Shown here: positions 1-64,000 of the stretch, piece by piece
How the letters are laid out: each line of letters begins with the position of its first letter
Numbering within the stretch: position 1 is the first letter of the stretch
Origin: an uncultured Verrucomicrobiota bacterium
GTDB lineage: Bacteria; Verrucomicrobiota; Kiritimatiellia; CAIQIC01; Lenti-01
DNA length: 64,000 nucleotides
Assembly (NCBI GenBank): GCA_964399775.1
Contig: CAYNSH010000001.1
Coordinates: 56,370-120,369 of the forward strand
Reading direction: 5' to 3'
Notes under the pieces: generated by a model
Seen by the model: the letters and a program-made list of their open reading frames with translations, nothing else
Told to the model about the DNA's origin: nothing
Databases searched by the model: none
Translations under genes and position numbers: made by a program

Positions 1-443
1 CCCTGCGCATGCCGCCGGAAGAGGTCGTCCGGATCGATATGGAGGATTCCTGCCGCCGGGCGATGTGGCGCGACAAGATCGAGCAGATGGCTGCGCATCC
101 GGACGACGACCGGCTCTATCCCTGTGCCGCGGGCCTCAACCAATTTCATGCGGATCCGTTTGGTGGGCTTACGCCCTGCCTGATGGCGACCGCCTTCCGC
201 GACGGGGGGGTGGACCGCCCGTTCCGCGAACGCTGGGAGCGCGGATTGGGCGCCATCCGCGAAGCGCGCCGCACGGGCACCGGCGGCAGCTTTGGCGGCG
301 AAATGCGCGGCGCCTGCACGCATTGCCCGGCCTTCAACCGACTGGAAACCGGCAGCGAGGAAATCGAATCGGAGTACATGCAGCGCACCACCCGCCTGCG
401 CTATGAAGCCGCCATGAGCGGTTCGGATGGAGAAGAGACATGA
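1..443 (+). CDS. Radical SAM/SPASM-domain maturase, C-terminal fragment; the gene continues upstream of the window (ORF track 9..443).
   Basis: The translation carries the SPASM/twitch Cys pattern CAAGLNQFHADPFGGLTPC and a downstream GACTHCPAF, as in PqqE/MftC-like peptide maturases. Its TGA stop overlaps the ATG of the next ORF in an ATGA. Confidence 0.6.
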   Translation, partial: LRMPPEEVVRIDMEDSCRRAMWRDKIEQMAAHPDDDRLYPCAAGLNQFHADPFGGLTPCLMATAFRDGGVDRPFRERWERGLGAIREARRTGTGGSFGGEMRGACTHCPAFNRLETGSEEIESEYMQRTTRLRYEAAMSGSDGEET

Positions 444-625
444 TGCCAGAAGCCCTTCAACGCATCCCGGTCGAGTCCGGGCTGGTCGCCCGGCGCCCTT
501 ACGAGAAGCCGCGGATCACCCGCGTGGACCTGGCCCTGGCCGAAACCCTATCGGAAGGCTGCAAACTGGAGACCAATCCGGGCTGCGTGGGACCGCCCAT
601 CACGGCCTACGAGGGAGGTTCGTGA
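440..625 (+). CDS. 61-aa protein, a candidate modified-peptide (RiPP-like) precursor with a C-terminal Ser (…AYEGGS), in an operon with the rSAM and the kinase.
   Basis: Its ATG overlaps the rSAM stop (acATGAtg), with GGAG 9 nt upstream. Its TGA overlaps the GTG start of the kinase (GTGA). The segment KPRITRVDLALAETLSE resembles the PqqA-type leader recognition motif, and the C-terminal Ser matches known substrates of HprK-like kinases in lasso-peptide clusters. Confidence 0.45.
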   Translation: MMPEALQRIPVESGLVARRPYEKPRITRVDLALAETLSEGCKLETNPGCVGPPITAYEGGS

Positions 626-1662
626 CCGGCAACGGTCATCTGGATATCGGTCCGCTGCGGTTCGCGCTGCGGACCGATCGGTCTGCCCCGGTGCGATATG
701 CCGACCCGGCGTATACGGGATTCTTTTCGACCTCCGGGGAGTTCAATATTCAATATTCAATATTCAATATTCAACATTCAAGGGTCGAGGGGTTGGCGCG
801 CTGGCCCAGCGCGCCGGGATGCGAAGACTTCGACATTCGACATTCGACATTCGACATTCAGCCTTCGAGGGAAGCGGTGGCCTGCGCTCCGCCTCCTGTC
901 CATCCCCTTCTCGAATTACCCGTGGCGATCACCGAAGGCGTTGGCGAAATACCTGCCACTCCGCCGCTGTGGCGCGCGGGGAACCACTGGGCGGTCTGGG
1001 ATGATGGGGCGGAACTGGCTTTCCACGTTGGCCTCGAAGCGCCGGAGGCGGTGCGGGCGTCGTGTCGCGTCGCGAAGAATGTATCGCGGGCGGAGCTGAC
1101 GGTGCATCCGTCGGCCTGGAAGGACGGCATCTGCCAATCGCCGTTGAAATATCCCCTGGACCAGATCTTGAGCTGGGGTCTGCTATCGAAAATCGGCGGG
1201 GCGCTCTTGCATGCGGCGGTGGCGGTGAAGGACGGGGTGGGGATCGTTTTCGCCGGCCGCAGCGGCGCGGGCAAATCGACGCTGGCGGGATTGTGCCATG
1301 CGGCGGGCTGGCGGATTTTGAACGACGACCGGGCGGTGGTGTTCCGTCGTGGCGGCGAATGGCGCGTGGCGGGTACGCCGTGGCACGGATCGGGGCGCTT
1401 TGCCGAAGCGGCCGAGGTGCCGCTGGGCGGCGTGTACCTGTTGAAACAGGCGCGGGAAAACCGGATCGAGCCGCTGGCCGCGGCGCAGGCCCGGCTGGCG
1501 TTGCTGGACGTGGCGGCGGTGCCGTGGTTCGCCGAGGAGTGGTCGCAGGGCATGTTGGACGGGCTGGACCGGCTGGTGCGCGAGGCCAAAGCCGCGCAAT
1601 TCCATTTCACGAAAACGGCGGCGGCGGTCGACGCGCTGGCGGGGGAGGCGGCGTGGACGTGA
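622..1662 (+). CDS. HPr-kinase-related P-loop kinase (HprK C-terminal-domain family, 'HprK-related kinase' type). The N-terminal region contains an in-frame 41-codon repeat element (742-861). An alternative start lies after the element, near GTG 922.
   Basis: Contains GIVFAGRSGAGKSTLAGL…NDDRAVV…GTPWHGSG, the HprK-like Walker A and capping motifs. The GTG at 622 follows a GGAGG and overlaps the upstream stop. The ORF-track version starting at 427 is probably an over-extension. Confidence 0.55.
   Translation: MTGNGHLDIGPLRFALRTDRSAPVRYADPAYTGFFSTSGEFNIQYSIFNIQHSRVEGLARWPSAPGCEDFDIRHSTFDIQPSREAVACAPPPVHPLLELPVAITEGVGEIPATPPLWRAGNHWAVWDDGAELAFHVGLEAPEAVRASCRVAKNVSRAELTVHPSAWKDGICQSPLKYPLDQILSWGLLSKIGGALLHAAVAVKDGVGIVFAGRSGAGKSTLAGLCHAAGWRILNDDRAVVFRRGGEWRVAGTPWHGSGRFAEAAEVPLGGVYLLKQARENRIEPLAAAQARLALLDVAAVPWFAEEWSQGMLDGLDRLVREAKAAQFHFTKTAAAVDALAGEAAWT
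742..861 (+). repeat. Composite repeat element, copy 1. It has (ATTCAAT)n, a GC-rich palindrome GGCGCGCTGGCCCAGCGCGCC, and (ATTCGAC)4. It lies in-frame within the kinase ORF.
   Basis: The tandem heptamers and the central palindrome are visible directly. A near-identical element lies at 1668-1796. Confidence 0.8.
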
Positions 1663-1667
1663 AGAGG

Positions 1668-1796
1668 GAATTCAATATTCAATATTCAATAATCCATCTT
1701 CAATCTTCAATGGGATTGCAAGGTAGGGCGCGCTGGCTCAGCGCGCCGGGATCCAAGAACTTCAACATTCGATATTCGATATTCGACATTCGGCGT
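1668..1796 (+). repeat. Composite repeat element, copy 2, with the same architecture as 742-861. It lies 6 nt downstream of the kinase stop and is followed by CACGAAT-type inverted arms (1815-1890).
   Basis: Reads (ATTCAAT)n … GGCGCGCTGGCTCAGCGCGCC … (ATTCGAY)n. Confidence 0.8.
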
Positions 1797-1958
1797 TCTG
1801 CCGAGCCGGGATGTGAACCACGAATGACACCAATGGACACGAATAGAAAGCAGGACAAGTTTTCCCCTTTCGTGGATTTTGCGTCTTTCGTAGTGGAACC
1901 GGCTGCCGGACTTTCATCCGTGGGCCGCCGCAGGCATCCGTGGGGGAACCCTCTTGGT

Positions 1959-2387
1959 TCAGCTCGCCGGGCGCTTCAAGACCGCCCGCGCCCAGCGCCG
2001 CAGCGGACGCGTGGTGTAGCGCAACAAGCCGGCCCAGCGCACGCGGCGGGTGTCCAACGGAACTTCGCGTCCGTTGCGGATCACCGATTCGGCCACGCCG
2101 AGGATGTCGTCGGCCGCAACCCAGTCGCCGCCTTCCAGCGCGGCATCGGCGACGGCGAAGATTCGATGGGCTCGCGTTGGGTTGTGAATCAGGCGGTGGG
2201 CGTTGAGCCGGCCATGGATGCGGTACAAGACGATGGAACCCGGTTTCAGCGATGCGGCGGACACCGGCCGGACGCGCAGAATCTGCCCATCGCGGATGGC
2301 GGGATTCATGCTCGGTCCATGGGCGCGAAAGGTCACCGGCGTTTGCTGGCGCAGGAGCGCTTCAATGACTTGCTGGGAGTCGGGCAT
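1959..2387 (-). CDS. S24/S26-family (signal-peptidase/LexA-like) serine peptidase domain protein.
   Basis: Contains GPSMNPAIRDGQIL…PGSIVLY…GRLNAHRLI, a Ser/Lys-dyad peptidase fold motif. The start is placed at MPDSQQ (codon 114 of ORF 1959..2726) to avoid a 300-bp antisense overlap with the hydrolase gene. A longer N-terminus with a TM-like segment is possible. Confidence 0.5.
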   Translation of the reverse strand: MPDSQQVIEALLRQQTPVTFRAHGPSMNPAIRDGQILRVRPVSAASLKPGSIVLYRIHGRLNAHRLIHNPTRAHRIFAVADAALEGGDWVAADDILGVAESVIRNGREVPLDTRRVRWAGLLRYTTRPLRRWARAVLKRPAS

Positions 2388-2427
2388 GACGGGTAAGGCG
2401 ATCCAGATGCAAAAGGTAGTACACGCC

Positions 2428-4308
2428 ATGAACAAGACAAGTCCTGTTTTGAAGAAAGCGGTCGCCGCCGGGCTGGCCGCGCTGGTGTCGATCCCGGTCT
2501 GGGCCGCGCCCCGGACCGGCGAATCGATTGTCGCGGTGCAGACGGGCCGGGCCGAGGCGCGCGTGTTTACCGGCCCGGTGCATGAGGGCCGGACGCAAAA
2601 GCGGAACCTGCACGAGGGGGCATCCGTCGGGGAAACCAGCCAAGTTATGACGGGGCGCGACGGGCGCCTCTGCCTGATCTGCTCGCCCGGGGCCATCTTG
2701 TGCGTGGCACCCAATACCTCGTTCACCTTCGATCAACTTCGGCATACCGCCGACGGGCTGCCGCGCCGCGAAGACGACCTGATTCGCCGCATCCATTTGG
2801 ACCTCCAGCGCGGCCGCATCCGCGTCCAGGCGCCCACGCCGGTGCCCACGCTGGATATCCGCATCACGACACCGGCCGGTCGGATTGAAGCCCAGGGCGG
2901 GGCGTTTGTCGTGGCCCAGGGAAGCGATCGGCGCTGGAACGTCTATTGCGATTCGGACGAATTGACCCTCGTGCCGCGCGATGGCGAGCCCGTTCGCTTG
3001 TCCGCCGGCGATTCCGCGCAGTTCTGGATCAATGAAGACGGCGAAGTGGAAGTGCGCCTGGGCGTTGACGTGGATCCGGATCTGTACCACTTCGAGGTCT
3101 GCAACGCGTTCTTCGAGGATCTGGAGCCGTTCATTGACCAGGAACGCCGCTTCGACCGGGCCGGGTTGGACCGCTACCTGGGCGGCAGCACGCCGATCCA
3201 GGTGCTGGACGACGGAGCGCTGGTCACGGATGTCAGTCCGACCATCCGTCCCTCCGTGGCGGGCCTGACGGTGCCCTCCTTGCCGCCGGGCGGCGGCGAT
3301 GAAGTTGGCGGCCGCTGGGGCGACCAGCGGATCTGGCAGTGGTATGAGCAGATTGGCGTCGTCAAGGGCGTAAACTACATCCCCCGCACCGCGGTCAACT
3401 CCGTCGAGATGTGGCAGCACGACACCTTCGATCCCGAGACCATCGACGAAGAACTCGGCTGGGCCGCCCGCATCGGCTATACGGCCCTCCGCGTCCAGCT
3501 TCAGGTTGCGGTCTGGCAGGACGATTCCAAGGGGTTCCTCGACCGGGTGGACCGGTTCCTCGACCTCGCGGCCAAGCATGGATTGCGAGTCGTTTTGGTG
3601 CTGTTCGACGATCTCGATAGGGCCGGCCAGCCGCCTCAAGTCGGTCCCCAGCCCCCGCCGGTCGAAGGCGAACACAACGCCCGCTGGGTGCCAAGCCCCG
3701 GCGCGGCAGCGGTCAAGGATCGCACCCAATGGGCCGGGCTGGAGCAGTACGTGAAGGACGTGATGGAGAAGTTCAAGCGCGACCGGCGCGTGCTCTACTG
3801 GGACCTCTACAACACGGCCGGCAATGCCGGATTGTGGGAAGATACGCTGCCGCTGCTGGACCAAACCTTCCAGTGGGCGCGCGCGGTCGACCCCTCCCAG
3901 CCCCTGGCCGTGGCGGTCTGGAAGGATTTTGGAAGCGCCATGGCCGCGCGCAAGTTGGAGCGTTCGGACCTGATCACATTCCAGAGCTTCGACAACGTGG
4001 AGAGCATCGAGGCGCGCTTGCTCGCGCTGCAGCGCTATAACCGGCCGATCATCTGCTCGGATTGGCTGATGCGGCAAGTGGGCAACAATTTCGAGAAGGT
4101 GCTGCCGGTGTTCGCCACCTACCGGGTGGGCTGGTTTAACCAGGGGTTGGTCAGCGGCAAAACCCATCGCTTTGTTCAGGACGCGCGCTATCGGGTGGAG
4201 ACCAGCCCCGACGTCTGGCAGCAGGACGTGCTGCAGAAAGATGGAACTCCCTATAGCGAGACGGAAATCGAATTGATCCAGGGATTCCAGTTCCTCGACA
4301 CCCCTTGA
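2428..4308 (+). CDS. Secreted protein with a FecR-like N-terminal domain and a GH5-like (TIM-barrel) glycoside hydrolase domain.
   Basis: Signal peptide MNKTSPVLKKAVAAGLAALVSIPVWAAP. GVNYIPRTAVNSVEMWQ…EELGWAARIGYTALRV are cellulase-family motifs. AAAGG lies upstream of ATG 2428. Confidence 0.6.
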   Translation: MNKTSPVLKKAVAAGLAALVSIPVWAAPRTGESIVAVQTGRAEARVFTGPVHEGRTQKRNLHEGASVGETSQVMTGRDGRLCLICSPGAILCVAPNTSFTFDQLRHTADGLPRREDDLIRRIHLDLQRGRIRVQAPTPVPTLDIRITTPAGRIEAQGGAFVVAQGSDRRWNVYCDSDELTLVPRDGEPVRLSAGDSAQFWINEDGEVEVRLGVDVDPDLYHFEVCNAFFEDLEPFIDQERRFDRAGLDRYLGGSTPIQVLDDGALVTDVSPTIRPSVAGLTVPSLPPGGGDEVGGRWGDQRIWQWYEQIGVVKGVNYIPRTAVNSVEMWQHDTFDPETIDEELGWAARIGYTALRVQLQVAVWQDDSKGFLDRVDRFLDLAAKHGLRVVLVLFDDLDRAGQPPQVGPQPPPVEGEHNARWVPSPGAAAVKDRTQWAGLEQYVKDVMEKFKRDRRVLYWDLYNTAGNAGLWEDTLPLLDQTFQWARAVDPSQPLAVAVWKDFGSAMAARKLERSDLITFQSFDNVESIEARLLALQRYNRPIICSDWLMRQVGNNFEKVLPVFATYRVGWFNQGLVSGKTHRFVQDARYRVETSPDVWQQDVLQKDGTPYSETEIELIQGFQFLDTP

Positions 4309-5606
4309 TGCGACTCTCCGCCTCCATCCGCACCTTGCTGGCGCTGGCCGTCCTGTCGACGCCGTCCATCGGCTTCGCGATCGGCGACAGCTTTTCGGAT
4401 GGGTTCTACACGCGCGGCGTCGAGGCCGCGAGCTACATCGATCAGGGCGGGGCCATCTATGATCCCTTTTACCTCCCGGTCCAGTCGTGGTCGCTCCTGC
4501 CACGCGTGTCCTTGACCGTCACGCACGAGGACAATGTGTTTCTCGAGCCGGAAGATGGCACGGCGAACACATCGGTGGCCCTGGTTCCCGGCCTGTTGGC
4601 GGTCTGGGGCCGGCCGGCGAACAACCACGTCTATGCCGACTACGGCGCCCGCTTCTCGCTGTATGAAAGCGAGGGCGAGGTGAACGACCGTCCCAGCCAC
4701 ATGCTGCGGCTGGGCGCCGTCTATCGCACGGGCAAGAGCCAGATCCAGGCGCAGGCCGGCTTCCGGCATGCGGAGGAAGCCGACGAAGTGCTGGGCGCGC
4801 GCGTGACCAAACGCAATTACAGCCTTGGGCTCGGCGCCGAACACCGGCTCAACGGCAAGAGCAGCCTGGGGCTTCAAGGCAACGTGGAACGCCACGAATA
4901 CGATGCGGAGCGCTACATCGACTACGATCGCATCTATGGCGCCGGACGCTACTACCGCCGCCTGACCCCCAAGAGCCAGGGTTTTGTCCAGGGGGGAATC
5001 GGCCGCGACGAACCGCATCGGTCCGAATATTCCGCCAGCGCCGCGGATTTTTATGACGTGTCGCTGGGGGTGCGCGGCAAGCAGACGCCCAAGATCGGCG
5101 CCGTCGGCCGGGTCGGCTACATGTGGCGGCTCTATGACGATGAGCATCGCGGCGACTACGAAAACTGGGTGGCTTCCTTGCGGGCCAGCAGTTCGCCCTT
5201 CGGTCTGACCACCCTGTCCGCCGAGCTGTATGCCGACATCACTCCGGCGGTCGACGCCGACGGGGTCGATGCGGTCAACCGCGGCTTGACTCTCAAGGCC
5301 AATCGGCGGTTATTCTTTGAACGGCTGCGTGGCAGTGGCTCCTTCACCCTCGGCCAAACGGAATATGTCGGCTTGTCGTCGGGTGCGGATGACGATGCCG
5401 GCACGACCAAGCCTCGCGACGGTCGCACCGACGATTATTGGGGCTTCTCCCTGGGCGTGGATTGGTGGACCAAGAAAAACGTCTCGGTGGGCCTGGCCTA
5501 TTCCTACACGCGCCGGGAGGGCAGCCGGGGCGACGACGCCGAAACACGCCGCGCAACTTCCTACGAATCCGGCCGCTGGACCTTGCGGGTCAGTTGGAAC
5601 TACTAA
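4305..5606 (+). CDS. Outer-membrane beta-barrel protein of the kind associated with polysaccharide export loci.
   Basis: Signal peptide, alternating amphipathic strands, and a C-terminal aromatic end …RVSWNY. ATGA overlap with the upstream gene. Confidence 0.6.
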   Translation: MMRLSASIRTLLALAVLSTPSIGFAIGDSFSDGFYTRGVEAASYIDQGGAIYDPFYLPVQSWSLLPRVSLTVTHEDNVFLEPEDGTANTSVALVPGLLAVWGRPANNHVYADYGARFSLYESEGEVNDRPSHMLRLGAVYRTGKSQIQAQAGFRHAEEADEVLGARVTKRNYSLGLGAEHRLNGKSSLGLQGNVERHEYDAERYIDYDRIYGAGRYYRRLTPKSQGFVQGGIGRDEPHRSEYSASAADFYDVSLGVRGKQTPKIGAVGRVGYMWRLYDDEHRGDYENWVASLRASSSPFGLTTLSAELYADITPAVDADGVDAVNRGLTLKANRRLFFERLRGSGSFTLGQTEYVGLSSGADDDAGTTKPRDGRTDDYWGFSLGVDWWTKKNVSVGLAYSYTRREGSRGDDAETRRATSYESGRWTLRVSWNY

Positions 5607-5651
5607 AATCCGGCATTCCCAGCCAGTCCGGGGTGTGGTAAGAAAAACGCG

Positions 5652-6689
5652 ATGGCCATGAATCCGTTTATGCGAAGAAAAGGCGTGCGCGCCTGGCTGC
5701 TCGGTGCGGCCATCGGGTGGCTGGCGGGCTGCGCCACGCCGGACTTCGGCCCCATGCCGCCAGGCGAGGTGGAGGGTGAGCCGGCGGAGACCCTCGATGC
5801 TTCGCTTCTGTTCCCGGGGGACTACCTCGATTCGCTGTCGAAAGAGGAAGCGGAAGAACCGCTCGGACAGGGCGTCACCCTTCTGCAGGACAAGGACTAT
5901 GTCGCCGCTATTCCCTACCTGGAGCGGGCGCTTCATCGCCAGCCCGAGAATGTACTCATCCTGGAGGCGCTTAGCCTGTGCCTCTATCAAACGGGCCAGC
6001 TGGATCGAATCACCGATCTGTGGGAGCGGCATCTGGAGCAGCAGCCGGACTCCCCAAAAGCCGACGAGTGGCTTGCCCGGGTCCACGAAGCCCGCATCGC
6101 GCCGGCTACCGAGCAAGGCAGGTCGCTGGCCGGGGACGAAGAAATGGCGGAATCCATGCCGCTCGGCGAAGATCCGTATTATTCCGGATATCTGCTCCAG
6201 ACCGGCGACGAGATCGACATCCAGATTTACCGTGAATTGGACCTGTCTGGCCCCTTCCGGATTACGCCCGCGGGCGACATTCGCCATCCGCTGGTGGGCG
6301 CCGTCCCGGTCGCCGGCAAAACCCTCAAGCAGGCGGAAGCCGACTTCACCGCTCTTCTGGCCCGGGATTTCCTCGTCAATCCCCGGGTCATCTTCAAGAT
6401 GCTTTCCACGCAAAGCTCGCAAATCGTCCTCCTGGGCGAGGTGCGCAAGCCCGGTGTGTATCCGCTGCCGGTGGGGGAGCCCATAACTCTGCTGCAGGCG
6501 GTGGCGGGCGCGGGCGGCTTCACCGATCTCGCCAGCCCCGACCGCGTGCGGATCGTTCGCCGTCTGCCGGACGGCCGGACGACCACGATCCGGGTGCGGG
6601 TTTCGCGCCTCCTGTCCGGCCGGGGACGCCAGGAGGACATGACCCTGGAAGCCAACGACGTCATCATGGTGCCGGAAGTGTTGTTTTAA
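5652..6689 (+). CDS. wza: Polysaccharide export lipoprotein, Wza family (Poly_export plus SLBB), with an N-terminal TPR-like segment.
   Basis: Lipobox LAGC. PLVGAVPVAGKTLKQAEADFTALLARDFLVNPRV…VLLGEVRKPGVYPL matches the Wza/GumB family. Confidence 0.75.
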   Translation: MAMNPFMRRKGVRAWLLGAAIGWLAGCATPDFGPMPPGEVEGEPAETLDASLLFPGDYLDSLSKEEAEEPLGQGVTLLQDKDYVAAIPYLERALHRQPENVLILEALSLCLYQTGQLDRITDLWERHLEQQPDSPKADEWLARVHEARIAPATEQGRSLAGDEEMAESMPLGEDPYYSGYLLQTGDEIDIQIYRELDLSGPFRITPAGDIRHPLVGAVPVAGKTLKQAEADFTALLARDFLVNPRVIFKMLSTQSSQIVLLGEVRKPGVYPLPVGEPITLLQAVAGAGGFTDLASPDRVRIVRRLPDGRTTTIRVRVSRLLSGRGRQEDMTLEANDVIMVPEVLF

Positions 6690-6690
6690 C

Positions 6691-8847
6691 ATGCCCGCCT
6701 CCCCCTTCATCGCCACGGAACGCCCCGGCCCCGACGAGCCCGCCAAGTCCTTCGACTGGCGCGAAATGGTGGCCATTGTCATGGAGCGTGCCTGGCTGGG
6801 GGTCGCGGTGTTTGCCGCGGTGTTCCTCTTCTTCACGTTCCAGGCGCGACGCCAGACACCGATTTACCGCAGCACCGCCACCCTGCTGGTGGAAGCGCAG
6901 ATCCCGCGGGTGCTGAACTACCAGGATGTCATGGCCTTCAACCTGCGCAGCCTCGAATATTTCAACACCCACATCAACGCGCTGCACAGCCACACCATGC
7001 TGGAACGGGCGCTCGAGCAAAGCGGACTGGCCGATCATCCGGGATTCTTTCCGGAGATCGAGTCGCGCGCCGGCAAGATCGGCGCGGCCCGCCGGCTGGT
7101 CGCCATTACGCCCATTGAAAAAAGCCGGATGATCCGGATTGTCGTGGAACATCCCGACCCCGCCATCGCCAGCGCCCTGGCCAATGCCATGGCCCGGGCC
7201 TACATCCAGCAGGATCTCGACAACCGCATGGGCACCACGATGGAGGCCGTCGAATGGCTGCGCGCCCGCGCCGAGGAATACCGCGCAAATCTCGAGGCCG
7301 GATTGCTTCAGCTTCAGCAATACCGCGAGGAAACCGGATCGGTCTCGCTCGAGGATGACCAGAATATCGTCATCGAAAAGCTGAAGGCCCTGAACAGCTC
7401 GCTGACGGGCGCGCAAACGGAACGCATTCGGGCCGAAACGGAATGGCAGGCCATTCAATCCCAACTGGCGGATGGGGTCCCGCTGGAGAACATCGTCCCC
7501 CTGCTGGGAGACGGTAGTCTTCAAGAAGCCCTCCGCCGGCTCCAGGAACAGCAGCGCGACGTGGCCCGCCTGCAACAGCGCTATCGCTCACGGCATCCGG
7601 ACTTGGAACAGGCGGTCGAATTGGAACAGAAACTCCAGCACCAGTTCGATCAGGCCGGTAGCAACGCCGTCCATGCCCTCCAAAGCCGGGTGGAGATGTT
7701 GGTGGACCGGGAACGCAACCTTCAGAAGGCGCTTCGGGAGCAGGAACAGGAAGCGTTCGATCTCGACCGGAAATTAGTCCGCTACAACGAACTCAAGCGC
7801 AACGTCGAAGCTGACCAAAGCATCCACCAGGCCGTCATTGCCCGCATGCGCGAAACCAGCATGTCGGAATCGACCCCGTCGGAAATCATCCGCCTGGCCG
7901 AAGAGGCCAGCCCGGGCCGGGTGCCGGTGCGTCCCAACTTGCGGCGGGAAATGATGCGCGGCGCCTCGTTCGGACTGGTGCTCGGGTTTGGCGCCATCTT
8001 CCTGTTCTACTACCTGGACCATCGCTTCCGCCGCAACGAAGAGGTCGAACGGTTGCTGGGCATTCCCGTCGTGGCCACCGTTCCCTTGATTACCGGCAAA
8101 ACGATTGCGGACCGCAGTACCGTGGCGGACCGCAAGCCTTCCGGCGAGGAAGCCGAAAGTTTTCGGACGCTTCGCGCCAGCCTGCTGTTGCGCGACGAGG
8201 TTCGCAAAGCCAAGGTTCTGATGATCACGAGTTCCGGCCCCGGCGACGGCAAGTCGCTGGTGGCCTCCAATCTGGCGATCAGCCTCGCGCAAGATGGTCG
8301 CCGGGTCCTGTTGGTGGGATGCGATCTGAGGCGCCCAATCTTGGATCGGGTATTTTCCGCCCCCTCCGATAAGCCGGGGCTCTCCGAGGTGCTGAAGGGC
8401 CAGGTGTCCTGGCCGGAGGCCTTGCGCCGCCAGGTGTTTATTCATCTCGACCTGCTGTCTTCCGGCTCGATTCCCTCCCACCCGTCGGAACTGCTGGGCA
8501 AACGCGCGTTCGTAGACCTGCTGGCCGAAGCGCGGGAGTTGTATGACCACGTGTTGATCGATGCGCCGCCAGTGCTGGGCGTGAGCGATGCGCTCGTCCT
8601 GCTGCCCAACATGGATGGCGTGTTGTTCATCGTGCGCTACGGCGCCACCCATAGCCTGGGCGCCAAGCATGCCATGGTCAAAATCCAGGCCAGCGGGACG
8701 CCCTGCCTGGGATGCGTCATGAACGGGGTCAATCTCAAATCCCTGGCCAACTACTACTACTATCGCCGCTACGGGGGCTATGCGTACCAACAGTACCAGG
8801 CTCACCCCTCCGCCCTCGGAGAAGCGGACCATCGCACCGAATCATGA
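6691..8847 (+). CDS. wzc: Polysaccharide co-polymerase / BY-kinase (Wzc/EpsB family, PCP-2a).
   Basis: N-terminal TM and Wzz-like domain with coiled coil. Walker A ITSSGPGDGKSLVASNLA, DxD, and a C-terminal Tyr-rich tail YYYYRRYGGYAYQQYQ. Confidence 0.8.
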   Translation: MPASPFIATERPGPDEPAKSFDWREMVAIVMERAWLGVAVFAAVFLFFTFQARRQTPIYRSTATLLVEAQIPRVLNYQDVMAFNLRSLEYFNTHINALHSHTMLERALEQSGLADHPGFFPEIESRAGKIGAARRLVAITPIEKSRMIRIVVEHPDPAIASALANAMARAYIQQDLDNRMGTTMEAVEWLRARAEEYRANLEAGLLQLQQYREETGSVSLEDDQNIVIEKLKALNSSLTGAQTERIRAETEWQAIQSQLADGVPLENIVPLLGDGSLQEALRRLQEQQRDVARLQQRYRSRHPDLEQAVELEQKLQHQFDQAGSNAVHALQSRVEMLVDRERNLQKALREQEQEAFDLDRKLVRYNELKRNVEADQSIHQAVIARMRETSMSESTPSEIIRLAEEASPGRVPVRPNLRREMMRGASFGLVLGFGAIFLFYYLDHRFRRNEEVERLLGIPVVATVPLITGKTIADRSTVADRKPSGEEAESFRTLRASLLLRDEVRKAKVLMITSSGPGDGKSLVASNLAISLAQDGRRVLLVGCDLRRPILDRVFSAPSDKPGLSEVLKGQVSWPEALRRQVFIHLDLLSSGSIPSHPSELLGKRAFVDLLAEARELYDHVLIDAPPVLGVSDALVLLPNMDGVLFIVRYGATHSLGAKHAMVKIQASGTPCLGCVMNGVNLKSLANYYYYRRYGGYAYQQYQAHPSALGEADHRTES

Positions 8848-10193
8848 TGCGCCTGATGTCTTCAGTCCGGTTGCTCTTGCTGCTGGGTTTGATGGGAGCA
8901 TGCGTGGGGCCCCTGCCCATTCCCGATCCCGGGCGTATCTGGGTCGTCCCCATTCTGGCCGTGCTGGCCGGCGCCGGTTTGCTGGTGGATCGCCGTCTGC
9001 CCGCCCGGATCTGGGCCGCCGCCGCCGCCGTTCTCGGGTTGCTGGCGCTGTATGCGGCCAACCCCTCCCACCGCTGGGCCGATGGAATCGGCTTGCTGCC
9101 CATCGACCATTGGACGGTTCTGCCCGCCGCCGCTTTTCGGGCGGGCGCCTGGCAGGTCATGACCTTGGCCACCGGCTTGTTGGCGGCGTATGCCTTGGCC
9201 TTTCGGCTTTCCGCCCGCCAGCGGCAAGCGCTGCTGGTCATCGCGACGGCCGGCGCCGTGGCCATGGCCATCGGGGTTTGGATTCAGCGGCTCGAGCCGC
9301 GTCGCCATCCGATCTATGAGCTGACCGGCGTTTTTGTGAATGAAAACCACTTTGCGGTGTTTGCCAACCTGCTATTGCCCGGGGTGCTGGCGCTGGCTTC
9401 GCGCGCACGGTTTCGGGCGGTTCAGTCGGGTAGCCTGTCGAGCCCGGCGGGACTCTTTTGGTTGTCCGGCGTGCTGCTGGCTGGCGCGGTGGTCCTGAGC
9501 CGGTCCCGGGCCGGCGTGGCTGTGATGGCCCTGCTGGTGTTGCTTCATGTTTGGCGCTGCCGGCGCCTGGTTCGGCAGTTTCCCTTCATGGATACGCCGG
9601 CCGCCGCCCGGTGGCGCGGTCTGGGCTGGTTGGCGGTTGCGGGCGCCGCGGCACTCGCGCTCGCCACCTTGACTCGTGAGTGGCGCTCAACGGGGGATCT
9701 TGTGCGGGAAGGGCATTTCCGCCTCGGCATGGCGAGGGATACCCTCCACATGTGGCGCGACCAGCCGACATGGGGCATCGGCCCGGGATCCTTTACAACG
9801 GTGTTTCCGTACTACCAATCGGACCTGTTTCGCGGCCGAACAATCCTGCATGCGCATTCCGAGCCGGTCCAGACGCTGTCCGAATACGGCTGGGCCGGCG
9901 TGCTCTGGTTGGCTGGCTTCGTGGGGCTGGCCCTGTCGGCCCGTCCTCGCGGCAACCCTCCTTCCGCAAATGGGGCGGCCGAAATCCCCGCCTTTGCCGA
10001 TCTGGAGCGTTCCGCGCTCGCGGCGGGCCTGTTGGCTCTGGTGCTTCACAGTTTAATCGACTTCCCCCTGCGCATCCCGCTGATCACAATGATCGCCGCG
10101 ACCTGGGCCGGCTTGTGGGCCGCCAGCCGCCCGCGGGAGGGCGCAGGCATCCCCGGGGATGCCGAACCGTCAACGGGAGGACCGTCGACATGA
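8844..10193 (+). CDS. O-antigen ligase / Wzy-like polymerase family membrane protein.
   Basis: Multipass membrane protein with the Wzy_C-like loop …LSRSRAGVAVMALLVLL…. The start is at codon 45 of ORF 8712, where ATGA overlaps the wzc stop. Confidence 0.6.
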   Translation: MMRLMSSVRLLLLLGLMGACVGPLPIPDPGRIWVVPILAVLAGAGLLVDRRLPARIWAAAAAVLGLLALYAANPSHRWADGIGLLPIDHWTVLPAAAFRAGAWQVMTLATGLLAAYALAFRLSARQRQALLVIATAGAVAMAIGVWIQRLEPRRHPIYELTGVFVNENHFAVFANLLLPGVLALASRARFRAVQSGSLSSPAGLFWLSGVLLAGAVVLSRSRAGVAVMALLVLLHVWRCRRLVRQFPFMDTPAAARWRGLGWLAVAGAAALALATLTREWRSTGDLVREGHFRLGMARDTLHMWRDQPTWGIGPGSFTTVFPYYQSDLFRGRTILHAHSEPVQTLSEYGWAGVLWLAGFVGLALSARPRGNPPSANGAAEIPAFADLERSALAAGLLALVLHSLIDFPLRIPLITMIAATWAGLWAASRPREGAGIPGDAEPSTGGPST

Positions 10194-11037
10194 AACCGTC
10201 GAGTAGATCCCAGCGGCCGATCGAGGTGGTGCGGCGGCCTCGGCACGGATGGTTTGACCTGGCGCTGGGCGAACTCTGGGCCTATCGCGACCTGCTGGGA
10301 ACGCTGGTCTGGCGCAACCTGACCGTGCGCTACAAGCAGAGCGTGATCGGCATTGCCTGGGCCATCCTCAAACCCGTCATGCAGATGATCGTTTTCAGCG
10401 TGGTGTTCGGCCGCCTGGCCAACCTGCCGTCGGACGGCATGCCCTATCCGATCTTCCTCTATGCCGGCCTGCTGCCGTGGACCTATTTCACCTCCACCAT
10501 CACCAGCGCCTCCGGCAGCCTCATCGGCGGCGGCAACATGATCAACAAGGTCTATTTTCCCCGCATGATCCTGCCGTTCTCCTATCTCTTCACCGGGCTG
10601 ATCGACTTGGCGCTGTCCATGCTGGTCCTGTTCGGGATGATGGCATGGTATCGCGCCGAGATGGTCTTCGGCCTGCAGATGCTGCTGTTTCCCGTGTTCC
10701 TGCTGCCGGCCATCGCCTTCGCCGGCGGCCTGTCGCTGTGGCTTAGCGCCACCGCCGTGCGCTATCGCGACATCCACCACCTGGTCCCGTACCTGCTCCA
10801 GATCGGCATGTTCGTCACGCCCGTGGTCTATGCCGTCAAGCTGCTGCCCGCGCGGTTCCAATGGCTGCTGCAGCTCAACCCTATGACCGGCGTCGTCGAA
10901 GGCTTCCGCTGGGCCCTGCTGGGCAAGCCCGTGCAAGGGTGGGGCATGATGGGCGCGGGCTTCCTGATTTCGCTCCTGCTGCTGTTTTCCGGAATGGTCT
11001 ATTTCCGGCGCGTGGAACGCACCGTGGCGGACATCAT

Positions 11038-11041
<4 letters not shown>
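10190..11041 (+). CDS. wzm: ABC-2 type polysaccharide exporter permease (Wzm/KpsM/TagG family).
   Basis: Six TM helices. WAYRDLLGTLVWRNLTVRYKQSVIGIAWAILKPV is the ABC-2 signature. GGGAGG lies 9 nt upstream, and ATGA overlap. Confidence 0.8.
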
Positions 11042-12305
<1,264 letters not shown>

Positions 12306-12309
<4 letters not shown>

Positions 12310-13331
12310 GCGCGTCGTCAGGCCTCGTTGCCGTCCTCACCACGATCCAGCCGCCCACGCCGGCCGTGCGCGAACTGCATCGACGGCTGGCGGAATCCGG
12401 CGGCCGCCTCGTCGTGGCTGGCGATCAGAAGGGTCCCGCCGCGTTTGATCTGCCCGATTGCGATTTTCTCAGCCTGGCCGACCAGCAATCCAGCGGGTTC
12501 GCTCTGGCGGAAAAGTTGCCGGTGGGCCACTACGCCCGCAAGAACATCGGCTATCTCCATGCCATCCGCGCCGGCGCGGCGTGCCTCTACGAAACCGACG
12601 ACGACAATGCGCCCCTGCCGGGGTGGGCGCCGCGCACCGAAATTGTGGACCATGCCCGGCGCATTTCCGGTTCGGGTTGGGTGAACGCGTATCGCCACTT
12701 CGCCGAGGATCCGCAAATTTGGCCCCGCGGCTTTCCCTTGGAACAACTGAATTCCATCATTCCATCATTCCATCATTCCATCCTCTCAGCCTCTCCTCTC
12801 CGCGCACCCATCCAGCAGGGGTTGGTCAATGGATCGCCCGACGTGGATGCCGTCTGGCGGCTGACGCAGGACCGCCCGTTTGATTTTGACGAAGCCGCGC
12901 CCCTTTGGCTCGGCCCGGGCCAATGGTGCCCGTTCAATACCCAAAGCACGTGGTGGTGGCCCGCCGCCTATCCGCTACTCTATGTGCCGAGCCACTGCTC
13001 CTTTCGCATGTGCGACATCTGGAAAAGCTTCATCGCCCAGCGCTGCCTGTGGGCCATGGGCTGCGGCGTGGTGTTCCATCCGCCCGAGGTGCTTCAGGAC
13101 CGCAACCCCCACGATTATCTCCGCGATTTCCAGGACGAGGTTCCCGGCTACCTCCAAAATGCACGCATCGCCGAGATTCTCTCCGGCCTGGAACTGGCCG
13201 AAGGCGAGGGGGCCGTGGCGGACAATCTCTTGGCCTGCTACCGAGCCTTGATCCAAGAGACTGTTTTTCCCCCCGAAGAATGGACGCTGGTCAAGGCTTG
13301 GGTGCGGGATGGCTTCACCAGATCACCTTGA
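12306..13331 (+). CDS. DUF288/STELLO-like putative glycosyltransferase-family protein. Carries an in-frame (ATTCCATC)4 repeat insertion (12751-12803).
   Basis: HYARKNIGYLHAIRAGAACLYETDDDN…WWWPAAYPLLYVPS. ATGA overlap with wzt. The internal octamer repeat encodes SIIPSFHHSILSASPL. Confidence 0.45.
12751..12803 (+). repeat. (ATTCCATC)4 plus a CT-rich tract, embedded in-frame in the CDS.
   Basis: Direct tandem octamers seen in sequence, from the same ATTC-core family as the intergenic arrays. Confidence 0.8.
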
Positions 13332-13698
13332 TGGGATAGAGCGGGAAATGATCATCGCTGGAACAAACCATCATGTTTTCGTGGATGGCTTGGGCGACAA
13401 TCAGCCGGTCGAACGGGTCCCGGTGATGAAAGGGGAGGTCGTTCAGCCCGCACAGGTGGGGTGGCTCGATGGGCAGATTCCGGAACCCCTCGGCCAGTCT
13501 TTTCGAGATGAACCGTTCGAGCGGATCGTCCAAGACCAATTTGCCCAGGCTGCACTTGATGGCGATTTCCCACCACGAGGCCATGCTGATGAACACCGTC
13601 GTGTCCGAGTCTTCGATGGCGGCTCGCGCCGTCGGACTCAGCCGTTCGTCTCCCCCTGCAAACCAGAGCAGGGCATGCGTATCCAGCAGCAATTTCAT
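13315..13698 (-). CDS. vapC: PIN-domain toxin VapC (type II TA).
   Basis: MKLLLDTHALLW…D…E…D are the PIN acidic residues. Paired with an upstream Phd/YefM antitoxin through a 4-nt overlap. Confidence 0.8.
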   Translation of the reverse strand: MKLLLDTHALLWFAGGDERLSPTARAAIEDSDTTVFISMASWWEIAIKCSLGKLVLDDPLERFISKRLAEGFRNLPIEPPHLCGLNDLPFHHRDPFDRLIVAQAIHENMMVCSSDDHFPLYPIKVIW

Positions 13699-13922
13699 TG
13701 CTCGTACTCGGCCATGTCACTCAACGGCGCGTCAAAATCGGGGGCCATGTGAATCCGGCCTTTGGCGCTGCCATAAACCGGCCGGTTTTCCCGGACTTCG
13801 CTGGGGCCCAGCGTGGCCACGGGTTTTCCGCGACGGGTCACGGTGAAAATTTCGCCGTGGACAACGCGCTCCAGCAACTCCGAGAAATGCGTCTTGGCTT
13901 CAAAGGCTCCAATGGTTTTCAT
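13695..13922 (-). CDS. Phd/YefM-family antitoxin.
   Basis: MKTIGAFEAKTHFSELLERV…GEIFTVTRRGKPVATL is the typical YefM fold. Overlaps the vapC start. Confidence 0.75.
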   Translation of the reverse strand: MKTIGAFEAKTHFSELLERVVHGEIFTVTRRGKPVATLGPSEVRENRPVYGSAKGRIHMAPDFDAPLSDMAEYEQ

Positions 13923-14010
13923 GCAACTAGTCTAACCGACTGGTCTGTTATTTGCAAGGGGCTTCTTCCTGTGGGTAAACCGATGCTTTTGTTGATGTAA
14001 TTATTTGTCT

Positions 14011-14967
14011 ATGAAAGAAATAAACAACAATTTTCATTTGGAGCCGCTGCCGCCCAATCCGCTGATTTCCATCGTGGTGCCCAGCTACAACCAGGGGGCA
14101 TTCATCCGCCAGACCCTCCAGGCCTGCCTCGACCAGGACTACCGGCCCATCGAGATCGTGGTCATGGATGGCGCCTCGACCGACCATACCGTGGAAGTGC
14201 TTAAATCTTTCGGCAATCTTCCCGAACTGCGCTGGGTGTCCGAACCCGACAAGGGCGTGGTGGACGCCGTCAACAAGGGGCTTCGCGCCGCACGCGGCGA
14301 CATCGCCTGCATCCAAAGCTCCGATGACTTCCATCGGCCGGGTTGTTTTTCCACCGTGACGGCGGCCTTCCGCGACAACCCCGAGGCCGGATTGGTCTTC
14401 GGCGATGTCGAGCGGGTGGACCCGGACAACCGCGTCGTTTATTCCCCGCGGCAGGCGCGGTTTTCGCTTGCGCGCCTGCTCGCGCGCCAACTCTACATCT
14501 ACCAGCCCACCGCATTTTTTCGCCGCGATCTGGCCCTGGAGCTTGGCGGCTGGAATCCGGATATCCCCTATGTGCCGGACATCGACCTGTGGATTCGCTT
14601 GGCCTTCCATGCCCCGGTGGTCCAGTGCGATGCCGTGCTCGCGGCCTACCGGACGCATCCCGGCCAGCGCGACCAGCACCGCGACCGGATCTACCGCGAC
14701 TACCGGCGCATGCTGGAGCTGTCCAAGGAACTGCCCGCGGCATCCCGGCGGTTGCGCCGCGCGGCGCAAGCGGGGGCCGAGCTGATGAAGTTCCGCTATG
14801 GCGGGCCGTGGACGAACGCCCAGTTGACTCGCGCCGCCTGGAAGGCCCTGTGGCTGCGGCCCAGCTTACTGTTCTCCCCCAAGCTGCCGTTCTACCGCCT
14901 CATCCCCGGTTATTTCACCCTGACCGGCTGGCGCCGCCAATGGCTCGGCCCGAAGAAAGGCGCCTGA
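14011..14967 (+). CDS. Family 2 glycosyltransferase.
   Basis: ISIVVPSYNQGAFIRQTL…VVMDGASTD…DDF. The first ATG follows an AT-rich putative promoter region (13923-14010). The ORF track starts at TTG 14005. Confidence 0.7.
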   Translation: MKEINNNFHLEPLPPNPLISIVVPSYNQGAFIRQTLQACLDQDYRPIEIVVMDGASTDHTVEVLKSFGNLPELRWVSEPDKGVVDAVNKGLRAARGDIACIQSSDDFHRPGCFSTVTAAFRDNPEAGLVFGDVERVDPDNRVVYSPRQARFSLARLLARQLYIYQPTAFFRRDLALELGGWNPDIPYVPDIDLWIRLAFHAPVVQCDAVLAAYRTHPGQRDQHRDRIYRDYRRMLELSKELPAASRRLRRAAQAGAELMKFRYGGPWTNAQLTRAAWKALWLRPSLLFSPKLPFYRLIPGYFTLTGWRRQWLGPKKGA

Positions 14968-15989
14968 TGGCTACGCTGCGGCAACAACTCGGTTGCTGGG
15001 TGCGCGAACGCGGGCGGATGGAGTTGGTCTTGCGCGCCCCGCGCCTCGCCGCGCGGTTTGGCTGCCGCTGGCAGGACCTGTGCAACCGCCATGAGCGTTT
15101 GTCGCGTGGCCCCGGCACCGCCCGCGGCTGCGCGTGGCCGGGATCTTCCTTTTTGACCGCCTGCAAAGTGTTTCCCAGCCTGGGCGGCCGCCTGCTGGAG
15201 CATGTCGCGCGAGAATATCCTTTTTCATTGGACCCGCAGTCGGAGGTCCCGCCGGTTTCCGCCATCCTCCCCGTGCGCGGCACCGACCGCCGCCCCGCGC
15301 TCGAATTCGTGGTGCGCGCCCTGTGCGCCGCCGGCGGGCCGCATGCCGAAGTGCTGGTATGCGAGCACGACACCCAGCCGCGCCTGGCGGACATCGCCTG
15401 GCCCGCCGGCGGCCGGCACCTCTTCATCCCGGCGGCGGAAGGGGAACTCTTCAACAAGAGCAAAGCCCTCAACGCCGGGGCCCTCGCGGCCCGCCATCCG
15501 CTCCTGCTGCTGCACGACGCCGATGTCTGGGTGCCCGCCGGCTATGTCGCGCGCAGCGCCGCGCTCATGGGAGAGGGTGGCTGGGAGGCGCTGCGCCCGA
15601 TCCGCTTCCTGTTCCTGCTCGATGAACCCCAGACCCGCGGCTGCCTGGCTACCGCCTCCATCCGCGGTATCCAGGAAATCATGCGCGTGCAGCAGAACAA
15701 TCCCGGTTTGTCGTCCTTCGTGCGCCGCGACACCTATCTGGAGATCGGCGGCCACGACGAGCGCTTCACCGGCTGGGGTTGGGAGGATGTCGAATTCCTC
15801 GATCGCCTCCACACTCGCCGCCTGCTGCCCGGATCGTTCCTGCCGGCCATCCATCTGTGGCATGCGCTGCCGGCCGCAAGGCAGGCGGGGGACGTGAACC
15901 AGCAGCGGCTCCACGAGATCCTACAAGAGCCCGTCGGGCAGCGCATCGAGGCTTGCCGCCGTCGCCTGGCCGCAGGGGGCGCACCATGA
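14967..15989 (+). CDS. Glycosyltransferase (GT2 / galactosyltransferase-like, GWGWEDVEF motif).
   Basis: SAILPVRGTDRR…LLHDADVWVP…ERFTGWGWEDVEFLDRL. The ATG overlaps the upstream stop (TGATG). Confidence 0.6.
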   Translation: MATLRQQLGCWVRERGRMELVLRAPRLAARFGCRWQDLCNRHERLSRGPGTARGCAWPGSSFLTACKVFPSLGGRLLEHVAREYPFSLDPQSEVPPVSAILPVRGTDRRPALEFVVRALCAAGGPHAEVLVCEHDTQPRLADIAWPAGGRHLFIPAAEGELFNKSKALNAGALAARHPLLLLHDADVWVPAGYVARSAALMGEGGWEALRPIRFLFLLDEPQTRGCLATASIRGIQEIMRVQQNNPGLSSFVRRDTYLEIGGHDERFTGWGWEDVEFLDRLHTRRLLPGSFLPAIHLWHALPAARQAGDVNQQRLHEILQEPVGQRIEACRRRLAAGGAP

Positions 15990-17005
15990 ATTGGCTGGTG
16001 ACACCGTCCCGGTTCGAGGGCCTGCCCGGCGCGGGCCAATGGAAGGACCTGCACGGTATCCGGCTCGTGCTCGACCGCCTCGGAATCGATTGGGGAGAGT
16101 TCCGCTTTTCCGGCGCGAACATCGGCGAGTTGGCCGACCGGATCGGAGAAGCGGCGGACACGGCCATCTGGTACTACACCTTTTGGCCCGAGGCCATGGC
16201 CGAGTTGAAACGCCGCTGCCCGCGTACGCGGATGGTCTTGCGCACCGTCAATGCCGAGGCTTTCCAGCACTGGCTGCGCGCCGGCAAGGACTGGACCCGC
16301 CTGCGCGGATTGCCGCGCGATGTCTATGGATTTGTGCGTTTGCTGTGGCGCGACCGCCGCTGTGCGCATCTCGCCGATGCGCTGGCGGGCATCAGCCCGT
16401 GGGACGACGCCCGCTACTGGCGCTGCCTGGCTGGACGCGACAAGGTGTTTTCCGCACCGTATCTATGTCCCTGGCCGGTGCTGCTGCCGACCGTTCTGCC
16501 GCGCCCCTGGGTGGAGCGCGAAGACCGGATCGTCTGCCTCGCTGGCGCGCGCGATGTCATTGGTCGCGCACACCTCGAAGGATTTGCCGCATTGGCCCGG
16601 CGTCCGGAATGGACTGGCTGGCAGTTTTCCGCAAGCCAGGGACTGATCGGCGACGGCCACGACGACCTGCCCGAAAACGTCGAGCGCCTCGGCTGCCTCG
16701 ACGAGCCCTGGTCGCTGCTCTGCCGGGCCAAGGCCGTGGCCGTGCTTTCGCCCGTCGGCTATGGCTTCAAGACCACCATCGCCGACGCGCTGGCCGCCGG
16801 TTGCCATGTCCTGGTCCATCCGCGCCAGCATGCCCGGCTGGCGCTGGAGGACCGATGCCGGACCCTCGCTTGCGAGCCGAACTCGGCCGACCTCCCCGCG
16901 CTGGCCGCGACACTTGCCGCGCCGCCGGAACTCACCGCCGCCGCGGCGCAGGCGGAGCAGCTCGAACGAACCATTGGCGCCTGGCGGCAGGTGCTGGCAG
17001 GATGA
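15986..17005 (+). CDS. Putative glycosyltransferase (GT-B / GT1-GT4-like C-terminal domain).
   Basis: ATGA overlap. A C-terminal Rossmann-like segment: LAGARDVIG…VLSPVGYGFKTTIADALAAGCHVLV. Assignment is weak. Confidence 0.4.
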   Translation: MNWLVTPSRFEGLPGAGQWKDLHGIRLVLDRLGIDWGEFRFSGANIGELADRIGEAADTAIWYYTFWPEAMAELKRRCPRTRMVLRTVNAEAFQHWLRAGKDWTRLRGLPRDVYGFVRLLWRDRRCAHLADALAGISPWDDARYWRCLAGRDKVFSAPYLCPWPVLLPTVLPRPWVEREDRIVCLAGARDVIGRAHLEGFAALARRPEWTGWQFSASQGLIGDGHDDLPENVERLGCLDEPWSLLCRAKAVAVLSPVGYGFKTTIADALAAGCHVLVHPRQHARLALEDRCRTLACEPNSADLPALAATLAAPPELTAAAAQAEQLERTIGAWRQVLAG

Positions 17006-17035
17006 GTCGCAGGCGGCTGGAAGGTATCCCGTGAA

Positions 17036-18343
17036 ATGAACGCCGAACAACAAAAACTAGTGGCCCAGCTCTGGCAGGAGCGCCCTAAACTCTATGTGCA
17101 TGGTGCGGGGACGGGATGCGTGGATTTGACCGGACAGGACGGCAAGGAGGAGGCCTGGCCGCTCTCGCCGGACGTGCTCAACTGGATGGCGGAGGTGGTC
17201 GCGCCGGGAGCCGTCACGCTCGAAACCGGCTGCGGCTATTCCACCATGTTGTTCGCCATTCTCGGCGCCCGGCATACCGCCATCGCGCCAGACTACCAGC
17301 AACATGGACGTATCACCGGCTGGTGCGAACGTCACGGCGTTTCCTGCGGCAACCTGCGCTTGATTGATGCCTGTTCGCAGGACGTGCTGCCGGGGCTGGC
17401 GCTCGACCCCCTGGATCTGGTGCTCATTGATGGTAGCCACGCATTCCCGGCGCCCTTCATCGATTGGTATTACACCGCCGAAAAACTCAAGCCGGGCGGA
17501 ATCCTCATCGTGGATGACTGCCATCTGGTGACCGGGAAAATCCTGGCCGATTTCCTCGAAGCGGAGAATGGACGCTGGGAATTGGTGCGTCGATTCGGCA
17601 AGACGAGCGTGTTCCGCAAGATCGCTGCCAATCCTGTGGTGGCGGGTTTTGAGTGGATCGATCAACCCTACTGCGCCAAGCGGCTGGGCGCTCCCCCCCC
17701 GCAGGGGCTTCGTGCCCGCCTGCGGCGGATGCTCCAGCCGCTGGGCCGGTTGAACTCCCAGCACTATCTCGCCTATCGCCTGGGCTTGGCGCGGCCGCGC
17801 ACCGAAACCACCGCCGCGGAACGCGCCTGCCTCCATCGCCATGCGGCCGGCCGGAAACGCCTGGCGGAAATTGGCGTCTTCCAGGGCGTCAACACGAAAG
17901 CCTTTCGCCAGGCGATGGCTTCCGACGGCGTGATCCTCGCGGTGGATCCCTTTCCGCGCTCCTTTTTTGGCATCCGCGGCTTTGGCTGGGCACGCCGCAT
18001 CGCCCACCGCGAAGTCGGCTTGGTCCCCAACGGCCGCGTGGTTTGGCTTGAATGCCGCGGCCAGGATGCGCCGGTCGCCGCGGCGGCTCGCCCGTTTCTG
18101 CCGGTGGATTTTCTGTTCATCGATGGCGACCACGGCTACGAGGGCCTGCGCGGCGACTGGGAAGCCTGGAAGGATCACATTGCGCCGGGCGGCATCGTCG
18201 CCCTGCACGATTCTCGCAACCGCCGCGGACGTGGCGCCGAGCGCTTCACCCATGAGGTGATTCGCCAGGACCCGGATTTCGTCCTGCTCGAGGAAGTGGA
18301 TTCCTTGACCGTCCTGCGCCGGCGTGGGCCCGAGGAAAGCTGA
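17036..18343 (+). CDS. Tandem class I SAM-dependent methyltransferase (two TylF/Methyltransf_24-like domains).
   Basis: LETGCGYST…LIDGSHAF appears in the first half and IDGDHGYEGLRGDWEAW…ALHD in the second half. Confidence 0.6.
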   Translation: MNAEQQKLVAQLWQERPKLYVHGAGTGCVDLTGQDGKEEAWPLSPDVLNWMAEVVAPGAVTLETGCGYSTMLFAILGARHTAIAPDYQQHGRITGWCERHGVSCGNLRLIDACSQDVLPGLALDPLDLVLIDGSHAFPAPFIDWYYTAEKLKPGGILIVDDCHLVTGKILADFLEAENGRWELVRRFGKTSVFRKIAANPVVAGFEWIDQPYCAKRLGAPPPQGLRARLRRMLQPLGRLNSQHYLAYRLGLARPRTETTAAERACLHRHAAGRKRLAEIGVFQGVNTKAFRQAMASDGVILAVDPFPRSFFGIRGFGWARRIAHREVGLVPNGRVVWLECRGQDAPVAAAARPFLPVDFLFIDGDHGYEGLRGDWEAWKDHIAPGGIVALHDSRNRRGRGAERFTHEVIRQDPDFVLLEEVDSLTVLRRRGPEES

Positions 18344-18350
18344 GGTCAGC

Positions 18351-19322
18351 GTGAGCGATACGACTCCAGCTTCCCCTGCCGTTTCCGTCGTGATGGGCGT
18401 GTTCAACGGCGCCCGCTGGCTGTCCGACACCCTCGACAGCCTGCAGGCGCAAACGGACGGCGACTGGGAATTGATCGTGGTCAACGACGGCTCCTCCGAG
18501 CCGCAGGTGGGGGACCTGCTGGCGGAGCGGGCCGCGCAAGATCCGCGCATCCGCGTGATCGCCAAATCCCACGAAGGCCTGACGCGGGCGTTGATGGACG
18601 GCTGCGCCGCCGCGCGCGGGGCCTATATCGCGCGCATAGACGCCGGCGACATCCTGTTGCCCGACCGCCTGCGCCGGCAGCGCGCGGTGCTGGACCGGCA
18701 TCCAGGCGTGGGTTTTGTCTCCTGCTGGACGGAATTCTGCGGGCCGGAGTGGGAGCCGCTCTATGTCCGCCAAGGCCGTGGCACACCCGAAGAGGGCGCC
18801 GACGTTCTGCCTATGCGCCCCGGCGAAAATCTAACCGACGGCCCCACCAGCCATGTCTCCGTGCTGTTCCGGAAAGAGCTGTACGATGCGGTCGGCGGCT
18901 ACCGGCCGGAGTTCTACTACGGCCAGGACTGGGACCTGTGGTATCGGCTGGCGGAACGCAGCCAGTTCTCAATGGTCCCCGAAGTCCTCGCCCGCGTGCG
19001 CCTCTTCCCGGAAAGCCTCAGCGCGGGCGCCCGCGAACGGCAGGAGCAGATCGGGCGCTGTTCCCTCGGCGCGTTCTGGGCGCGCCGCGAAGGCCGCCCC
19101 GAAGCCGAATGGCTCGCGCGCGCCGCGGTCCTCCGCCCGGAGGCCTCCGCGCGTGCGCCGCGGCCCTCCGGCGAAGGCGCTCGCTTCATCGGCGAACTGC
19201 TGCGGAAGAACGGCGATTCGCGCTGCCGGCGCTATTTCCGCGCCGCATTGCGGGCCGATCCCCTGGATGCGCGCGCGGCCTTCCGCCTGCTCCAGTCATT
19301 CCTTCCCGGAGGGAGCCGATGA
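18351..19322 (+). CDS. Family 2 glycosyltransferase.
   Basis: VSVVMGVFNGARWLSDTL…IVVNDGSSE…DAGD. GTG 18351 follows GAGG. The alternative start GTG 18324 overlaps the upstream gene. Confidence 0.6.
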   Translation: MSDTTPASPAVSVVMGVFNGARWLSDTLDSLQAQTDGDWELIVVNDGSSEPQVGDLLAERAAQDPRIRVIAKSHEGLTRALMDGCAAARGAYIARIDAGDILLPDRLRRQRAVLDRHPGVGFVSCWTEFCGPEWEPLYVRQGRGTPEEGADVLPMRPGENLTDGPTSHVSVLFRKELYDAVGGYRPEFYYGQDWDLWYRLAERSQFSMVPEVLARVRLFPESLSAGARERQEQIGRCSLGAFWARREGRPEAEWLARAAVLRPEASARAPRPSGEGARFIGELLRKNGDSRCRRYFRAALRADPLDARAAFRLLQSFLPGGSR

Positions 19323-20470
19323 AGATCCTCTTTGCCGCCGATGTGCATCCCGATCCGGATTCCGGCGCCGCCGGCACGGAGCTGCGCACCATCGAGGCGC
19401 TGCGGGAACTGGGCCACGACGTGGATGCGCTCTGGGCCGGCGACCTGCGCCGCCGCATCCGCCACGGCAACCTCCACTATCTGCTCGAACTGCCGTGGGC
19501 CTATCGCGACGCGATTGCGGCGCGCTCGGCGGAGAAACCCTACGACGTGGTCCACGTCAACCAGCCCCAGGCCTGGCTGGCGGCGCGGGAGCACCGTCGC
19601 CTGCGACGACCCGGCGTATTCGTCAACCGCAGCCACGGGTGGGAGCCGCGCATCGCCGAAGCCCTGCGGCCGTGGCGGTGGAAATACGGCGTGCCCGAGT
19701 GGCGCTTTCCGCGCGGCGTGGCCGGCCGCCCGGTCCGGTATGCGCTGCATGGCCTCTATCCGCGCTGGTGCGCCACCGCCAGTGACGGCGTCATCGTGAG
19801 CTGCTCCGAAGATCGCGAATATCTCCTGTCGCACTACGGATTGGCCCCAGACCGCGTCGCCTGCATCCCGCAGGCGCCCGCCCCGGTGTTCACGGCGACG
19901 CCGGTGCCGCCGATGACGCGCGCGCGGCTGAATCGCGTGCTCGTCGCCGGGCAGGTCGCATTCTTCAAGGCGCCGCATGTCGTTGCCGAGACGTTCTCCC
20001 TCCTCGCCGCCCGGAATCCGGATCTGTCGTTCACCTGGTGCTGCCCGGAATCCGCGCACGCCGAATGGCGGGCGCGCCTAACACCTGCCGCCCGCGCGCG
20101 CACCGCGTTCGTCGGCTGGATGCCGCAAGAGCAGCTTGTGCGCCTCTACGACGCGCACGGGATTTTCCTCTTCCCTTCCTACACGGAAGGCTTCGGCAAG
20201 GTCTTTCTCGAAGCCATGGCGCGGGGTCTGTGCGTGGTGGCCTCCGATGCCGCCGGCATGCGCGACGTGATCCGCGACGGCGCCACCGGCCACCTGGTGC
20301 CCCCCGGCCATGCCGCTGAATTCGCCGCGAAGATCGAAGCCGCGCTGGCGGATCCCGGCACGGCGGCGCTCGCCGCGAACGCCACCGCCGCCGCCCGCGC
20401 CTTCACGTGGCGGCGCGTCGCTGAAGAGACCGCCGCCTTCTATAACGGAGTCAGGCCGCGCCTTCTATAA
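19319..20470 (+). CDS. Family 4 (GT-B) glycosyltransferase.
   Basis: MKILFAAD…EGFGKVFLEAMARGLCVVASDAAGMRDVIRDGATGHLV is the EX7E-type motif. ATGA overlap. Confidence 0.75.
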   Translation: MKILFAADVHPDPDSGAAGTELRTIEALRELGHDVDALWAGDLRRRIRHGNLHYLLELPWAYRDAIAARSAEKPYDVVHVNQPQAWLAAREHRRLRRPGVFVNRSHGWEPRIAEALRPWRWKYGVPEWRFPRGVAGRPVRYALHGLYPRWCATASDGVIVSCSEDREYLLSHYGLAPDRVACIPQAPAPVFTATPVPPMTRARLNRVLVAGQVAFFKAPHVVAETFSLLAARNPDLSFTWCCPESAHAEWRARLTPAARARTAFVGWMPQEQLVRLYDAHGIFLFPSYTEGFGKVFLEAMARGLCVVASDAAGMRDVIRDGATGHLVPPGHAAEFAAKIEAALADPGTAALAANATAAARAFTWRRVAEETAAFYNGVRPRLL

Positions 20471-20530
20471 CGGGGTCAGGCCGTAACTATACACTCTAAG
20501 AGAAAAGTGTAAAGTTACGGCCTGACCCCG
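20471..20530. terminator. Long perfect stem-loop (17-bp stem CGGGGTCAGGCCGTAAC … GTTACGGCCTGACCCCG) between convergent genes. Likely a bidirectional terminator. No T-tract.
   Basis: The inverted repeat is seen directly. The loop contains a nested inverted repeat, ACACTCT…AGTGT. Confidence 0.55.
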
Positions 20531-20545
20531 TACGGCGCGGCGGGC

Positions 20546-21532
20546 TCAGCGGGGGCGGGGTTTTGGAAGCAGGCGCTTGAGGGCGACGTAGAGCCGGACG
20601 CCGGCGGGAACGCCGGCGAGGCGCGACAGCGCGCGGAGAATCCGGTTGGGTTCTCGGGGGCGGAAGCCGGACACCAGCTCCCGGCAATGAGCCCATGCGC
20701 GGGCCCATTCGGCGGGATCGTGGCGTGCGAGTACCTGGGCGTCGCGGTAGAAGTATTGCGCGAGGCGCCGCCGCCGTTCGGGCGTCAGCGCATCCTGCGC
20801 GCGCAATCCGTTTTCGACCATTCGGAGCAGTTGCTGGCGTGCGCGGGTGGAGCGCAGGACGACGTCGCCGCCGCGCGTGATGCGCCGGCCGGCGTGGTGG
20901 TTGTAGATGCACGAGGGCCGGTCGAGCGAATGGAACCGCGCGCCGGCCAGGCCAACGGTCAGCGCCCAGCCCCAGTCCTGCGCCTTGGTCCAGGCGGGAT
21001 CCCAGCGCAGCGGGCGGATGAAATCGGCCCGATACAGCGCGGCGTGCACGCACGGTGCAATGCCCAGCAGCATGTCGTCGATGCCGCCGGACAGGTCCGG
21101 CGCGGGACGAAGACGCCGCCGCGTTTCGTCTTCCATGCCATCCGCGCCGAACGTGCGCTCCTCCCATCCGGTCAGCAGGGCGTCGCAGCCAGAGGCGCGC
21201 GCGGCTTCTACTTCTTTCGCCAAGGCGCCAGGCAACAGCTCGTCATCGGAATCCAAAAACTTGACGAATGCCCCGCGCGCCAGCGCGAGGCCGGCATTGC
21301 GCGCGACGCAGGCGCCCTGGTTGTCCTGCCGGACCAGCCGGATGTCGCGGTCGAGCCGGTCGGGGAATTCGCGCGCGAGCGCGGCGCGGAGGTCGTCGGT
21401 GGAGCCGTCGTCCACCACGACGATTTCCACTGCGCCCGTTTGTTCGAGGCACGAGCGCACGGCGCGGCACAGCTCCGCCGGCCGGTTGAAAACCGGAATC
21501 ACCACGCTAACGTCGGGGCGTTCCGGGCTCAT
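20546..21532 (-). CDS. Family 2 glycosyltransferase.
   Basis: VSVVIPVFNRPAELCRAVRSCLEQT…VVVDDGSTDD. The start is at MSPERPD (codon 47 of ORF 20546..21670), which overlaps the stop of the upstream minus-strand gene in an ATGA. Confidence 0.7.
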   Translation of the reverse strand: MSPERPDVSVVIPVFNRPAELCRAVRSCLEQTGAVEIVVVDDGSTDDLRAALAREFPDRLDRDIRLVRQDNQGACVARNAGLALARGAFVKFLDSDDELLPGALAKEVEAARASGCDALLTGWEERTFGADGMEDETRRRLRPAPDLSGGIDDMLLGIAPCVHAALYRADFIRPLRWDPAWTKAQDWGWALTVGLAGARFHSLDRPSCIYNHHAGRRITRGGDVVLRSTRARQQLLRMVENGLRAQDALTPERRRRLAQYFYRDAQVLARHDPAEWARAWAHCRELVSGFRPREPNRILRALSRLAGVPAGVRLYVALKRLLPKPRPR

Positions 21533-22734
21533 GCGGAAGCCTCCGACAGGAACGTCTCCATGCGCCGCAGATATGGGAGGAAGCGCTCGCGGAACACGTC
21601 CGCATAGGCATACTCCGGGCGCCCGAGCTGGTAGTGGCCTAGGTTCAGGCCGACGAGCAGGAACAGCCATTCGGCGGCGCGTCGGATGTCCGGGTGGGCT
21701 TCCGGGCCATGGAAGCGGGCGATGGAGGTGGCGATGACGGCGGCAAGATCGCCGTCATGGAGCGCCAGCACCGACTCCAGGGCGTTGAAGAGGAAGTAGG
21801 CGAGGTCGTAGCTGAGGAACCCCATGCCGCCGCCGGCGTAGTCCAGCAGCACCAGCTCCCCGTCCTGCACCAGCAGGTTCTGGAGGCTGAAATCGCTGTG
21901 GTTGAAGCCTTCCGGCAGCGCCGCCAGCCGGGTTCGCACGCGGTCTTCATGGGCCGCCAGCCAGCCGAATACATGGCGGAACCGCGCCTGGTCCTCCGGT
22001 GGCAGTCCGTCTGGAATGTCGTCGGGGCGGATGGCAAACACGCTGGTGACCCGATCGCGCCGCCGCGCCACCCGCAGGGTCGAGAGCGTGCGGGCGAGGT
22101 CCACGACGGCATGAAATTCGTCCAGGGTCTTCAAGGGCGGGTGTCCGCCGGAAATGTACGGGTAGGCCGCGGCGGTGAATCCGCCGATGGGGCCGGTCCA
22201 CAGCAGCGCGGGCACGCGGATGCCGCGCTCATCGAGTTGGCGGCGGATGTCCGGGTTTTCTTCCAGATGTACGCAGACTTTCAGAAAGATGGTGGCGTCG
22301 TCGGCGTGGGTGCGCGCGATGGTCATTTTGTCCAGAAACAGGCTGGCCAGTCCGCGGTAGGGCAAGATGTCGTGGGTGAACCGCGTGGCGTCGGCGAAGC
22401 CGATGGCCTGGCACAAGCCCCGCAGGGCCACGGCGTGTGCATCGAGAAATCCGGTGGCGAGGATGGCGATGAAATCGCGGTAGGCGTCTTCGGGCAGATG
22501 GCTGCTCTTGGCGAGGTGGAAGAGGAAGCGCAGTTCGCCGGGGCGGAACCGGCCGGCCGGGTGGGCGGCGGTGGCGCGGCGCAGCGCCTCGGGGTCGCGC
22601 TCCAGCAGCGCGCGCAGCACGGCGGCGCGTCCGGCGAACAGCAGCGCGGGCGGCACCAGCCGGGACAGCAGCGGATGCGCATGGATTTTCCGGCGCAAGC
22701 GAAGTCCAAGAGCCTGGGGCAAGAGCGGGGTCAT
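21529..22734 (-). CDS. APH-like (aminoglycoside/choline-kinase fold) phosphotransferase.
   Basis: The C-terminal 401 aa of the long ORF 21529..24912. Brenner motif HSDFSLQNLLVQDGELVLLDYAGGG. Start MTPLLPQ overlaps the GT4 stop. Confidence 0.6.
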   Translation of the reverse strand: MTPLLPQALGLRLRRKIHAHPLLSRLVPPALLFAGRAAVLRALLERDPEALRRATAAHPAGRFRPGELRFLFHLAKSSHLPEDAYRDFIAILATGFLDAHAVALRGLCQAIGFADATRFTHDILPYRGLASLFLDKMTIARTHADDATIFLKVCVHLEENPDIRRQLDERGIRVPALLWTGPIGGFTAAAYPYISGGHPPLKTLDEFHAVVDLARTLSTLRVARRRDRVTSVFAIRPDDIPDGLPPEDQARFRHVFGWLAAHEDRVRTRLAALPEGFNHSDFSLQNLLVQDGELVLLDYAGGGMGFLSYDLAYFLFNALESVLALHDGDLAAVIATSIARFHGPEAHPDIRRAAEWLFLLVGLNLGHYQLGRPEYAYADVFRERFLPYLRRMETFLSEASA

Positions 22735-23861
22735 GGCCGGAGATCCGTCCGGAGGCTTTCGTAGAGGGCGGCGATGGCGCGGGCAACATCGGGCCAGCCG
22801 TGTGTTTGGCGGCGGGCGGCCAGCCGCGCGATCCGGGCCTGGTACTCTTCCGGCGCGGACTCGATCAGGCGTCGGGCCTGTCGCAGCGCTTCCTGCAGGC
22901 CGGCAACGGTGGGTTCGAAATAGAGAGCGGTGTCGCCCAGCACTTCCCGGGCATAGGGGGTGTCGGTGGTGAGTTGCGGCTTGAGAAATGTCTCGGACGT
23001 GTGCGGGCCGCCGCTGGTCAGTTGTTCGGGGTCCGGCGCGTAGAGCAGGAAATCGGCGGCGCGGACCGTGCGCGACAATCCGGCCTGGTCGAGGCGGCCC
23101 AGGAAGCGGACTCGGGGGCCGCCCCGCGCGGCAAGGGGGTTGAGTTCGGACGGGGAGCCACCCCCCACCACCAGCAGGCGGCAGTCGGAATTCGGCAATC
23201 CGGCGACGGCATCCACCAGCAACTCCAGGTTTTTTCGCGGTCCAATCGTGCCCACGGTCAGCAGCACCAGGCCGGCCGGGGGCAGGTCTAGATCGCGGCG
23301 GGCGGCGGCCGGGGTCAGGTCGGCCGGGGCTTCGTCGGGAAAGACGCCGAAGGGGATCACGGCGTGGCGGCAGCCGGGGCGGAAGGCATAGGCGGCCTGG
23401 GCCTGCGCTTCGCCCCAGCGGGAATGGTGGATGGCTCCATCCGCCCGCTCGGCCACCGCGCGGTACAACTGGTCGGCGGCGGCGAGTTCCTCCCCGGCGG
23501 CGCCGTGGGGCCGCAGGTTGTGCAGCGTCCAGACCAGGCGGATGCCGGCGGAGCGGATGTGCTCCAGCGCGCCGGTGGTTTCCCGGAGCCACCGCTCCCG
23601 TTCGCCGGTGCGGCCGGCAGCCAGCAACCGGATGCGCCGGACCAGCCGTGGGAAAAGCCCGTGCACGGCCTGGCGGCACCAGGCTTCGGGCCAGTGCAGA
23701 TGCACCACGTCGGGTTGGGCCGCCAAAACTCCAGGCAGCGCGTCGGGCAGGTAGGTGCCCCAGCCCCAGTCCCGCGGATCGACCGCGACGCCCGTCTCCC
23801 GCAATGCGCGGATCAGGGACTGCTGATACCAATGGGTGTTGGGGAGGTGGACGATCTTCAT
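22731..23861 (-). CDS. Family 4 glycosyltransferase.
   Basis: MKIVHLPNTHWYQQSLIRALRETG…FLLYAPDPEQ. Start at codon 14 of ORF 22731..23900. Confidence 0.65.
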   Translation of the reverse strand: MKIVHLPNTHWYQQSLIRALRETGVAVDPRDWGWGTYLPDALPGVLAAQPDVVHLHWPEAWCRQAVHGLFPRLVRRIRLLAAGRTGERERWLRETTGALEHIRSAGIRLVWTLHNLRPHGAAGEELAAADQLYRAVAERADGAIHHSRWGEAQAQAAYAFRPGCRHAVIPFGVFPDEAPADLTPAAARRDLDLPPAGLVLLTVGTIGPRKNLELLVDAVAGLPNSDCRLLVVGGGSPSELNPLAARGGPRVRFLGRLDQAGLSRTVRAADFLLYAPDPEQLTSGGPHTSETFLKPQLTTDTPYAREVLGDTALYFEPTVAGLQEALRQARRLIESAPEEYQARIARLAARRQTHGWPDVARAIAALYESLRTDLRP

Positions 23862-24006
23862 TCCACACCGAAGTCTGGCACATGGAGGGGGGCGAAACAA
23901 TTCGTTTGTGCAACGGGGTGTTTCCTGGGCGAAAGGAACTTGAATTGGCCTGCCCAGCCGCTACATTCAGGGACAACCGGATCCGCGGCGCGGAGAAAGG
24001 TCGGCG

Positions 24007-24789
24007 ATGAAGGGTGTCGGGTTTTTGCGGAACGTGTGGAAGGAACTGCCCCATTTGAACCTGGGGTCTTCGCTGCGCTACGTGCGGATGATGGCCGGGC
24101 GGGGCGGGGAGACCGTCCGCCTCCATCCCCGGCACCATCCCGGTCTCTCCTTCGATATCCGCGCTGCTGGCTCGGACCGCTGGACGTTTCGCGAAATCTT
24201 CGTGCACGAAGTCTATCGCGAGGTGGTGGAGCAGGTCGGGCACGCCCGGCGCTTCGTGGACCTGGGCGCGAATATCGGATTGGCCAGCCTCTATTTTCTG
24301 GAAAGATTCCCGGAGGCGCAGGGGCTCGCGGTCGAAGCCAATCCCGCCACCTTCGCCATGCTGGAGCGCAACCTGGCCGGCGAATGCGCCAAGGGCCGCG
24401 CCTGCCTGTTCCTGGGCGCCGCGTGGTCCCGGGATGGTGCGGTGGCGGGCGATGACGGCGGATCGCCGGACGGATTCAGCCGCTTCAGCGTGCGATCCGT
24501 TCCGGCGACGACGGCGGGCGGGGCCGGGCTCATCCCCGCGCGGCGCGTGGAAACCCTGCTGGATGCACAAGGCTGGGACCGGGTGGATTTGATCAAGATC
24601 GACATCGAAGGCGCCGAAGTCGAACTGTTCCGGGGCGGGGCGGATTGGCTGGAGCGTACGCACTGCGTGGCGATGGAATTCCACGACGATTCCGCCCGCC
24701 AGTGCGACTGGCCCGCCGTGCTGGCCCGCCACGGCATGCGGGAGATCAAAACGGGGGATCCCCACACCGCAATCGGAATCCGGGGCTGA
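24007..24789 (+). CDS. FkbM-family methyltransferase.
   Basis: FVDLGANIGLASLYF and …VDLIKIDIEGAEVELF are the FkbM signatures. Confidence 0.75.
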   Translation: MKGVGFLRNVWKELPHLNLGSSLRYVRMMAGRGGETVRLHPRHHPGLSFDIRAAGSDRWTFREIFVHEVYREVVEQVGHARRFVDLGANIGLASLYFLERFPEAQGLAVEANPATFAMLERNLAGECAKGRACLFLGAAWSRDGAVAGDDGGSPDGFSRFSVRSVPATTAGGAGLIPARRVETLLDAQGWDRVDLIKIDIEGAEVELFRGGADWLERTHCVAMEFHDDSARQCDWPAVLARHGMREIKTGDPHTAIGIRG

Positions 24790-24792
24790 ACC

Positions 24793-26268
24793 ATGGCCGG
24801 GTTCGAGATCAAGTGTGCGGATTGGCCGGGGCAGTTTTGCCTGTGCCGCGATTCGCGCGACGTGTCCTCCGACTGGCCGGTTCTCCGCTTGGCCGGATGG
24901 GTCTTGCGGCATTGTCCCACCTTGCCGGTAGCCCCCTTGGCCGATGCCGGCGGCCAGCCGGTTGGCTGGTTGCTAGGCTATCCAATCTCGCCGGAAGGCC
25001 GGTTGATCGAGAACGCCTGCGCGCTGGAGACCCAGGCGACAGACGCGAATTTCGCCGCCTCCGCCGAAGCTTGGATCGCGCGGTTGGCCGGCCGCTATGC
25101 GGCGATTCTCCTGGCACCATCATGTGCGCGTGTCTACACCGATCCGGGCGCGCAGCGCCCCGTCGTGTACCATGCGGCCGAACAGATCGTGGCGTCGTCC
25201 GTCTGCCTGGCCGCCCCGGACCCGGATTGGGATGAAAAGTTGATGGGAATTGTGGACGTGGTGCGGCGGGATGGCTGGTATCCGTTCGGCCTGTCGCCGG
25301 ATCGCCGGGTCCGGCGCCTGCTTCCCAACCACCGCCTGGACCTGGACGATTTCAGCGCGGCCCGCTTTTGGCCCGGCCCGCAGGACGTGGATTTCGGATG
25401 CGCCCGGGACATCCGCGAGTGCATTTCACGCATCGCGGCCAAGGCGGAAGCCAACATCGCGGCGGTGGCGGCGTGCCATCCAATCGACATGGCGCTCACC
25501 GGGGGGCGGGACTCCCGGATCCTGCTGGCTCTCTCGAAACGCCATTTGTCCCGCATCGACTTTTTTACAATCGGACTGCCCGATGCGTCGGGCGCGCGCG
25601 ATGGCCGCATCGCCACCGAACTGGCCCGGCGGTTCGGGCTCCGCCATCGGATACTGGAGTGGCGGGAGTCGTCGCGGGAGGTCCTGGACGTTTGGCAGAA
25701 GAGGGTGGGGTTGAGTTGTGCCGGCCGGACATGGAAATCGGCGACCACCCTGGTCCAACTGGATCCCACCCGGGCCGTGGCGTACGGATTTTTCGTCGAG
25801 GTGGGGCGCTGCCAGGGTTGGCGGGAGTCCGATTTTTCCGCCGGGCCCCTCGCGCCGGAGGAATTGCTGGAGCGGCAGAAGCTGCCCATCCAGGGGCGGC
25901 TGGTGGCGGAGGCGGCCCGGTGGCTGGCCGGCCTGCCTCTGGCCAGCCGGCTCGATGTTCTCAGCCTGGCCCACATCGAGTTAAAAATGGGCTGCTGGTC
26001 CGGTGTCGGCTTCGATGGCAATACGGGCCGGATCGTGATTCCGTTTTGCGACCGGGAAATCTTCCGCCGGATGCTTCAACTTCCGCCCCGCTACCGGTTC
26101 GAGCAGCGGATGACCCTCGATCTGATCCGGAGCCGCTGGCCCGCCCTGTTGCGGCTGCCGTTCAACCGCGAGCCTGGCTGGCGCAACGCCGTGGCGGAAT
26201 GGCTGGCCCAGCAGGCGCGTGAACATCCCCGGGCGGCCCGAACAGCCCGATTTTTGCTCCGGCGGTAA
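24793..26268 (+). CDS. Asparagine-synthetase-B-like PP-loop protein lacking an N-terminal glutaminase Cys (amidotransferase-like).
   Basis: ALTGGRDSRILLAL resembles the AsnB SGGLDSS PP-loop. No N-terminal MCG motif. Confidence 0.45.
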   Translation: MAGFEIKCADWPGQFCLCRDSRDVSSDWPVLRLAGWVLRHCPTLPVAPLADAGGQPVGWLLGYPISPEGRLIENACALETQATDANFAASAEAWIARLAGRYAAILLAPSCARVYTDPGAQRPVVYHAAEQIVASSVCLAAPDPDWDEKLMGIVDVVRRDGWYPFGLSPDRRVRRLLPNHRLDLDDFSAARFWPGPQDVDFGCARDIRECISRIAAKAEANIAAVAACHPIDMALTGGRDSRILLALSKRHLSRIDFFTIGLPDASGARDGRIATELARRFGLRHRILEWRESSREVLDVWQKRVGLSCAGRTWKSATTLVQLDPTRAVAYGFFVEVGRCQGWRESDFSAGPLAPEELLERQKLPIQGRLVAEAARWLAGLPLASRLDVLSLAHIELKMGCWSGVGFDGNTGRIVIPFCDREIFRRMLQLPPRYRFEQRMTLDLIRSRWPALLRLPFNREPGWRNAVAEWLAQQAREHPRAARTARFLLRR

Positions 26269-26296
26269 AGCGTCTCGGAGTCATGAGGAGGTCGGA

Positions 26297-27424
26297 ATGA
26301 GTGTTGCGGTTCGCTGGAGGACAGGGTTGGCCCGCCTGTCCTTGATGGGGCTGGCCCTAATGGCATCCCTGTTGCTGGCCGAAGGCATTGTGCGTGTGGT
26401 CGCCCCGCAACCGCTGAGCGGCTCCTGGCGCGTGGCGACTCCCTCCGGCCTGCTGGTCAACAAATCATCCGGTACGGCGCGGCATCAAGGCGGCGGGCGA
26501 ACGGTCCGGTACCGCTTTCATGAGCCCCATGTGCGGGATACGCCTTGGGTGCCGTCCGCGCGGCGGATTCTGCTCCTCGGCGATTCCTTCGCCTTTGGAT
26601 GGCTCCTGCATAAGGAAGAAACCATGGCCTGGCATCTGCAGCAACATGCGGATGCCGCCGTTGGAAAGGGGCAACTTCACTTCCTCAACGCGGCCGCCGG
26701 CGGGTGGGGTACGGCCCACTGCCTGGCGTTCCTGCAGGAGATCGGCGACCGGATTCAGCCGCATGCGGTCGTGGTCATTCTCAACACGGATGACATCGGG
26801 CGCAGCATTCGCAGCGGACTGTATGCGCGGAAGGACGGGGATCCGCCGCATTTGATCCGCCAAGCCGTCGGCCGCAGCCGGAAAAAGGAGCTGCTCAATG
26901 AGTGGCCCGGCTACCAATATCTCTTGGAGCATTCCCACCTGCTGCAGCTTGTCCGGCGCTATGAGGTGGCCAGGAGGCCGTCCGGCCGATCCGGAGGGCG
27001 CACGAGTGCGCCGTCAGCGGATCCATCCGTTCCGGATATTCCGATCCCGTCCTCCCAAGACATGGATGTGGCCGGCACAGAGGCCCAACGCTGGGGACGA
27101 GCGCTGTTTCGGGAAATCCAGCGCTGGTGCGCCGAACGGAATGTGGCCTTGTATGTCGCCACAACGGGGCGTCATGGCGCCATGCCCTCTACCCGGAACG
27201 AGGAACCCACCCATGCCTTCATGCGGCAGGCGTCCGCCATTTTTGCCGAAACGGGCATTCCGTTCCAGGACATCTCCCCGGACTTCCTGGCAATTCCCGA
27301 GCCGGATCGTGCGGCCCATTCGATTCCCGGCGATGGCCATCCTTCCCCGCTGGGCAGTCGCTTCATCGCCGAGCGAATCTGGACGACGCTTCTGAAAGAT
27401 CGATTGCTGGCGGATGGGATATAG
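26297..27424 (+). CDS. Membrane-anchored SGNH/GDSL hydrolase (putative polysaccharide O-acyl esterase/transferase).
   Basis: N-terminal TM helix. RILLLGDSFAFGW (block I) and GDGHPSP (block V). GAGGAGG lies upstream of the ATG at codon 27. Confidence 0.65.
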   Translation: MSVAVRWRTGLARLSLMGLALMASLLLAEGIVRVVAPQPLSGSWRVATPSGLLVNKSSGTARHQGGGRTVRYRFHEPHVRDTPWVPSARRILLLGDSFAFGWLLHKEETMAWHLQQHADAAVGKGQLHFLNAAAGGWGTAHCLAFLQEIGDRIQPHAVVVILNTDDIGRSIRSGLYARKDGDPPHLIRQAVGRSRKKELLNEWPGYQYLLEHSHLLQLVRRYEVARRPSGRSGGRTSAPSADPSVPDIPIPSSQDMDVAGTEAQRWGRALFREIQRWCAERNVALYVATTGRHGAMPSTRNEEPTHAFMRQASAIFAETGIPFQDISPDFLAIPEPDRAAHSIPGDGHPSPLGSRFIAERIWTTLLKDRLLADGI

Positions 27425-27476
27425 CCGCCCCGGCACGAATGGAAAGATGCAGGACACTGGCCACGAATGCCGGGAA

Positions 27477-28466
27477 ATGGTAGAAAACAAGCCAATTCCC
27501 ATGCAAACCTTCCAACAGCCTGAACGGGGAGATTCTTGCGTCGGCGTGGTCATTCCCACCTATCGGCGCGGCGCGGTGCTGCTGGAGACGCTGACGCATC
27601 TTCTTGAACTGGTTCCGCCGCCGGACGAAATCGTGGTGGTCGACCAAACCGAGGTCCATCCCCCCGATGTGGAAGAGACCTTGCAGGAGTGGGAGCGGGG
27701 GGGGCAGTTGCGGCGGTTGCGGATTTCGCCGCCCTCGATCCCGTGCGCGATGAATGCCGGCCTGCTGCAGGCCCGCGGTGGGATTGTCCTGTTTTTGGAC
27801 GACGATCTTGTGCCGGAGCCGGGGCTGATCGCGCACCACCGGCAAGCGCATGCGGAGCATCCCGACGCCTGGGCGGTCGTGGGCCAGGTGCTGCAGCCCG
27901 GAGAGGAGCCTTCCGCGTCGCCCCCGAGCCGCAAGGGGGGCAGCGCGCTCCGGCGCGATCTGGATTTTGCGTTCAATGGCATCGAACCGGCATGGGTGGA
28001 GAACGTCATGGCCGGCAATCTATCGGTCAAGCGCAGCCAGGCTTTGGCCGTTGGCGGATTCGATGAAAACTTCATCCCGCCGGTGTCGTTCCGATTTGAA
28101 ACCGAGTTTGCCCGGCGGCTGGTGGCCGCCGGCGGAAAAATCTGGTTCGAGCCGCAGGCGGCCATCCGCCATCTGCGTGCGGGCAGCGGCGGGACCCGCG
28201 CACGGGGAGGCCACATGGCCAGCGCTTCGCCCCTGCACGGCGTCGGCGACACCTACTATGCCCTGCGGCGCGGTCGCGGCTGGGACAGACTTTGGCATAT
28301 TCTCAAGCGGCCATTCCGCGAGGTCTGCACGAAATACCACCTGCGGCGTCCATGGTGGATTCCGGTCAAGTTCATCGGCGAACTCCGGGCGCTGGTGCTG
28401 GCGATCCGTCTGCATCGGGCAGGACCAAAGCTCCTAACCACGAAGGATGCGAGCGCGCACGAGTAG
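27477..28466 (+). CDS. Family 2 glycosyltransferase.
   Basis: CVGVVIPTYRRGAVLLETL…VVVDQTE…DDD. Start choice is uncertain: ATG 27447, 27477 and 27501 are all possible. Confidence 0.6.
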   Translation: MVENKPIPMQTFQQPERGDSCVGVVIPTYRRGAVLLETLTHLLELVPPPDEIVVVDQTEVHPPDVEETLQEWERGGQLRRLRISPPSIPCAMNAGLLQARGGIVLFLDDDLVPEPGLIAHHRQAHAEHPDAWAVVGQVLQPGEEPSASPPSRKGGSALRRDLDFAFNGIEPAWVENVMAGNLSVKRSQALAVGGFDENFIPPVSFRFETEFARRLVAAGGKIWFEPQAAIRHLRAGSGGTRARGGHMASASPLHGVGDTYYALRRGRGWDRLWHILKRPFREVCTKYHLRRPWWIPVKFIGELRALVLAIRLHRAGPKLLTTKDASAHE

Positions 28467-28633
28467 AAAACCATGACGATCCGGGGACCTGGCAACCACG
28501 AATGGCACGAATGAACACGAATAGAGAACGGATCCGGGGTTTTACCATTCGTGTAGATTCGAGTGATTCGTGGTTGGCTGTCTTGATAGAAATCCAGTAA
28601 CCACGAATAGCACGAATGAACACGAATAGGAGG
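28466..28633. repeat. Left copy of a ~170-bp repeat flanking the GxxExxY gene. It consists of CACGAAT(A/G)-type heptamer arms in inverted orientation around GAGAACGGATCCGGGGTTTTA.
   Basis: About 95% identical to 29046-29215. The internal inverted repeat AACCACGAAT…/…ATTCGTGGTT is seen directly. Confidence 0.8.
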
Positions 28634-28641
28634 GCATCAAA

Positions 28642-29019
28642 ATGACCGAACTCATCTACAAGGAGGAAGCCTATCAAATTGTCGGAGCCGCAATGGACGT
28701 ATACAACACGATGGGAAACGGGTTTGTTGAGCCGGTTTATCAAGAATGCGTGGAAATCGAACTTGGCCTGCGTGGAATTTCTTTTGAACAGCAGGTTCCC
28801 ATCCCGCTCGACTACAAGAGTCGTCGGCTGAAACAACAATATATTCCGGATTTGACCTGCTTTGGCAGTATCATTGTCGAGCTCAAGGCGGTCAAATCCA
28901 TCGTGGATGAGCATCGCGCCCAGCTTCTTAATTATTTGAAGGCGACCGGGCTGCACCTCGGCATGCTGGTGAACTTTGGGGCCTATCCCAAGCTGGAATG
29001 GGAGCGCATGGTACTTTGA
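28642..29019 (+). CDS. GxxExxY-family protein (small PD-(D/E)xK-like).
   Basis: MTELIYKEEAYQIVGAAMDVYNTMGNGFVEPVYQE…LLNYLKATGLHLGMLVNF matches the family. AGGAGGG lies upstream. Confidence 0.75.
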   Translation: MTELIYKEEAYQIVGAAMDVYNTMGNGFVEPVYQECVEIELGLRGISFEQQVPIPLDYKSRRLKQQYIPDLTCFGSIIVELKAVKSIVDEHRAQLLNYLKATGLHLGMLVNFGAYPKLEWERMVL

Positions 29020-29045
29020 GGCATACCCACGAATGGTTAGAGATA

Positions 29046-29255
29046 GAAAACCATGACGATCCGGAGACTTGGCAACCACGAATAGCACGAATGAACAAGA
29101 ATAGAGAACGGATCCGGGGTTTTACCATTCGTGTAGATTCGAGTGATTCGTGGTTGGCTGTCTTGATAGAAATCCAGTAACCACGAATAGCACGAATGAA
29201 CACGAATAGAGAACGGGTCGGAAGCTTAACATTCGTGTATATTCGAGTTATTCGT
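29046..29255. repeat. Right copy of the flanking repeat, with one extra degenerate unit.
   Basis: A direct repeat of 28466-28633. The GTG that opens ORF 29254 lies inside it. Confidence 0.8.
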
Positions 29256-29274
29256 GGTTAAATCAATCCCAGTG

Positions 29275-30399
29275 ATGCGAATTATCCTGTTGAACACGGC
29301 GCCTCCGGATCGGCCGGACGGCAGCATGGTCCGGTATGGCCGCATGGTCCGCGAGGCCTTGGAACGCCATGGCGGCGGGGCGTTCCAGGTGGAGGAAATC
29401 AACCTGGCTCCGGCGCAGGCTTGGTTGTCGCGGTTTCCGGCGCGCGTACAGACCCCCATCCGCTATGCCCGGATTGCGCTGGCCGCGAGGCGGCTGCTGC
29501 GCCGGGAGCACAACGCGATCCTTCACCTGCTGGATGGCAGCCACGCCTATCTGCTGGGTGTCGTTCGCCGTCTCCGCTCGCCGCTGGTGGTGACGGTCCA
29601 TGATCTAATCCCCCTCCTGCGGTTGCGCGGCGAGCTGGGCGATTTCCGGCCCGGGTGCATCGGCGGCTGGCTGGTCCGGCGCGCGGCGGACAACCTGGCG
29701 CGGGCGGATGCGGTGGCGGCAGTCAGCGCCAATACGCGCGCAGACGTGATTCGCCTGGCCGGCCTACCGCCGGAGCGCGTGCATGTCGTCCCCCATGCGA
29801 TGGACCTGGAGGCCGCCGTGCCGGCGCCGGGTCCACCCGCGTCGCCGCCCTATCTGCTCCACGTGGCGGGCAACAACACCTTCTATAAAAACCGGCAGGG
29901 CGTGGTGGAAGTGTTCAAACAGGTCCGGCGGTCCGAACCCGTGCGGCTCGTTCTGGCCGGTGCGCCGCCGGATGCCGCGCTTTCAGCGAAGGTGGCGGCC
30001 TCGGGCCTGGCATCGGAAATCGAATTTCGCCCCCACGTGACGGAGGCGGAATTGGCGTCGCTCTACCGGAATGCGGCGCTGTTGCTGTTCCCCAGCTTGT
30101 ACGAAGGCTTTGGTTGGCCGCCGCTGGAGGCGATGCTTCAGGGCTGCCCCGTGGTCTGCTCCGACGCCGGCTCGCTGCCCGAAGTCGTGGGCTCCGCCGC
30201 CTTGACCGCCCCGCCCGGCGACATCGCGGCCCTGGCCGGCCATGCGGTCCGGCTGTTGCGCGATCCCGGCCTGCGCCAGCGCCTGGCCGAAGAAGGCCTG
30301 CGGCATGTGCGGACTTTTACCTCCGAAGCGCTCGCATCCCGGCTCTGCGCGGTCTATCATCTGGCGGCTCAGGTGTTTTCAGGAAAAGGTCAGACGTGA
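29275..30399 (+). CDS. Family 4 glycosyltransferase.
   Basis: MRIILLNTAPP…LLLFPSLYEGFGWPPLEAMLQGCPVVCSDAGSLPEVV. Confidence 0.75.
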   Translation: MRIILLNTAPPDRPDGSMVRYGRMVREALERHGGGAFQVEEINLAPAQAWLSRFPARVQTPIRYARIALAARRLLRREHNAILHLLDGSHAYLLGVVRRLRSPLVVTVHDLIPLLRLRGELGDFRPGCIGGWLVRRAADNLARADAVAAVSANTRADVIRLAGLPPERVHVVPHAMDLEAAVPAPGPPASPPYLLHVAGNNTFYKNRQGVVEVFKQVRRSEPVRLVLAGAPPDAALSAKVAASGLASEIEFRPHVTEAELASLYRNAALLLFPSLYEGFGWPPLEAMLQGCPVVCSDAGSLPEVVGSAALTAPPGDIAALAGHAVRLLRDPGLRQRLAEEGLRHVRTFTSEALASRLCAVYHLAAQVFSGKGQT

Positions 30400-30401
30400 G
30401 C

Positions 30402-31835
30402 ATGGGGCAGATCAACGACATGCCGCTGGGGCCGGGCTTGCTCCACATGCCGCCGGGGCTTGGCGAGAATGCCCCGGGGACCATCCTGCCCATCGGGCCG
30501 CTGATGCGGCGGCTGGCCGAACGCCTCGATGCGGATGGGATCTTATGGGCCGTCCTTCGCCAGGCAGACGGATTGCCGGAGCATACCCGCTATGACGTGG
30601 ACTTGCTCGTCCGGCCACGCGACCGGGATGCGGCCATCCGGATCCTGACGGAGTGCGGCGCGGAAACTGGCTGGCGCATCGCGGGGAGAATCCACAAGGC
30701 GTTCTATGAGTGCCTGCTGCTGGTGCGCGGGTCGGCGGATGGGGATGGCGTCTTTTTCCCCATCGACCTGTTCACCGCGCTGGAGCATCGCGGATTGCGG
30801 TATCTCGACGTGGAGGAGGCCCTGCGCGGACGGGTGCGGCTGGCCAACGGCTTCTGGACGTTGCCGCCGGGCATGCAGGCGGCGGTCACCCTCTTGAAGG
30901 AACTCCTGCCCCATGCCAAGCTGAAGGAGAATTCGCGCGCACCGGTGCAGCGGCAGGCGGCGGCAGATCCCGAAGGATTCCGGCAGGCCCTCGAATCCGC
31001 CGCCGGTCCGGATGAAGCGGCGCGGTTGGTCGAGACCGTCCGGCAGGGAGCGTGGACATGGTCGAAGGTGGAGGAGGACCGCTTGCGCGCCGCCATACGC
31101 CGGCGTTCACCCGGCTGGCGCTTGGGATTGCTGCGGTCGGCGTGGGCCAACTGCCGGCACCTGTTGCGACCCGCCGCGGGCCGCGTCATTTGCCTGGCGG
31201 GCGCGGACGGCTCGGGCAAGACCACGCTGGCGCGCGGATTGTTTGCGCACCTGTACAAGCAGCCGTTCAAGGCCTGCCGCTATCTCCACGGCAACGCCGT
31301 CGTCCTGCCGCGATTCCGCGACCTGCGCGCCGGTTTGCGCCGTCTCGTCGGCCGGCCGGGTCCCACAGCCGTTGCGGAGTCCTTCGATCCGCCGCTGAAA
31401 GGGATGATGGTGCCGGTGGCCGCATGGAAATCCATCGCCCTGGCGTTCTACTATGCCGTGGATTGGATGCTGGCCCGCCCGCTCCTGCGCCGCTGGCGCG
31501 GGCAGTGGACGCTGGTGATCCTCGACCGCTCGTTCTACGATTTTTATTTTCAACTCGGCCATCGGCGCTGCCCGCGGGGCGTGTTGAATCTCCTGTCGCA
31601 CTTGGTGCCCAAACCGGATCTCTTGCTGTGCATCGAGGGCGATCCGCCGCAGATCCACGCCCGCAAGCCGGAATTGACGGTCGAGGAAATCCGCATCGAG
31701 CAGGAAATCCTGCGGGAATTGGCCAGTCGCCTGCCGTTTGCCTGCCGTCTGGATGCCTCGGGCGGCATCGAGGCCATGGTCGCGACGGCCCGTGCGCTGG
31801 TGTGGAAGGAACTGCTGGGGGAGGGAGAGCCATGA
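30402..31835 (+). CDS. Two-domain protein: an N-terminal pol-beta-superfamily nucleotidyltransferase-like domain plus a C-terminal P-loop kinase-like (dNMP/thymidylate-kinase-like) domain.
   Basis: The N-terminus has RYDVDLLVRPRD (DxD). The C-terminus has LAGADGSGKTTLARGL…ILDRSFYD. Start at codon 97 of ORF 30114, preceded by GGAAAAGG. Confidence 0.5.
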   Translation: MGQINDMPLGPGLLHMPPGLGENAPGTILPIGPLMRRLAERLDADGILWAVLRQADGLPEHTRYDVDLLVRPRDRDAAIRILTECGAETGWRIAGRIHKAFYECLLLVRGSADGDGVFFPIDLFTALEHRGLRYLDVEEALRGRVRLANGFWTLPPGMQAAVTLLKELLPHAKLKENSRAPVQRQAAADPEGFRQALESAAGPDEAARLVETVRQGAWTWSKVEEDRLRAAIRRRSPGWRLGLLRSAWANCRHLLRPAAGRVICLAGADGSGKTTLARGLFAHLYKQPFKACRYLHGNAVVLPRFRDLRAGLRRLVGRPGPTAVAESFDPPLKGMMVPVAAWKSIALAFYYAVDWMLARPLLRRWRGQWTLVILDRSFYDFYFQLGHRRCPRGVLNLLSHLVPKPDLLLCIEGDPPQIHARKPELTVEEIRIEQEILRELASRLPFACRLDASGGIEAMVATARALVWKELLGEGEP

Positions 31836-32737
31836 CGTCCCCGGCCGGCACGAAGCTGTGTTGCTGGAACCGGGGTTCCCGCCCCCTGCTGGCCTATGCG
31901 GCGGGCCCGCCTGCGCAACGCCTGCGCGCCGTGGACCTGTTTCCGCGCGGGTCGTTTCAGCGGCGCGCGGCCCATGCGGGCATCCGCCTGCTGGCGCGGC
32001 TCGGACTGGATGCCCGGGGAGAGATCGCGGATCTGCCGGCGGACGGCCTGCTGTCCATGGCGGATCTCTCCGACCTGCTGGACGAGTTGAGGCAGGGCGG
32101 CGCCACGCCCGCCGAGTGGCTGGTCACGTGGCCGGCCCGGCCGGAGCGCCGACGCCTGTATCTGGTGTTCCGCGATGCCGCCACGGGCCGCATCGGCGTG
32201 GTCAAGATCGGCGCTGGCGAATTCAATCGCGCCCAGTTCGGCAATGAAACCGCATTTCTCCGGCAGCTCGACGGCGGCCGCCATCCCTTTGCCATTCCTT
32301 CCGTGCTCTTCATGCGGGAACTGGACGATGGACGCTCGATCCTCGCGCTTGGCGGGTTTCCCTCGCGTCTCCGTCCGACCTCGCGCTTCCGGGCCGCCCG
32401 CTGGAGCGCGCAGGCGATCGGCCATCTTCAGTCGATGGGCCCGACGGGAATCGCGCATGGCGACCTCGGGCCGGGCAACATGCTCGTGGACGACAACGGT
32501 GGCTTGTTCCTCTTCGATTGGGAAAATGCCTCGGCGACCGCGCCGCCGCGAGTGGATGAAGTGGGTTTCTGGCTCTCCCTGCGACAAGCGCGCGCGTTGC
32601 GCCATCCGCGCCATCTGGCGGCGGAGATGCGCCGGCATTTCCATTCCGTGCCGGACCAAGATTTGCTCGCCGCGCTGGAGTTCCTTCGCGCGCGCGACAA
32701 CCTGGCCGCGGCGAAAATCCTGGAGGCGTGGCGATGA
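31832..32737 (+). CDS. APH-like phosphotransferase (small-molecule kinase fold).
   Basis: IAHGDLGPGNMLVDDNGGLFLFDWENA. ATGA overlap with the upstream gene. Confidence 0.6.
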   Translation: MTSPAGTKLCCWNRGSRPLLAYAAGPPAQRLRAVDLFPRGSFQRRAAHAGIRLLARLGLDARGEIADLPADGLLSMADLSDLLDELRQGGATPAEWLVTWPARPERRRLYLVFRDAATGRIGVVKIGAGEFNRAQFGNETAFLRQLDGGRHPFAIPSVLFMRELDDGRSILALGGFPSRLRPTSRFRAARWSAQAIGHLQSMGPTGIAHGDLGPGNMLVDDNGGLFLFDWENASATAPPRVDEVGFWLSLRQARALRHPRHLAAEMRRHFHSVPDQDLLAALEFLRARDNLAAAKILEAWR

Positions 32738-33936
32738 AGTACAAGCTCGCCATCGTCGAAACGCACCCCATCCAATACAAGGCTCCCTTGTTTCGGAAGT
32801 TGGCGGCGCATCCGCTGATCAAGCCGACGGTCTTGTACGCGATGATTCCCGATGCCGCGCAGCAGGGTTCCGGCTTCGGTGTGGCCTTTTCGTGGGACAT
32901 CCCCCTGCTGGATGGATATCCCTACCATGTGCTGGAGAACCGGGCGAAGAATCCCGCGCCCAACCGGTTCGGCGGGTGCGACACCCCGGGGTTGCATGCC
33001 TGGCTCAAGGAGAACCGCCCCGATGCCGTGCTGGTCAATGGCTGGGTGGTGAAGACCTGCCTGCAGGCGCTGTGGGCCTGCAAGCGCCTGGGCATCCCGT
33101 GCCTGGTTCGCGGCGAAGCCAATCTGCTGCGCCCTCGCGCGGTCTGGAAGTACGCGTTCCACCGGCTGCTGCTGCACCGCTATGACGCCTTTCTGGCAAT
33201 TGGGTCCGCCAACCACGAGTTCTACCGGGTCCACGGTTGCCGCGAGGATCGGATCTTCTTTGCCCCCTATGCGGTGGACAACGACTTCTTCGCCGCGCAG
33301 GCGGCGGAACGGGCCGGGCGTCGGCAAGCCTTGCGCGCGTCCTTCGGCATTTCTCCGGCCTCCGCGGTGTTTCTGTTCGCCGGAAAACTGGTGGCCAAAA
33401 AGCGCCCGGCGGATCTGCTGGAGGCGATTGCGCGCCTACCGGGGGATGTGCGCGGCCGGGCCCATGCGTTGATCGCCGGCGACGGCCCCCTGCGCGGGGA
33501 GTGCGAGCGCGTTGCACGCGCACACGGGTTGGCGACTACATTCGCCGGATTCCTGAACCAGTCGCAGTTGCCCGACGCCTATGCGGCGGCCGACGTCCTG
33601 GTGCTGCCCTCGGATGCCGGCGAAACGTGGGGGCTGGTGGTGAACGAAGCCATGGCGTCGGGGCGTCCCGCCGTCGTGTCCCGTGCGACCGGCGGCTGTG
33701 CCGACCTCATCGTGGAGGGCGAAACCGGGCACGCCTTCGCCTTGGGCGATGTTCAAGAGCTTGCCGGGATCTTTGCGGGGTATGGGGCCGATCTGGACCA
33801 GGCCGCCCGGCAGGGGAGGGCTGCCGCCCGGCACATTCAATCGTTCTGTCATGAAGGGATCATCGATGGCATACTGGACGCCATGCATCGTGTTGTTCCA
33901 GGACCGCAGGAATCGCCGGAACGTTCATCATGCTGA
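32734..33936 (+). CDS. Family 4 glycosyltransferase.
   Basis: …VLVLPSDAGETWGLVVNEAMASGRPAVVSRATGGCADLIVEGETG. ATGA overlap. Confidence 0.75.
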   Translation: MKYKLAIVETHPIQYKAPLFRKLAAHPLIKPTVLYAMIPDAAQQGSGFGVAFSWDIPLLDGYPYHVLENRAKNPAPNRFGGCDTPGLHAWLKENRPDAVLVNGWVVKTCLQALWACKRLGIPCLVRGEANLLRPRAVWKYAFHRLLLHRYDAFLAIGSANHEFYRVHGCREDRIFFAPYAVDNDFFAAQAAERAGRRQALRASFGISPASAVFLFAGKLVAKKRPADLLEAIARLPGDVRGRAHALIAGDGPLRGECERVARAHGLATTFAGFLNQSQLPDAYAAADVLVLPSDAGETWGLVVNEAMASGRPAVVSRATGGCADLIVEGETGHAFALGDVQELAGIFAGYGADLDQAARQGRAAARHIQSFCHEGIIDGILDAMHRVVPGPQESPERSSC

Positions 33937-35327
33937 ATGTGATGCTATTTCTCATTCTGGCGGGCTGCGTCGTTGCGTGGGTCAACTGGCGCTGGGGCGT
34001 GGCCGCGGCCATTGTCGTCGGGCTGGCGCAGGATCCGCTGCGCAAGTTGATCCCGGGCACCCCGGCCTATCTGGCAATGGCGTCGGTGCCGGTATGGGTG
34101 GCCGCGCTGGTCTCCGCCATCCGCGTCCATCCGTTGTTTGTCAACGGATTCTTCACCCAATTCCCGCGCCTGGCCAGGTGGATGAAGCTGTTCGGTTTCT
34201 ATCTGGTCATTCCCGCCGCGATCTCCGCCACCTGGGGCGCCGGGACGTGGAAAATCACCGTCCTTGGCATCATCGTCTATTCCGCCACGTTTCTGGCCAT
34301 GGTGGCGGGCTGGCGATTCGTCCGGCGCCCGGAAGACATCGGGCGTTTATTGGGTTTCTATGCCCTGGTGACGGGCCTTTTCCTGATCGGCGGCCCGCTG
34401 GATTCCCTGGGCTGGAGCGAACGGTTCCCGGCGATTGGCACCGCCGCGATGGGCCACATCTGGGTGACGTATCGGACCGGGGCGCCGGTGTACATGCTGG
34501 CCGGCCTGTTTCGCGGGCCGGACGTGATGGGCTGGCATGCGTCGCTGGTCTTCATGGTGGCGGTCGTCATGGCGTTGCGTTCCAAAGGCGTGACGCGCTG
34601 GCTGTGGATCGTCTTGGCCGCTTGGGGCGTGCTCAACATCTGGTTGTGCGGCCGCCGCAAAATGCTGGCCATGTTGCCGGTTTTCGCCGGATGCTATGTG
34701 TTTTTGATTTTCCAGTTCAAGAGCCTCCGTCGTCTCGTGGCGGTTCTGGGCATCGTGGCGGTCGTGGGAGGATTGGGCTGGTATGTGATTTCGTCTCTTT
34801 TCCAGGACGACGCCGTCGAGCGGTTCTATCTGACCACGATCACGGAGGCGGAGGACCGCGCCTACCGGCACGGATACCAGTCCATATTCAGCACGGTGCG
34901 CCAGGCCGGGTTCTGGGGCTATGGGTTGGGCATGTCCCAGCAGGGCGTCCACAATATTCAGGCCGAAAAGCCGCGTTTGTACCAGGAAAGCGGCCCGCCC
35001 AAACTCTTCGCCGAACTGGGGATCCCCGGCGCTTTTCTTTTCCTGGCCATGGGAAGCATGCTGCTGGCCACGGCCTACCAGGTCATCCGGTACACCCGGC
35101 GCGACCCGGCCTTTTACTACATGGCCGGCATTCTTTCGATCATTGTGGCCAATGCCATCTCGGGGATCGTCTCGGCCCAGATCTACGGGGATCCCCTGGT
35201 GGTGCTGCTGTTGGCATTCTTGATGGGGCTCTTGTTTTCGGGGGCCCGCATCGGGGTCCCACCCGTCGCCGCAGCGGGGCGTCTGTTGGATGAGCCGATC
35301 GTGAACCCATCGGGGAGTGCGCCATGA
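33930..35327 (+). CDS. Second O-antigen-ligase/Wzy-like polymerase family membrane protein.
   Basis: About 11 TM segments plus a periplasmic loop, typical of Wzy/WaaL. Overlaps the upstream stop. Confidence 0.55.
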   Translation: MLNVMLFLILAGCVVAWVNWRWGVAAAIVVGLAQDPLRKLIPGTPAYLAMASVPVWVAALVSAIRVHPLFVNGFFTQFPRLARWMKLFGFYLVIPAAISATWGAGTWKITVLGIIVYSATFLAMVAGWRFVRRPEDIGRLLGFYALVTGLFLIGGPLDSLGWSERFPAIGTAAMGHIWVTYRTGAPVYMLAGLFRGPDVMGWHASLVFMVAVVMALRSKGVTRWLWIVLAAWGVLNIWLCGRRKMLAMLPVFAGCYVFLIFQFKSLRRLVAVLGIVAVVGGLGWYVISSLFQDDAVERFYLTTITEAEDRAYRHGYQSIFSTVRQAGFWGYGLGMSQQGVHNIQAEKPRLYQESGPPKLFAELGIPGAFLFLAMGSMLLATAYQVIRYTRRDPAFYYMAGILSIIVANAISGIVSAQIYGDPLVVLLLAFLMGLLFSGARIGVPPVAAAGRLLDEPIVNPSGSAP

Positions 35328-35902
35328 CCCAACCCAATCCTCCATCCCGGGTCCGCGTGGACCGGGCCGCCTGTCCGAGTCCCCATTCCCGGGCGAACCA
35401 ATGGGCGCGCCTGCTCTGGCAGGCGGCGTGGCTGTTTCTGTTTCGCCCGGTCCCCTGGTTCTGGCACGCCCCCCGGCGCTTGCTGCTGCGACTCTTCGGC
35501 GGGCGTGTGGGGCGAGGCGTGCAGATCATGCCCTCGGCGCGGATCTGGGCTCCGTGGAATCTGGCGCTGGGCGACTACGCCACCATCAGCCACGGCGTAG
35601 ACCTCTACAGCGTGGATCGCATCGAGATCGGCGCCCACGCCACCATCAGCCAGCGCGCGTTCCTCTGCACGGCCACGCACGACGTCGATCATCCGAACAT
35701 GCCGCTCGTCACCGCGCCCATCGACATCGGCGATGGCGCGTGGGTCTGCGCCGAGGCCTATGTGCATCCCGGGGTGTCCATCGGCGCCGATGCCGTCGCC
35801 GGCGTGCGCGCCGTCGTGCTGCACGACGTGCCGCCGGGGCAGATCGTGGGCGGCAACCCCGCAAAATTCCTGCGGATGCGCAATCTCCCGGAATCGGGGT
35901 GA
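35324..35902 (+). CDS. Hexapeptide-repeat (LbH) acetyltransferase, WcaF/NeuD-like.
   Basis: Repeating [LIV]G-x4 hexads: IGDGAWVCAEAYVHPGVSIGADAVAGVRAVV. ATGA overlap. Confidence 0.75.
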   Translation: MTQPNPPSRVRVDRAACPSPHSRANQWARLLWQAAWLFLFRPVPWFWHAPRRLLLRLFGGRVGRGVQIMPSARIWAPWNLALGDYATISHGVDLYSVDRIEIGAHATISQRAFLCTATHDVDHPNMPLVTAPIDIGDGAWVCAEAYVHPGVSIGADAVAGVRAVVLHDVPPGQIVGGNPAKFLRMRNLPESG

Positions 35903-35905
35903 ACG

Positions 35906-36739
35906 ATGGCGGAGCCGGTCCCCATCTCGGCGGTGGTGTTATCGCACAACGAGGCGGCCAACCTGCCGCGCTGCTTGCGCGCCTTGCGCGGCTGCGCCGA
36001 GATCGTTGTCGTGGACGACGGCAGCACCGACGACAGTCCGCGCATCGCCGCCGACTGCGGCGCGCGCGTCGTGGCGCACCCGTTCACCTCTTTTGCCGAC
36101 CAGCGCAACTGGGCGATGGCGGAAGCCGGGTTGCACAACGCCTGGGCACTGCATTTGGATGCCGACGAAGTGATCACGCCGGCGCTGCTAGAGGAGATCC
36201 GCGCGCGGCTGGCGTCGATGGCGCCCGGCGCGGCCGGTTTTTTCGCCCGCAAGGTGATGCTGGGGGAGAAGTGGCTGAAACACAGCGCGGACTATCCGGT
36301 CTTTGTGCCGCGCCTCCTCCACCGCGACGGCCCGCGCTTCGCCATGCGCGGCCACGGCGACGTGCTCGCGTCCGAGCCGGCCGAATCGGTGTTCTTCGCC
36401 GAGCCCATGCTCCATTACAATTTTTCCAAGGGCTGGGCGGACTGGCGCGCGCGGCACCGGCGCTATGCCGCCGCCGAAGCCACGCGCATCCGCAGCGGGG
36501 CGGCTCCGCTTTCCCTGCGCGCGCTGGTTTCCGGAAACCGCACGGCGCGCCGTTCCGCCTTGCGCGCGCTGTCCTACCGATTGCCCGGTCGCCCCATCCT
36601 TCGTTTCCTGTATGCCTATGTGGTTCGCCTGGGATTCCTCGATGGCCGGGAGGGACTGCAGTTCTGCCGCGCCATGGCCGCCTATGAACGCATGATCGAC
36701 CGTGCGCTCCGGTCGCCGTCCGAAACCGCCGCGCCATGA
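35906..36739 (+). CDS. Family 2 glycosyltransferase.
   Basis: ISAVVLSHNEAANLPRCL…VVVDDGSTDDS…LDADE. Confidence 0.7.
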   Translation: MAEPVPISAVVLSHNEAANLPRCLRALRGCAEIVVVDDGSTDDSPRIAADCGARVVAHPFTSFADQRNWAMAEAGLHNAWALHLDADEVITPALLEEIRARLASMAPGAAGFFARKVMLGEKWLKHSADYPVFVPRLLHRDGPRFAMRGHGDVLASEPAESVFFAEPMLHYNFSKGWADWRARHRRYAAAEATRIRSGAAPLSLRALVSGNRTARRSALRALSYRLPGRPILRFLYAYVVRLGFLDGREGLQFCRAMAAYERMIDRALRSPSETAAP

Positions 36740-37938
36740 ACCTTGTGTTGATCAACCAGTTCTTTCCCCCGGCGCAGGCCCCGACCGGAATCCTGCTGGC
36801 GGACCTTGCCGATGAACTGTCCCGGCGCGGCCACACCGTGACCGTGATCGCCTCGGCGGCGGGCTATGGCGCCGAGGCGGGGGGGACGGCGGGTGCCGCC
36901 CCCGGCGTCCACGTGGTGCGCGTAGGTCCGGCGCAGCGCCATCGCAGCGGGCTCGCGGCGAAAGCGCGCGACTATCTCGGATTCTACCGGTGCGCCTGGC
37001 GCGCGCTGCAAGGTCTGCCGGAACGGCCCGACGTCCTCGTGTTCATGACCACGCCGCCGTTCATCGGCCTGATCGGCGCGCATCTGCGAAAGCGCCGGGG
37101 CATTCCCTATGTCCTGTGGAGCATGGATCTCTATCCCGAAGCCCTTGCGGCCCATGGGGTCCTGCGCGATTGGAATCCCCTCAAGCCCCTCCTGCGCGGA
37201 CTGGCCCGCATCGAACGGGGCCGCGCCGCATGCGTGGTGGCCCTCGGCCCGGACATGGCCGCCCGCCTGGACGCTTCCGGCGCATCGCGCGTGGAAACCG
37301 TGCCCGTGTGGAGTTCCCTGTCCGCGACGCCCGACGCGCAGACCTCGGCCCGCGCCCTGCGCCGCGCGCGCGGTTGGGCCGACGACGACATCGTCCTGCT
37401 CTACAGCGGCAACATGGGCCGGGCCCACCGCGCGGAGGAATTCGCCGCGCTGGCCGAACACCTGCGCGGACAGGCCCCGCGCTGCCGGTTCGTGTTCGCG
37501 GGCGATGGCCCGCAGCGCGCCGGATGGGAGCGGCGGTGGGGGGGGGTCTTCGAATTCGGTCCGGCCGTTCCCGGAGAGGCCGTGGTGGCCCATCTGCTCG
37601 CGGCCGACGTGCATCTGGTTTCCCAGCAGCCCGAGTGGCTGGGCGTGGTGGTGCCGAGCAAGTTCCAGGCCGCCTGCGCCCTCGGCCGTCCCACCGTCTT
37701 TGCCGGGCCGCCGCAAAGCTCCATCGGCGGTTGGCTGTCGGAGGCCGATGCGGGCTGGCTCCTGCCGCCGGGCGATGCCGCTGCCATCGGGATGGCGGCG
37801 GAGGGCATCCTCGATGCGCCCCTTCGCGCTGAAAGGGGCGCGAAGGCCGCCCGGTTGTTCGAACGGCGGTTTTCGAAATCCGCGAATGGTGGTAGACTGG
37901 CCGAGTTGGTCGAATCCGCGGCGAAAGAGAATCCATGA
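36736..37938 (+). CDS. Family 4 glycosyltransferase (WcaI-like). Contains a G9 homopolymer at 37538-37546.
   Basis: MNLVLINQFFPP…GT-B fold. ATGA overlap. Confidence 0.7.
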   Translation: MNLVLINQFFPPAQAPTGILLADLADELSRRGHTVTVIASAAGYGAEAGGTAGAAPGVHVVRVGPAQRHRSGLAAKARDYLGFYRCAWRALQGLPERPDVLVFMTTPPFIGLIGAHLRKRRGIPYVLWSMDLYPEALAAHGVLRDWNPLKPLLRGLARIERGRAACVVALGPDMAARLDASGASRVETVPVWSSLSATPDAQTSARALRRARGWADDDIVLLYSGNMGRAHRAEEFAALAEHLRGQAPRCRFVFAGDGPQRAGWERRWGGVFEFGPAVPGEAVVAHLLAADVHLVSQQPEWLGVVVPSKFQAACALGRPTVFAGPPQSSIGGWLSEADAGWLLPPGDAAAIGMAAEGILDAPLRAERGAKAARLFERRFSKSANGGRLAELVESAAKENP

Positions 37939-39842
37939 CGCTCGAAGCCATCCTGAAATATCCCGCAGTATTCCTGGCGGGCCTGCTGGCCGCGCTGGTG
38001 GTGACGCCGCTCTGGCGGCGCCTTGCGCCGCGCCTGGGCTTTCTCGATCGTCCGGGCGAGCGGAAAATCCATCGCCAGGCCGTGCCGCGCGGCGGCGGCC
38101 TCGCGCTGTTCATCGGCTTCCATGTAGCCTGCGCCATCGTCTTCCTCGTGCCGTGGAAGCCGTTTGCGGGTCAACTGTCCATCGGCTGGTGGTTTCGCTT
38201 CCTGCCGCTGAGCGCGGGGGTGGTGGCGCTGGGCCTGCTCGACGACCGGTTCGACTTGAAGCCGCTGACCAAACTGGCGGGGCAGATCGCGCTGGCCGCC
38301 GCCACCTATGCCCTCGGCATCCGGCTCCAAAACATCCTGGGAATGGCTATGCCCGGCTGGGTGGATTTCGTCGCCACCCTCTTCTGGTTTGTCGCGCTGA
38401 TGAACGCCTTCAACCTGATCGACGGGCTCGATGGCCTGGCCACCGGCATCGCCCTGATCGCCGCCACCGGCATCGGGCTTTCGCTGGTATTTCGCGGCGA
38501 ACCCGGCGATGTGCTGCTGTTCATGGGCTTTGCCGGCGCCTGCCTCGGGTTCCTGCGCTACAATTACTACCCCGCCAATGTGTTTCTGGGCGATACCGGC
38601 AGCCTGTTTCTGGGCTTCACCTTGGCGGCCTTGTCGATATCGACGAACTCGAAAGCCTCGTTCATGGCCGGCATCGGCGTCCCGATGCTGGCCGTTGGCG
38701 TGCCGCTGTTCGACGCGGTGCTGGCCGTTTGGCGCCGCACCGCCCGCCGCCTTCTGTCCCGGGCCCCCGGAGAGGATGAAGCGCCGGGAATCGAGCGGGC
38801 CGATGCCGACCACCTGCACCACCGCCTCCTGAAGCGGGGGCGCGGCCAACATCAGGTGGCCTGGCTGCTCTATGCCGCCACCTTTGCCCTGGTGATCGTG
38901 GGGCTGCTGGCCAGTATCTTCAACGACCGCGCCCTCGGAATCCTGGTTCTGGCCTTCCTGCTGGCCGCCTACACCATCGTTCGCCACCTGGCCGACATCG
39001 AATTGCGCGAAAGCGGCAAGGTCGTGTTGCAGGGGCTTTCCCGTCCCGTCCGCCGCAATCGAACCCTGATCCTCTACCTGTTCGGAGATCTCCTGATCCT
39101 GAGCCTGGCTCTTCTCGCGGCCCACTATCTGTTGCAGGGGCAGGACCGCCTGTCGGATGTCTGGCTCAAGCGGGTTTGGCTGCGCGCCGGTCCCCTGGAT
39201 GTCTTCATCCCCTTCGCCTTGCTGCTGCTGTTTCGCTCCTACTCCCGCGTCTGGTATCTCGCGCGCGTGTCGGAATATGCCGCCACCGGCCTGGCGGTGG
39301 TGCTGGGCTATGCCGTCGCTTTCGGGGTACGTTGGCTGGGCGCGCCGGACCCCGCCGGGGCGGGGCATTCGGTCATCCGCTATTTCCTGATGGCCGGCAT
39401 GGCCGCGCCAGCCATCGTCATGACCCGCGCCGCTTTGCGGATGGTGCAAGACTACATGCCTCGATTGCTGCACGGCGTGGCGGCGCCCGGTGGCGCGCCG
39501 CCCGTGCGGGCCCTGGTTTGCGGCGCGGGATACCGCACCACGCTTTTCCTGCGCGAAATCGCTTTCCGAATCCGCGATCAAGTGCCGTTGGAGATCGTCG
39601 GCTTGATCAGCGAAGATCCGGCCATTGCCGGCCACGACGTCCACGGCATCCGCGTCCTCGGCACCTGCCACGAACTGCCCGCGCTGATCCGGCTCCATCG
39701 CGTGGATACCCTGTATCTGGTCGAACCCGTCGACGAGGTAGGCCTCCAGCAGATATTTCGCTTGTTGCAACAAGTGAAATTGCGTGTCATCCGCTGGGAC
39801 ATCGTCGAGACGGAACTGTCGACTCATGAGAACATACCGTAA
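37935..39842 (+). CDS. Initiating polyprenyl-phosphate sugar-1-phosphate transferase (WecA/MraY/WbpL family) with a C-terminal CoA-binding-like extension.
   Basis: NAFNLIDGLDGLATG and NVFLGDTGSLFLGF are the MraY/WecA motifs. 11 TM segments. The C-terminus has LVCGAGYRTTLFLREI…. Confidence 0.8.
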   Translation: MTLEAILKYPAVFLAGLLAALVVTPLWRRLAPRLGFLDRPGERKIHRQAVPRGGGLALFIGFHVACAIVFLVPWKPFAGQLSIGWWFRFLPLSAGVVALGLLDDRFDLKPLTKLAGQIALAAATYALGIRLQNILGMAMPGWVDFVATLFWFVALMNAFNLIDGLDGLATGIALIAATGIGLSLVFRGEPGDVLLFMGFAGACLGFLRYNYYPANVFLGDTGSLFLGFTLAALSISTNSKASFMAGIGVPMLAVGVPLFDAVLAVWRRTARRLLSRAPGEDEAPGIERADADHLHHRLLKRGRGQHQVAWLLYAATFALVIVGLLASIFNDRALGILVLAFLLAAYTIVRHLADIELRESGKVVLQGLSRPVRRNRTLILYLFGDLLILSLALLAAHYLLQGQDRLSDVWLKRVWLRAGPLDVFIPFALLLLFRSYSRVWYLARVSEYAATGLAVVLGYAVAFGVRWLGAPDPAGAGHSVIRYFLMAGMAAPAIVMTRAALRMVQDYMPRLLHGVAAPGGAPPVRALVCGAGYRTTLFLREIAFRIRDQVPLEIVGLISEDPAIAGHDVHGIRVLGTCHELPALIRLHRVDTLYLVEPVDEVGLQQIFRLLQQVKLRVIRWDIVETELSTHENIP

Positions 39843-39941
39843 TACCACGGCTCACCCGGAGGGTTCGCCCTACCCAAGACGTCGAGAGGGTTTGGGGTAG
39901 GGCGAGGCATCCCTGCCGAGCCGGTCTCCAAGATTCCGCCC

Positions 39942-41099
39942 ATGCCAATGCAAGAGTCTAACCCAGTCGCTCGTCTGCTGGTCAACGCGCTCTCGGTGAC
40001 GAACCAAAGCGGCCTGCATGTGCTCCTGGGCCACATGGACCAGGTGGCGGACGCCCTGGCCGGAAGCGTCCGGCTCGTCGTGGTGTGCCGCAAGGACATG
40101 GCCGGCTTGCGCCGCGGGCTGGAGGGCCGCGCGGACTGGGAATTCGCGCCCGCCGCGACCCGCCGTTGGCTGTTCCGCGCCGCGTGGGAGCGAGTGAACC
40201 TCGCGCGGATCGCGCGCCGCCACCAGGCGTTCGCCTATTTCACTCCCAACGGCATCGCCGCGCATCTGCCACCGCAGATCAAGCAAATCGTTTTCTGCCA
40301 GAATCCCTGGGCGCTGGTGTCCGCCGCCCGCCGCCGGCGGGATGCGCCCAAGGCGGGACTCCAGCGCCGCGCCTATCGCCGCGCCATGCGCGTGGCGGAG
40401 GCCATGGTCTTCAACTCCCGCTACATGCAGGAGGCTTACCGCGCCAACGCCGGCTTCGAGGAAAAGCGCGGACTCGTCGTCCACCAGGCCGCGGACGACG
40501 CCGTCCGGGCGCGCGCCACGGAGGCGGCGGACATTCCGCGCCGGCGCGAACAGATCCTCAGCGTCTCCGCCATGGCGCCGCACAAGAACGCCGAGACGCT
40601 GGTGCGGGCGATTGCCATCGTCCGCACCACGCAACCGCAAGCCCGCCTCGTGCTCGCCGGTGCCTGGCCCGATGCCGGATACGAGCGCAGAATCCGTAGG
40701 TTGGCCGCGGCCATCGACCAGGGCGACGCCGTCGAATTCACTGGCCACGTCTCGCGGGAAAAGCTGGATCAACTGTATGCCGAGTCGCGCGTGTTTGGCC
40801 TGATGAGCCGGTGCGAATCGTTCGGCATTCCCGCCATCGAGGCGCAGCTCTTCGGGATCCCCGTCGTCACCTCCACCGTCTGCGCCATGCCCGAGATCGG
40901 CGGCGCCGGCGGGGTCTACCGCGATCCCGACGACATTCCCGGCATCGCCGCCGCGCTGAACCGTTTGCTCGACGACGACGCGGAGTGGGCGAGGCTTTCG
41001 GCCTTGGCCCGGATCAACGCAGAGCGTTTTGCCTGGAGCCGTTGCTCCCGCCCGCTGGTGGATCTCTTCGCGGAACTGGCCGGGGTGGTGGATACGTGA
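39942..41099 (+). CDS. Family 4 glycosyltransferase.
   Basis: …VFGLMSRCESFGIPAIEAQLFGIPVVTSTVCAMPEIGG. Confidence 0.7.
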   Translation: MPMQESNPVARLLVNALSVTNQSGLHVLLGHMDQVADALAGSVRLVVVCRKDMAGLRRGLEGRADWEFAPAATRRWLFRAAWERVNLARIARRHQAFAYFTPNGIAAHLPPQIKQIVFCQNPWALVSAARRRRDAPKAGLQRRAYRRAMRVAEAMVFNSRYMQEAYRANAGFEEKRGLVVHQAADDAVRARATEAADIPRRREQILSVSAMAPHKNAETLVRAIAIVRTTQPQARLVLAGAWPDAGYERRIRRLAAAIDQGDAVEFTGHVSREKLDQLYAESRVFGLMSRCESFGIPAIEAQLFGIPVVTSTVCAMPEIGGAGGVYRDPDDIPGIAAALNRLLDDDAEWARLSALARINAERFAWSRCSRPLVDLFAELAGVVDT

Positions 41100-41118
41100 A
41101 GAGGAGGTCGCAGATGGC

Positions 41119-41988
41119 ATGAGAACAACGATGAACCCAAAATGGCGGTGGGCCTTGTGTGGACTGGTCCTGGCCGCGGGGCTGTCGGCGGGTTGCAGCG
41201 GCAGCAATGACGACGAGGAGGATCCCGTCCTGGATGGATTGGGGGCCGGCGACGCCGGGAATCCCCTGGCCGCCTATTTCCCCGATGGATTGCACCCCAA
41301 CAGCAAGGCGAACGACATCATCGCGGGGCAGTTTGCCAAGCATATTCCTTCCGCCGGCAAGTCGGCAGCCAGGAACGGGGCGGATGCCGGCGGCGATGCG
41401 CCGGCCGAAGTTGATGACGTGGCTGGACTGCCCGACGGCGACGACGCCGGCGGGGATCCGGGGGGAACCACCGACGGGGAATCGGCCGGCGGCGCCCAAA
41501 CGGGCGGCGGTGACCAGTCGGGCGGTGGCGACGGGGGGGCAGGCGGAGGAACCTCGCCCCCCGCGGGCAACACCGGTTCGGTGGTCTGCCTGGGCGACAG
41601 CATTACGCAGTCGGGGTATCCCGATGTCTTGGCCCGCCGGACCGGACGGGCCGTGATCAATGCGGGAATCGCCGGGGAAGCCAGCGGTCGGGGCGCTCAA
41701 CGCGTAGAGGCCTTGCTGTCCACCTATCGCCCCTCCTATCTGTGTGTGCTATATGGCGCCAATGACGTGATCGGCGGCAAGGCCACTCCCCAGGAAGTGG
41801 CCGCCAATCTGGAATCGATCGTCCGGGCGGCCCGGGCCAACGGAACGGTGGTCATTGTGGGGACCCTGACCCCGATGTCCGGCCGTCGCGAGCCGTATGC
41901 CAACGATGCCCGCGCGGTCAGCGCCGCCATCCGTTCCATGGTCTCCCGCAGCGGAGCGCGTCTGGCCGACCTGGAAAAGGCCTTCTGA
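41119..41988 (+). CDS. Secreted lipoprotein SGNH/GDSL hydrolase with a Gly/Asp-rich linker.
   Basis: Lipobox LSAGC. VVCLGDSITQSGYP…LYGANDV. Confidence 0.65.
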   Translation: MRTTMNPKWRWALCGLVLAAGLSAGCSGSNDDEEDPVLDGLGAGDAGNPLAAYFPDGLHPNSKANDIIAGQFAKHIPSAGKSAARNGADAGGDAPAEVDDVAGLPDGDDAGGDPGGTTDGESAGGAQTGGGDQSGGGDGGAGGGTSPPAGNTGSVVCLGDSITQSGYPDVLARRTGRAVINAGIAGEASGRGAQRVEALLSTYRPSYLCVLYGANDVIGGKATPQEVAANLESIVRAARANGTVVIVGTLTPMSGRREPYANDARAVSAAIRSMVSRSGARLADLEKAF

Positions 41989-42043
41989 GCCAACCAGCCA
42001 CGCAAGATGACCAACGGCGAACCTCCCGCTTTTGGAATTCGGG

Positions 42044-43120
42044 TCAACGCCGGCCGTAGAGCATTCCCCGGATCGGACGCAAGGGCCAATACAGGAAGCG
42101 CAGCGCCGCGGGCAGCGCCATCCAGAGAAAATCGCCATCACCGGGGATGAAGATCCGCCGCATGAGATAGATTCGCTTTTCCGCGCCGGTCATGAACTGT
42201 TCGTGAAAAGCGCGGAGTTCGGGACCATGCAGCGCGCGTTGGGTTCCATCGAGCAGCCGGACGGCCTGGTCCACGATGGATTCGGGCGCACGGGCCGCGC
42301 AAATCCCCGGGCCGAACAACGCCTCCGCCAGCGCGCCGCTTGTCGACAGCGCTTGCCGGGCGCAAGCGCAGGATGCCGCCCATTCCATCGCCTGAGAGAA
42401 GGCCTCCGGATGCCGTACGAGCAGCCCCGCGATATCGGCCATCCAAGACAGCCGGGCCCAGCCATGCCAAATCGCATGCAGCGAGCAAAGCAGCAGGTGC
42501 AGGGACGGCGACGGGGCGCGCACGGTCCGATGATCCAGCGGTTGGCGGATAAATGCCGAATTCCGCTGCGCGTCCAATCCGCTCGGCCAGGGATAGTGCG
42601 GGGCCATGAACCGGAATTTGAACTCGACCAGGAATCCCTCCGGATGGCGGAAGGCCATCCCCCAGCCATAATGCCAGCGGTGGGCCCGCCGCCGGGCGTC
42701 CGCGAGGGCGGGCTGGTATCCGGCCCGCGCCATGCCGGCCTGGATCCGGTGGCCATCGCGCCGCGCGCACAGGAAATCCAGGTCGTCAAAACTTCGCAGG
42801 GCCGGGTCGGGCCAGGCCTGACGGGCCAGCGATGGCCCTTTGATCAGCGCGAGCGAGGGGATCGATGGCGAGAGCAACTCGAACAACCGCTCGGCTTCCG
42901 TCGTCCAGCGCGCCGAATGATGCGCCCTGCCGAAGGCCGCGGATTGCAGGGCCAGGCCCTCCTCCGGCAACCCCGCATGCAGCATGGCCTGGATGCGGTG
43001 GGCGTGGGCCCAGTCGTTCAGGTCTGCCGGCTGGAAATCGCCAAACGCCGGCGCCGGTCCGGCGTCCAATCCCTGGACCCGTCGGAACGACTCACGCGCG
43101 AAACAGAGAGGATTGTCCAT
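42044..43120 (-). CDS. Nucleotidyltransferase-family protein (NTP_transf_5-like, pol-beta superfamily).
   Basis: …LRSFDDLDFLCARRD… has the DxD core within a roughly 350-aa all-alpha protein, typical of this family. Confidence 0.5.
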   Translation of the reverse strand: MDNPLCFARESFRRVQGLDAGPAPAFGDFQPADLNDWAHAHRIQAMLHAGLPEEGLALQSAAFGRAHHSARWTTEAERLFELLSPSIPSLALIKGPSLARQAWPDPALRSFDDLDFLCARRDGHRIQAGMARAGYQPALADARRRAHRWHYGWGMAFRHPEGFLVEFKFRFMAPHYPWPSGLDAQRNSAFIRQPLDHRTVRAPSPSLHLLLCSLHAIWHGWARLSWMADIAGLLVRHPEAFSQAMEWAASCACARQALSTSGALAEALFGPGICAARAPESIVDQAVRLLDGTQRALHGPELRAFHEQFMTGAEKRIYLMRRIFIPGDGDFLWMALPAALRFLYWPLRPIRGMLYGRR

Positions 43121-43437
43121 GGGCGCCTATTCCACACCCGATCGGTAAGTGAATGCAACAAGATCTGTCCCGCGGATGCCTGCGGCGGCCCACGGATGAA
43201 AAACCATTTCGATCGCCATTTGCGCATGGAAGCCCATCCATCTGTCAGGTGAGCCCAGTCGAGCCCCCCCTTCTCGTTTCGTATTCTTCATCCGTGGGAT
43301 TCTGGTTTTTATGAGGAATCTTGTCTTGCGCCCCATGGACATATCCTGGACTTGCCCGGGAAACTTTCCCGAGGCACAATTGGGCTGGACAGCAGGGGCG
43401 GGCTATGGCTCAATGCGCCGTTTTTTAACCAGACCCC

Positions 43438-43710
43438 ATGCAAACCAGACACGCCACCATTGCCAACGCCCAGGGGATCCATTGCCGTCCATCGGCATTG
43501 ATCGTGAAGGAATTCCAGGGCTATTCCGGCCAGGTCAAGATCACCAACGGCAATGGATCCTGTGATCTCAGCTCCATCATGCAACTGCTCTCGCTGGAAA
43601 TGCACAAGGGCAATGTGGTCACCGTCGAAGTCGAGGGCGAAAACGAATCCGCCATGGCCGACCGGCTGGCGGAAATGCTTCAAACCAACTTCGATTTTCC
43701 CCCGGCCTGA
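43438..43710 (+). CDS. ptsH: Phosphocarrier protein HPr.
   Basis: GIHCRPSALIV has the His-15 motif. GSCDLSSIMQLLSLEMHKG has the regulatory Ser-46 region. 90 aa. Confidence 0.8.
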   Translation: MQTRHATIANAQGIHCRPSALIVKEFQGYSGQVKITNGNGSCDLSSIMQLLSLEMHKGNVVTVEVEGENESAMADRLAEMLQTNFDFPPA

Positions 43711-44852
43711 GCGGAGTCCCTTCGTCGGGACGGGCCCGGCTTCTCGAACGCAAACCGGTAGGCCTTCAGCCCCAGCGCGTCGCGCATGGCGATCATTTCC
43801 AGCCGGGTCTCGCGGTTGACGGGGACGCCATTGCGCAACCGCTCGCACTCGGTCAGGTATTCTTTTTCTCCGGCGGTATAAATGCGCTTGGCGCCGGGCA
43901 TCTTGCGCGAGGCGCGGAGCTGGCGCAAGATCTCGCCGGCGGTCTTCTTGAAGGCGATCAGCGGCGTGAAGTGCCGGATGTCGATGGCCAGAAAGAAGTG
44001 GCCAATGGGACAGGGGGCGGGGTTGCCGTTGCGGTCGCGCCCGCTGAGCATGTGCAGGAAGGCGCCCTGTTGCAGGGCCGCGCACAGGATTTCCACGGCC
44101 GTCGCATAGCCATAGCCCTTGTAGCCGGACCACTCTTCTCCGGCGCCGCCGAGCGGCAGCAGCGCCGCCTGGCCGCGGAGCAGATCCTCCAGCACCTGGT
44201 GCGGATCGGTGCGGGCGGAACCGTCCGGCCCGATCACCCACCCGGACGACAGCGGCTTGTCCAGCTTGGCATGCACTTCGACTTTGCCGCGCTGAATGGT
44301 CGATGTGGCGCAATCCAGCAGAAACGGGAACGGCTCATCCGTGGGCATGCCGAAGGTCAGGGGATTGGTCCCCAGCATGTTTTGCGTTCCAAAGGTCGGC
44401 GCCATGGAAGGCCGCGCATTGGTGCCCGTGATTCCGATCATGCCCGCCCGGACCGCCATCAGCGGATAATAGCCTGCGATGCCGTAATGGGTGGAGTTGC
44501 GCACCGCCACCATGCCCAGGCCATGGGTTTTCGCCTTGCGGATCGCCAGCGCCATCGCTTTTTTGGCCACGACGTGACCCATGCCGTTGCCACCGTCGAG
44601 TACGGCCGTCGCCCCCGCGTCCGCGATCTTTCGCAGACGGGTCCGGGGATGCTGGATCCCCTGCCGGATGCGGTCGTAGTAGATCGGCTTCAAGCGAGAA
44701 ATCCCATGCGAATCAAATCCCAACCGGTCGGCGGCGGCCAACACATCCGCGCAGATGGCGGCATCGGCCTTCGGCACCCCCAGACCGATGAATACGTCGC
44801 GCATGAAGCACTGTAGGGTATCCAGGGGTATGCGGGCGGATTTAGATTTCAT
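43680..44852 (-). CDS. Ldh_2-family (malate/L-lactate/sulfolactate dehydrogenase type 2) oxidoreductase.
   Basis: …LGFDSHGISRLKPIYYDRI…VRNSTHYGIAGYY…. Start at MKSKS (codon 41 of ORF 43680..44972), 8 nt after AGGAGA. Confidence 0.65.
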   Translation of the reverse strand: MKSKSARIPLDTLQCFMRDVFIGLGVPKADAAICADVLAAADRLGFDSHGISRLKPIYYDRIRQGIQHPRTRLRKIADAGATAVLDGGNGMGHVVAKKAMALAIRKAKTHGLGMVAVRNSTHYGIAGYYPLMAVRAGMIGITGTNARPSMAPTFGTQNMLGTNPLTFGMPTDEPFPFLLDCATSTIQRGKVEVHAKLDKPLSSGWVIGPDGSARTDPHQVLEDLLRGQAALLPLGGAGEEWSGYKGYGYATAVEILCAALQQGAFLHMLSGRDRNGNPAPCPIGHFFLAIDIRHFTPLIAFKKTAGEILRQLRASRKMPGAKRIYTAGEKEYLTECERLRNGVPVNRETRLEMIAMRDALGLKAYRFAFEKPGPSRRRDSAQAGGKSKLV

Positions 44853-44973
44853 AAACATGTCTCCTGACGATCGAAGGTAGGCTACTGGCAAAACGGGGTC
44901 AAGTGAAGGGATGGGCCCCGGTTGCGAAAAGCCCGCTATCCTCTTCTCAGGCCACGCTTCATCGATCAACAAT

Positions 44974-44996
44974 AAAATGTTTAATTAAACATTTGA
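44974..44996. promoter_or_regulatory. 18-bp perfect palindrome AATGTTTAATTAAACATT, operator-like site 1.
   Basis: Seen in sequence. AT-rich in a GC-rich genome. Repeated at 45084-45106. Confidence 0.55.
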
Positions 44997-45083
44997 TGCG
45001 AATAACGGCCAAGATAATTGAAATATTCATTGTAACGCCAATTCTATGAGATAGATAAAGTACAAGCAGGTTAAGCCATGACT

Positions 45084-45106
45084 TCAATGTTTAATTAAAC
45101 ATTTTA
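45084..45106. promoter_or_regulatory. Second copy of the AATGTTTAATTAAACATT palindrome, about 110 bp from the first and about 85 bp upstream of the PaaK-like gene.
   Basis: Seen in sequence. Confidence 0.55.
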
Positions 45107-45187
45107 TAGACCTTGTTGGACGGTATCCGCAGTATGGCGGGTTTCGGATTGAAGCGCATCCCTCCGAGCGGGTAGAGTGGGCGGCCT

Positions 45188-46519
45188 ATGAAGAACGCCA
45201 CAAGACCCGCGAATCGCATTTGGAATCCGGCCTGCGAATGCCTGCCGCGAAAAGAATTGAACGCGCTCCAACTCGACCGCTTGAAACAGGTAGTGCGGCT
45301 GGCCTGGGAGAAGGTGCCCTACTATCGCGCCAAGATGGAGGCGGCCGGCCTGCGGCCCGACGAGATCCGTTCGCTGGCGGACCTTCCCAAGCTGCCGTTC
45401 ACCACCAAGGATGACCTGCGCGGCTGTTTTCCCTACAAGGCCTTCGCGGTGCCGATGGAGGAGGTGATCCGGATCCATGCGTCGTCGGGAACAACTGGGC
45501 AGGCCACCGTCGTGGGCTATACCCGCGGGGACATGGAAACCTGGACCGAGCTGATGGCGCGCCTGCAGACCGCCGCCGGGGTGACCAACGCCGACATCGT
45601 CCAGATCGCCTTCGGCTACGGCTTCTTTACCGGCGGCCTGGGGCACCACTATGGCGTGGAATGCGTGGGCGCGGCGGTGCTGCCCGTCTCCTCCGGCCGC
45701 AGCGAGCGCCAGATCCAGATCATGAAGGACTACCAGTCCACCGTCCTGATCTGCACCCCCTCCTACGGCATGTACCTCGGCGAGTTGATCGACAAGCTGG
45801 GCGCCGCCGGCGACATCCGCCTGCGCCTGGGACTCTTTGGCGGCGAGGCCTGGACCGACGCCATGCGCCAGGCCCTCCAGAAGCATCTCGGCGTCTTCGC
45901 CACCGACAACTACGGCCTCAGTGAGGTGATGGGGCCCGGCGTTTCCTGCGAGTGCGTCGAACAAAACGGCATGCACATTGCCGAAGATCATTTCCTGCCG
46001 GAGTGGATCGATTCGCAAAGCGGCGAACCGGCGCCGGATCCCTCCGGTGCCGGCGGCGAACTGGGCATCACCACCTTGACGAAAGAGGCCATCCCCGTCA
46101 TCCGCTACCGCACCCGCGACCTGTGCACCCTCCTGCCCGGCGAGTGCCCCTGCGGGCGCACCGGCCGGCGCATGAGCAAGGTGTCGGCGCGCAGCGACGA
46201 CATGCTCATCATTCGCGGGGTGAATGTCTATCCGCAGCAGATCGAGGAGGCCCTGCTGGCGATCGAGGGCGTGGCCCCGCACTACCAGATCGTCGTCAGC
46301 CGCCAGGGCGCGCTCGACGAACTGGAAGTGCTCGTCGAAGTGACGGAACACCTGTTCTTCGACGAAATGACCAAGCAGCAGAAGTTCAAGGAGATGATCG
46401 AGCACAAGCTGGCGACCTCGCTGGCGGTGCATGCCAAGGTGCGCCTGGTCGAGCCGGGCCACACGCCGCGATCGGAAGGCAAGGCCGTCCGGGTGATCGA
46501 CCAGCGCCCCAAGGGTTGA
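45188..46519 (+). CDS. Phenylacetate-CoA ligase (PaaK/F390-synthetase) family adenylate-forming enzyme.
   Basis: KVPYYRAKMEAAGLRP…IRIHASSGTTGQATVVGYT…YGLSE match the PaaK family. Confidence 0.75.
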   Translation: MKNATRPANRIWNPACECLPRKELNALQLDRLKQVVRLAWEKVPYYRAKMEAAGLRPDEIRSLADLPKLPFTTKDDLRGCFPYKAFAVPMEEVIRIHASSGTTGQATVVGYTRGDMETWTELMARLQTAAGVTNADIVQIAFGYGFFTGGLGHHYGVECVGAAVLPVSSGRSERQIQIMKDYQSTVLICTPSYGMYLGELIDKLGAAGDIRLRLGLFGGEAWTDAMRQALQKHLGVFATDNYGLSEVMGPGVSCECVEQNGMHIAEDHFLPEWIDSQSGEPAPDPSGAGGELGITTLTKEAIPVIRYRTRDLCTLLPGECPCGRTGRRMSKVSARSDDMLIIRGVNVYPQQIEEALLAIEGVAPHYQIVVSRQGALDELEVLVEVTEHLFFDEMTKQQKFKEMIEHKLATSLAVHAKVRLVEPGHTPRSEGKAVRVIDQRPKG

Positions 46520-46540
46520 GGGGCCGGGACATGCGGCGCA

Positions 46541-47251
46541 ATGGAAACGGCTGAAAGCCTGCGGGGGAAGGTGGCGCTGGTGACGGCCGGCGCCCGGCGC
46601 ATCGGGGCGTCCATCTGCCGCGAGCTGGCGGCGCGCGGCGCCAGCGTGGTTGTGCATTACCACCACTCCGAGGGCGAGGCGCTCGCGTTGAACCGCTCGC
46701 TGGGTCGCGGCGTGTTTTCGGTGCGCGGCGACCTGTCCACCGCCCAGGGCTGCGAATGGGTCTTCCACGAAGCCGTCGAATGGATGGGGCGGGTGGATAT
46801 TCTGGTCAACAACGCCTCGCTTTTCGCCCGCGACGGCGAAATGGAGCCGCCGGCCCTGCGCGCCATCAACGTCGAGGCTCCCCTGCACCTCGCGGGGAGG
46901 GTGGCCGCGCAACCGTCCGGCGGATGCGTCATCCATCTGCTCGACAGCCGCATCGCCCGCGCGGAACCAGGCGGTTTCTCCGCCTACGCCGCGACCAAGC
47001 GCGAACTGGCCGAGTCGGTGCCGCGCTGCGCCCGCGAATGGGCCCCGCGCGTCCGCGTCAACGGCGTCGCCCCCGGCCCCGTCCTGGCGCCGGAAGGCGT
47101 CCGCGAACCCGCCGGCGACCTCCCCCTCGGGCGGCGACCCGATCCCGAAGACGTCGCCCGCGCCGTCGCGTTTCTTGCCGAAGCCGGCGCCGTTACCGGT
47201 CAAATCCTGTTTGTCGACGGCGGGCAGCATCTGGGGAATAAGCTGGAATGA
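46541..47251 (+). CDS. SDR-family oxidoreductase.
   Basis: GKVALVTAGARRIGASI (TGxxxGxG-like) and NNAS…YAATK are the catalytic YxxxK elements. Confidence 0.75.
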   Translation: METAESLRGKVALVTAGARRIGASICRELAARGASVVVHYHHSEGEALALNRSLGRGVFSVRGDLSTAQGCEWVFHEAVEWMGRVDILVNNASLFARDGEMEPPALRAINVEAPLHLAGRVAAQPSGGCVIHLLDSRIARAEPGGFSAYAATKRELAESVPRCAREWAPRVRVNGVAPGPVLAPEGVREPAGDLPLGRRPDPEDVARAVAFLAEAGAVTGQILFVDGGQHLGNKLE

Positions 47252-47295
47252 TGGAATGTGGGAATGCTGGAATGTGGGAATGATGGAATAATGGA
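47252..47295. repeat. (TGGAATGN)n tandem array, the GGAAT orientation of the ATTCC family.
   Basis: gatggaatgtgggaatgctggaatgtgggaatgatggaataatgg. Confidence 0.75.
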
Positions 47296-47304
47296 TTGCT
47301 GAAA

Positions 47305-47952
47305 ATGCGAAAGACCCGGGCAGTCGCAACATACGAAGAGATACCCATCCAGGACCGCATCCTGACCCTCCGCGGGGAGAAGGTCATGCTGGATACGGAC
47401 TTGGCGGAACTTTACGGCGTTGCCACCAAGGTTTTGAACCAGGCCGTGAAGCGAAATACCGATAAATTTCCGGCCGACTTCATGTTTCAGCTTACACCGC
47501 AGGAGATTGCGGTCTTGAAGTCACAAATTGTGACTTCAAGTTTTGGATACATGCGGACGCAAACTAAGTCCGCATCAGGTCACGGTGGCCGAAGGAAAAT
47601 ACCGTTTGCTTTCACCGAGCATGGGGCGATCATGGCGGCGACAGTGCTGAACAGCCCGCGGGCCGTTCAAATGAGCGTGTTCGTGGTTCGGGCGTTTGTT
47701 CGCATGCGCGCGGCTTTTTCGGACACGACGGCGCTGGCGCGCAAGCTGGCCGAGCTGGAGCGCGAGGTGAAGGCCCGGCTCGATACCCACGATACCGCCA
47801 TCATAGATATCCTGCGCCGGTTCATGGAACTCCTCGATCCGCCGGTCCCCCCTGATCCCCCGCCGAAGCCCATCGGCTTCGGCGTGAAGGAAAAGCCGGG
47901 AAGCTACCGGACGCGAAAGACAGCAGGCGGTAAGCGGCAGGTGGTAGAATGA
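47305..47952 (+). CDS. ORF6N-domain protein (KilA-N-related DNA-binding protein, often linked to mobile elements).
   Basis: IPIQDRILTLRGEKVMLDTDLAELYGVATKVLNQAVKRNTDKFPADFMFQLTPQE. Confidence 0.7.
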   Translation: MRKTRAVATYEEIPIQDRILTLRGEKVMLDTDLAELYGVATKVLNQAVKRNTDKFPADFMFQLTPQEIAVLKSQIVTSSFGYMRTQTKSASGHGGRRKIPFAFTEHGAIMAATVLNSPRAVQMSVFVVRAFVRMRAAFSDTTALARKLAELEREVKARLDTHDTAIIDILRRFMELLDPPVPPDPPPKPIGFGVKEKPGSYRTRKTAGGKRQVVE

Positions 47953-47987
47953 GCGCAATCCCGGCGATGAAGGCAGTCGATGAACAT

Positions 47988-48112
47988 TTTCCACGGCGTG
48001 GAAAACAGTTTTCCACAGCGTGGAAAAATCCGCGAACAGTTTTCCATGGCGTGGAAAAAAACGGCGAAAGTTTTCCACGGCGTGGAAAACAGTTTTCCAT
48101 AGCGTGGAAAAC
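47988..48112. repeat. Array of five 19-20-bp palindromes TTTTCCAYRGCGTGGAAAAM (cluster A).
   Basis: Five copies with 2-11 nt spacers. Each resembles two inverted DnaA-box-like 9-mers (TTTTCCACA/G). Confidence 0.85.
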
Positions 48113-48140
48113 CGGGGATGGGGGAGTGGAAGGGTGAATC

Positions 48141-50720
48141 ATGCCTAAGAACAACGTGCCGATGGATACGTCGGGGCTGCCGGAGCTGGACCGGGCGCTG
48201 TGCGGCATCCTGGCGGGCGACAACATCGTCTGGAACGTGGACGACGTGGAGCAGTACCGGCGCGTGGCGCGGCCCTACGCCGAGGCGGCGAAGCGCGACG
48301 GGCGCCAGCTGGTGTATTTCCGCTTTGCACGCCACGAGCGCCTCGTGCCCGAGGGCTTCTGCGAAGAGTGCCGGCTGGAGCCGGAAGCCGGCTTCGAGGT
48401 GTTTCTGCACAAGATCCACGAAGTGGTCGGCGACAAAGGCCTCGGGGCCTATTACCTCTTCGACTGCCTCTCCGACCTGGCCACGAACTGGTGCTCGGAC
48501 GCCATGGTCGGCAACTTCTTCATGCTGACGTGCCCGTACCTCTATCGTCTCGAAACGATCGCCTATTTCGGCCTGCTGCGCGGGCGTCATTCGCGCCACG
48601 CGGTGGACCCGGTGCGGGCCACCACCCAGCTCTTCCTCGAAATCTACGGCCACGGCCAGCGGACGTTCGTGCTGCCCATCAAGACCCAGTTCCGCCATTC
48701 GCCGACCATCCACCTGATGCTGGAGTGGGACGGGGCGGAGGCCTTTGCGGTGGTGCGATCGAGCGCGGAGCTGACGCAGGTGCTCGGCCGCGTGCAGCCC
48801 AATTCGACGCGCATCGAGACCTACGGCGACGACGTGGTGCGCCGCGCGGAGGAATGCTTGCGCGCCGGGGCGTCCGACGAAGAAATCGCCGGCCTCAAGC
48901 GCCAGCTCGTGGGCATGATGGTCACCCGCGACGAATCCATCCTGCCGCTGGTCGAGAAGTACCTGACGCTGGAAGACCTGCTCGAGGTGCGCTGGCGCAT
49001 GTTCGGCACCGGGCTGATCGGCGGCAAGGCGGTCGGCATGCTGCTTGCGCGCCGGATCGCCGAGCGCGAATGCCCCGAGCTGGGCGACAAGCTCGAAGCC
49101 CACGACTCGTTCTATATCGGCTCGGACGTGTTCTACAGCTTTCTCGTCCGCAACGGCCTGTGGGAGATCCGCGAAAAACAGCACTCGCCCGATACGTTCC
49201 TCGACGGCGTGGAAGAGGCCCAGGAGCGCATCCTGACGGGAAAATTCTCCAGCTACGAAATCGGCCTGTTCGAGAAGATGCTCGACTACTTCGGGCAGTA
49301 TCCCGTCATTGTGCGCTCCAGCTCGCTGCTGGAGGACGCCTACGGCAATTCGTTCGCGGGCAAGTACGACAGCGTGTTCTGCGCCAACCAGGGCGCGCTC
49401 GAAGAACGGCTGCGCTCGTTCCTCGACGCCATCCGCCACGTCTATGCCAGCAGCATGAGCCGCGAAGCGCTCTCGTACCGCGAGCGCCACGGCCTGCTCA
49501 AGCGCGACGAGCAGATGGCGTTGCTGGTGATGCGCGTCACCGGCGAGCTCCAGGGCCGGGCCTTTTATCCGCACCTCGCCGGCGTGGGCTTCTCCTACAA
49601 TCCGTTCGTCTGGGGCCCCGAGATTGATCCCACGGCCGGCGTCCTGCGCCTGGTCTTTGGTCTGGGCACCCGCGCCGTGGACCGCGTGGACGACGACTAT
49701 ACCCGCGTCGTGGCCCTCAACGCCCCCCTGCGACGACCCGAAGGCAGCTTCGACGAAATCGTCCGCCACACCCAGCGCCGGGTGGATTTCGTGGATCTCG
49801 ACGCCGGACATCTCTCCGCCGGCGAGTTCTCCGAGTTGCTGCCCTCGGCCCAAGGCGTGCCCGTGGACCTTTTCACCACCGAAACGCCTGAGGGCGGACG
49901 GTTCCTGACCTTCGACGGACTCCTGACCCGCACCGATTTCGTGAAGGATTTCCATGCCTTGCTCAAAACCCTCGAAGGCGTGTACGGCAAGCCGGTGGAT
50001 ATCGAATTCGCCGTGAATTTCCTGCCCGACGGCCAAAGCTACCTGGTCAACCTGCTGCAATGCCGCGCGCTGCAGGTGCAGGGCACCCACAATCCCAAGG
50101 TGCCGCAGGTGGAATGTCCGGTCGAGGGCGTGCTGGCGGCGGGGAAGGGGGCCATGGTGGGGCACAGCCGCGTCGAGCGGCTCGACTGGCTCGTGCTGGT
50201 GGTGCCGGAGGTGTATGGCTCCATGCCCGAGCGCGACCGCCACGGCGTGGCCCGCGCCGTCGGCGCCGTCAACCGCGCCCTCGCCGTCGTCGAAGTCGGC
50301 GCGCTCGCCATCGGCCCCGGCCGCTGGGGCACCCACATGGCCTCCCTCGGCGTCCCCGTGCGCTTCTCCGAAATCAGCCACATGAGCGCCATCTGCGAGC
50401 TGATGATGATGCACGAATTCCTGACCCCCGACGTCTCGCTGGGCACCCATTTCTTTGGCGAACTCGTCGAAATGAACATCCTCTACTTCGCGCTCTTCCC
50501 CGGCCGCGAGGGCAACCGCCTCAACCTGGCGGCGCTGATGGCCGCGCCCAACCGCCTCGCCGAGCTGGCTCCCGCCGCCGCCGACCGGAGCGACGTCCTG
50601 CGCGTCGTCCGCGCCGACGACCTCAATCCCGACGGCGTCTGGCTGGTCGCCGACGGCATCCAGCGCCAAGTCACCGTCACCCTCTGCCCCCCCATGCTCC
50701 GCGAATCCGTGGGGGTGTGA
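48141..50720 (+). CDS. PEP-utilising-enzyme family protein with a PPDK_N (pyruvate phosphate dikinase / PEP synthase nucleotide-binding) domain. No obvious phospho-His swivel domain.
   Basis: …FGTGLIGGKAVGMLLARRI… and …VIVRSSSLLEDAYGNSFAGKYDSV are PPDK_N motifs. Confidence 0.6.
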   Translation: MPKNNVPMDTSGLPELDRALCGILAGDNIVWNVDDVEQYRRVARPYAEAAKRDGRQLVYFRFARHERLVPEGFCEECRLEPEAGFEVFLHKIHEVVGDKGLGAYYLFDCLSDLATNWCSDAMVGNFFMLTCPYLYRLETIAYFGLLRGRHSRHAVDPVRATTQLFLEIYGHGQRTFVLPIKTQFRHSPTIHLMLEWDGAEAFAVVRSSAELTQVLGRVQPNSTRIETYGDDVVRRAEECLRAGASDEEIAGLKRQLVGMMVTRDESILPLVEKYLTLEDLLEVRWRMFGTGLIGGKAVGMLLARRIAERECPELGDKLEAHDSFYIGSDVFYSFLVRNGLWEIREKQHSPDTFLDGVEEAQERILTGKFSSYEIGLFEKMLDYFGQYPVIVRSSSLLEDAYGNSFAGKYDSVFCANQGALEERLRSFLDAIRHVYASSMSREALSYRERHGLLKRDEQMALLVMRVTGELQGRAFYPHLAGVGFSYNPFVWGPEIDPTAGVLRLVFGLGTRAVDRVDDDYTRVVALNAPLRRPEGSFDEIVRHTQRRVDFVDLDAGHLSAGEFSELLPSAQGVPVDLFTTETPEGGRFLTFDGLLTRTDFVKDFHALLKTLEGVYGKPVDIEFAVNFLPDGQSYLVNLLQCRALQVQGTHNPKVPQVECPVEGVLAAGKGAMVGHSRVERLDWLVLVVPEVYGSMPERDRHGVARAVGAVNRALAVVEVGALAIGPGRWGTHMASLGVPVRFSEISHMSAICELMMMHEFLTPDVSLGTHFFGELVEMNILYFALFPGREGNRLNLAALMAAPNRLAELAPAAADRSDVLRVVRADDLNPDGVWLVADGIQRQVTVTLCPPMLRESVGV

Positions 50721-50744
50721 CCTTCTTCACCCCTGGCGCAAGGC

Positions 50745-50772
50745 CGCGGGGGTCTACAAAATAGACCCCTAA
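50745..50772 (+). terminator. Stem-loop GGGGGTCTA-CAAAA-TAGACCCCT downstream of the PPDK_N gene.
   Basis: The inverted repeat is seen directly. No strong U-tract. Confidence 0.45.
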
Positions 50773-51109
50773 TCAAGGGAACAGCCGGAGGACGTTTTAG
50801 ACAGGATGAACAGGATTTTTCAGGATTCACAGGATTGAACAGCCGATTGGCCACAAAGCTTTCCAAGCCGCAGGCATGGAGCACAAAGAGGTTTTGGCTC
50901 CAGGCCTCCAATCGTGTCGCTCTCTGTGTTCTATGTGCTCTATGTGGCTGATTCATTTTTCCTTTGTTTCCTGTGTTCCTGCTTGGGCTTTCTGCCCGAC
51001 CTGATTCACCCCTGCCACGAGGGCATGGGGGTCTTTTTGGGCGTTGTGGATTGACGGGGGGTTGGATAGAGTGGGCGGCCCGATTGGGTTGAACGGAAAG
51101 AGGCCGCGC

Positions 51110-53674
51110 ATGAAGATCCATGACTTTTTAAAGACGAATCGCCTGCTGGTGGACGGGGCGATGGGCACGCAGATCCAGAACCGCCATCCGGGGGCGGCGG
51201 CTTGGGGCGAGTACGAGGGCTGCAACGAGTGGCTGAATTTGACGGCGCCGGAGATCATCCGCGACATCCACCTGGGCTATTTCCGAGCCGGCAGCGACGC
51301 GGTGGAGACCAACAGCTTCGGTTCGTCGCCGATGACGCTGGGGGAGTATGACCTGAGCGCGCGGGCGAAGGAGATTTCGCGGGCGGCGGCGGAGATCGCG
51401 CGCGGCGCGGCCGACGCGGCGCAGGCGGAGGACGGGCGTCCGCGGTTTGTGCTGGGTTCGGTGGGGCCGGGAACCAAGCTGGCCACGCTGGGGCAGGCGA
51501 GCTATGACGACCTCTACGGGGGCTATCAGGAGCAGATGGGCGGGCTGCTGGAGGGCGGGGCGGATGGGCTCATTATCGAAACCTGCCAGGACCTCTTGCA
51601 GATCAAGGCGGCGGTGGGGGCGGCCATGGCTTTGCTGGGCGGGAGCCGCGACAAGCTGCTGTATGTGTCGGTGACGGTGGAAACGACGGGGACGCTGCTG
51701 GTGGGGTCGTCCATCTGGGCGGTGCTGGCGGCGCTGGAGCCGTACCCGATTGATGTGCTGGGGATGAATTGCGCGACGGGGCCGGAGGCCATGCAGCGGC
51801 ATCTGGAGGCGATCGCCCGCCAGTGGCGGGGGAGGATCGGCTGCATGCCGAACGCGGGTCTGCCCACGCTGAAGGACGGCCAGGTGCATTATCCGCTTGG
51901 CCCGGTCGAATTCGCCCAGGTGTTTGCGCCGATGGTGAAAGCGATCGGCCTGAACGTGGCGGGGGGCTGCTGCGGGACGACGCCGGAGCATATCCACGCC
52001 CTGCGCGAAGCGCTGGGCGACCCCGGCGCCCCCGCGGCTCGGGAGGCCATCGCGCCCGAGCAGGTGTGCAGTCTGTTTTCGCCGATGGACCTGGCGCAGG
52101 AGCCCCCGCCGCTCTACGTGGGCGAACGGGCGAATGCCACGGGCTCCAAAAAATTCCGCGAGGCGCTCTTGGCGGAGCGGCTGGACACGGCCTTCGACCT
52201 GCTGACGGAGCAGGACGAGGGGGTGGCGCATGTGCTGGACCTGAGCGTGGCCTACGCCGGGCGCGACGAGCTGGCGGATATGACGACGCTGGTGGCGCGC
52301 GCCGCCCGTGAGTGCCGCCTGCCGCTCATGGTGGACAGCACGCAGCTGGACGTGGTCGAGGCGGCGCTGAAGCTGTACGGCGGCCGGATGCTGATCAATT
52401 CGATCAATTTCGAGTCGGGCGAGGAAAAGGCCGAAAAGCTGGTGGCGCTGGCGCGACAGTTCGGGGCCGGCCTGGTGGCGCTGACCATCGACGAGGTGGG
52501 CATGGCCATGACGGCCGACCGCAAGGTGGAGATCGCCCGGCGCCTGGTGGACTTCTGCGTGCACCGCGGGATGCGCCCCGGCGACCTGCTGATTGATACG
52601 CTGACGTTCACGGTCGGCAGCGGCGACCCCTCGCTCAAGTCCGCCGCGGTCGAGACGATCGCGGCCATCCGGCGCATCAAGGCCGAAATTCCCGGCGTGC
52701 GGACGCTGCTGGGACTTTCCAATATCTCCTTCGGCTTGAAGCCAGCGGCGCGCAAGGTGCTCAATACGCTGTTCCTGGACCGCTGCATCAAGGCGGGCCT
52801 GGATGCGTGCATTATCAATACGGCGACGCTGGTGCCGCTGACCGACCTGCCCGCCGAGTCGGTCGAGCTGGCCGCGAAGCTGCTCGACAACGACGCGTCC
52901 AACGGCGATCCGCTGGAAAACTACATTCAACACTTCGAGGCGGCGGTGCCCGAGGAAGAGGCGGGCGCGGCCGGGGCGATCCTGTCGCCGGAGGAACAGG
53001 TGCAGGCGGCCCTGGTCAAGGGCAAGGCCGCCCTGCTGGAAACCTCCATCCCCGCGCTGCTGGAGAGGATGGCGGCGGAGGACGTGCTGAACAACCACCT
53101 GATCCCGGGCATGAAGGAGGTCGGGCGGCTGTTCAACGACGGCATTCTGCAGCTTCCGTTCGTGCTGAAGTCGGCCGAGGTGATGAAAAAGGCCGTTGCG
53201 ATGATCAAGCCCTTCCTGAAGGCCGGGGAGGCGAAGGCGGCCGGCACGCTGGTGATCGGCACCGTGGCGGGCGACGTGCACGACATCGGCAAGAACCTGG
53301 TGGACATCATTCTGTCCAACAACGGCTACCGGGTGGTGAACCTCGGGGTCAAGGTGCCCATCGAGAAAATGCTCGCGGCGGTCAAGGAGTCCAACGCCGA
53401 CATGCTGGGGATGAGCGGCCTGCTGGTGAAGTCGGTGCAGGTGATGCGCGAAAACCTCAAGGCGATGGAAACGGCGGGGCTGAAGATCCCGGTGCTGCTG
53501 GGCGGCGCCGCGCTGACGGACGATTTTGTCCTGAAGGACTGCCAGCCGGCCTATTCGGGACCGGTGCGCTACTGCAAGGACGCCTTTGACAGCATTACGT
53601 GCTTCCGCGAGCTGGAGGAGACGGGCCGCCTCGCGCCGTCGCCGCCCTACCAGGCCAAACCGGCGCAAACTTGA
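51110..53674 (+). CDS. metH: Cobalamin-dependent methionine synthase MetH lacking the C-terminal activation domain (Hcy-binding, pterin-binding and B12-binding modules).
   Basis: DGAMGT, GGCCGTTPEHI, pterin-binding and B12-binding motifs including GTVAGDVHDIGKNLV. 854 aa, where full-length MetH is about 1200 aa. Confidence 0.85.
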   Translation: MKIHDFLKTNRLLVDGAMGTQIQNRHPGAAAWGEYEGCNEWLNLTAPEIIRDIHLGYFRAGSDAVETNSFGSSPMTLGEYDLSARAKEISRAAAEIARGAADAAQAEDGRPRFVLGSVGPGTKLATLGQASYDDLYGGYQEQMGGLLEGGADGLIIETCQDLLQIKAAVGAAMALLGGSRDKLLYVSVTVETTGTLLVGSSIWAVLAALEPYPIDVLGMNCATGPEAMQRHLEAIARQWRGRIGCMPNAGLPTLKDGQVHYPLGPVEFAQVFAPMVKAIGLNVAGGCCGTTPEHIHALREALGDPGAPAAREAIAPEQVCSLFSPMDLAQEPPPLYVGERANATGSKKFREALLAERLDTAFDLLTEQDEGVAHVLDLSVAYAGRDELADMTTLVARAARECRLPLMVDSTQLDVVEAALKLYGGRMLINSINFESGEEKAEKLVALARQFGAGLVALTIDEVGMAMTADRKVEIARRLVDFCVHRGMRPGDLLIDTLTFTVGSGDPSLKSAAVETIAAIRRIKAEIPGVRTLLGLSNISFGLKPAARKVLNTLFLDRCIKAGLDACIINTATLVPLTDLPAESVELAAKLLDNDASNGDPLENYIQHFEAAVPEEEAGAAGAILSPEEQVQAALVKGKAALLETSIPALLERMAAEDVLNNHLIPGMKEVGRLFNDGILQLPFVLKSAEVMKKAVAMIKPFLKAGEAKAAGTLVIGTVAGDVHDIGKNLVDIILSNNGYRVVNLGVKVPIEKMLAAVKESNADMLGMSGLLVKSVQVMRENLKAMETAGLKIPVLLGGAALTDDFVLKDCQPAYSGPVRYCKDAFDSITCFRELEETGRLAPSPPYQAKPAQT

Positions 53675-53709
53675 AACTGGAAACTGGAAACTTGGAAAAA
53701 AGGGGGTAG

Positions 53710-53840
53710 GGTTCCACGCTATGGAAAACAGTTTTCCACAGTATGGAAAAAAGTGGCGCCGGTTTTCCACGGCATGGAAAATCCGTACGCTTTTTTTCCA
53801 CGGCATGGATCCGGCATCTGCCGGACCACAGCATGGAAAA
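53710..53840. repeat. Array of about five TTTTCCACRGYATGGAAAA palindromes (cluster B), partly degenerate.
   Basis: Same family as 47988-48112. Lies between metH and the activation-domain gene. Confidence 0.8.
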
Positions 53841-53928
53841 CCCGGGACGAGGGCGTCCCGGCTCCAGAACGCGGGACGAGGGCGTCCCGGCTCCAACTGA
53901 CCTCTGAACCCCGACCCCCCAAACCGCC

Positions 53929-54705
53929 ATGACGACAGAACCCACACCCGTCACGCCTGTTGATGAACCGATCACGCCGCCCTTTTGGGGCGCGCAAGTC
54001 TGGGACCCGCCCATGGAGGAGGTGAATCCGTTCATCGAGCGGATGTCGCTGCTGGTGGGGCGCTGGGGGTATAAGAAAGGAAACCTGTCCGAGGGCGAAT
54101 ACCGCCAGATTCTCGAGGGGGAGGCGCAGGGGCATTTTCAGCGGCTCGTGCGGGAAAACATGGAGCGCCGCTTGTTCTTCCCCCGGGCGGCGGTGGCGTG
54201 GCTCACGTGCAAGCCGGATGGTGACACCTTGATCGTATATCCGCACGGTGGCGGGGGGCCGGTGACGCTTTCCTTCCCGCGCCAACAGATTGGCCAGAAG
54301 CTGAGCATTCCGGATTTCTATGCCCAAGACGGCGACATCCTGGGGGTGTTCACGGTGACAGTCGGCAGTCCGGAGGCCTCGGCGGAAATGGAACGGCTTC
54401 AGGACAACGGGGAATACCAGGAATATTTCTTTTGGACGGGGTTTGCGGCGGAATATGCGGATGCGGTGGCGGAGTGGGCCCACCGCCAGATGCTCGAGCC
54501 CATCGGCGGCAAGCGCGGGGCGCGCTTCGGCCCGGGCTATCCGTCGTGTCCGGACATGAGCCTCAGCCGCTGGATCTGCGAGTGGTCGCAAGCGCACCGC
54601 ATCGGAGTTTCGGTGACGGATTCCGACATGCTGGAGCCCGAGATGAGCACCAGCGCGATCCTGGCCCACCGGCCCCGGGCGCGGATCTTCAACCGCCTGG
54701 AATAG
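53929..54705 (+). CDS. Stand-alone methionine-synthase activation domain (AdoMet-binding, Met_synt_B12).
   Basis: …ARFGPGYPSCPDMS… matches the RxxxGYPACPD motif of the MetH reactivation domain. Confidence 0.7.
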   Translation: MTTEPTPVTPVDEPITPPFWGAQVWDPPMEEVNPFIERMSLLVGRWGYKKGNLSEGEYRQILEGEAQGHFQRLVRENMERRLFFPRAAVAWLTCKPDGDTLIVYPHGGGGPVTLSFPRQQIGQKLSIPDFYAQDGDILGVFTVTVGSPEASAEMERLQDNGEYQEYFFWTGFAAEYADAVAEWAHRQMLEPIGGKRGARFGPGYPSCPDMSLSRWICEWSQAHRIGVSVTDSDMLEPEMSTSAILAHRPRARIFNRLE

Positions 54706-54852
54706 GCGGGAATGGGGCCGGCGCCCCGGCTCGGGACTTCCCGCGGAAATGGCGGTTGACGGAATCGGCGGGCTCCCCCTATACTTCCGAAAATTGTGCA
54801 GGGCGGCCATTTCGGTTTTTCCGAGTGGGCGACGGTGTGCAGGAGGCAGAAA

Positions 54853-55464
54853 ATGAAGCATCCAATTCGGACGATGACACTGGCGGGAGCCGCGATCCTG
54901 GTTCTGGTTGTCTTGGTGGGCGACGTGGCGTTCGGCCAGCTGGCCCCGGCGCCGGCCGTCCCGGCGGGCGAAATCCTGCGCACGCGCCAGCCCCCGGCCT
55001 TCACGACCGAAAAGACGCCGGTGTTCCAGACCTCGATGCGGACGCAGTCATCGGCCCGCCCGCCGGACTGGGGCCGGGTGGTCTTTCAATTCGAAACGCA
55101 GCCGGACTGGCTGGACGAGTTGGAGTTCACGTTTTACGTTTATGTTAAGGACCAGAGTGCGCGCGGCGCCGAGGTGATGTTGCGCGGGGTGGTGACCTAT
55201 CTCAACGTGGCGAAGGGCCGTCACCAGGCCGATATTTTCATGCATCCGTCCACCCTGTCCCGGATGGGGCGTCCCGAGCAGTTTGCCGTGGTGATCCGGC
55301 ATCGCGGCGCGGTCGTGGCCTCCGGCTCGACGGCGACGACGCCCAACTGGTGGGAACGGTTTCCGCCGGTGGATGGCGTGCTGTTGACGCGCGCGCAGAC
55401 CCCGTTCGCGCTGATCGAGTACGACGCGTACAACCTGATCAAGCCCGCCGCCGCCGCCCGCTAG
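54853..55464 (+). CDS. Secreted hypothetical protein, first gene of the pilus-like locus.
   Basis: Signal peptide MKHPIRTMTLAGAAILVLVVLVG. GCAGGAGG lies upstream. Confidence 0.5.
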   Translation: MKHPIRTMTLAGAAILVLVVLVGDVAFGQLAPAPAVPAGEILRTRQPPAFTTEKTPVFQTSMRTQSSARPPDWGRVVFQFETQPDWLDELEFTFYVYVKDQSARGAEVMLRGVVTYLNVAKGRHQADIFMHPSTLSRMGRPEQFAVVIRHRGAVVASGSTATTPNWWERFPPVDGVLLTRAQTPFALIEYDAYNLIKPAAAAR

Positions 55465-55485
55465 ACCCGGCAAGGAACCTCCCCC

Positions 55486-57201
55486 ATGGCGAAAAAGCCC
55501 ATACTGACGCTGGACATTGGCTCGCACAGCCTCAAGCTGGCCGAGTTCATGGATGTACGCGGCGGGCTGGAGATGACCCGCTACGCGGTGAGCGAACTGG
55601 GCGTTGATCCGCAAAGCGACACGGACCGCTCCCAGTACATCATCACCACCATCCACGACCTGATCCGCGAGTCGGGTTGCAAGCCCGGGCCGGTACAAGT
55701 CACCATTTCGGGCCATTCGGTTTTTTCGCGGTTTGTGAAGCTGCCGCCGGTGGAGCCGGAAAAGGTCTTCCAGATCATCCAGTACGAAGCGCAGCAGAAC
55801 GTGCCGTTCCCGATGAACGAGGTGGTCTGGGACTACCAGCTCATCAGCGGCGCCAGCGGCGATGTCGACGTGATGCTGGCGGCGATCAAGTCGGACATCA
55901 TCGACGGAATATGCGATTGCGTGCGGTTCACGGGGCTGGTGCCGATTCTGGTGGATGTGGCCCCGATGGCGCTGTACAACGCGGTGCGCTACAACTACGA
56001 CAACCTGCCGGCGTGCACGCTGGTGGTGGATATCGGGGCGCGCTCGACCGATTTGATCTTCATCGAGGCGGGCCGGATCTTCAGCCGCAGCGTGCCGGTG
56101 GCCGGCAACCAGATCACCCAGTTGATCATGAACGAGTTCGCGATCTCGTTCGACGACGCCGAGGCGATGAAGAAAGCCCACGCCTACGTGGCGTTCGGCG
56201 GGGCCTATGAAGGCCCGCAGAGCGAGACCGTCGACAAGGTCTCCAAGAGCGTGCGCAGCATGATGACGCGCCTGCACCAGGAGCTGAACCGCTCGATCAA
56301 CTTCTATCGCAGCCAGCAGGGCGGCCAGCAGCCGGCGCTGCTGCTGTTGACCGGCGGCAGTTCGGTCATTCCGTATACGGACACCTTCCTGCGCGAAAAG
56401 CTGCGCGTCGAGACCGACTACTTCAATCCGTTCAACAACGTGGCCGTGGCCGAGCAGATCCCCGCCGAGCAGGTGGGGGCCCACGCCTGCGAGATGGGGC
56501 AGTTGGTGGGATTGGCCCTGCGCCAGTTGCATACTTGCCCGATCGAAGTCAACCTCCTGCCCCCGAAGGCCGAGGAGGAAAAGAAGTTCAAGCAGAAGCA
56601 ACCCCTGTTCGCCCTGGCGGCCGCAACCGTTTTGATGATTCTGGCGATTTGGATCGCGTACTACGCGCGATCGGCCAAGGCCACCGAAATCATCCGCGGC
56701 CGCATCGAGTCGCGCGTCTCGGAGTTGACCACCATCGAACGGAACTTGATTGAAGCCGAAACCGCGATGAGCGGGGTGGAGAGTCGAATCGGCAAACTGA
56801 CCCGCCTGGAGGCCAGCCGCGGGGTTTGGCGCAACCTGCTGGGTGAAATCAGCGGCGCCTTGACCGACGGCATGTGGCTGGTCCGGATTCGTCCGCTGGA
56901 GAGCCTGCCGGGCGAGACGCCGGTCGTTCCCGCGGCTCCCGCCGCGCGGGGGCGCCGGGGCGAGCCGGCCCCGCCATCCCCGGTCTCGGCCACCCGCGTC
57001 GCCGGCATTGAAATCGAAGGCATCGGCTACCGCGACAAGATCCGGTCCGGCGAAGAAATCAGCCAGTATCGCGACAAACTGCGCGAGTCGCCGCTGTTTT
57101 CCGAGAAGACGGAAATCACCTGGCAGCCCCCGGCCCGGCCGGATGCCAGCATCCTCGAGTTCAAGATTTTGGCCGTATTAGAGGAGCCGCAGGAGCTATG
57201 A
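55486..57201 (+). CDS. pilM: Type IV pilus assembly PilM (actin-like ATPase) fused to a PilN-like TM/coiled-coil domain.
   Basis: ILTLDIGSHSLKLAEF…LVVDIGARSTDL. A TM helix LFALAAATVLMILAIWIAYY lies about residue 370, followed by a periplasmic coiled coil. Confidence 0.75.
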   Translation: MAKKPILTLDIGSHSLKLAEFMDVRGGLEMTRYAVSELGVDPQSDTDRSQYIITTIHDLIRESGCKPGPVQVTISGHSVFSRFVKLPPVEPEKVFQIIQYEAQQNVPFPMNEVVWDYQLISGASGDVDVMLAAIKSDIIDGICDCVRFTGLVPILVDVAPMALYNAVRYNYDNLPACTLVVDIGARSTDLIFIEAGRIFSRSVPVAGNQITQLIMNEFAISFDDAEAMKKAHAYVAFGGAYEGPQSETVDKVSKSVRSMMTRLHQELNRSINFYRSQQGGQQPALLLLTGGSSVIPYTDTFLREKLRVETDYFNPFNNVAVAEQIPAEQVGAHACEMGQLVGLALRQLHTCPIEVNLLPPKAEEEKKFKQKQPLFALAAATVLMILAIWIAYYARSAKATEIIRGRIESRVSELTTIERNLIEAETAMSGVESRIGKLTRLEASRGVWRNLLGEISGALTDGMWLVRIRPLESLPGETPVVPAAPAARGRRGEPAPPSPVSATRVAGIEIEGIGYRDKIRSGEEISQYRDKLRESPLFSEKTEITWQPPARPDASILEFKILAVLEEPQEL

Positions 57202-58202
57202 GCCGCAAAAACATGCCGTTGTTGATCGGGATGGGAGCGGTCCTGCTGCTGGTGGTCCTGCTGGGCTACGTGCTCATCAATGTCCGGGGAAGCTACGAAG
57301 AAAGCCACATGGCGCTGAATCAGGCGCAGCGGCGACTGAACGACCTTTCCAGCCGCCCGGTCTTCCCCTCCGCCGGCAATGTGCAGGCCTTGCGGGAGCA
57401 GCAGGAGATCTTCGAGGACTACCTCGACGGGCTGTTTGCCTTCATGCGCGAAGGCCAGCGCCCGATGGATGCGCCGGACCGCGACCGCTTTCGCCAGCTT
57501 CTCGAGCAGACCCTCAATCGCCTGGTGCAGAATGCCCGGGCCAAGAACATCACCCTGCCGCCCGATTTCGCCTTTGGGTTCCAGCGCTACGTGGCGGGCA
57601 ACCCGCCCGCCGACGGCGAACTCGGCCGATTGGCCGACCAGTTGCGGTCCGTCGCCATTCTCTGCCAGATTCTCTATGACGCGGGCATTGGTGAACTGGT
57701 CTCCGTGGAGCGCACCGTGTTCGAACGCGACGCCATGGCCGCTCCGCCGCCGGTGGAGGAGGAGTTTGTCCGCCGCCGCGGCCGCGGCCGCGAAGAGCCG
57801 GAAGCGCCGGTCGTGGACACGACCGCCCTGGTGCGGGATCCCGATGGCCTGTTTACCCGCGAGCGGTATGTGTTGACCTACCGCGCCCAGGACGCGACCC
57901 AATGGACCGTGCTGGAGCGCCTGTCGCGCGGCTCCCCGTTCGTGGTGGTCACCAAGGTGGATATCACCAACAGCTCCCGCCCGGCGGTGGTGCCGCCGCG
58001 GACCGAAGCGGCGGCCCCGGGCGCGGGCGCGGCTCCGGGCGGGCCGGCCGCTGCGCAACGCCCCGGCGCGGCGCGCGAAACGGAAATTCTTCCACGCGAA
58101 TTGCGCGTGGTCGCCGGCCAGGAAATGCCCTTGGTGCGGCTCGAAGTGGATGTGTATCAGTTTGTCGACGCCTCCGTCGCGACAGGGGAGGAATCGTTGT
58201 GA
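57198..58202 (+). CDS. PilO/Amuc_1100-like pilus-associated protein.
   Basis: N-terminal TM (LLIGMGAVLLLVVLLGYVLI), coiled coil, about 330 aa. The position matches Amuc_1100 in the Akkermansia Amuc_1098-1102 locus. ATGA overlap. Confidence 0.55.
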   Translation: MSRKNMPLLIGMGAVLLLVVLLGYVLINVRGSYEESHMALNQAQRRLNDLSSRPVFPSAGNVQALREQQEIFEDYLDGLFAFMREGQRPMDAPDRDRFRQLLEQTLNRLVQNARAKNITLPPDFAFGFQRYVAGNPPADGELGRLADQLRSVAILCQILYDAGIGELVSVERTVFERDAMAAPPPVEEEFVRRRGRGREEPEAPVVDTTALVRDPDGLFTRERYVLTYRAQDATQWTVLERLSRGSPFVVVTKVDITNSSRPAVVPPRTEAAAPGAGAAPGGPAAAQRPGAARETEILPRELRVVAGQEMPLVRLEVDVYQFVDASVATGEESL

Positions 58203-59266
58203 GCCAGGCACCCCGCGGGAAACATGACTGGATTCGGGAGCACTATGAAAAGATGCTCCTGCTGGTGGCCCTGATTGCCCTGCTGGTGTCCAGTGTGCTG
58301 CTGGTCCAGCGCATTCAGGTCGGCAAGGAAACCGCCGCCTTCAGCCTGCAGCGCATCGGCTGGCGGGGGAGCCAGATCGCCCTGCGCGATACGGTGCCTT
58401 TCGACACCGTTTTGGCCGAGGCCCGCGCCGCGGCCACCGCGTCGATCTCCACGTCGCCGCGCACCACCGTCAGCGAAATGCGCGTCTCGTGCGTCAAGTG
58501 CGGCCGGCCCATTCCCTACGAGGCCGCCGAGTGCCCCTTCTGCCTGGCGGAACAGCCCGCCATCATCTCGATCCAGGAACTCGACACCGATGGCGACGGC
58601 ATCCCCGACTGGTGGGAGCTGGAGCATGGCATGGACCCGCTTGATCCGAGCGATGCACACAAGGACCTCGATGGCGATGGCTTCACCGCGATCGAGGAAT
58701 TCCAGGCCGGCACCGATCCGCGCGACCCCCAGTCCTTCCCCGATCCCATCGTGAAGCTCCGCGTGGGTGGCATCCGCCCCGTTCCCTTCTACCTGCGTTT
58801 CGTGGGCACCCAGCGCATGCCGGACGGCACCGAGCGCTACCAGCTCAACCTGCAGGCGGCCGACCGGACCTATTTCGCCCGCCTCGGCGAAGTCATTCTC
58901 GGGTACAAGGTCGAGGAGTACAACCCCAGCGGCCGCGGGGGCGAAACAATCACCATGGTCCGGCAATCCGACCAGTATTCCGTGGTGCTCGTCAAGGGGC
59001 GCCCGGTCACCGAGCAGGAACTGGCCATCCGCTTGGTCTGCCTGCTGGACCGGACGGCCTTGCCGGTGCTGCGCCTGAACGATGTCTTGACCCATCGCGG
59101 GGTCAATTACAAAATCGTTTACATCCACCGCGATAGCGTGGTAGTAAAACACGAAACATCCGGCGAAGAAGTGACCGTGCCCCTTCTGCGTTCAGAGGAG
59201 CGCTCGTTGTTGTCCGGTCGCCCGGCGGCTCCCGCCGCGGGGGCGGCGGCGGATTCGCCATGGTGA
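58199..59266 (+). CDS. Membrane-anchored hypothetical protein with a zinc-ribbon (CVKCGRPIPYEAAECPFC) and thrombospondin-type-3-like Ca-binding repeats (DTDGDGIPDWWE / DLDGDGFTAIEE).
   Basis: GTG start after GGGGAGG. GTGA overlap with the upstream gene. Confidence 0.5.
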   Translation: MSQAPRGKHDWIREHYEKMLLLVALIALLVSSVLLVQRIQVGKETAAFSLQRIGWRGSQIALRDTVPFDTVLAEARAAATASISTSPRTTVSEMRVSCVKCGRPIPYEAAECPFCLAEQPAIISIQELDTDGDGIPDWWELEHGMDPLDPSDAHKDLDGDGFTAIEEFQAGTDPRDPQSFPDPIVKLRVGGIRPVPFYLRFVGTQRMPDGTERYQLNLQAADRTYFARLGEVILGYKVEEYNPSGRGGETITMVRQSDQYSVVLVKGRPVTEQELAIRLVCLLDRTALPVLRLNDVLTHRGVNYKIVYIHRDSVVVKHETSGEEVTVPLLRSEERSLLSGRPAAPAAGAAADSPW

Positions 59267-59354
59267 AGGCTTTTGAATGGAACCAGTAATGCAGATCCCG
59301 GGCGGGCGGTGCGGTTTTCCGCGCCCCCAGTCAGTCTCTAAGGAGGAAATCCTG

Positions 59355-62300
59355 ATGAAATGGTGCATGGTCGCAGTGATGGCGGTGTCTTTCCTGATCG
59401 GTGGCGTGTCCCACGCCCAGACGGACGACTTTGATCTCGATGCCCTGCTGGGCGACTTTGACTCTCCCCCGGAGCAGGTCGACGACACCGTGGAAGCGGC
59501 CGAGGACCCGTTTGCGGAAGAAGCCGTGGAAGCGGCCGTCGATCCGTTTGCCGATGCCGCCGATTGGGACGCTGCACCTGAAGAGGAAATGGCGGACGAT
59601 TTCGGCCTGGACGTCGACGTGGATGAAGCGCCTGTCGCGGACCTGGACTGGGATGCGCCGGCGGATGACGTCGCCGCGGTGGCCGCCACGGATGACTGGG
59701 ATGCCGACGACGACTGGGCCGCTCCGGCACCCGCCGCCGATGACTTCGATCTCGGGCTCGACCTCGACGACGGCGAGGATGCCATCGCGGACGTTGATGA
59801 TTTTCTCGGCGATTTCCTGACCGACGACGAACCCATGGCGGCGACGCCGGCCGTGGCGTCCGATCCGTTTGATTCTTTTGACTCCTTCGCTCCGGTCGCC
59901 ATGCCGGAGGAAGACGACTTCGAAATGGGGTTCTACGATGACGAAGACGTCCTGGCCGAAGAGTCCTTTGCGCCGGTCGCGACGCCGACGCCGACGGTTG
60001 GCGCCCGGCGCCTTCCCCCGGAAGCAGTCCAGGGAATTGCCCGCGAAACCGCCCAGCAGGAAGAAGTCCGCCGCCAGGCCGCCGAAGCCTCCGCCCGCCG
60101 ATCCGCCGAAAGCGGATTCCGCGCCCTCGGCGATGGCAACTTCGTCGCCGCCGAGAATGCGTTTGCCAGCGCCCTGTCGAATCTGCCGGATCGTCCCCAG
60201 ACCGCCGACTTGCGCCAGCAGATCACCTGGGGCCTCGCCGAAGCCCGCTACCTGCGCGCCCGCGGCATGGTCCAGCGCCAGGAGCGCCTGGCGGATGCGC
60301 GCAAACTGATCGATAGCGCCCTCAAGGGGGTCCCCGATCACCGCGGTGCCCAGGCCTTGGATCGCCGCCTGACCCGGCTCGAAGCCCAGATGGCCCAGCC
60401 CAAGTCGCCGGCCATGCAGCCCGCCACCATCGAAAAGGCCAAGACGATTTCCCAGATGTTTGACGAAGCCCGTCAGTGGTACATGGTCAAGGACTATGAC
60501 CGCGCTTCCGCCCTGTTCGAGCAGATCCTCCTGCGCGATCCCTATCACCGCAGTTCCATGCGCTATCTGCGCAAAATCGAGGAAGACAAGTTCAAGCTGG
60601 CCACGGTGGAGCGCCAGGCCCGCGTCCAGGGCATGCTGACCGATGTGCGCCGCAGTTGGAGCCCGCCCATTCGCGCCCAGATCGAAATCCCGGCGGAACT
60701 CGAAGGCGCCCCGGGCCGCGATCCGCGCCCCGAAGCCGAGCAGTTGATCGACAAGATGCAGCGCATCATCATTCCGGAAGTCCAGTTCCGCCAGGCCAAC
60801 ATCAGCGATGTCGTCAACTTCCTGGTCGATGCCTCCATCGCCGCCGATGCGGAAGGCGAGGGCGTCAACATCATCCTGAACCTGGGTGCGGGCACGGCGG
60901 GACCCGCCGCGCCCGCTCCGGCCGCGGCGCCGGCCTTTGATGACGATTGGGGCGATTTCGGCGGCTTCGACAGCCCCGCGCCCTCCGCGTCCATTCCCGG
61001 CATCCGCGATATCACCCTCAATCTCCGTCGCGTCAACATGCTCGACGCCATCAAGTACATCACCGAAGTGGCCGGCCTGAAGTACCGCATTGAAGGCCGC
61101 GCGGTCATGATCACCCCGCTCGACGCGCCCGTCGGCAACATCATCACGCGCATGTATCCCGTGCAGCCGTCCTTCATGGATGTCGTCATCGAGCGCTCCG
61201 CCCGCGATGACCGGGATTCCGAGTTCCAATCCATCGGCTCCCAGGTCAGCGTGACCCGCTCCGATGTGAAGGAATTCTTCGAGCGCACCGGCGTGCGCTT
61301 CCCCGCCGGCGCCTCCATCACCTACAATGCCACCATCAGCCAGCTCATCGTGGCCAACACCGCCGACAATCTCGAAACCTTTGAGCGCATTCTCCAGCAG
61401 ATCAACGTGGTGCCCAACCAGGTTGAAATCGAGGCGCGCTTCATCGAAGTCGACCAGACCGACCTCGAAGAGCTCGGCTTGCAATGGATCCTCAACGACA
61501 ACTGGGAAGTGGCCACGAGGAACGATGGCTCCGGCGGCCGTCTCCAGGTCAACGCCAATCGCTTTGGCGCCAGCCAGGGCCTGCGGTTCTTCGGCCAGGA
61601 CACCGGCACCCTCGCCATCAATCCGGTTTCGTCGGTCGCCCGGTCCAGCTCCCAGAGCATGCTGGGCGGCATTCTCAGCGCCTCCAGCGTCCTGACCAAT
61701 CCCGAGGTGAGCATCGTGCTCCAGGCGCTCTCGCAGCACGGCGGCACCGACCTCCTCTCCGCTCCGCGCGTCACCACCCGCAGCGGCGTCAACGCCCAGA
61801 TCCAGGTCGTCAAGGAAATCATCTACCCCACCGAATTCTCCGTCACCCAGCCGTCCGTCGACAGCGACGGCAACGTGACCATGGGCCCGATTTCCGAGCC
61901 CGGCCAGTTTGAAACCCGCGAGACCGGCGTCATTCTCAATGTCACGCCCACGGTGGGGCCCGACGGCTATACCATCGACCTCGTCATGGCCCCGGAAGTG
62001 GCTGAACTGGTCGACTGGATTCAGTACGGCTCCGTCATCGAAATCCCGAGCGAATTCGGGTCGCAGCTTTGGACTTACAACATGCCCATGCCGGTCTTCA
62101 CCAGCCGCAACGTCACCACCTCCATCGTGATTTGGGATGGCCAGACCGTGGTCATGGGTGGGCTCATCCGCGAAGAACTGACCACCATCAAGGACAAGAT
62201 CCCGCTCCTCGGCGACATTCCGCTGCTGGGCCGTCTCTTCCGTTCGGAGGGTCAGTACAGCCGCAAGATGAATCTGTTGATTTTCGTCACTGCGCGGCTG

Positions 62301-62390
62301 GTAGACCCCGCCGGCCGGCCCATCCATCGCGAAGGCGTCATGGCCATGCCCGGCGCCGGGGTGGATACCGAGCTGGATTCCATGATGTAG
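59355..62390 (+). CDS. Secretin (PilQ/GspD family) with a long acidic low-complexity N-terminal region and TPR-like segment.
   Basis: The C-terminal secretin domain reads …VIWDGQTVVMGGLIREELTTIKDKIPLLGDIPLLGRLFRSEGQYSRKMNLLIFVTARLV. Signal peptide MKWCMVAVMAVSFLIGGVSHAQ. GGAGG upstream. Confidence 0.8.
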   Translation: MKWCMVAVMAVSFLIGGVSHAQTDDFDLDALLGDFDSPPEQVDDTVEAAEDPFAEEAVEAAVDPFADAADWDAAPEEEMADDFGLDVDVDEAPVADLDWDAPADDVAAVAATDDWDADDDWAAPAPAADDFDLGLDLDDGEDAIADVDDFLGDFLTDDEPMAATPAVASDPFDSFDSFAPVAMPEEDDFEMGFYDDEDVLAEESFAPVATPTPTVGARRLPPEAVQGIARETAQQEEVRRQAAEASARRSAESGFRALGDGNFVAAENAFASALSNLPDRPQTADLRQQITWGLAEARYLRARGMVQRQERLADARKLIDSALKGVPDHRGAQALDRRLTRLEAQMAQPKSPAMQPATIEKAKTISQMFDEARQWYMVKDYDRASALFEQILLRDPYHRSSMRYLRKIEEDKFKLATVERQARVQGMLTDVRRSWSPPIRAQIEIPAELEGAPGRDPRPEAEQLIDKMQRIIIPEVQFRQANISDVVNFLVDASIAADAEGEGVNIILNLGAGTAGPAAPAPAAAPAFDDDWGDFGGFDSPAPSASIPGIRDITLNLRRVNMLDAIKYITEVAGLKYRIEGRAVMITPLDAPVGNIITRMYPVQPSFMDVVIERSARDDRDSEFQSIGSQVSVTRSDVKEFFERTGVRFPAGASITYNATISQLIVANTADNLETFERILQQINVVPNQVEIEARFIEVDQTDLEELGLQWILNDNWEVATRNDGSGGRLQVNANRFGASQGLRFFGQDTGTLAINPVSSVARSSSQSMLGGILSASSVLTNPEVSIVLQALSQHGGTDLLSAPRVTTRSGVNAQIQVVKEIIYPTEFSVTQPSVDSDGNVTMGPISEPGQFETRETGVILNVTPTVGPDGYTIDLVMAPEVAELVDWIQYGSVIEIPSEFGSQLWTYNMPMPVFTSRNVTTSIVIWDGQTVVMGGLIREELTTIKDKIPLLGDIPLLGRLFRSEGQYSRKMNLLIFVTARLVDPAGRPIHREGVMAMPGAGVDTELDSMM

Positions 62391-62537
62391 ATTCTATCGG
62401 CGCGGCGCTTGCCCCCTTCGGCCTTGTGCGTTGGGGGCGGCAACGTGGTTTTTTCCCAAGGGGCCCGGGCGGGGGATGCCGCCGGGCCGGGAGATTCTTT
62501 TGGCGGGAACGGTTCACGTCCCTGTGTTGCCGCGCTC

Positions 62538-62648
62538 TTCCATCCCAACATTTTACCATTCCACCATTCCACCATTCCACCATTCCAATATCCCAATATT
62601 CCATCATTCCATTCCTCCAGTATTCCCTCTCCCCATCCCCCCCCCCCC
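62538..62648. repeat. (ATTCCAC)4 / ATTCCAT heptamer array ending in a C12 homopolymer that abuts the exonuclease ATG.
   Basis: ccattccaccattccaccattccaccattccaatatcccaatattccatcattccatt…cccatcccccccccccATG. Confidence 0.8.
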
Positions 62649-63590
62649 ATGCCCGCCCAGGAATCATCCGTGCCTGACTCCGTCTTGATCGTGGATGGAA
62701 CCGCGGTCGCCTATCGCGCCTTTTATGCCGTGCGCGACCTGTCCACGCGCGATGGCACGCCCACCAATGCCCTCTTCGGCTTTGTCCGCATGTTGCACCA
62801 ACTCGAGGCCCGATGGCGCCCGGCGCGCATCGTGGTGACATTCGACGGCGGCTCGCCCGCCCACCGCCTGGAAAAATGCCCGGCCTATAAAGCCCAGCGC
62901 GCCCCCATGCCGGATGAGTTGCGCTCCCAACTGGCCCTCATCAACGAGTATCTGGATGCGGCGGGCGTTCCGCGGCTGTTGATCCCGCACCAGGAGGCCG
63001 ACGACGTCATGGCCACGCTGGCCGCTCGCGCCGCCAATGCGGGGGCCACGGTCCGCCTGGCCACCAGCGACAAAGATCTCATGCAACTCGTCACCGACCG
63101 CATTCGCATCGTTCCGCCCGCCAAGGCGGATGCCGAAATGGGGCCCGCGGCGGTCGAGGCGAAAACCGGCGTCCCTCCCGGCCGCATTGTCGACTGGCTG
63201 GCCCTGATCGGCGACGCCTCGGACAACATTCCGGGCGTGCGCGGCATCGGCCCCAAAACCGCCACGCAACTCCTGGTTCGATTCGGTTCCCTGGAGAATT
63301 GCCTGGCCGGGATCGACCAGATCGAGTCCAGCAGTCTTCGCGAGAAACTGCGCGATGGAGAGGCCACGGCCCGCCTGAATGTGGAACTCATGCAACTGGA
63401 TTTCCATGTTCCCGGTGTGCCGGAGTGGGGCGCCATCCCGCCCCCCGCGCCCGAACCCGCCAAGCTCAAGGCCTTTTTTGAAAAATACGAACTGCATCGG
63501 TTCGTCGCCGAGATGGGGGCCCCCCGGCCAGCGGCCGCGGCGGCAACCCCGGCGCCCCCCCCGTCCGATGGTCAACTCAGCCTGTTTTAG
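62649..63590 (+). CDS. 5'-3' exonuclease (Pol I N-terminal / FEN-like, stand-alone).
   Basis: LIVDGTAVAYRAFYA…PTNALFGFVRML…HQEADDVMATLA…DKDLMQL…IPGVRGIGPKTA (H3TH). An alternative GTG start at 62670 has a better RBS (AGGAA). Confidence 0.75.
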   Translation: MPAQESSVPDSVLIVDGTAVAYRAFYAVRDLSTRDGTPTNALFGFVRMLHQLEARWRPARIVVTFDGGSPAHRLEKCPAYKAQRAPMPDELRSQLALINEYLDAAGVPRLLIPHQEADDVMATLAARAANAGATVRLATSDKDLMQLVTDRIRIVPPAKADAEMGPAAVEAKTGVPPGRIVDWLALIGDASDNIPGVRGIGPKTATQLLVRFGSLENCLAGIDQIESSSLREKLRDGEATARLNVELMQLDFHVPGVPEWGAIPPPAPEPAKLKAFFEKYELHRFVAEMGAPRPAAAAATPAPPPSDGQLSLF

Positions 63591-63614
63591 AATCCGGAAA
63601 GAAAGGAATCGGCA

Positions 63615-63947
63615 ATGAAGCGAATACACGGGATGCTCTTGACTCTGGCAATCCTTGGCGCCGTCGGCGTGGCCTTCGCGGCGGTCACCTGCGAAACCGT
63701 CAAAATGAACGACCAAACCTGTGGCGCGCAGATGTGGCAGTGCAACCAGTGCGGCGCGGTCGGCTGCGACGATCTTTCGCGGGAATGCCCCGCCCTGCTC
63801 CAGGATCTCCATGCCGCGGAACGCCAGTGCGTCTATTGCGGCAGCAACGACTGGGCACCCCTCGAAGCGCCCGTCCCCGAAGCCCCGGACCCCGCCGAGT
63901 TGAACGGTTTCCATGGCGTGGAAAATTCCCCCCAAAGTTTTCCATAG
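63615..63947 (+). CDS. Small secreted Cys-rich protein. The C-terminal codons and the stop lie inside palindrome array C.
   Basis: Signal peptide MKRIHGMLLTLAILGAVGVAFA. About 10 Cys. AAGGAA upstream. Confidence 0.4.
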   Translation: MKRIHGMLLTLAILGAVGVAFAAVTCETVKMNDQTCGAQMWQCNQCGAVGCDDLSRECPALLQDLHAAERQCVYCGSNDWAPLEAPVPEAPDPAELNGFHGVENSPQSFP

Positions 63948-64000
63948 CGTGGAAAAATGACGAAAAAGTTTTCCATGGCGTGGAAAACTGCCCTTGGATA
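63907..64000. repeat. Array of three or more TTTTCCATRGCGTGGAAAA palindromes (cluster C), truncated by the window end.
   Basis: Same family as clusters A and B. Confidence 0.8.

Follow-up and report, generated by a model that had tools for sequence, protein, structure and literature searches.

Why does a small gene of the GxxExxY family stand between long repeats inside a run of overlapping glycosyltransferase genes, and do the gene and its repeats together form an element? The GxxExxY / PDDEXK_3 family is very large (23,299 clusters at 50% identity), and its small genes turn up without explanation within conserved operons, among them nuo, fab, ABC-transporter and polysaccharide operons. Our literature search found no biochemical study of the family, the function of which is given as unknown, and the literature on GxxExxY / PDDEXK_3 (PF13366, TIGR04256, TIGR02436) did not describe the arm-gene-arm architecture reported here. 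We analysed one such locus in a stretch of 64,000 nucleotides (the window) from an uncultured Verrucomicrobiota bacterium. The gene-in-hairpin design that was found around GxxExxY genes in many phyla suggests a widespread, undescribed selfish cassette.

Layout of the locus

The cassette lies on the forward strand between a GT2 glycosyltransferase gene (27414..28466, PF00535) and a GT4 glycosyltransferase gene (29275..30399, PF00534/PF13439), the start of which is called identically in locus L001. Across positions 28450-29270 the GC content drops from ~0.66-0.70 to ~0.45-0.50. The initial annotation had described direct repeats at 28466-28633 and 29046-29215 with ~95% identity; the repeats were recovered, with coordinates that differ by ~2-6 nt and a higher identity of 97.6-98%. 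Copy 1 (28464..28629) consists of a tail or S segment, hairpin H1, a spacer and arm F2, and copy 2 (29044..29209) of the S segment, hairpin H3, a spacer and arm F4, each copy measuring 166 nt and the two spanning 28464-29209 overall. A repeat of 166 nt at 98% identity within 64 kb cannot have arisen by chance.

Each copy had been said to consist of inverted CACGAAT arms, and one hairpin per copy was indeed found, made of an F arm, the loop AGAGAACGGATCCGGGGTTTTACC and the R arm ATTCGTGTAGATTCGAGTGATTCGTGGTT. The consensus of the F arm in both copies is AACCACGAATrGCACGAATGAACACGAAT, and 18 of the 25 CACGAAT/ATTCGTG heptamers of the whole window are concentrated at the cassette. The gene-less hairpin H1 (28493..28576), formed by F1 (28493-28522), a loop (28523-28546) and R1 (28547-28576), was seen in the fold and as inverted repeat I3, 83% complementary. 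A spacer of 22 nt separates the R arm from the next F arm (28598-28627 in copy 1, 29178-29207 in copy 2). Arm F2 (28598..28627), which has three CACGAAT units at 9 and 10 nt, adjoins the AGGAGG at 28628-28633; it can pair with two R arms, R4 (I1, 87%) and R3 (I6, 83%).

The tail 3' of the gene stop (29020..29072), which holds a lone CACGAAT (29028-29034) and segment S, GAAAACCATGACGATCCGGAGACTTGGC, is kept in the orthologous loci L124 and L126. Hairpin H3 (29073..29156; F3 29073-29102, loop, R3 29127-29156; inverted repeat I7) is orthologous to the post-gene hairpin of L124 and L126, with a mean column identity of 84% across the three genomes, loop included. What had been taken for an extra degenerate unit is present but is a third full hairpin, H4 (29178..29260; F4 29178-29207, loop, R4 29231-29260; I2), the F4 and R4 arms of which are 87% complementary, R4 being the outermost R arm of the repeat block. 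At the other end, a degenerate F-type arm, F0 (28436-28466), forms the final ~30 nt of the GT2 gene, ...AACCACGAAGGATGCGAGCGCGCACGAGTAG, and supplies its C-terminus and stop codon. F0 shares 62-70% identity with the remaining F arms (family D2); in the L124 and L126 orthologues it is intact in the same place and the stop codon is the terminal CACGAATAG.

Comparison of folding with shuffles gave z=-6.2 for the downstream repeat block (29020-29275) and a weaker z=-2.5 for the upstream block. A promoter and terminator scan of the cassette returned nothing exceeding shuffles. A separate degenerate gene-less hairpin, AACCACGAATGACACCAATGGACACGAAT ... TTTCGTGGATTTTGCGTCTTTCGTAGTGG, is located on the forward strand in an unrelated intergenic region of the window (1816..1900; blastn 90.6% over 32 nt), and several further short-period intergenic repeats are present in the window.

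The GxxExxY gene and its product

The 378-bp gene (28642..29019, forward strand) encodes 125 amino acids and, as initially annotated, has its own AGGAGG ribosome binding site, at 28628-33, 8 nt 5' of its ATG. The protein matched the PF13366 profile, its sole Pfam match, with E=1.6e-42 (145 bits vs a cut-off of 22) and the TIGR04256 profile with E=3.8e-42 (143.3 bits vs a cut-off of 35, profile positions 2-116 of 116). The GxxExxY motif reads G27-F-V-E30-P-V-Y33, and the putative catalytic residues D70, E80 and K82 (IPD...VELK) were invariant among 28 homologues, in agreement with the earlier description of these proteins as PD-(D/E)xK-like. The AlphaFold model (pLDDT 90.8) showed two helices, five strands, a helix and two strands, and was matched by Foldseek to Cas4 SSO0001 (E=1.7e-5), lambda exonuclease, Hjc and EndA; the fold is thus predicted to be a restriction-endonuclease-like alpha/beta fold of the nuclease type. 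A sequence search of the PDB returned no relative of the protein, and searches of phage genomes, PHROGs and PADLOC gave no meaningful match and no hint of a role. The GC3 of the gene is 0.62 vs 0.80 for the host, the GC content of the cassette is ~0.2 below that of the host, and dN/dS against the orthologues is ~0.10-0.15.

History of the cassette at the GT2-GT4 junction

The cassette had been described as interrupting an overlapping GT2-GT4 run, and an insertion at this junction is supported by two relatives: the GT2 and GT4 genes overlap and the cassette is absent in L208, the more distant one, and L207, the closest one (90% nucleotide identity), is cassette-free. L207 lacks 857 nt, keeps a scar of arm F0, AACCACGAATGA, and has GT2 joined to GT4 in frame. 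On account of this in-frame fusion and F0 remnant, L207 was rejected as a pristine empty site and seems to have lost the cassette by a secondary deletion instead of preserving the allele from before the insertion. No target-site duplication was evident by inspection outside the arms, the sole close empty site being the deletion scar.

That the cassette is a discrete unit was upheld, but its insertion is not recent, since relatives carry it at the same site at dS ~1. The L124/L125 and L126 orthologues have the cassette and hairpins at the identical GT2-GT4 junction. Their non-coding parts (arms, loop and tail) share 84-89% identity with those of the window, compared with ~50% at third codon positions in the genes on either side. 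The dS of the GxxExxY gene was 0.20, 0.56 and 0.64 vs 0.55 and 0.9-1.1 for the host; this dependence on host divergence indicates vertical descent without recent transfer, and a recent horizontal arrival at the locus was rejected on the same ground. The cassette at this junction is old and has co-diverged with its host, and purifying selection acts on the gene and the hairpins alike.

The direct repeat has a different history. R1 of the window is 100% identical to its own R3, the orthologous R0 of L124 and L126 differs, and the 166-nt repeat is for this reason considered specific to the lineage; it is absent in the orthologues, where the upstream and downstream hairpins differ from each other. 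The repeat is a recent duplication or gene conversion inside a tandem array of hairpin units of ~105 nt. The A-B-A layout of repeat, gene and repeat, with a period of 580 nt, would also be expected if a circle made of one repeat and the gene, a captured cassette of the integron type, had integrated by site-specific recombination at the repeat. The recurrence of the F-gene-F-loop-R order in ~10-15% of GxxExxY loci and a promoterless ORF with its own ribosome binding site fit this origin. The design of attC sites is R''-L''/L'-R'; here, by contrast, arms with triple heptads stand on both sides of the gene. A search of Rfam with positions 28300-29400 (E<=1) returned no rRNA, attC or other family and sub-threshold miRNA noise only. 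The site lies within a biosynthetic operon and not in an attI array, the orthologues are without the direct repeat and have unlike hairpins on the two sides, and no integrase-like gene is annotated next to the cassette in any of the three loci (window, L124, L126), where the neighbours are glycosyltransferases. Such an integration we regard as very improbable.

Inverted arms around other GxxExxY genes

We then compared the flanks of 73 unrelated metagenome loci with a GxxExxY gene. An inverted repeat around the gene scored at least 15 in 44 of them and exceeded every shuffle in 54, the median score being 17 for the inverted orientation vs 7.5 for the direct orientation and 7 for the shuffles, while control ORFs from the same loci reached a score of 15 in 0 of 80 cases. 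The flank shared across the family is an inverted repeat, in which an F arm adjoins the start codon and the reverse complement of that arm comes after the stop codon, and not the direct repeat of ~170 nt that the initial annotation had put forward as the defining flank. The same annotation had proposed a search for other GxxExxY genes with the same flanks, and matching arms were found around other loci. Neither of the two patterns it had named as contrary to its view, relatives that all carry an unflanked gene and unflanked copies elsewhere, was what we observed.

The commonest layout was F-gene-R (29 of the 72 complete loci), the F-gene-F-loop-R layout of the window being found in ~8-12 of these 72. 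The arms are composed of three C-R-C-G-A-A-W units with spacings of 9 and then 9-10 nt; the spacing was (9,9) or (9,10) in 44 of 47 loci, and the distance from the end of the third unit to the start codon had a median of 13 nt, a rule that arm F2 of the window follows. GxxExxY genes made up 43 of the 50 small ORFs found between arms of this kind. Other cargo, for example of the four-helix-bundle S23p type, was absent from the sample, which cannot exclude it elsewhere; apparent exceptions were either ORFs on the opposite strand of a GxxExxY gene or ordinary genes situated between two hairpins. The element is a gene for a PD-(D/E)xK protein of ~125 amino acids between terminal inverted arms with three phased C-R-C-G-A-A-W heptads each. 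One nuo operon (L172) holds two copies, and the stretch over which these share 83% identity runs exactly from one outer arm end to the other. The host junctions were nuoK/nuoL, nuoL/nuoM, fabD/fabG, an ABC-transporter ATPase/permease pair and GT2/GT4, and annotated replicons of Sphingomonas (fabD, GxxExxY, fabG), Bacteroides, Bernardetia, Prevotella and Fusobacteria carry the cassette between operon genes. Loci with the same arm type and loci with different arm types showed protein identities of 63.2% and 60.2%, respectively, a difference of 3 points on which the view that arm type and protein have evolved tightly together was rejected.

The elements were co-oriented with both neighbouring genes in ~80-85% of cases, which would be in line with an action of the arms in the operon transcript. 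The arms would then be an intervening sequence serving RNase III or transcript stability, the local hairpins, together with the stem between F2 and either R3 or R4, excising the nuclease mRNA from the GT2-GT4 polycistron or insulating it, and the role of the protein would be unrelated. The anatomy resembles that of ORF-bearing intervening sequences (IVS) of 23S rRNA, such as that of Coxiella (PMC4990558). No promoter or terminator of the cassette was detected in our scan, the F arm always adjoins the ribosome binding site, stems of 28-30 bp suffice for RNase III, and the hairpins have been kept over dS ~1, all of which would suit this explanation. However, the mismatches in the arms were of the G-U type in 20 cases and of the A-C type in 29, and since no excess of G-U appears on the sense strand, arms that act as DNA fit better than a stem in the sense RNA. 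Across phyla, both the sequence of the heptads and their 9/10-nt phasing are kept, which a mere stem would not need; the loop and tail sequences are conserved as well among the window, L124 and L126, and cleavage of the stem in the mRNA would break the operon transcript in two. Neighbouring bacterial genes are typically co-oriented in ~70% of cases, a figure that the elements barely exceed. We consider an action at the RNA level unlikely.

Gene-less CACGAAT hairpins

Gene-less hairpins with the same arms were found in at least 120 genome stretches from many phyla, where ~0.3 would be expected by chance according to our calculation. The matches were obtained with the NN/NNN spacing of the hairpin pattern; the differently spaced CACGAATNNNCACGAATNNNCACGAAT gave 0 matches. 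Of 150 arms, 78 had a partner within 200 nt. A GxxExxY gene was present in 8 of 120 CACGAAT-hairpin loci, at a distance of at most 70 nt in 4, and most of these hairpins had no GxxExxY gene inside 8 kb. An exclusive link of the hairpin to the gene was rejected on this count of 8 in 120, and the family of CACGAAT hairpins extends far beyond the GxxExxY gene. As they mostly lack a nearby gene, and as arm type follows protein similarity only weakly, the hairpins may be an independent feature of the host.

An alternative reading dispenses with the element altogether: the hairpins would be ordinary REP-like repeats of the lineage (terminators, insulators or protein-binding sites), GxxExxY a host family with inherited flanks, and the local direct repeat a tandem duplication through replication slippage. 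The hairpins are indeed mostly gene-less and far commoner than the gene, in AT-rich genomes they are bordered by runs of T and A that resemble bidirectional terminators, the window has its other short-period intergenic repeats, and the copy in the window is long resident and under purifying selection. Yet the gene stands at the junctions of unrelated conserved operons with homology that ends precisely where the outer arms end, none of the 80 control genes was bracketed, and GxxExxY is the sole recurrent cargo. The lower GC content and GC3 of the cassette and its variable presence between close relatives also speak against an origin of this kind, which we hold to be quite improbable, and we retain an element made of gene and arms.

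Relationship to known systems

The closest analogues of the cassette appear to be the ORF-bearing intervening sequences of 23S rRNA and the REP/RAYT systems. The IVS of Coxiella measures ~430 nt, has a 28-bp terminal-inverted-repeat stem that is cut by RNase III, and carries three GACAGAT heptamer repeats beside the ORF start (PMC4990558). The cassette shares with such IVSs (S23p / four-helix-bundle ORF; Leptospira, Coxiella) a compact size of ~430-600 nt, a terminal stem of ~28 bp with a single ORF of ~120 amino acids in the loop, three short heptamers beside the ORF start, the existence of ORF-less hairpin versions, a sense orientation within a transcribed host unit, and an unexplained origin and mobility. 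The stem of the window, F2-R4, is 30 nt long and 87% complementary, with the gene between its arms. However, IVSs occupy helix 25/45 of 23S rRNA and encode S23p (PF05635), whereas the window site is a junction in an mRNA operon (GT2/GT4) with a gene for a PD-(D/E)xK nuclease (PF13366) as cargo, and the heptads are 9-10 nt apart inside the stem where those of the IVS are 7-nt tandem repeats. The window copy also has additional tandem hairpins, and RNase III processing, a feature of the IVS, is putative here.

Short palindromic repeats that are dispersed and tandem in intergenic regions, a small (<200 amino acids) nuclease-type gene flanked by inverted repeats, gene-less repeats that far outnumber the gene and a mainly vertical inheritance are common to the cassette and to REP/REPIN with RAYT. 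The cassette protein has a PD-(D/E)xK fold, whereas RAYTs are HUH Y1 (IS200/IS605-like) transposases; the arms bear triple phased heptads, whereas REPs are GTAG-headed; and the GxxExxY family, unlike RAYT, is multi-copy per genome, with elements inside operons. MITEs and small IS (Correia elements, IS200/IS605) resemble the cassette in terminal inverted repeats of 26-30 bp (the arms measure 28-30 nt and the homology of paralogues ends at their outer ends), in gene-less forms of 70-110 bp beside forms of ~500 bp with one small ORF, in sub-terminal repeated motifs that look like binding sites and in co-transcription with neighbours. They differ from it in that the cassette has no DDE, HUH, serine or tyrosine recombinase and no recognised transposase family, in that inspection revealed no target-site duplication, and in that identical copies of recent origin were not found. 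Free-standing homing endonuclease genes are likewise small nuclease genes between conserved genes, neither of which is disrupted, with presence/absence polymorphism among relatives and a nuclease fold for which there is a homing precedent, I-Ssp6803I being a PD-(D/E)xK homing enzyme. The cassette differs in its frame of repeated hairpin arms and in its location in cellular chromosomes (phage matches: none), and cleavage of an empty allele is putative.

Proposed mode of operation

On balance, it is somewhat more likely than not that the region in the window represents a widespread, compact nuclease-gene element in an old copy passed on by vertical descent, anatomy, history and nuclease-driven mobility being judged jointly. 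The part that concerns anatomy and history is very probable; nuclease-driven mobility is plausible and still open to considerable doubt. The element sits at the GT2-GT4 junction together with three gene-less hairpins of its type in tandem units of ~105 nt, and the 166-nt direct repeat arose when the downstream block of hairpin, spacer and arm was recently copied over the upstream block.

We infer that the protein binds the arms, cleaves DNA and thereby mobilises the element. The nuclease would recognise the phased heptads of the DNA arms and cut there or nearby, after which host recombination or repair, using the 28-30-bp arms as homology, would copy, move or delete the cassette. The gene-less hairpins would be derivatives or targets of the element, as MITEs are of transposons and REPs of RAYT. 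The gene is probably expressed from the host operon transcript, given its co-orientation with the operon, its own ribosome binding site and no recognisable promoter. Any mobility would be rare, as the paralogues are old (83%) and the window copy has been static over dS ~1. A lone PD-(D/E)xK protein of 125 amino acids cannot carry out strand transfer, which counts against mobility driven by the nuclease.

The shared frame and the gene-less hairpins provide a concrete, testable hypothesis for the family, namely that its nucleases have cognate DNA sites, and connect it with two long-standing questions: where ORF-bearing rRNA intervening sequences come from and how REP-like hairpins have spread in genomes outside the proteobacteria. 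A more speculative and rather doubtful extension is that GxxExxY nucleases are the enzymes behind pan-bacterial triple-heptad hairpin elements, cutting arm or hairpin DNA while recombination between arms spreads or deletes the cassette ('homing into hairpins'). If true, this would represent a new minimal class of nuclease-driven mobile element and possibly an account of how ORF-bearing rRNA intervening sequences arise. The arms also account for assembly breaks at such loci and enable annotation pipelines to spot the insertions.

Anatomy of the cassette

The GxxExxY gene (28642-29019, 378 nt) is located between two glycosyltransferase genes of the plus strand, GT2 (27414-28466) and GT4 (29275-30399), and, small coordinate shifts aside, the initial annotation was correct in placing it between near-identical direct repeats within this operon. 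GT2 ends at 28466 (+), and its final ~30 nt, AACCACGAAGGATGCGAGCGCGCACGAGTAG, look like a decayed repeat arm (F0). The first 166-nt block (28464-28629) is composed of a segment S, the hairpin H1 (arm F1, 28493-28522; loop AGAGAACGGATCCGGGGTTTTACC; arm R1, 28547-28576), a 22-nt spacer and the arm F2 (28598-28627), which is followed by AGGAGG. A short tail with a single CACGAAT unit lies 3' of the gene, before the second block (29044-29209), which repeats the order S, hairpin H3, spacer and arm F4 and is 97.6% identical to the first. F4 is completed to a third hairpin by a loop and R4 (29231-29260), upstream of the GT4 start codon at 29275. The F arms of the window have three CACGAAT units spaced by 9 and 10 nt, and the R arms are their mirror image. 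The GC content is ~0.47 across the cassette vs ~0.68 before the drop. A 238-aa antisense ORF (28372-29088, minus strand) covers the entire GxxExxY gene; comparable ORFs are present in the loci L128, L179, L180, L187 and L199, and such ORFs are probably a by-product of codon usage.

Inverted arms around GxxExxY genes

We then compared 80 unrelated metagenome loci whose encoded homologues are 55-64% identical. For nearly all genes of this set, an F arm abutted the RBS and start codon and its reverse complement was found just past the stop codon. This inverted bracket beat all shuffles in 54 of the 73 testable loci and scored at least 15 in 44 of the 73; none of the 80 control ORFs from the same contigs reached that score. 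The expectation that GxxExxY genes elsewhere would carry similar flanks was borne out for most sampled loci, but the arms were in inverted orientation (median bracket score of 17, vs 7.5 in direct orientation and 7 for shuffles). The arm unit was C-R-C-G-A-A-W, with variants including CACGAAA, CACGAAT, CGCGAAT, CGCGAAA and CACGGAT. In 44 of 47 loci, the first spacing between units was 9 nt and the second 9 or 10 nt; the third unit ended at a median of 13 nt upstream of the start codon. F-gene-R was the commonest layout (29 of 72 loci), and that of the window (F-gene-F-loop-R, with extra hairpins) was found in a minority of ~8-12 loci. The initial annotation had proposed a small mobile unit or a gene captured by recombination between repeats, which is partly supported: the cassette is that of a repeat-framed, probably selfish element, but the frame is generally made of inverted, not direct, repeats.

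Locus L172 contained two GxxExxY elements at successive nuo-operon junctions. Their 83% identity covers exactly the stretch between the outer ends of the two arms, so that the duplicating unit is arm, gene and arm. These elements (2148-5256) are at nuoK|nuoL and nuoL|nuoM (names assigned from gene size and order and from related loci), and the nuoK|nuoL insertion was also present in contigs L188, L196, L204 and L206. Genes for distant homologues (29-46% identity, annotated replicons) were also flanked by arms across phyla, as in Sphingomonas (fabD|GxxExxY|fabG, with CGCGAAG x3) and in Bacteroides and Bernardetia (CACAGAG arms), while the flanks in Prevotella and Fusobacteria were direct repeats.

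History of the GT2|GT4 locus

The identical GxxExxY protein was found in other assemblies only at the same locus. In the relatives L124/L125 and L126, whose proteins are 86% and 85% identical, respectively, the cassette is at the GT2-GT4 junction with CACGAAT hairpins on both sides, the GT2 stop codon is inside arm F0 (CACGAATAG), AGGAGG is abutted by an unpaired F arm, and the tail and hairpin 3' of the gene are the same as in the window. Comparison with these orthologues gave a dS of 0.9-1.1 and a third-position identity of ~50% for the flanking genes, and a dS of 0.56-0.64 with a dN/dS of ~0.12-0.15 for the GxxExxY gene. The non-coding parts (arms, loop, spacer and tail) were 84-89% identical across the three genomes, which, together with the low dN/dS, shows that both gene and hairpins are under purifying selection. 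The shared, conserved cassette indicates residence since before the lineage split and, on these sequences, the element is ancient at the GT2|GT4 site. Arm R1 of the window is 100% identical to its own R3 and differs from R0, the orthologous arm of L124/L126. In this lineage, the upstream block has therefore been overwritten recently with a copy of its downstream counterpart, which created the 166-nt direct repeat.

In every comparison, the dS of the GxxExxY gene was roughly one half of the flanking-gene value (0.20, 0.56 and 0.64 vs 0.55 and 0.9-1.1), and its GC3 was still 0.62 vs 0.80 despite the long residence. Both values point to a constraint on synonymous sites or composition.

Three related loci (L207, L208 and L209) were without the cassette. 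GT4 is 63% identical in both L208, in which GT2 and GT4 overlap and CACGAAT is absent, and L209. The closest relative, L207 (JGI Ga0643523_0171729, 1-1530), is ~90% identical in nucleotides on both flanks, and its junction is 34 nt where the window has 857 nt, and GT2-GT4 is one in-frame ORF (...GPKLLTTNETRRILLINTAAPDRPDG... / ...LLTTNETRRILLINT...). This junction retains AACCACGAATGA, which corresponds to the beginning (12 nt) of arm F0 in L124/L126. Since GT2 and GT4 are separate in all other relatives, a secondary deletion, perhaps via ATGA microhomology, is the preferred reading of L207, whose ORF may represent a natural bifunctional GT2-GT4 fusion made by deletion.

Hairpins without a gene

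The strict pattern CACGAATNNCACGAATNNNCACGAAT was found in at least 120 genome stretches, against a calculated chance expectation of ~0.3 (21 fixed bases, 2 x 596 Gb). The matches listed came from Flavobacterium, Chitinophagaceae, Prevotella, Planctomycetota, Verrucomicrobiota, Acidobacteriota, Chloroflexota, Sulfuricella and others, and most were hairpins without a gene. A partner arm was present within 200 nt of 78 of 150 arms, and among the matches listed a GxxExxY gene was present in only 8 loci, directly at the arm in 4. CACGAAT hairpins, which are frequently nested with hairpins of other types, are a wider family than the GxxExxY gene. Across all loci, 43 of 50 small ORFs between such arms were GxxExxY. 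The other seven were considered as alternative cargo and rejected, being antisense artefacts or ordinary genes.

In a Prevotellaceae MAG (L062, 890-1843), the GxxExxY gene adjoins three tandem CACGAAT hairpins with a 163-nt period, the same layout of gene and tandem gene-less hairpins as in the window, in a different phylum. In Flavobacterium (L004, L023, L038, L040 and L105), a second hairpin type (GCCACAGATT...AATCTGTGGC) is often located in the CACGAAT-hairpin loop; T and A runs flank these hairpins, which may thus double as bidirectional terminators.

The GxxExxY protein and a possible mechanism

The window gene encodes a full-length member of the GxxExxY / PDDEXK_3 family (23,299 clusters at 50% identity, E<=1e-3), whose function is given as 'unknown' in the literature found. 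D70, E80, K82 and the GxxExxY motif (G27-Y33) were invariant across 28 homologues, and the AlphaFold model (pLDDT 90.8) has a minimal restriction-endonuclease-like core, in agreement with the earlier description of the protein as PD-(D/E)xK-like. The predicted fold matched Cas4 SSO0001, lambda exonuclease, Holliday-junction resolvase and archaeal splicing endonucleases. Sequence searches returned no related protein among solved structures, no match in phage genomes and PHROGs, and an insignificant match in PADLOC.

Conservation of the heptad sequence and of the catalytic triad, the helical phasing of the heptads, the arrangement of the arms as mirror images and a paralogy unit that runs exactly from arm to arm suggest that the encoded nuclease recognizes the arms, in what looks like a protein-DNA system. 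In the preferred model, the nuclease would cut arm or hairpin DNA, host recombination would copy, move or delete the cassette using the 28-30-bp arms as homology, and the gene-less hairpins would be derivatives of the element or its targets. This model is weakened by the age of the copies (that of the window co-diverged with its host), by the failure to see a target-site duplication, by the location of most hairpins far from any GxxExxY gene and by the weak tracking of protein similarity by arm type. We are confident of the anatomy and history of the cassette as described, while its mobilization by the nuclease is tentative, the balance leaning somewhat against it.

The main rival is an IVS-like role of the stems at the RNA level. 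The elements are ~80-85% co-oriented with neighbouring genes, a promoter of their own was not detected, and the likeness to the Coxiella 23S IVS is striking: this 428-nt sequence has terminal inverted repeats forming a 28-bp stem, which RNase III cleaves, and three GACAGAT heptamers beside the ORF start (PMC4990558). However, the arms have 91% Watson-Crick pairs and mismatches of 20 G-U vs 29 A-C type; a G-U excess is absent on the sense strand, and a purely RNA-level stem gains no support.

No described family accommodates the whole element, which differs from the 23S IVS in host site and ORF family, from REP/RAYT in having no HUH transposase, from standard IS and MITEs in having no known transposase or visible duplication, and from integron cassettes in having arms on both sides, no attC-like match and no platform among the annotated neighbours. 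By analogy, the element would work most like an IVS or a hairpin element of the REP/RAYT type, with a PD-(D/E)xK nuclease as its cargo. No description of the arm-gene-arm architecture was found in the literature searched, the coverage of which was incomplete.

Other repeats of the window

One further CACGAAT-type hairpin, degenerate, is located at 1816-1900. Just upstream is the second copy (1668-1795) of a composite intergenic repeat, ~930 nt from the first (742-860); each copy consists of tandem 7-mers, ATTCAAT x4-5 and ATTCGAC x3-4, on either side of a GC-rich palindrome (GGCGCGCTGGC.CAGCGCGCC). A low-GC intergenic region (50800-50990) contains nested hairpins built from other unit types, with ACAGGAT x4 at 9-10-nt spacing pairing with TTCCTGT-type units and, inside, GCCACAAAG... 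paired with CTCTGTGTTCTATGTGCTCTATGTGGC, which indicates that the genome has several triple-unit hairpin families. Tandem 8-mer arrays are present at 12751-12784 (ATTCCATC x4), 47244-47290 (TGGAATGN x6) and 62555-62603 (ACCATTCC x4), and the three unit sequences seem to be versions of a single motif, read on one strand or the other. The 18-nt palindrome-containing ATGTTTAATTAAACATTT is found twice, ~110 nt apart (44975-45106), in an AT-rich gap (GC ~0.42) between divergent ORFs (43680-44972, minus strand; 45188-46519, plus strand), and this pair looks like a candidate paired operator.

Follow-up and report, generated by a model that had tools for sequence, protein, structure and literature searches.

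Among the short palindromic repeats of bacteria, the BIMEs of Escherichia coli are bound by the host proteins IHF, gyrase and Pol I. The persistence of REPs and BIMEs is debated, and has been attributed either to selfish spread or to a function for the host. GTAG and CGTC serve as the tags of REP sequences, and intragenic REPs are also known (PMC3733652). A second kind of repeated site is the DnaA-box cluster outside oriC (datA and DARS1/2 of E. coli, the DBCs of B. subtilis); known clusters of this kind are few per genome and conserved in position, and consist of asymmetric boxes in varied arrangement. DnaA binds such asymmetric boxes as a monomer and needs no palindrome. The Y1 transposases of the TIRYT class carry a C-terminal HTH that resembles domain IV of DnaA; its target was stated to be unknown, and the TIRs of these elements are unlike DnaA boxes (Quentin et al. 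2018, PMC6006769). The repeat family described below is new. It fits the behaviour of REPs and BIMEs, yet is without a GTAG or CGTC tag, and provides an unusually clean test of the two views on their persistence.

Three palindrome arrays in the window

The window (the whole 64,000-nt stretch analysed here) is chromosomal DNA of 65% G+C with housekeeping-type genes. An earlier, sequence-only reading had pointed to clusters of a 19–20 bp palindrome at three loci, and these are present: a search with TTTCCAYRGCRTGGAAA (up to 2 mismatches) gave 22 strand-matches in the window where shuffles predict 0.03, and the looser core TTCCAYNNNRTGGAA (up to 1 mismatch) gave 12 matches against 0.30 expected, all inside the three arrays. 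Of the two lengths first given to the repeat, 19 bp is the one that defines the unit, and 13 copies of TTTTCCA-YRSYR-TGGAAAA are found in the window, grouped as arrays A1, A2 and A3. Upstream of A1 lie genes for a lactate/malate dehydrogenase-like protein, an AMP-binding enzyme, an SDR and an ORF6N-domain protein; a PPDK_N-like protein and a split MetH are encoded between A1 and A2; A2 and A3 are separated by the MetH activation domain, an Amuc_1100/1102-PilM-secretin cluster, a 5'-3' exonuclease and a small Cys-rich ORF; and A3 is followed by Dpy19-like, CoaE and Rho genes. Other repeat families are also present in the array-bearing intergenic regions of the window.

Array A1 (nt 47987–48111, + strand) has five intact units, as originally counted, at nt 47987–48005, 48009–48027, 48040–48058, 48071–48089 and 48093–48111, all with a central G on the + strand. 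Their centres are 22, 31, 31 and 22 bp apart, and the linkers are, in order, cag, atccgcgaacag, aaacggcgaaag and cag. The second unit, TTTTCCACAGCGTGGAAAA (nt 48009–48027, + strand), has a left half-site that matches the DnaA-box consensus TTWTNCACA exactly, the only other such half-site in the window being at nt 53732–53740. A1 begins 35 nt past the stop codon of the ORF6N gene (nt 47952) and ends 29 nt before the start codon of the PPDK_N-like gene (nt 48141), which leaves no room for a promoter. A 40-aa gene called over A1 is a spurious small ORF.

Array A2 (nt 53710–53840, + strand) also has five units, with centres 22, 31, 31 and 28 bp apart (nt 53710–53728, on the – strand, 53732–53750, 53763–53781, 53794–53812 and 53822–53840), and had rightly been described as partly degenerate, since three of them have one imperfect arm: the inverted first unit is weak, with GG in its left arm, and the right arm of unit 4 and the left arm of unit 5 are degenerate. 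It lies between metH (stop at nt 53674, 35 nt before the array) and the gene for the MetH activation domain (start at nt 53929). Array A3 (nt 63907–63987, + strand) has units at nt 63907–63925, 63938–63956 and 63969–63987, with centres 31 and 31 bp apart. Three or more copies had been proposed at this locus; there are exactly three, because a contig of the same strain (L118) continues past A3 with (ATTGAAT)x4 and no fourth unit. As had been noted, A3 supplies the end of a small ORF (nt 63615–63947), of which its units 1 and 2 encode the final ~13 codons and the stop. The start of the Dpy19-like gene follows ~125 nt beyond A3, outside the end of the window. The description of the arrays as lying immediately downstream of a stop codon is correct for A1 and A2 at 35 nt and for A3, which overlaps one, with the qualification that the next start codon is equally near. 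Spacers of 2–11 nt had been given; the linkers are instead of 3 or 12 nt, with no continuous range. Contigs of the same strain from five samples are 99.99–100% identical, so that polymorphism at strain level is uninformative.

Structure of the unit and of the arrays

The 19-bp unit, which can be written as TTTTCCAYRSYRTGGAAAA, consists of invariant 7-bp arms, TTTTCCA and TGGAAAA, around a 5-bp centre, Y-R-S-Y-R, that varies almost solely by transitions and so keeps two symmetric pyrimidine-purine steps. Across 385 units among the matches listed, information is confined to this 19-bp core and the flanks are unconserved, from which it follows that the arrays do not belong to any larger repeat or IS, a membership that would have spoken against the initial description. 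More than 90% of the TTTTCCAC half-sites sit in strict 9-1-9 palindromes. Changes in the arms are uncompensated (for example G.A 23 and T.C 21 vs G.C 1), a test of low power given how invariant the arms are, and at positions 8 and 12 A stands opposite C more often than opposite T (31 vs 13).

Linkers of 3 or 12 nt, rarely of ~22–24 or 32 nt, place the centres of neighbouring 19-bp units 22 or 31 bp apart (91 and 114 cases, respectively, among the matches listed), with minor classes at 30/32, 41–43 and 51 bp. The spacing thus amounts to about 2, 3, 4 or 5 helical turns, the 22-bp class being ~1.5 bp off two exact turns. The central base, G or C, sets the orientation of a unit, and this orientation is not arbitrary: the 12-nt linkers follow a weak consensus that depends on it (A-Y-C-G-C-G-A-A-A-A-A-G). 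Junctions of the '-+' type favour 22 bp (31 vs 4) and those of the '+-' type 31 bp (15 vs 3); units are mainly direct, not alternating, and oriented arrays mostly open with 22, 31 and 31 bp. The arrays are therefore mosaics in the manner of BIMEs, with oriented units and linkers of fixed length. Unit orientation is weakly correlated with local GC skew (56 vs 30, p 0.007).

Distribution in related genomes

Exact copies of the unit were found on at least 115 stretches in a scan of a collection of species-representative genomes, so the motif is far from being absent outside the window, a finding that would have undermined the sequence-only reading. Arrays of at least two units occur in ~24 species-level MAGs among the matches listed, often on many contigs per MAG, and these MAGs are labelled Kiritimatiellia, Verrucomicrobia, Lentisphaerae or Opitutia; a 19-bp palindrome in this many genomes has the many-copy character of REPs and BIMEs, whose imperfect palindromes measure 20–40 bp. 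Ten matches among those listed belong to other taxa, and 16 were found in the viral contigs of IMG/VR, all of them single chance copies. With only these copies in IMG/VR, and with window genes of chromosomal housekeeping types, an origin from a phage or plasmid was rejected.

Where present, arrays occur about once per 10–20 kb (three in 16 kb of the window), and their distribution is very clumpy: the 20 kb around tatD (see below) hold no intergenic arrays, even in array-positive genomes. This weakens any claim of array-free relatives, and 'array-free genomes', as called from Poisson density, were dropped as a strong claim; the joint absence of arrays from two orthologous sites and the decay in place, both described below, are unaffected.

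A comparison of orthologous sites was made possible by 57 syntenic loci recovered in a metagenome scan with the PilM-like protein (L numbers are our labels for collected loci). The site between metH and the MetH activation-domain gene carries an array in the window (five units), in L130 and L159 (four each) and in L166 (three). At the site between the exonuclease and Dpy19-like genes, arrays are present in the window (three units), L130 (four), L166 (three) and L135 (two). Both sites lack arrays in L128/139, L134 and L145, as does the metH site, the only one of the two that they hold, in L122–126. In a PilM tree, array carriers and non-carriers are interspersed. The comparison with related genomes that had been proposed thus shows arrays that are patchy, and among those shared by the window, L130 and L166 the arms and the 22/31 spacing are kept, with linkers and centres that are unalignable.

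Units inside genes

None of the reading frames of the unit contains a stop codon, and most arrays flagged as 'inside ORFs' by crude gene calling are consequently artefacts. Two cases are well founded. Three units lie in a periplasmic loop of an ABC permease with Pfam domains on either side (L009), and two units lie in a loop of TatD in a protein whose complete TatD Pfam domain spans the insert (L031). A search for homologues of the latter gave 120 proteins of 65–97% identity, of which 118 carry the peptide FSTxWKKxFHxVE[NK] in the TatD loop, and the lengths of the loop fall into classes equivalent to 1, 2, 4 or 5 units. In some of these loops the units are interrupted or flanked by nested elements of no relation to them, and a few loops hold decayed versions. 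In the annotation of Kiritimatiellia MAGs, spurious small ORFs are to be expected over arrays, as well as odd 'FSTAWKK/FHSVEN' peptide inserts in real proteins.

The DNA of the tatD locus was compared in eight orthologues. Perfect units are present in L031, L195 and L204 (two each), in L199 and L205 (five each) and in L197 (one), and the five-unit arrays have the spacing 22/31/31/22, the same as A1. L197 also has an insertion of a GTAG-type REP. The arms within tatD use TTT, AAA and GAA codons despite a GC3 of 0.75–0.86, and between L199 and L205 the arm positions are identical at 70 of 70, compared with 57% of 4-fold third positions and ~50% of the linkers. Perfect arms in the face of codon bias and saturated silent sites indicate a constraint at the level of DNA that is independent of coding in most lineages. 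In the sub-clade of L197, L202 and L200 this constraint has been released: the single unit of L197 is intact, the pair in L202 is half decayed and that in L200 fully so, the decay runs toward GC-rich codons, and no other array is found in these three loci.

Gene context

The position and strand of arrays relative to genes were determined with GC3-based gene calls, a check that had been proposed at the outset. Tandem, divergent and convergent intergenic regions hold 45, 10 and 6 arrays, against background proportions of 72%, 14% and 14%, so that contexts are background-like, and orientation agrees with the direction of transcription in 19 cases and disagrees in 19. As with REPs and BIMEs, location is predominantly extragenic in any type of intergenic region. 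Median distances in 45 co-directional contexts are 36 nt to the stop codon on the upstream side and 42 nt to the next start codon. A Pfam-confirmed convergent case is that of L076, where the 131 bp that separate the stop codons of a chromate-transporter gene and a sigma-54 response-regulator gene are filled by a five-unit array.

All-against-all clustering of the ORFs in the loci revealed no protein family that recurs beside arrays, the neighbours being functionally diverse. A tblastn search found no ORF6N gene near the arrays of 115 other loci, among which this neighbour is thus unique to the genome of the window; its adjacency to A1 is therefore coincidental, and the ORF6N protein was rejected as a binder or mobiliser of the units. 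Scans of the arrays for promoters and terminators gave nothing convincing, and no Rfam family matched the unit or the arrays at gathering thresholds. A CRISPR array, which has repeats of 24–48 bp and unique spacers of ~26–72 bp, was likewise rejected, as the linkers are only 3 or 12 nt and no cas genes lie nearby.

Possible readers of the arrays

The symmetry of the unit, a centre that changes only by transitions, helical spacing, conservation restricted to the arms, and placement in divergent regions at background level jointly suggest that a homodimeric protein, lost in some lineages, recognises the units as double-stranded DNA. With a probability of about 0.58, the arrays represent a lineage-specific REP/BIME-like (RPE-like) family with arms read by such a predicted protein, and of the possibilities listed in the sequence-only reading it is that of a REP-like family bound by a different dimeric protein that the evidence favours, with a putative binder. 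That the double strand rather than a hairpin is read is suggested by the uncompensated arms, the pairing of more than 90% of the half-sites and the helical spacing. Each unit would be the site of one homodimer, a sequence-specific protein with one monomer per arm, around a deformable centre that contains the two symmetric pyrimidine-purine steps. Phased units could then set several dimers on one face of the helix, giving a nucleoprotein platform of ~60–240 bp that might act as a chromosome-structuring or topology site like the BIMEs of E. coli, and not as a promoter, operator, terminator or origin. The putative binder would be present in most of the clade, and units would decay where it has been lost. 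New copies may come from local duplication of units or from an enzyme that acts in trans. Since constrained and decaying lineages can be told apart, the reader protein should be findable by phylogenetic profiling and testable by pull-down.

Other readers can be envisaged. The resemblance to DnaA boxes had been taken to extend to every half-site, each within one mismatch of TTWTNCACA; this holds for 18 of the 26 half-sites of the window arrays (2 exact, 16 with one mismatch), and the remaining 8 have two or more mismatches. For 754 half-sites of related loci the shares are 18% exact, 54% with one mismatch and 28% with at least two. On these figures for TTTTCCAC(A/G) the units could be head-to-head pairs of DnaA boxes, with arrays that titrate DnaA (datA-like) or remodel it (DARS-like) and so tie initiation to many sites; the centres of half-sites are ~10–12 bp apart, as is established for the DnaA-oligomer arrays of oriC, and a universally conserved reader would account for arms that are deeply conserved in place. 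In addition, TTTTCCACA is a DnaA box in cyanobacteria and Deinococcus (PMC4674748, PMC7988490). Against this, the critical position 8 is T and not C in the left half-site of 54% of units, the half-sites occur almost only as strict palindromes and solo asymmetric boxes are not enriched, and canonical TTATCCACA is at chance level. Arrays are also too frequent for clusters of this kind and lie within genes as well; close relatives, which must all have DnaA, lack them or show them in decay, so that the arrays are neither few nor conserved among relatives. No dnaA gene was found by tblastn in the window, in agreement with the initial description, or in any of the collected array loci. These sequence comparisons lend no support to a part in replication or in the titration of DnaA, the datA-like sites that had been suggested are disfavoured by the low share of exact boxes, the pairing, the patchiness and the intragenic copies, and we regard DnaA-box pairs as improbable. 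A Y1 (HUH) transposase of RAYT or TIRYT type, acting in trans on the units as ssDNA hairpins, is also unlikely, if less so; the units would then be selfish or domesticated REPs with no site-specific host function, or, in a variant, the HTH of TIRYT would read the DnaA-box-like arms. The units do act like mobile palindromes in their in-frame insertions, copy-number changes, patchiness and co-location with GTAG-type REPs, their orientation has the weak correlation with GC skew given above, and the four TIRYT-class genes detected (Y1_Tnp with a DnaA-domain-IV-like HTH at the C terminus) all belong to genomes that have arrays (L065, L109, L113 and L130); the published work (PMC6006769) leaves the target of this HTH open. 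Each of these genes is bracketed not by the palindrome but by TIRs of its own, 23–29 bp long (GGGGTCAG...), with the signature GGGGWSAS published for TIRYT. The gene in L113 does have a copy of a 138-bp repeat on either side, each copy with a unit at its end, so that the units there are part of a 138-bp duplication; apart from this case no gene in the loci is bracketed by arrays, and no RAYT flanked by inverted units was found in ~1.5 Mb of loci. The density of TIRYT genes (4 in ~850 kb vs 0 in ~450 kb) is not statistically informative, and TIRYT as the cognate transposase was rejected, the genes having GGGGTCAG TIRs of their own and the counts being too small for an association. In a by-eye alignment, the box-reading residues of DnaA (P423, D433, H434, T435 and H439) are not conserved in the TIRYT HTH. 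Transposition would moreover leave unexplained the perfect, in-place arms beside diverged linkers at orthologous sites, and ssDNA hairpins have no reason to be spaced by the helical repeat. A further version, in which the arrays are the dsDNA target of an HTH of the DnaA-domain-IV type, either the C-terminal domain of TIRYT or DnaA itself, is given a low probability, similar to that of the DnaA-box pairs. The arrays would in that event be a candidate target for the orphan DnaA-like HTH of TIRYT transposases and, if it were true, head-to-head mimics of DnaA boxes would link an element, mobile or domesticated, with the initiator of replication or the fork across the clade.

Action in RNA, as bidirectional terminators, 3'-end stabilisers or processing sites of the kind attributed to some E. 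coli REPs, appears still less probable. Arrays begin just past stop codons, the degenerate motif is fully symmetric and would form the same hairpin from either strand, whole-array folding gives z-scores of -7.8 and -9.0, and a 3-nt linker followed by the TTTT of the next unit makes a marginal terminator-like pattern. Single hairpins are weak all the same (-4.5 to -6.9 kcal/mol), with only 3–4 GC pairs among the 8 of the stem, and are followed by A-tracts, not the U-tracts of an intrinsic terminator; there are no compensatory changes and, as reported above, no Rfam match, divergent intergenic regions hold arrays at background frequency, and helical-repeat spacing is meaningless for RNA. The five-unit arrays inside the tatD frame lie upstream of co-directional ROK and patatin genes, and so the arrays are not efficient terminators; a role of that kind was rejected. 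The same arrays, together with the weak hairpins and the lack of a proper U-tract, count against the cruciform-forming terminators or insulators that had been put forward earlier. Least probable of all are operators or enhancer-like sites of a transcription factor for the downstream operons (PPDK-like, metH activation domain, Dpy19-like and others), a role to which we assign very little weight. All three window arrays are upstream of genes on the + strand, and phased palindromes resemble the established operator arrays of ArgR, Lrp or NrdR; on the other side, the adjacent genes are functionally unrelated and no sigma-70-like promoter is enriched nearby. The array between convergent stop codons in L076 and the arrays inside genes contradict a role as operators of a regulon, which was rejected.

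Comparison with known systems

The family that we propose to be read by a homodimeric protein resembles REPs and BIMEs in several ways. Its units are short palindromes in high copy number, mostly extragenic in any type of intergenic region and occasionally intragenic, they form mosaics of oriented units with few fixed-length linkers, they are patchy between related species, and they co-occur with Y1 transposase genes. The differences are also substantial. The tags GTAG and CGTC are missing from unit and flanks, the genome has 65% G+C and yet the arms are rich in AT, where REP stems are usually GC-rich, and the units are mostly direct whereas those of E. coli BIMEs alternate. Spacing tracks the helical repeat, a single consensus is common to ~24 species among the matches listed, the arms are conserved in place across saturated divergence, and no cognate RAYT was found in ~1.5 Mb of loci. 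In view of the missing tag and with no unit-flanked RAYT found in these loci, 'REP-like' describes the behaviour of the family rather than a proven membership. To RPEs the likeness is that palindromic DNA lies in frame in surface loops (of TatD and the ABC permease), is translated, and has been retained through speciation. RPEs are single elements of 100–150 bp, as opposed to 1–5 units of 19 bp with 3- or 12-nt linkers here, and they drift with the host gene whereas the present arms stay constrained at the DNA level; there is no sequence relationship, and RPEs are an analogy only.

With datA, DARS1/2 and the DBCs the arrays share clustered 9-mers similar to TTWTNCACA outside oriC and, with DARS, oppositely oriented boxes, at a half-site spacing of about one helical turn. 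They differ in being many, in their strict 9-1-9 palindromes of mostly imperfect boxes, in the intragenic copies and in being present or absent among close relatives. The TIRYT/TIR families (Di Nocera 2013; subclass 2.1 of Quentin 2018) are found in the same genomes and encode an HTH related to the box-binding domain of DnaA, and dispersal as dimers or clusters is known for some TIR families too; the TIRYT genes found here are flanked by TIRs of the GGGGTCAG type and not by the TTTTCCA palindrome, and no physical or statistical tie between them and the arrays emerged from the loci. The ARG boxes of ArgR, the sites of Lrp/FFRP proteins and the NrdR boxes are palindromes at two, three or four helical turns, where several dimers on one face wrap or bend the DNA. 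Their sites lie at the promoters of a defined regulon, unlike the present arrays, which have no promoter association, far more sites, and intragenic copies. For the physical working of the arrays, such phased operator arrays probably provide the closest analogy.

Genes and ORFs adjoining the palindrome arrays

Because every reading frame of the palindrome unit is free of stop codons, annotations of these genomes can be expected to contain spurious ORFs running across its arrays. Public gene calls already include a 40-aa 'gene' lying across array A1 (nt 47987-48111) at two loci (L116:8942-9064 and L117:3604-3726, equivalent to window nt ~47949-48071). At array A3 (nt 63907-63987), the last ~13 codons and the stop of a small Cys-rich ORF (nt 63615-63947, 110 aa), lying between the exonuclease gene and the array, are supplied by palindrome units. 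This ORF has a weak, sub-threshold match to DUF6520, and a tblastn search of the syntenic relatives gave no match to it. Either a lineage-specific gene has been extended into A3, or the ORF is not a real gene.

The ORF6N-domain gene beside A1 (nt 47296-47952) may be a recent acquisition. Its GC3 is below that of its neighbours, it is preceded by an octamer array (TGGAATGA, 6.5 copies, nt 47244-47295), and its coding sequence includes a perfect palindrome with a 12-bp stem, CTTGAAGTCACA-AAT-TGTGACTTCAAG (nt 47514-47540).

Heptamer and octamer tandem arrays

Two further octamer arrays occur in the window, CCATTCCA (9 copies, nt 62540-62611) and ATTCCATC (4 copies, nt 12751-12782). All three octamer arrays include TGGAAT/ATTCCA, which differs by a single base from the palindrome arm TGGAAA/TTTCCA.

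Heptamers are found in a composite intergenic element present twice in the window (nt 742-868 and 1670-1792), in which an array of TTCAATA/ATTCAAT (5-6 copies) is followed, after ~20 nt, by the GC-rich palindrome GGCGCGCTGG(C/T)(C/T)CAGCGCGCC and then by a second array, of TTCGACA/ATTCGAT (4 copies). Arrays of the ATTCAAT type also lie 3' of A3 on a same-strain contig (L118:10385-10415) and in a relative that is without palindrome arrays (L134:7540-7590). A different heptamer, AAACTGG (4 copies, nt 53667-53698), overlaps the metH stop codon directly 5' of array A2 (nt 53710-53840). It is kept at the same position in a related genome (L130:8222-8245) whose MetH is 84% identical, and is for this reason either old or under constraint of its own. 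In several relatives, C-rich, purine-poor heptamer-like tracts (CTGAACCC or GAACCCT repeats) are located directly 5' of start codons, in the place of an obvious Shine-Dalgarno sequence (window nt 53896-53928; L122:2715-2770; L130:18150-18185).

Other repeats beside palindrome units

A second repeat family adjoins A2 (nt 53839-53895), where the GC-rich hairpin GGGACGAGGGCGTCCCGG is present as two copies in a 29-bp tandem. Since related copies in L113 (nt 185-245) begin GGTAGGGCG..., these hairpins look like GTAG-type REP/REPIN elements. One such REP-like copy is inserted next to a palindrome unit in the tatD loop of L197, and elements of this type seem to land beside palindrome units.

The TatD loop, encoded partly by in-frame palindrome units, is a hotspot at which repeats insert in nested fashion. 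Besides these units it has acquired at least three further inserts that are unrelated and lie exactly between or beside palindrome units ('...IAECRAQADRRRANARSIAPRECAASEGA...'; '...SDPHGLAPWVNQ...PRSPTAQGGGGP...'; '...GQRPGLQPIPAAGFAVARGADPG...'); the TatD homologues concerned are P0066, P0086, P0096 and P0101; P0090-P0115; and P0079, P0084 and P0094.

TIRYT-class transposase genes in related genomes

Genes of the TIRYT class occur at L065:4382-5359 (-), L109:6190-7245 (-), L113:316-1374 (-) and L130:221-1228 (+). Each codes for a Y1 (IS200-like) transposase domain and a C-terminal HTH resembling DnaA domain IV, the latter assigned from sub-threshold matches to Bac_DnaA_C and TIGR00362. Inverted repeats of 23-29 bp bracket the gene in all three cases with flanks examined (L065, L109 and L113), and those of L065 and L113 begin GGGGTCAG, which matches the published GGGGWSAS signature.
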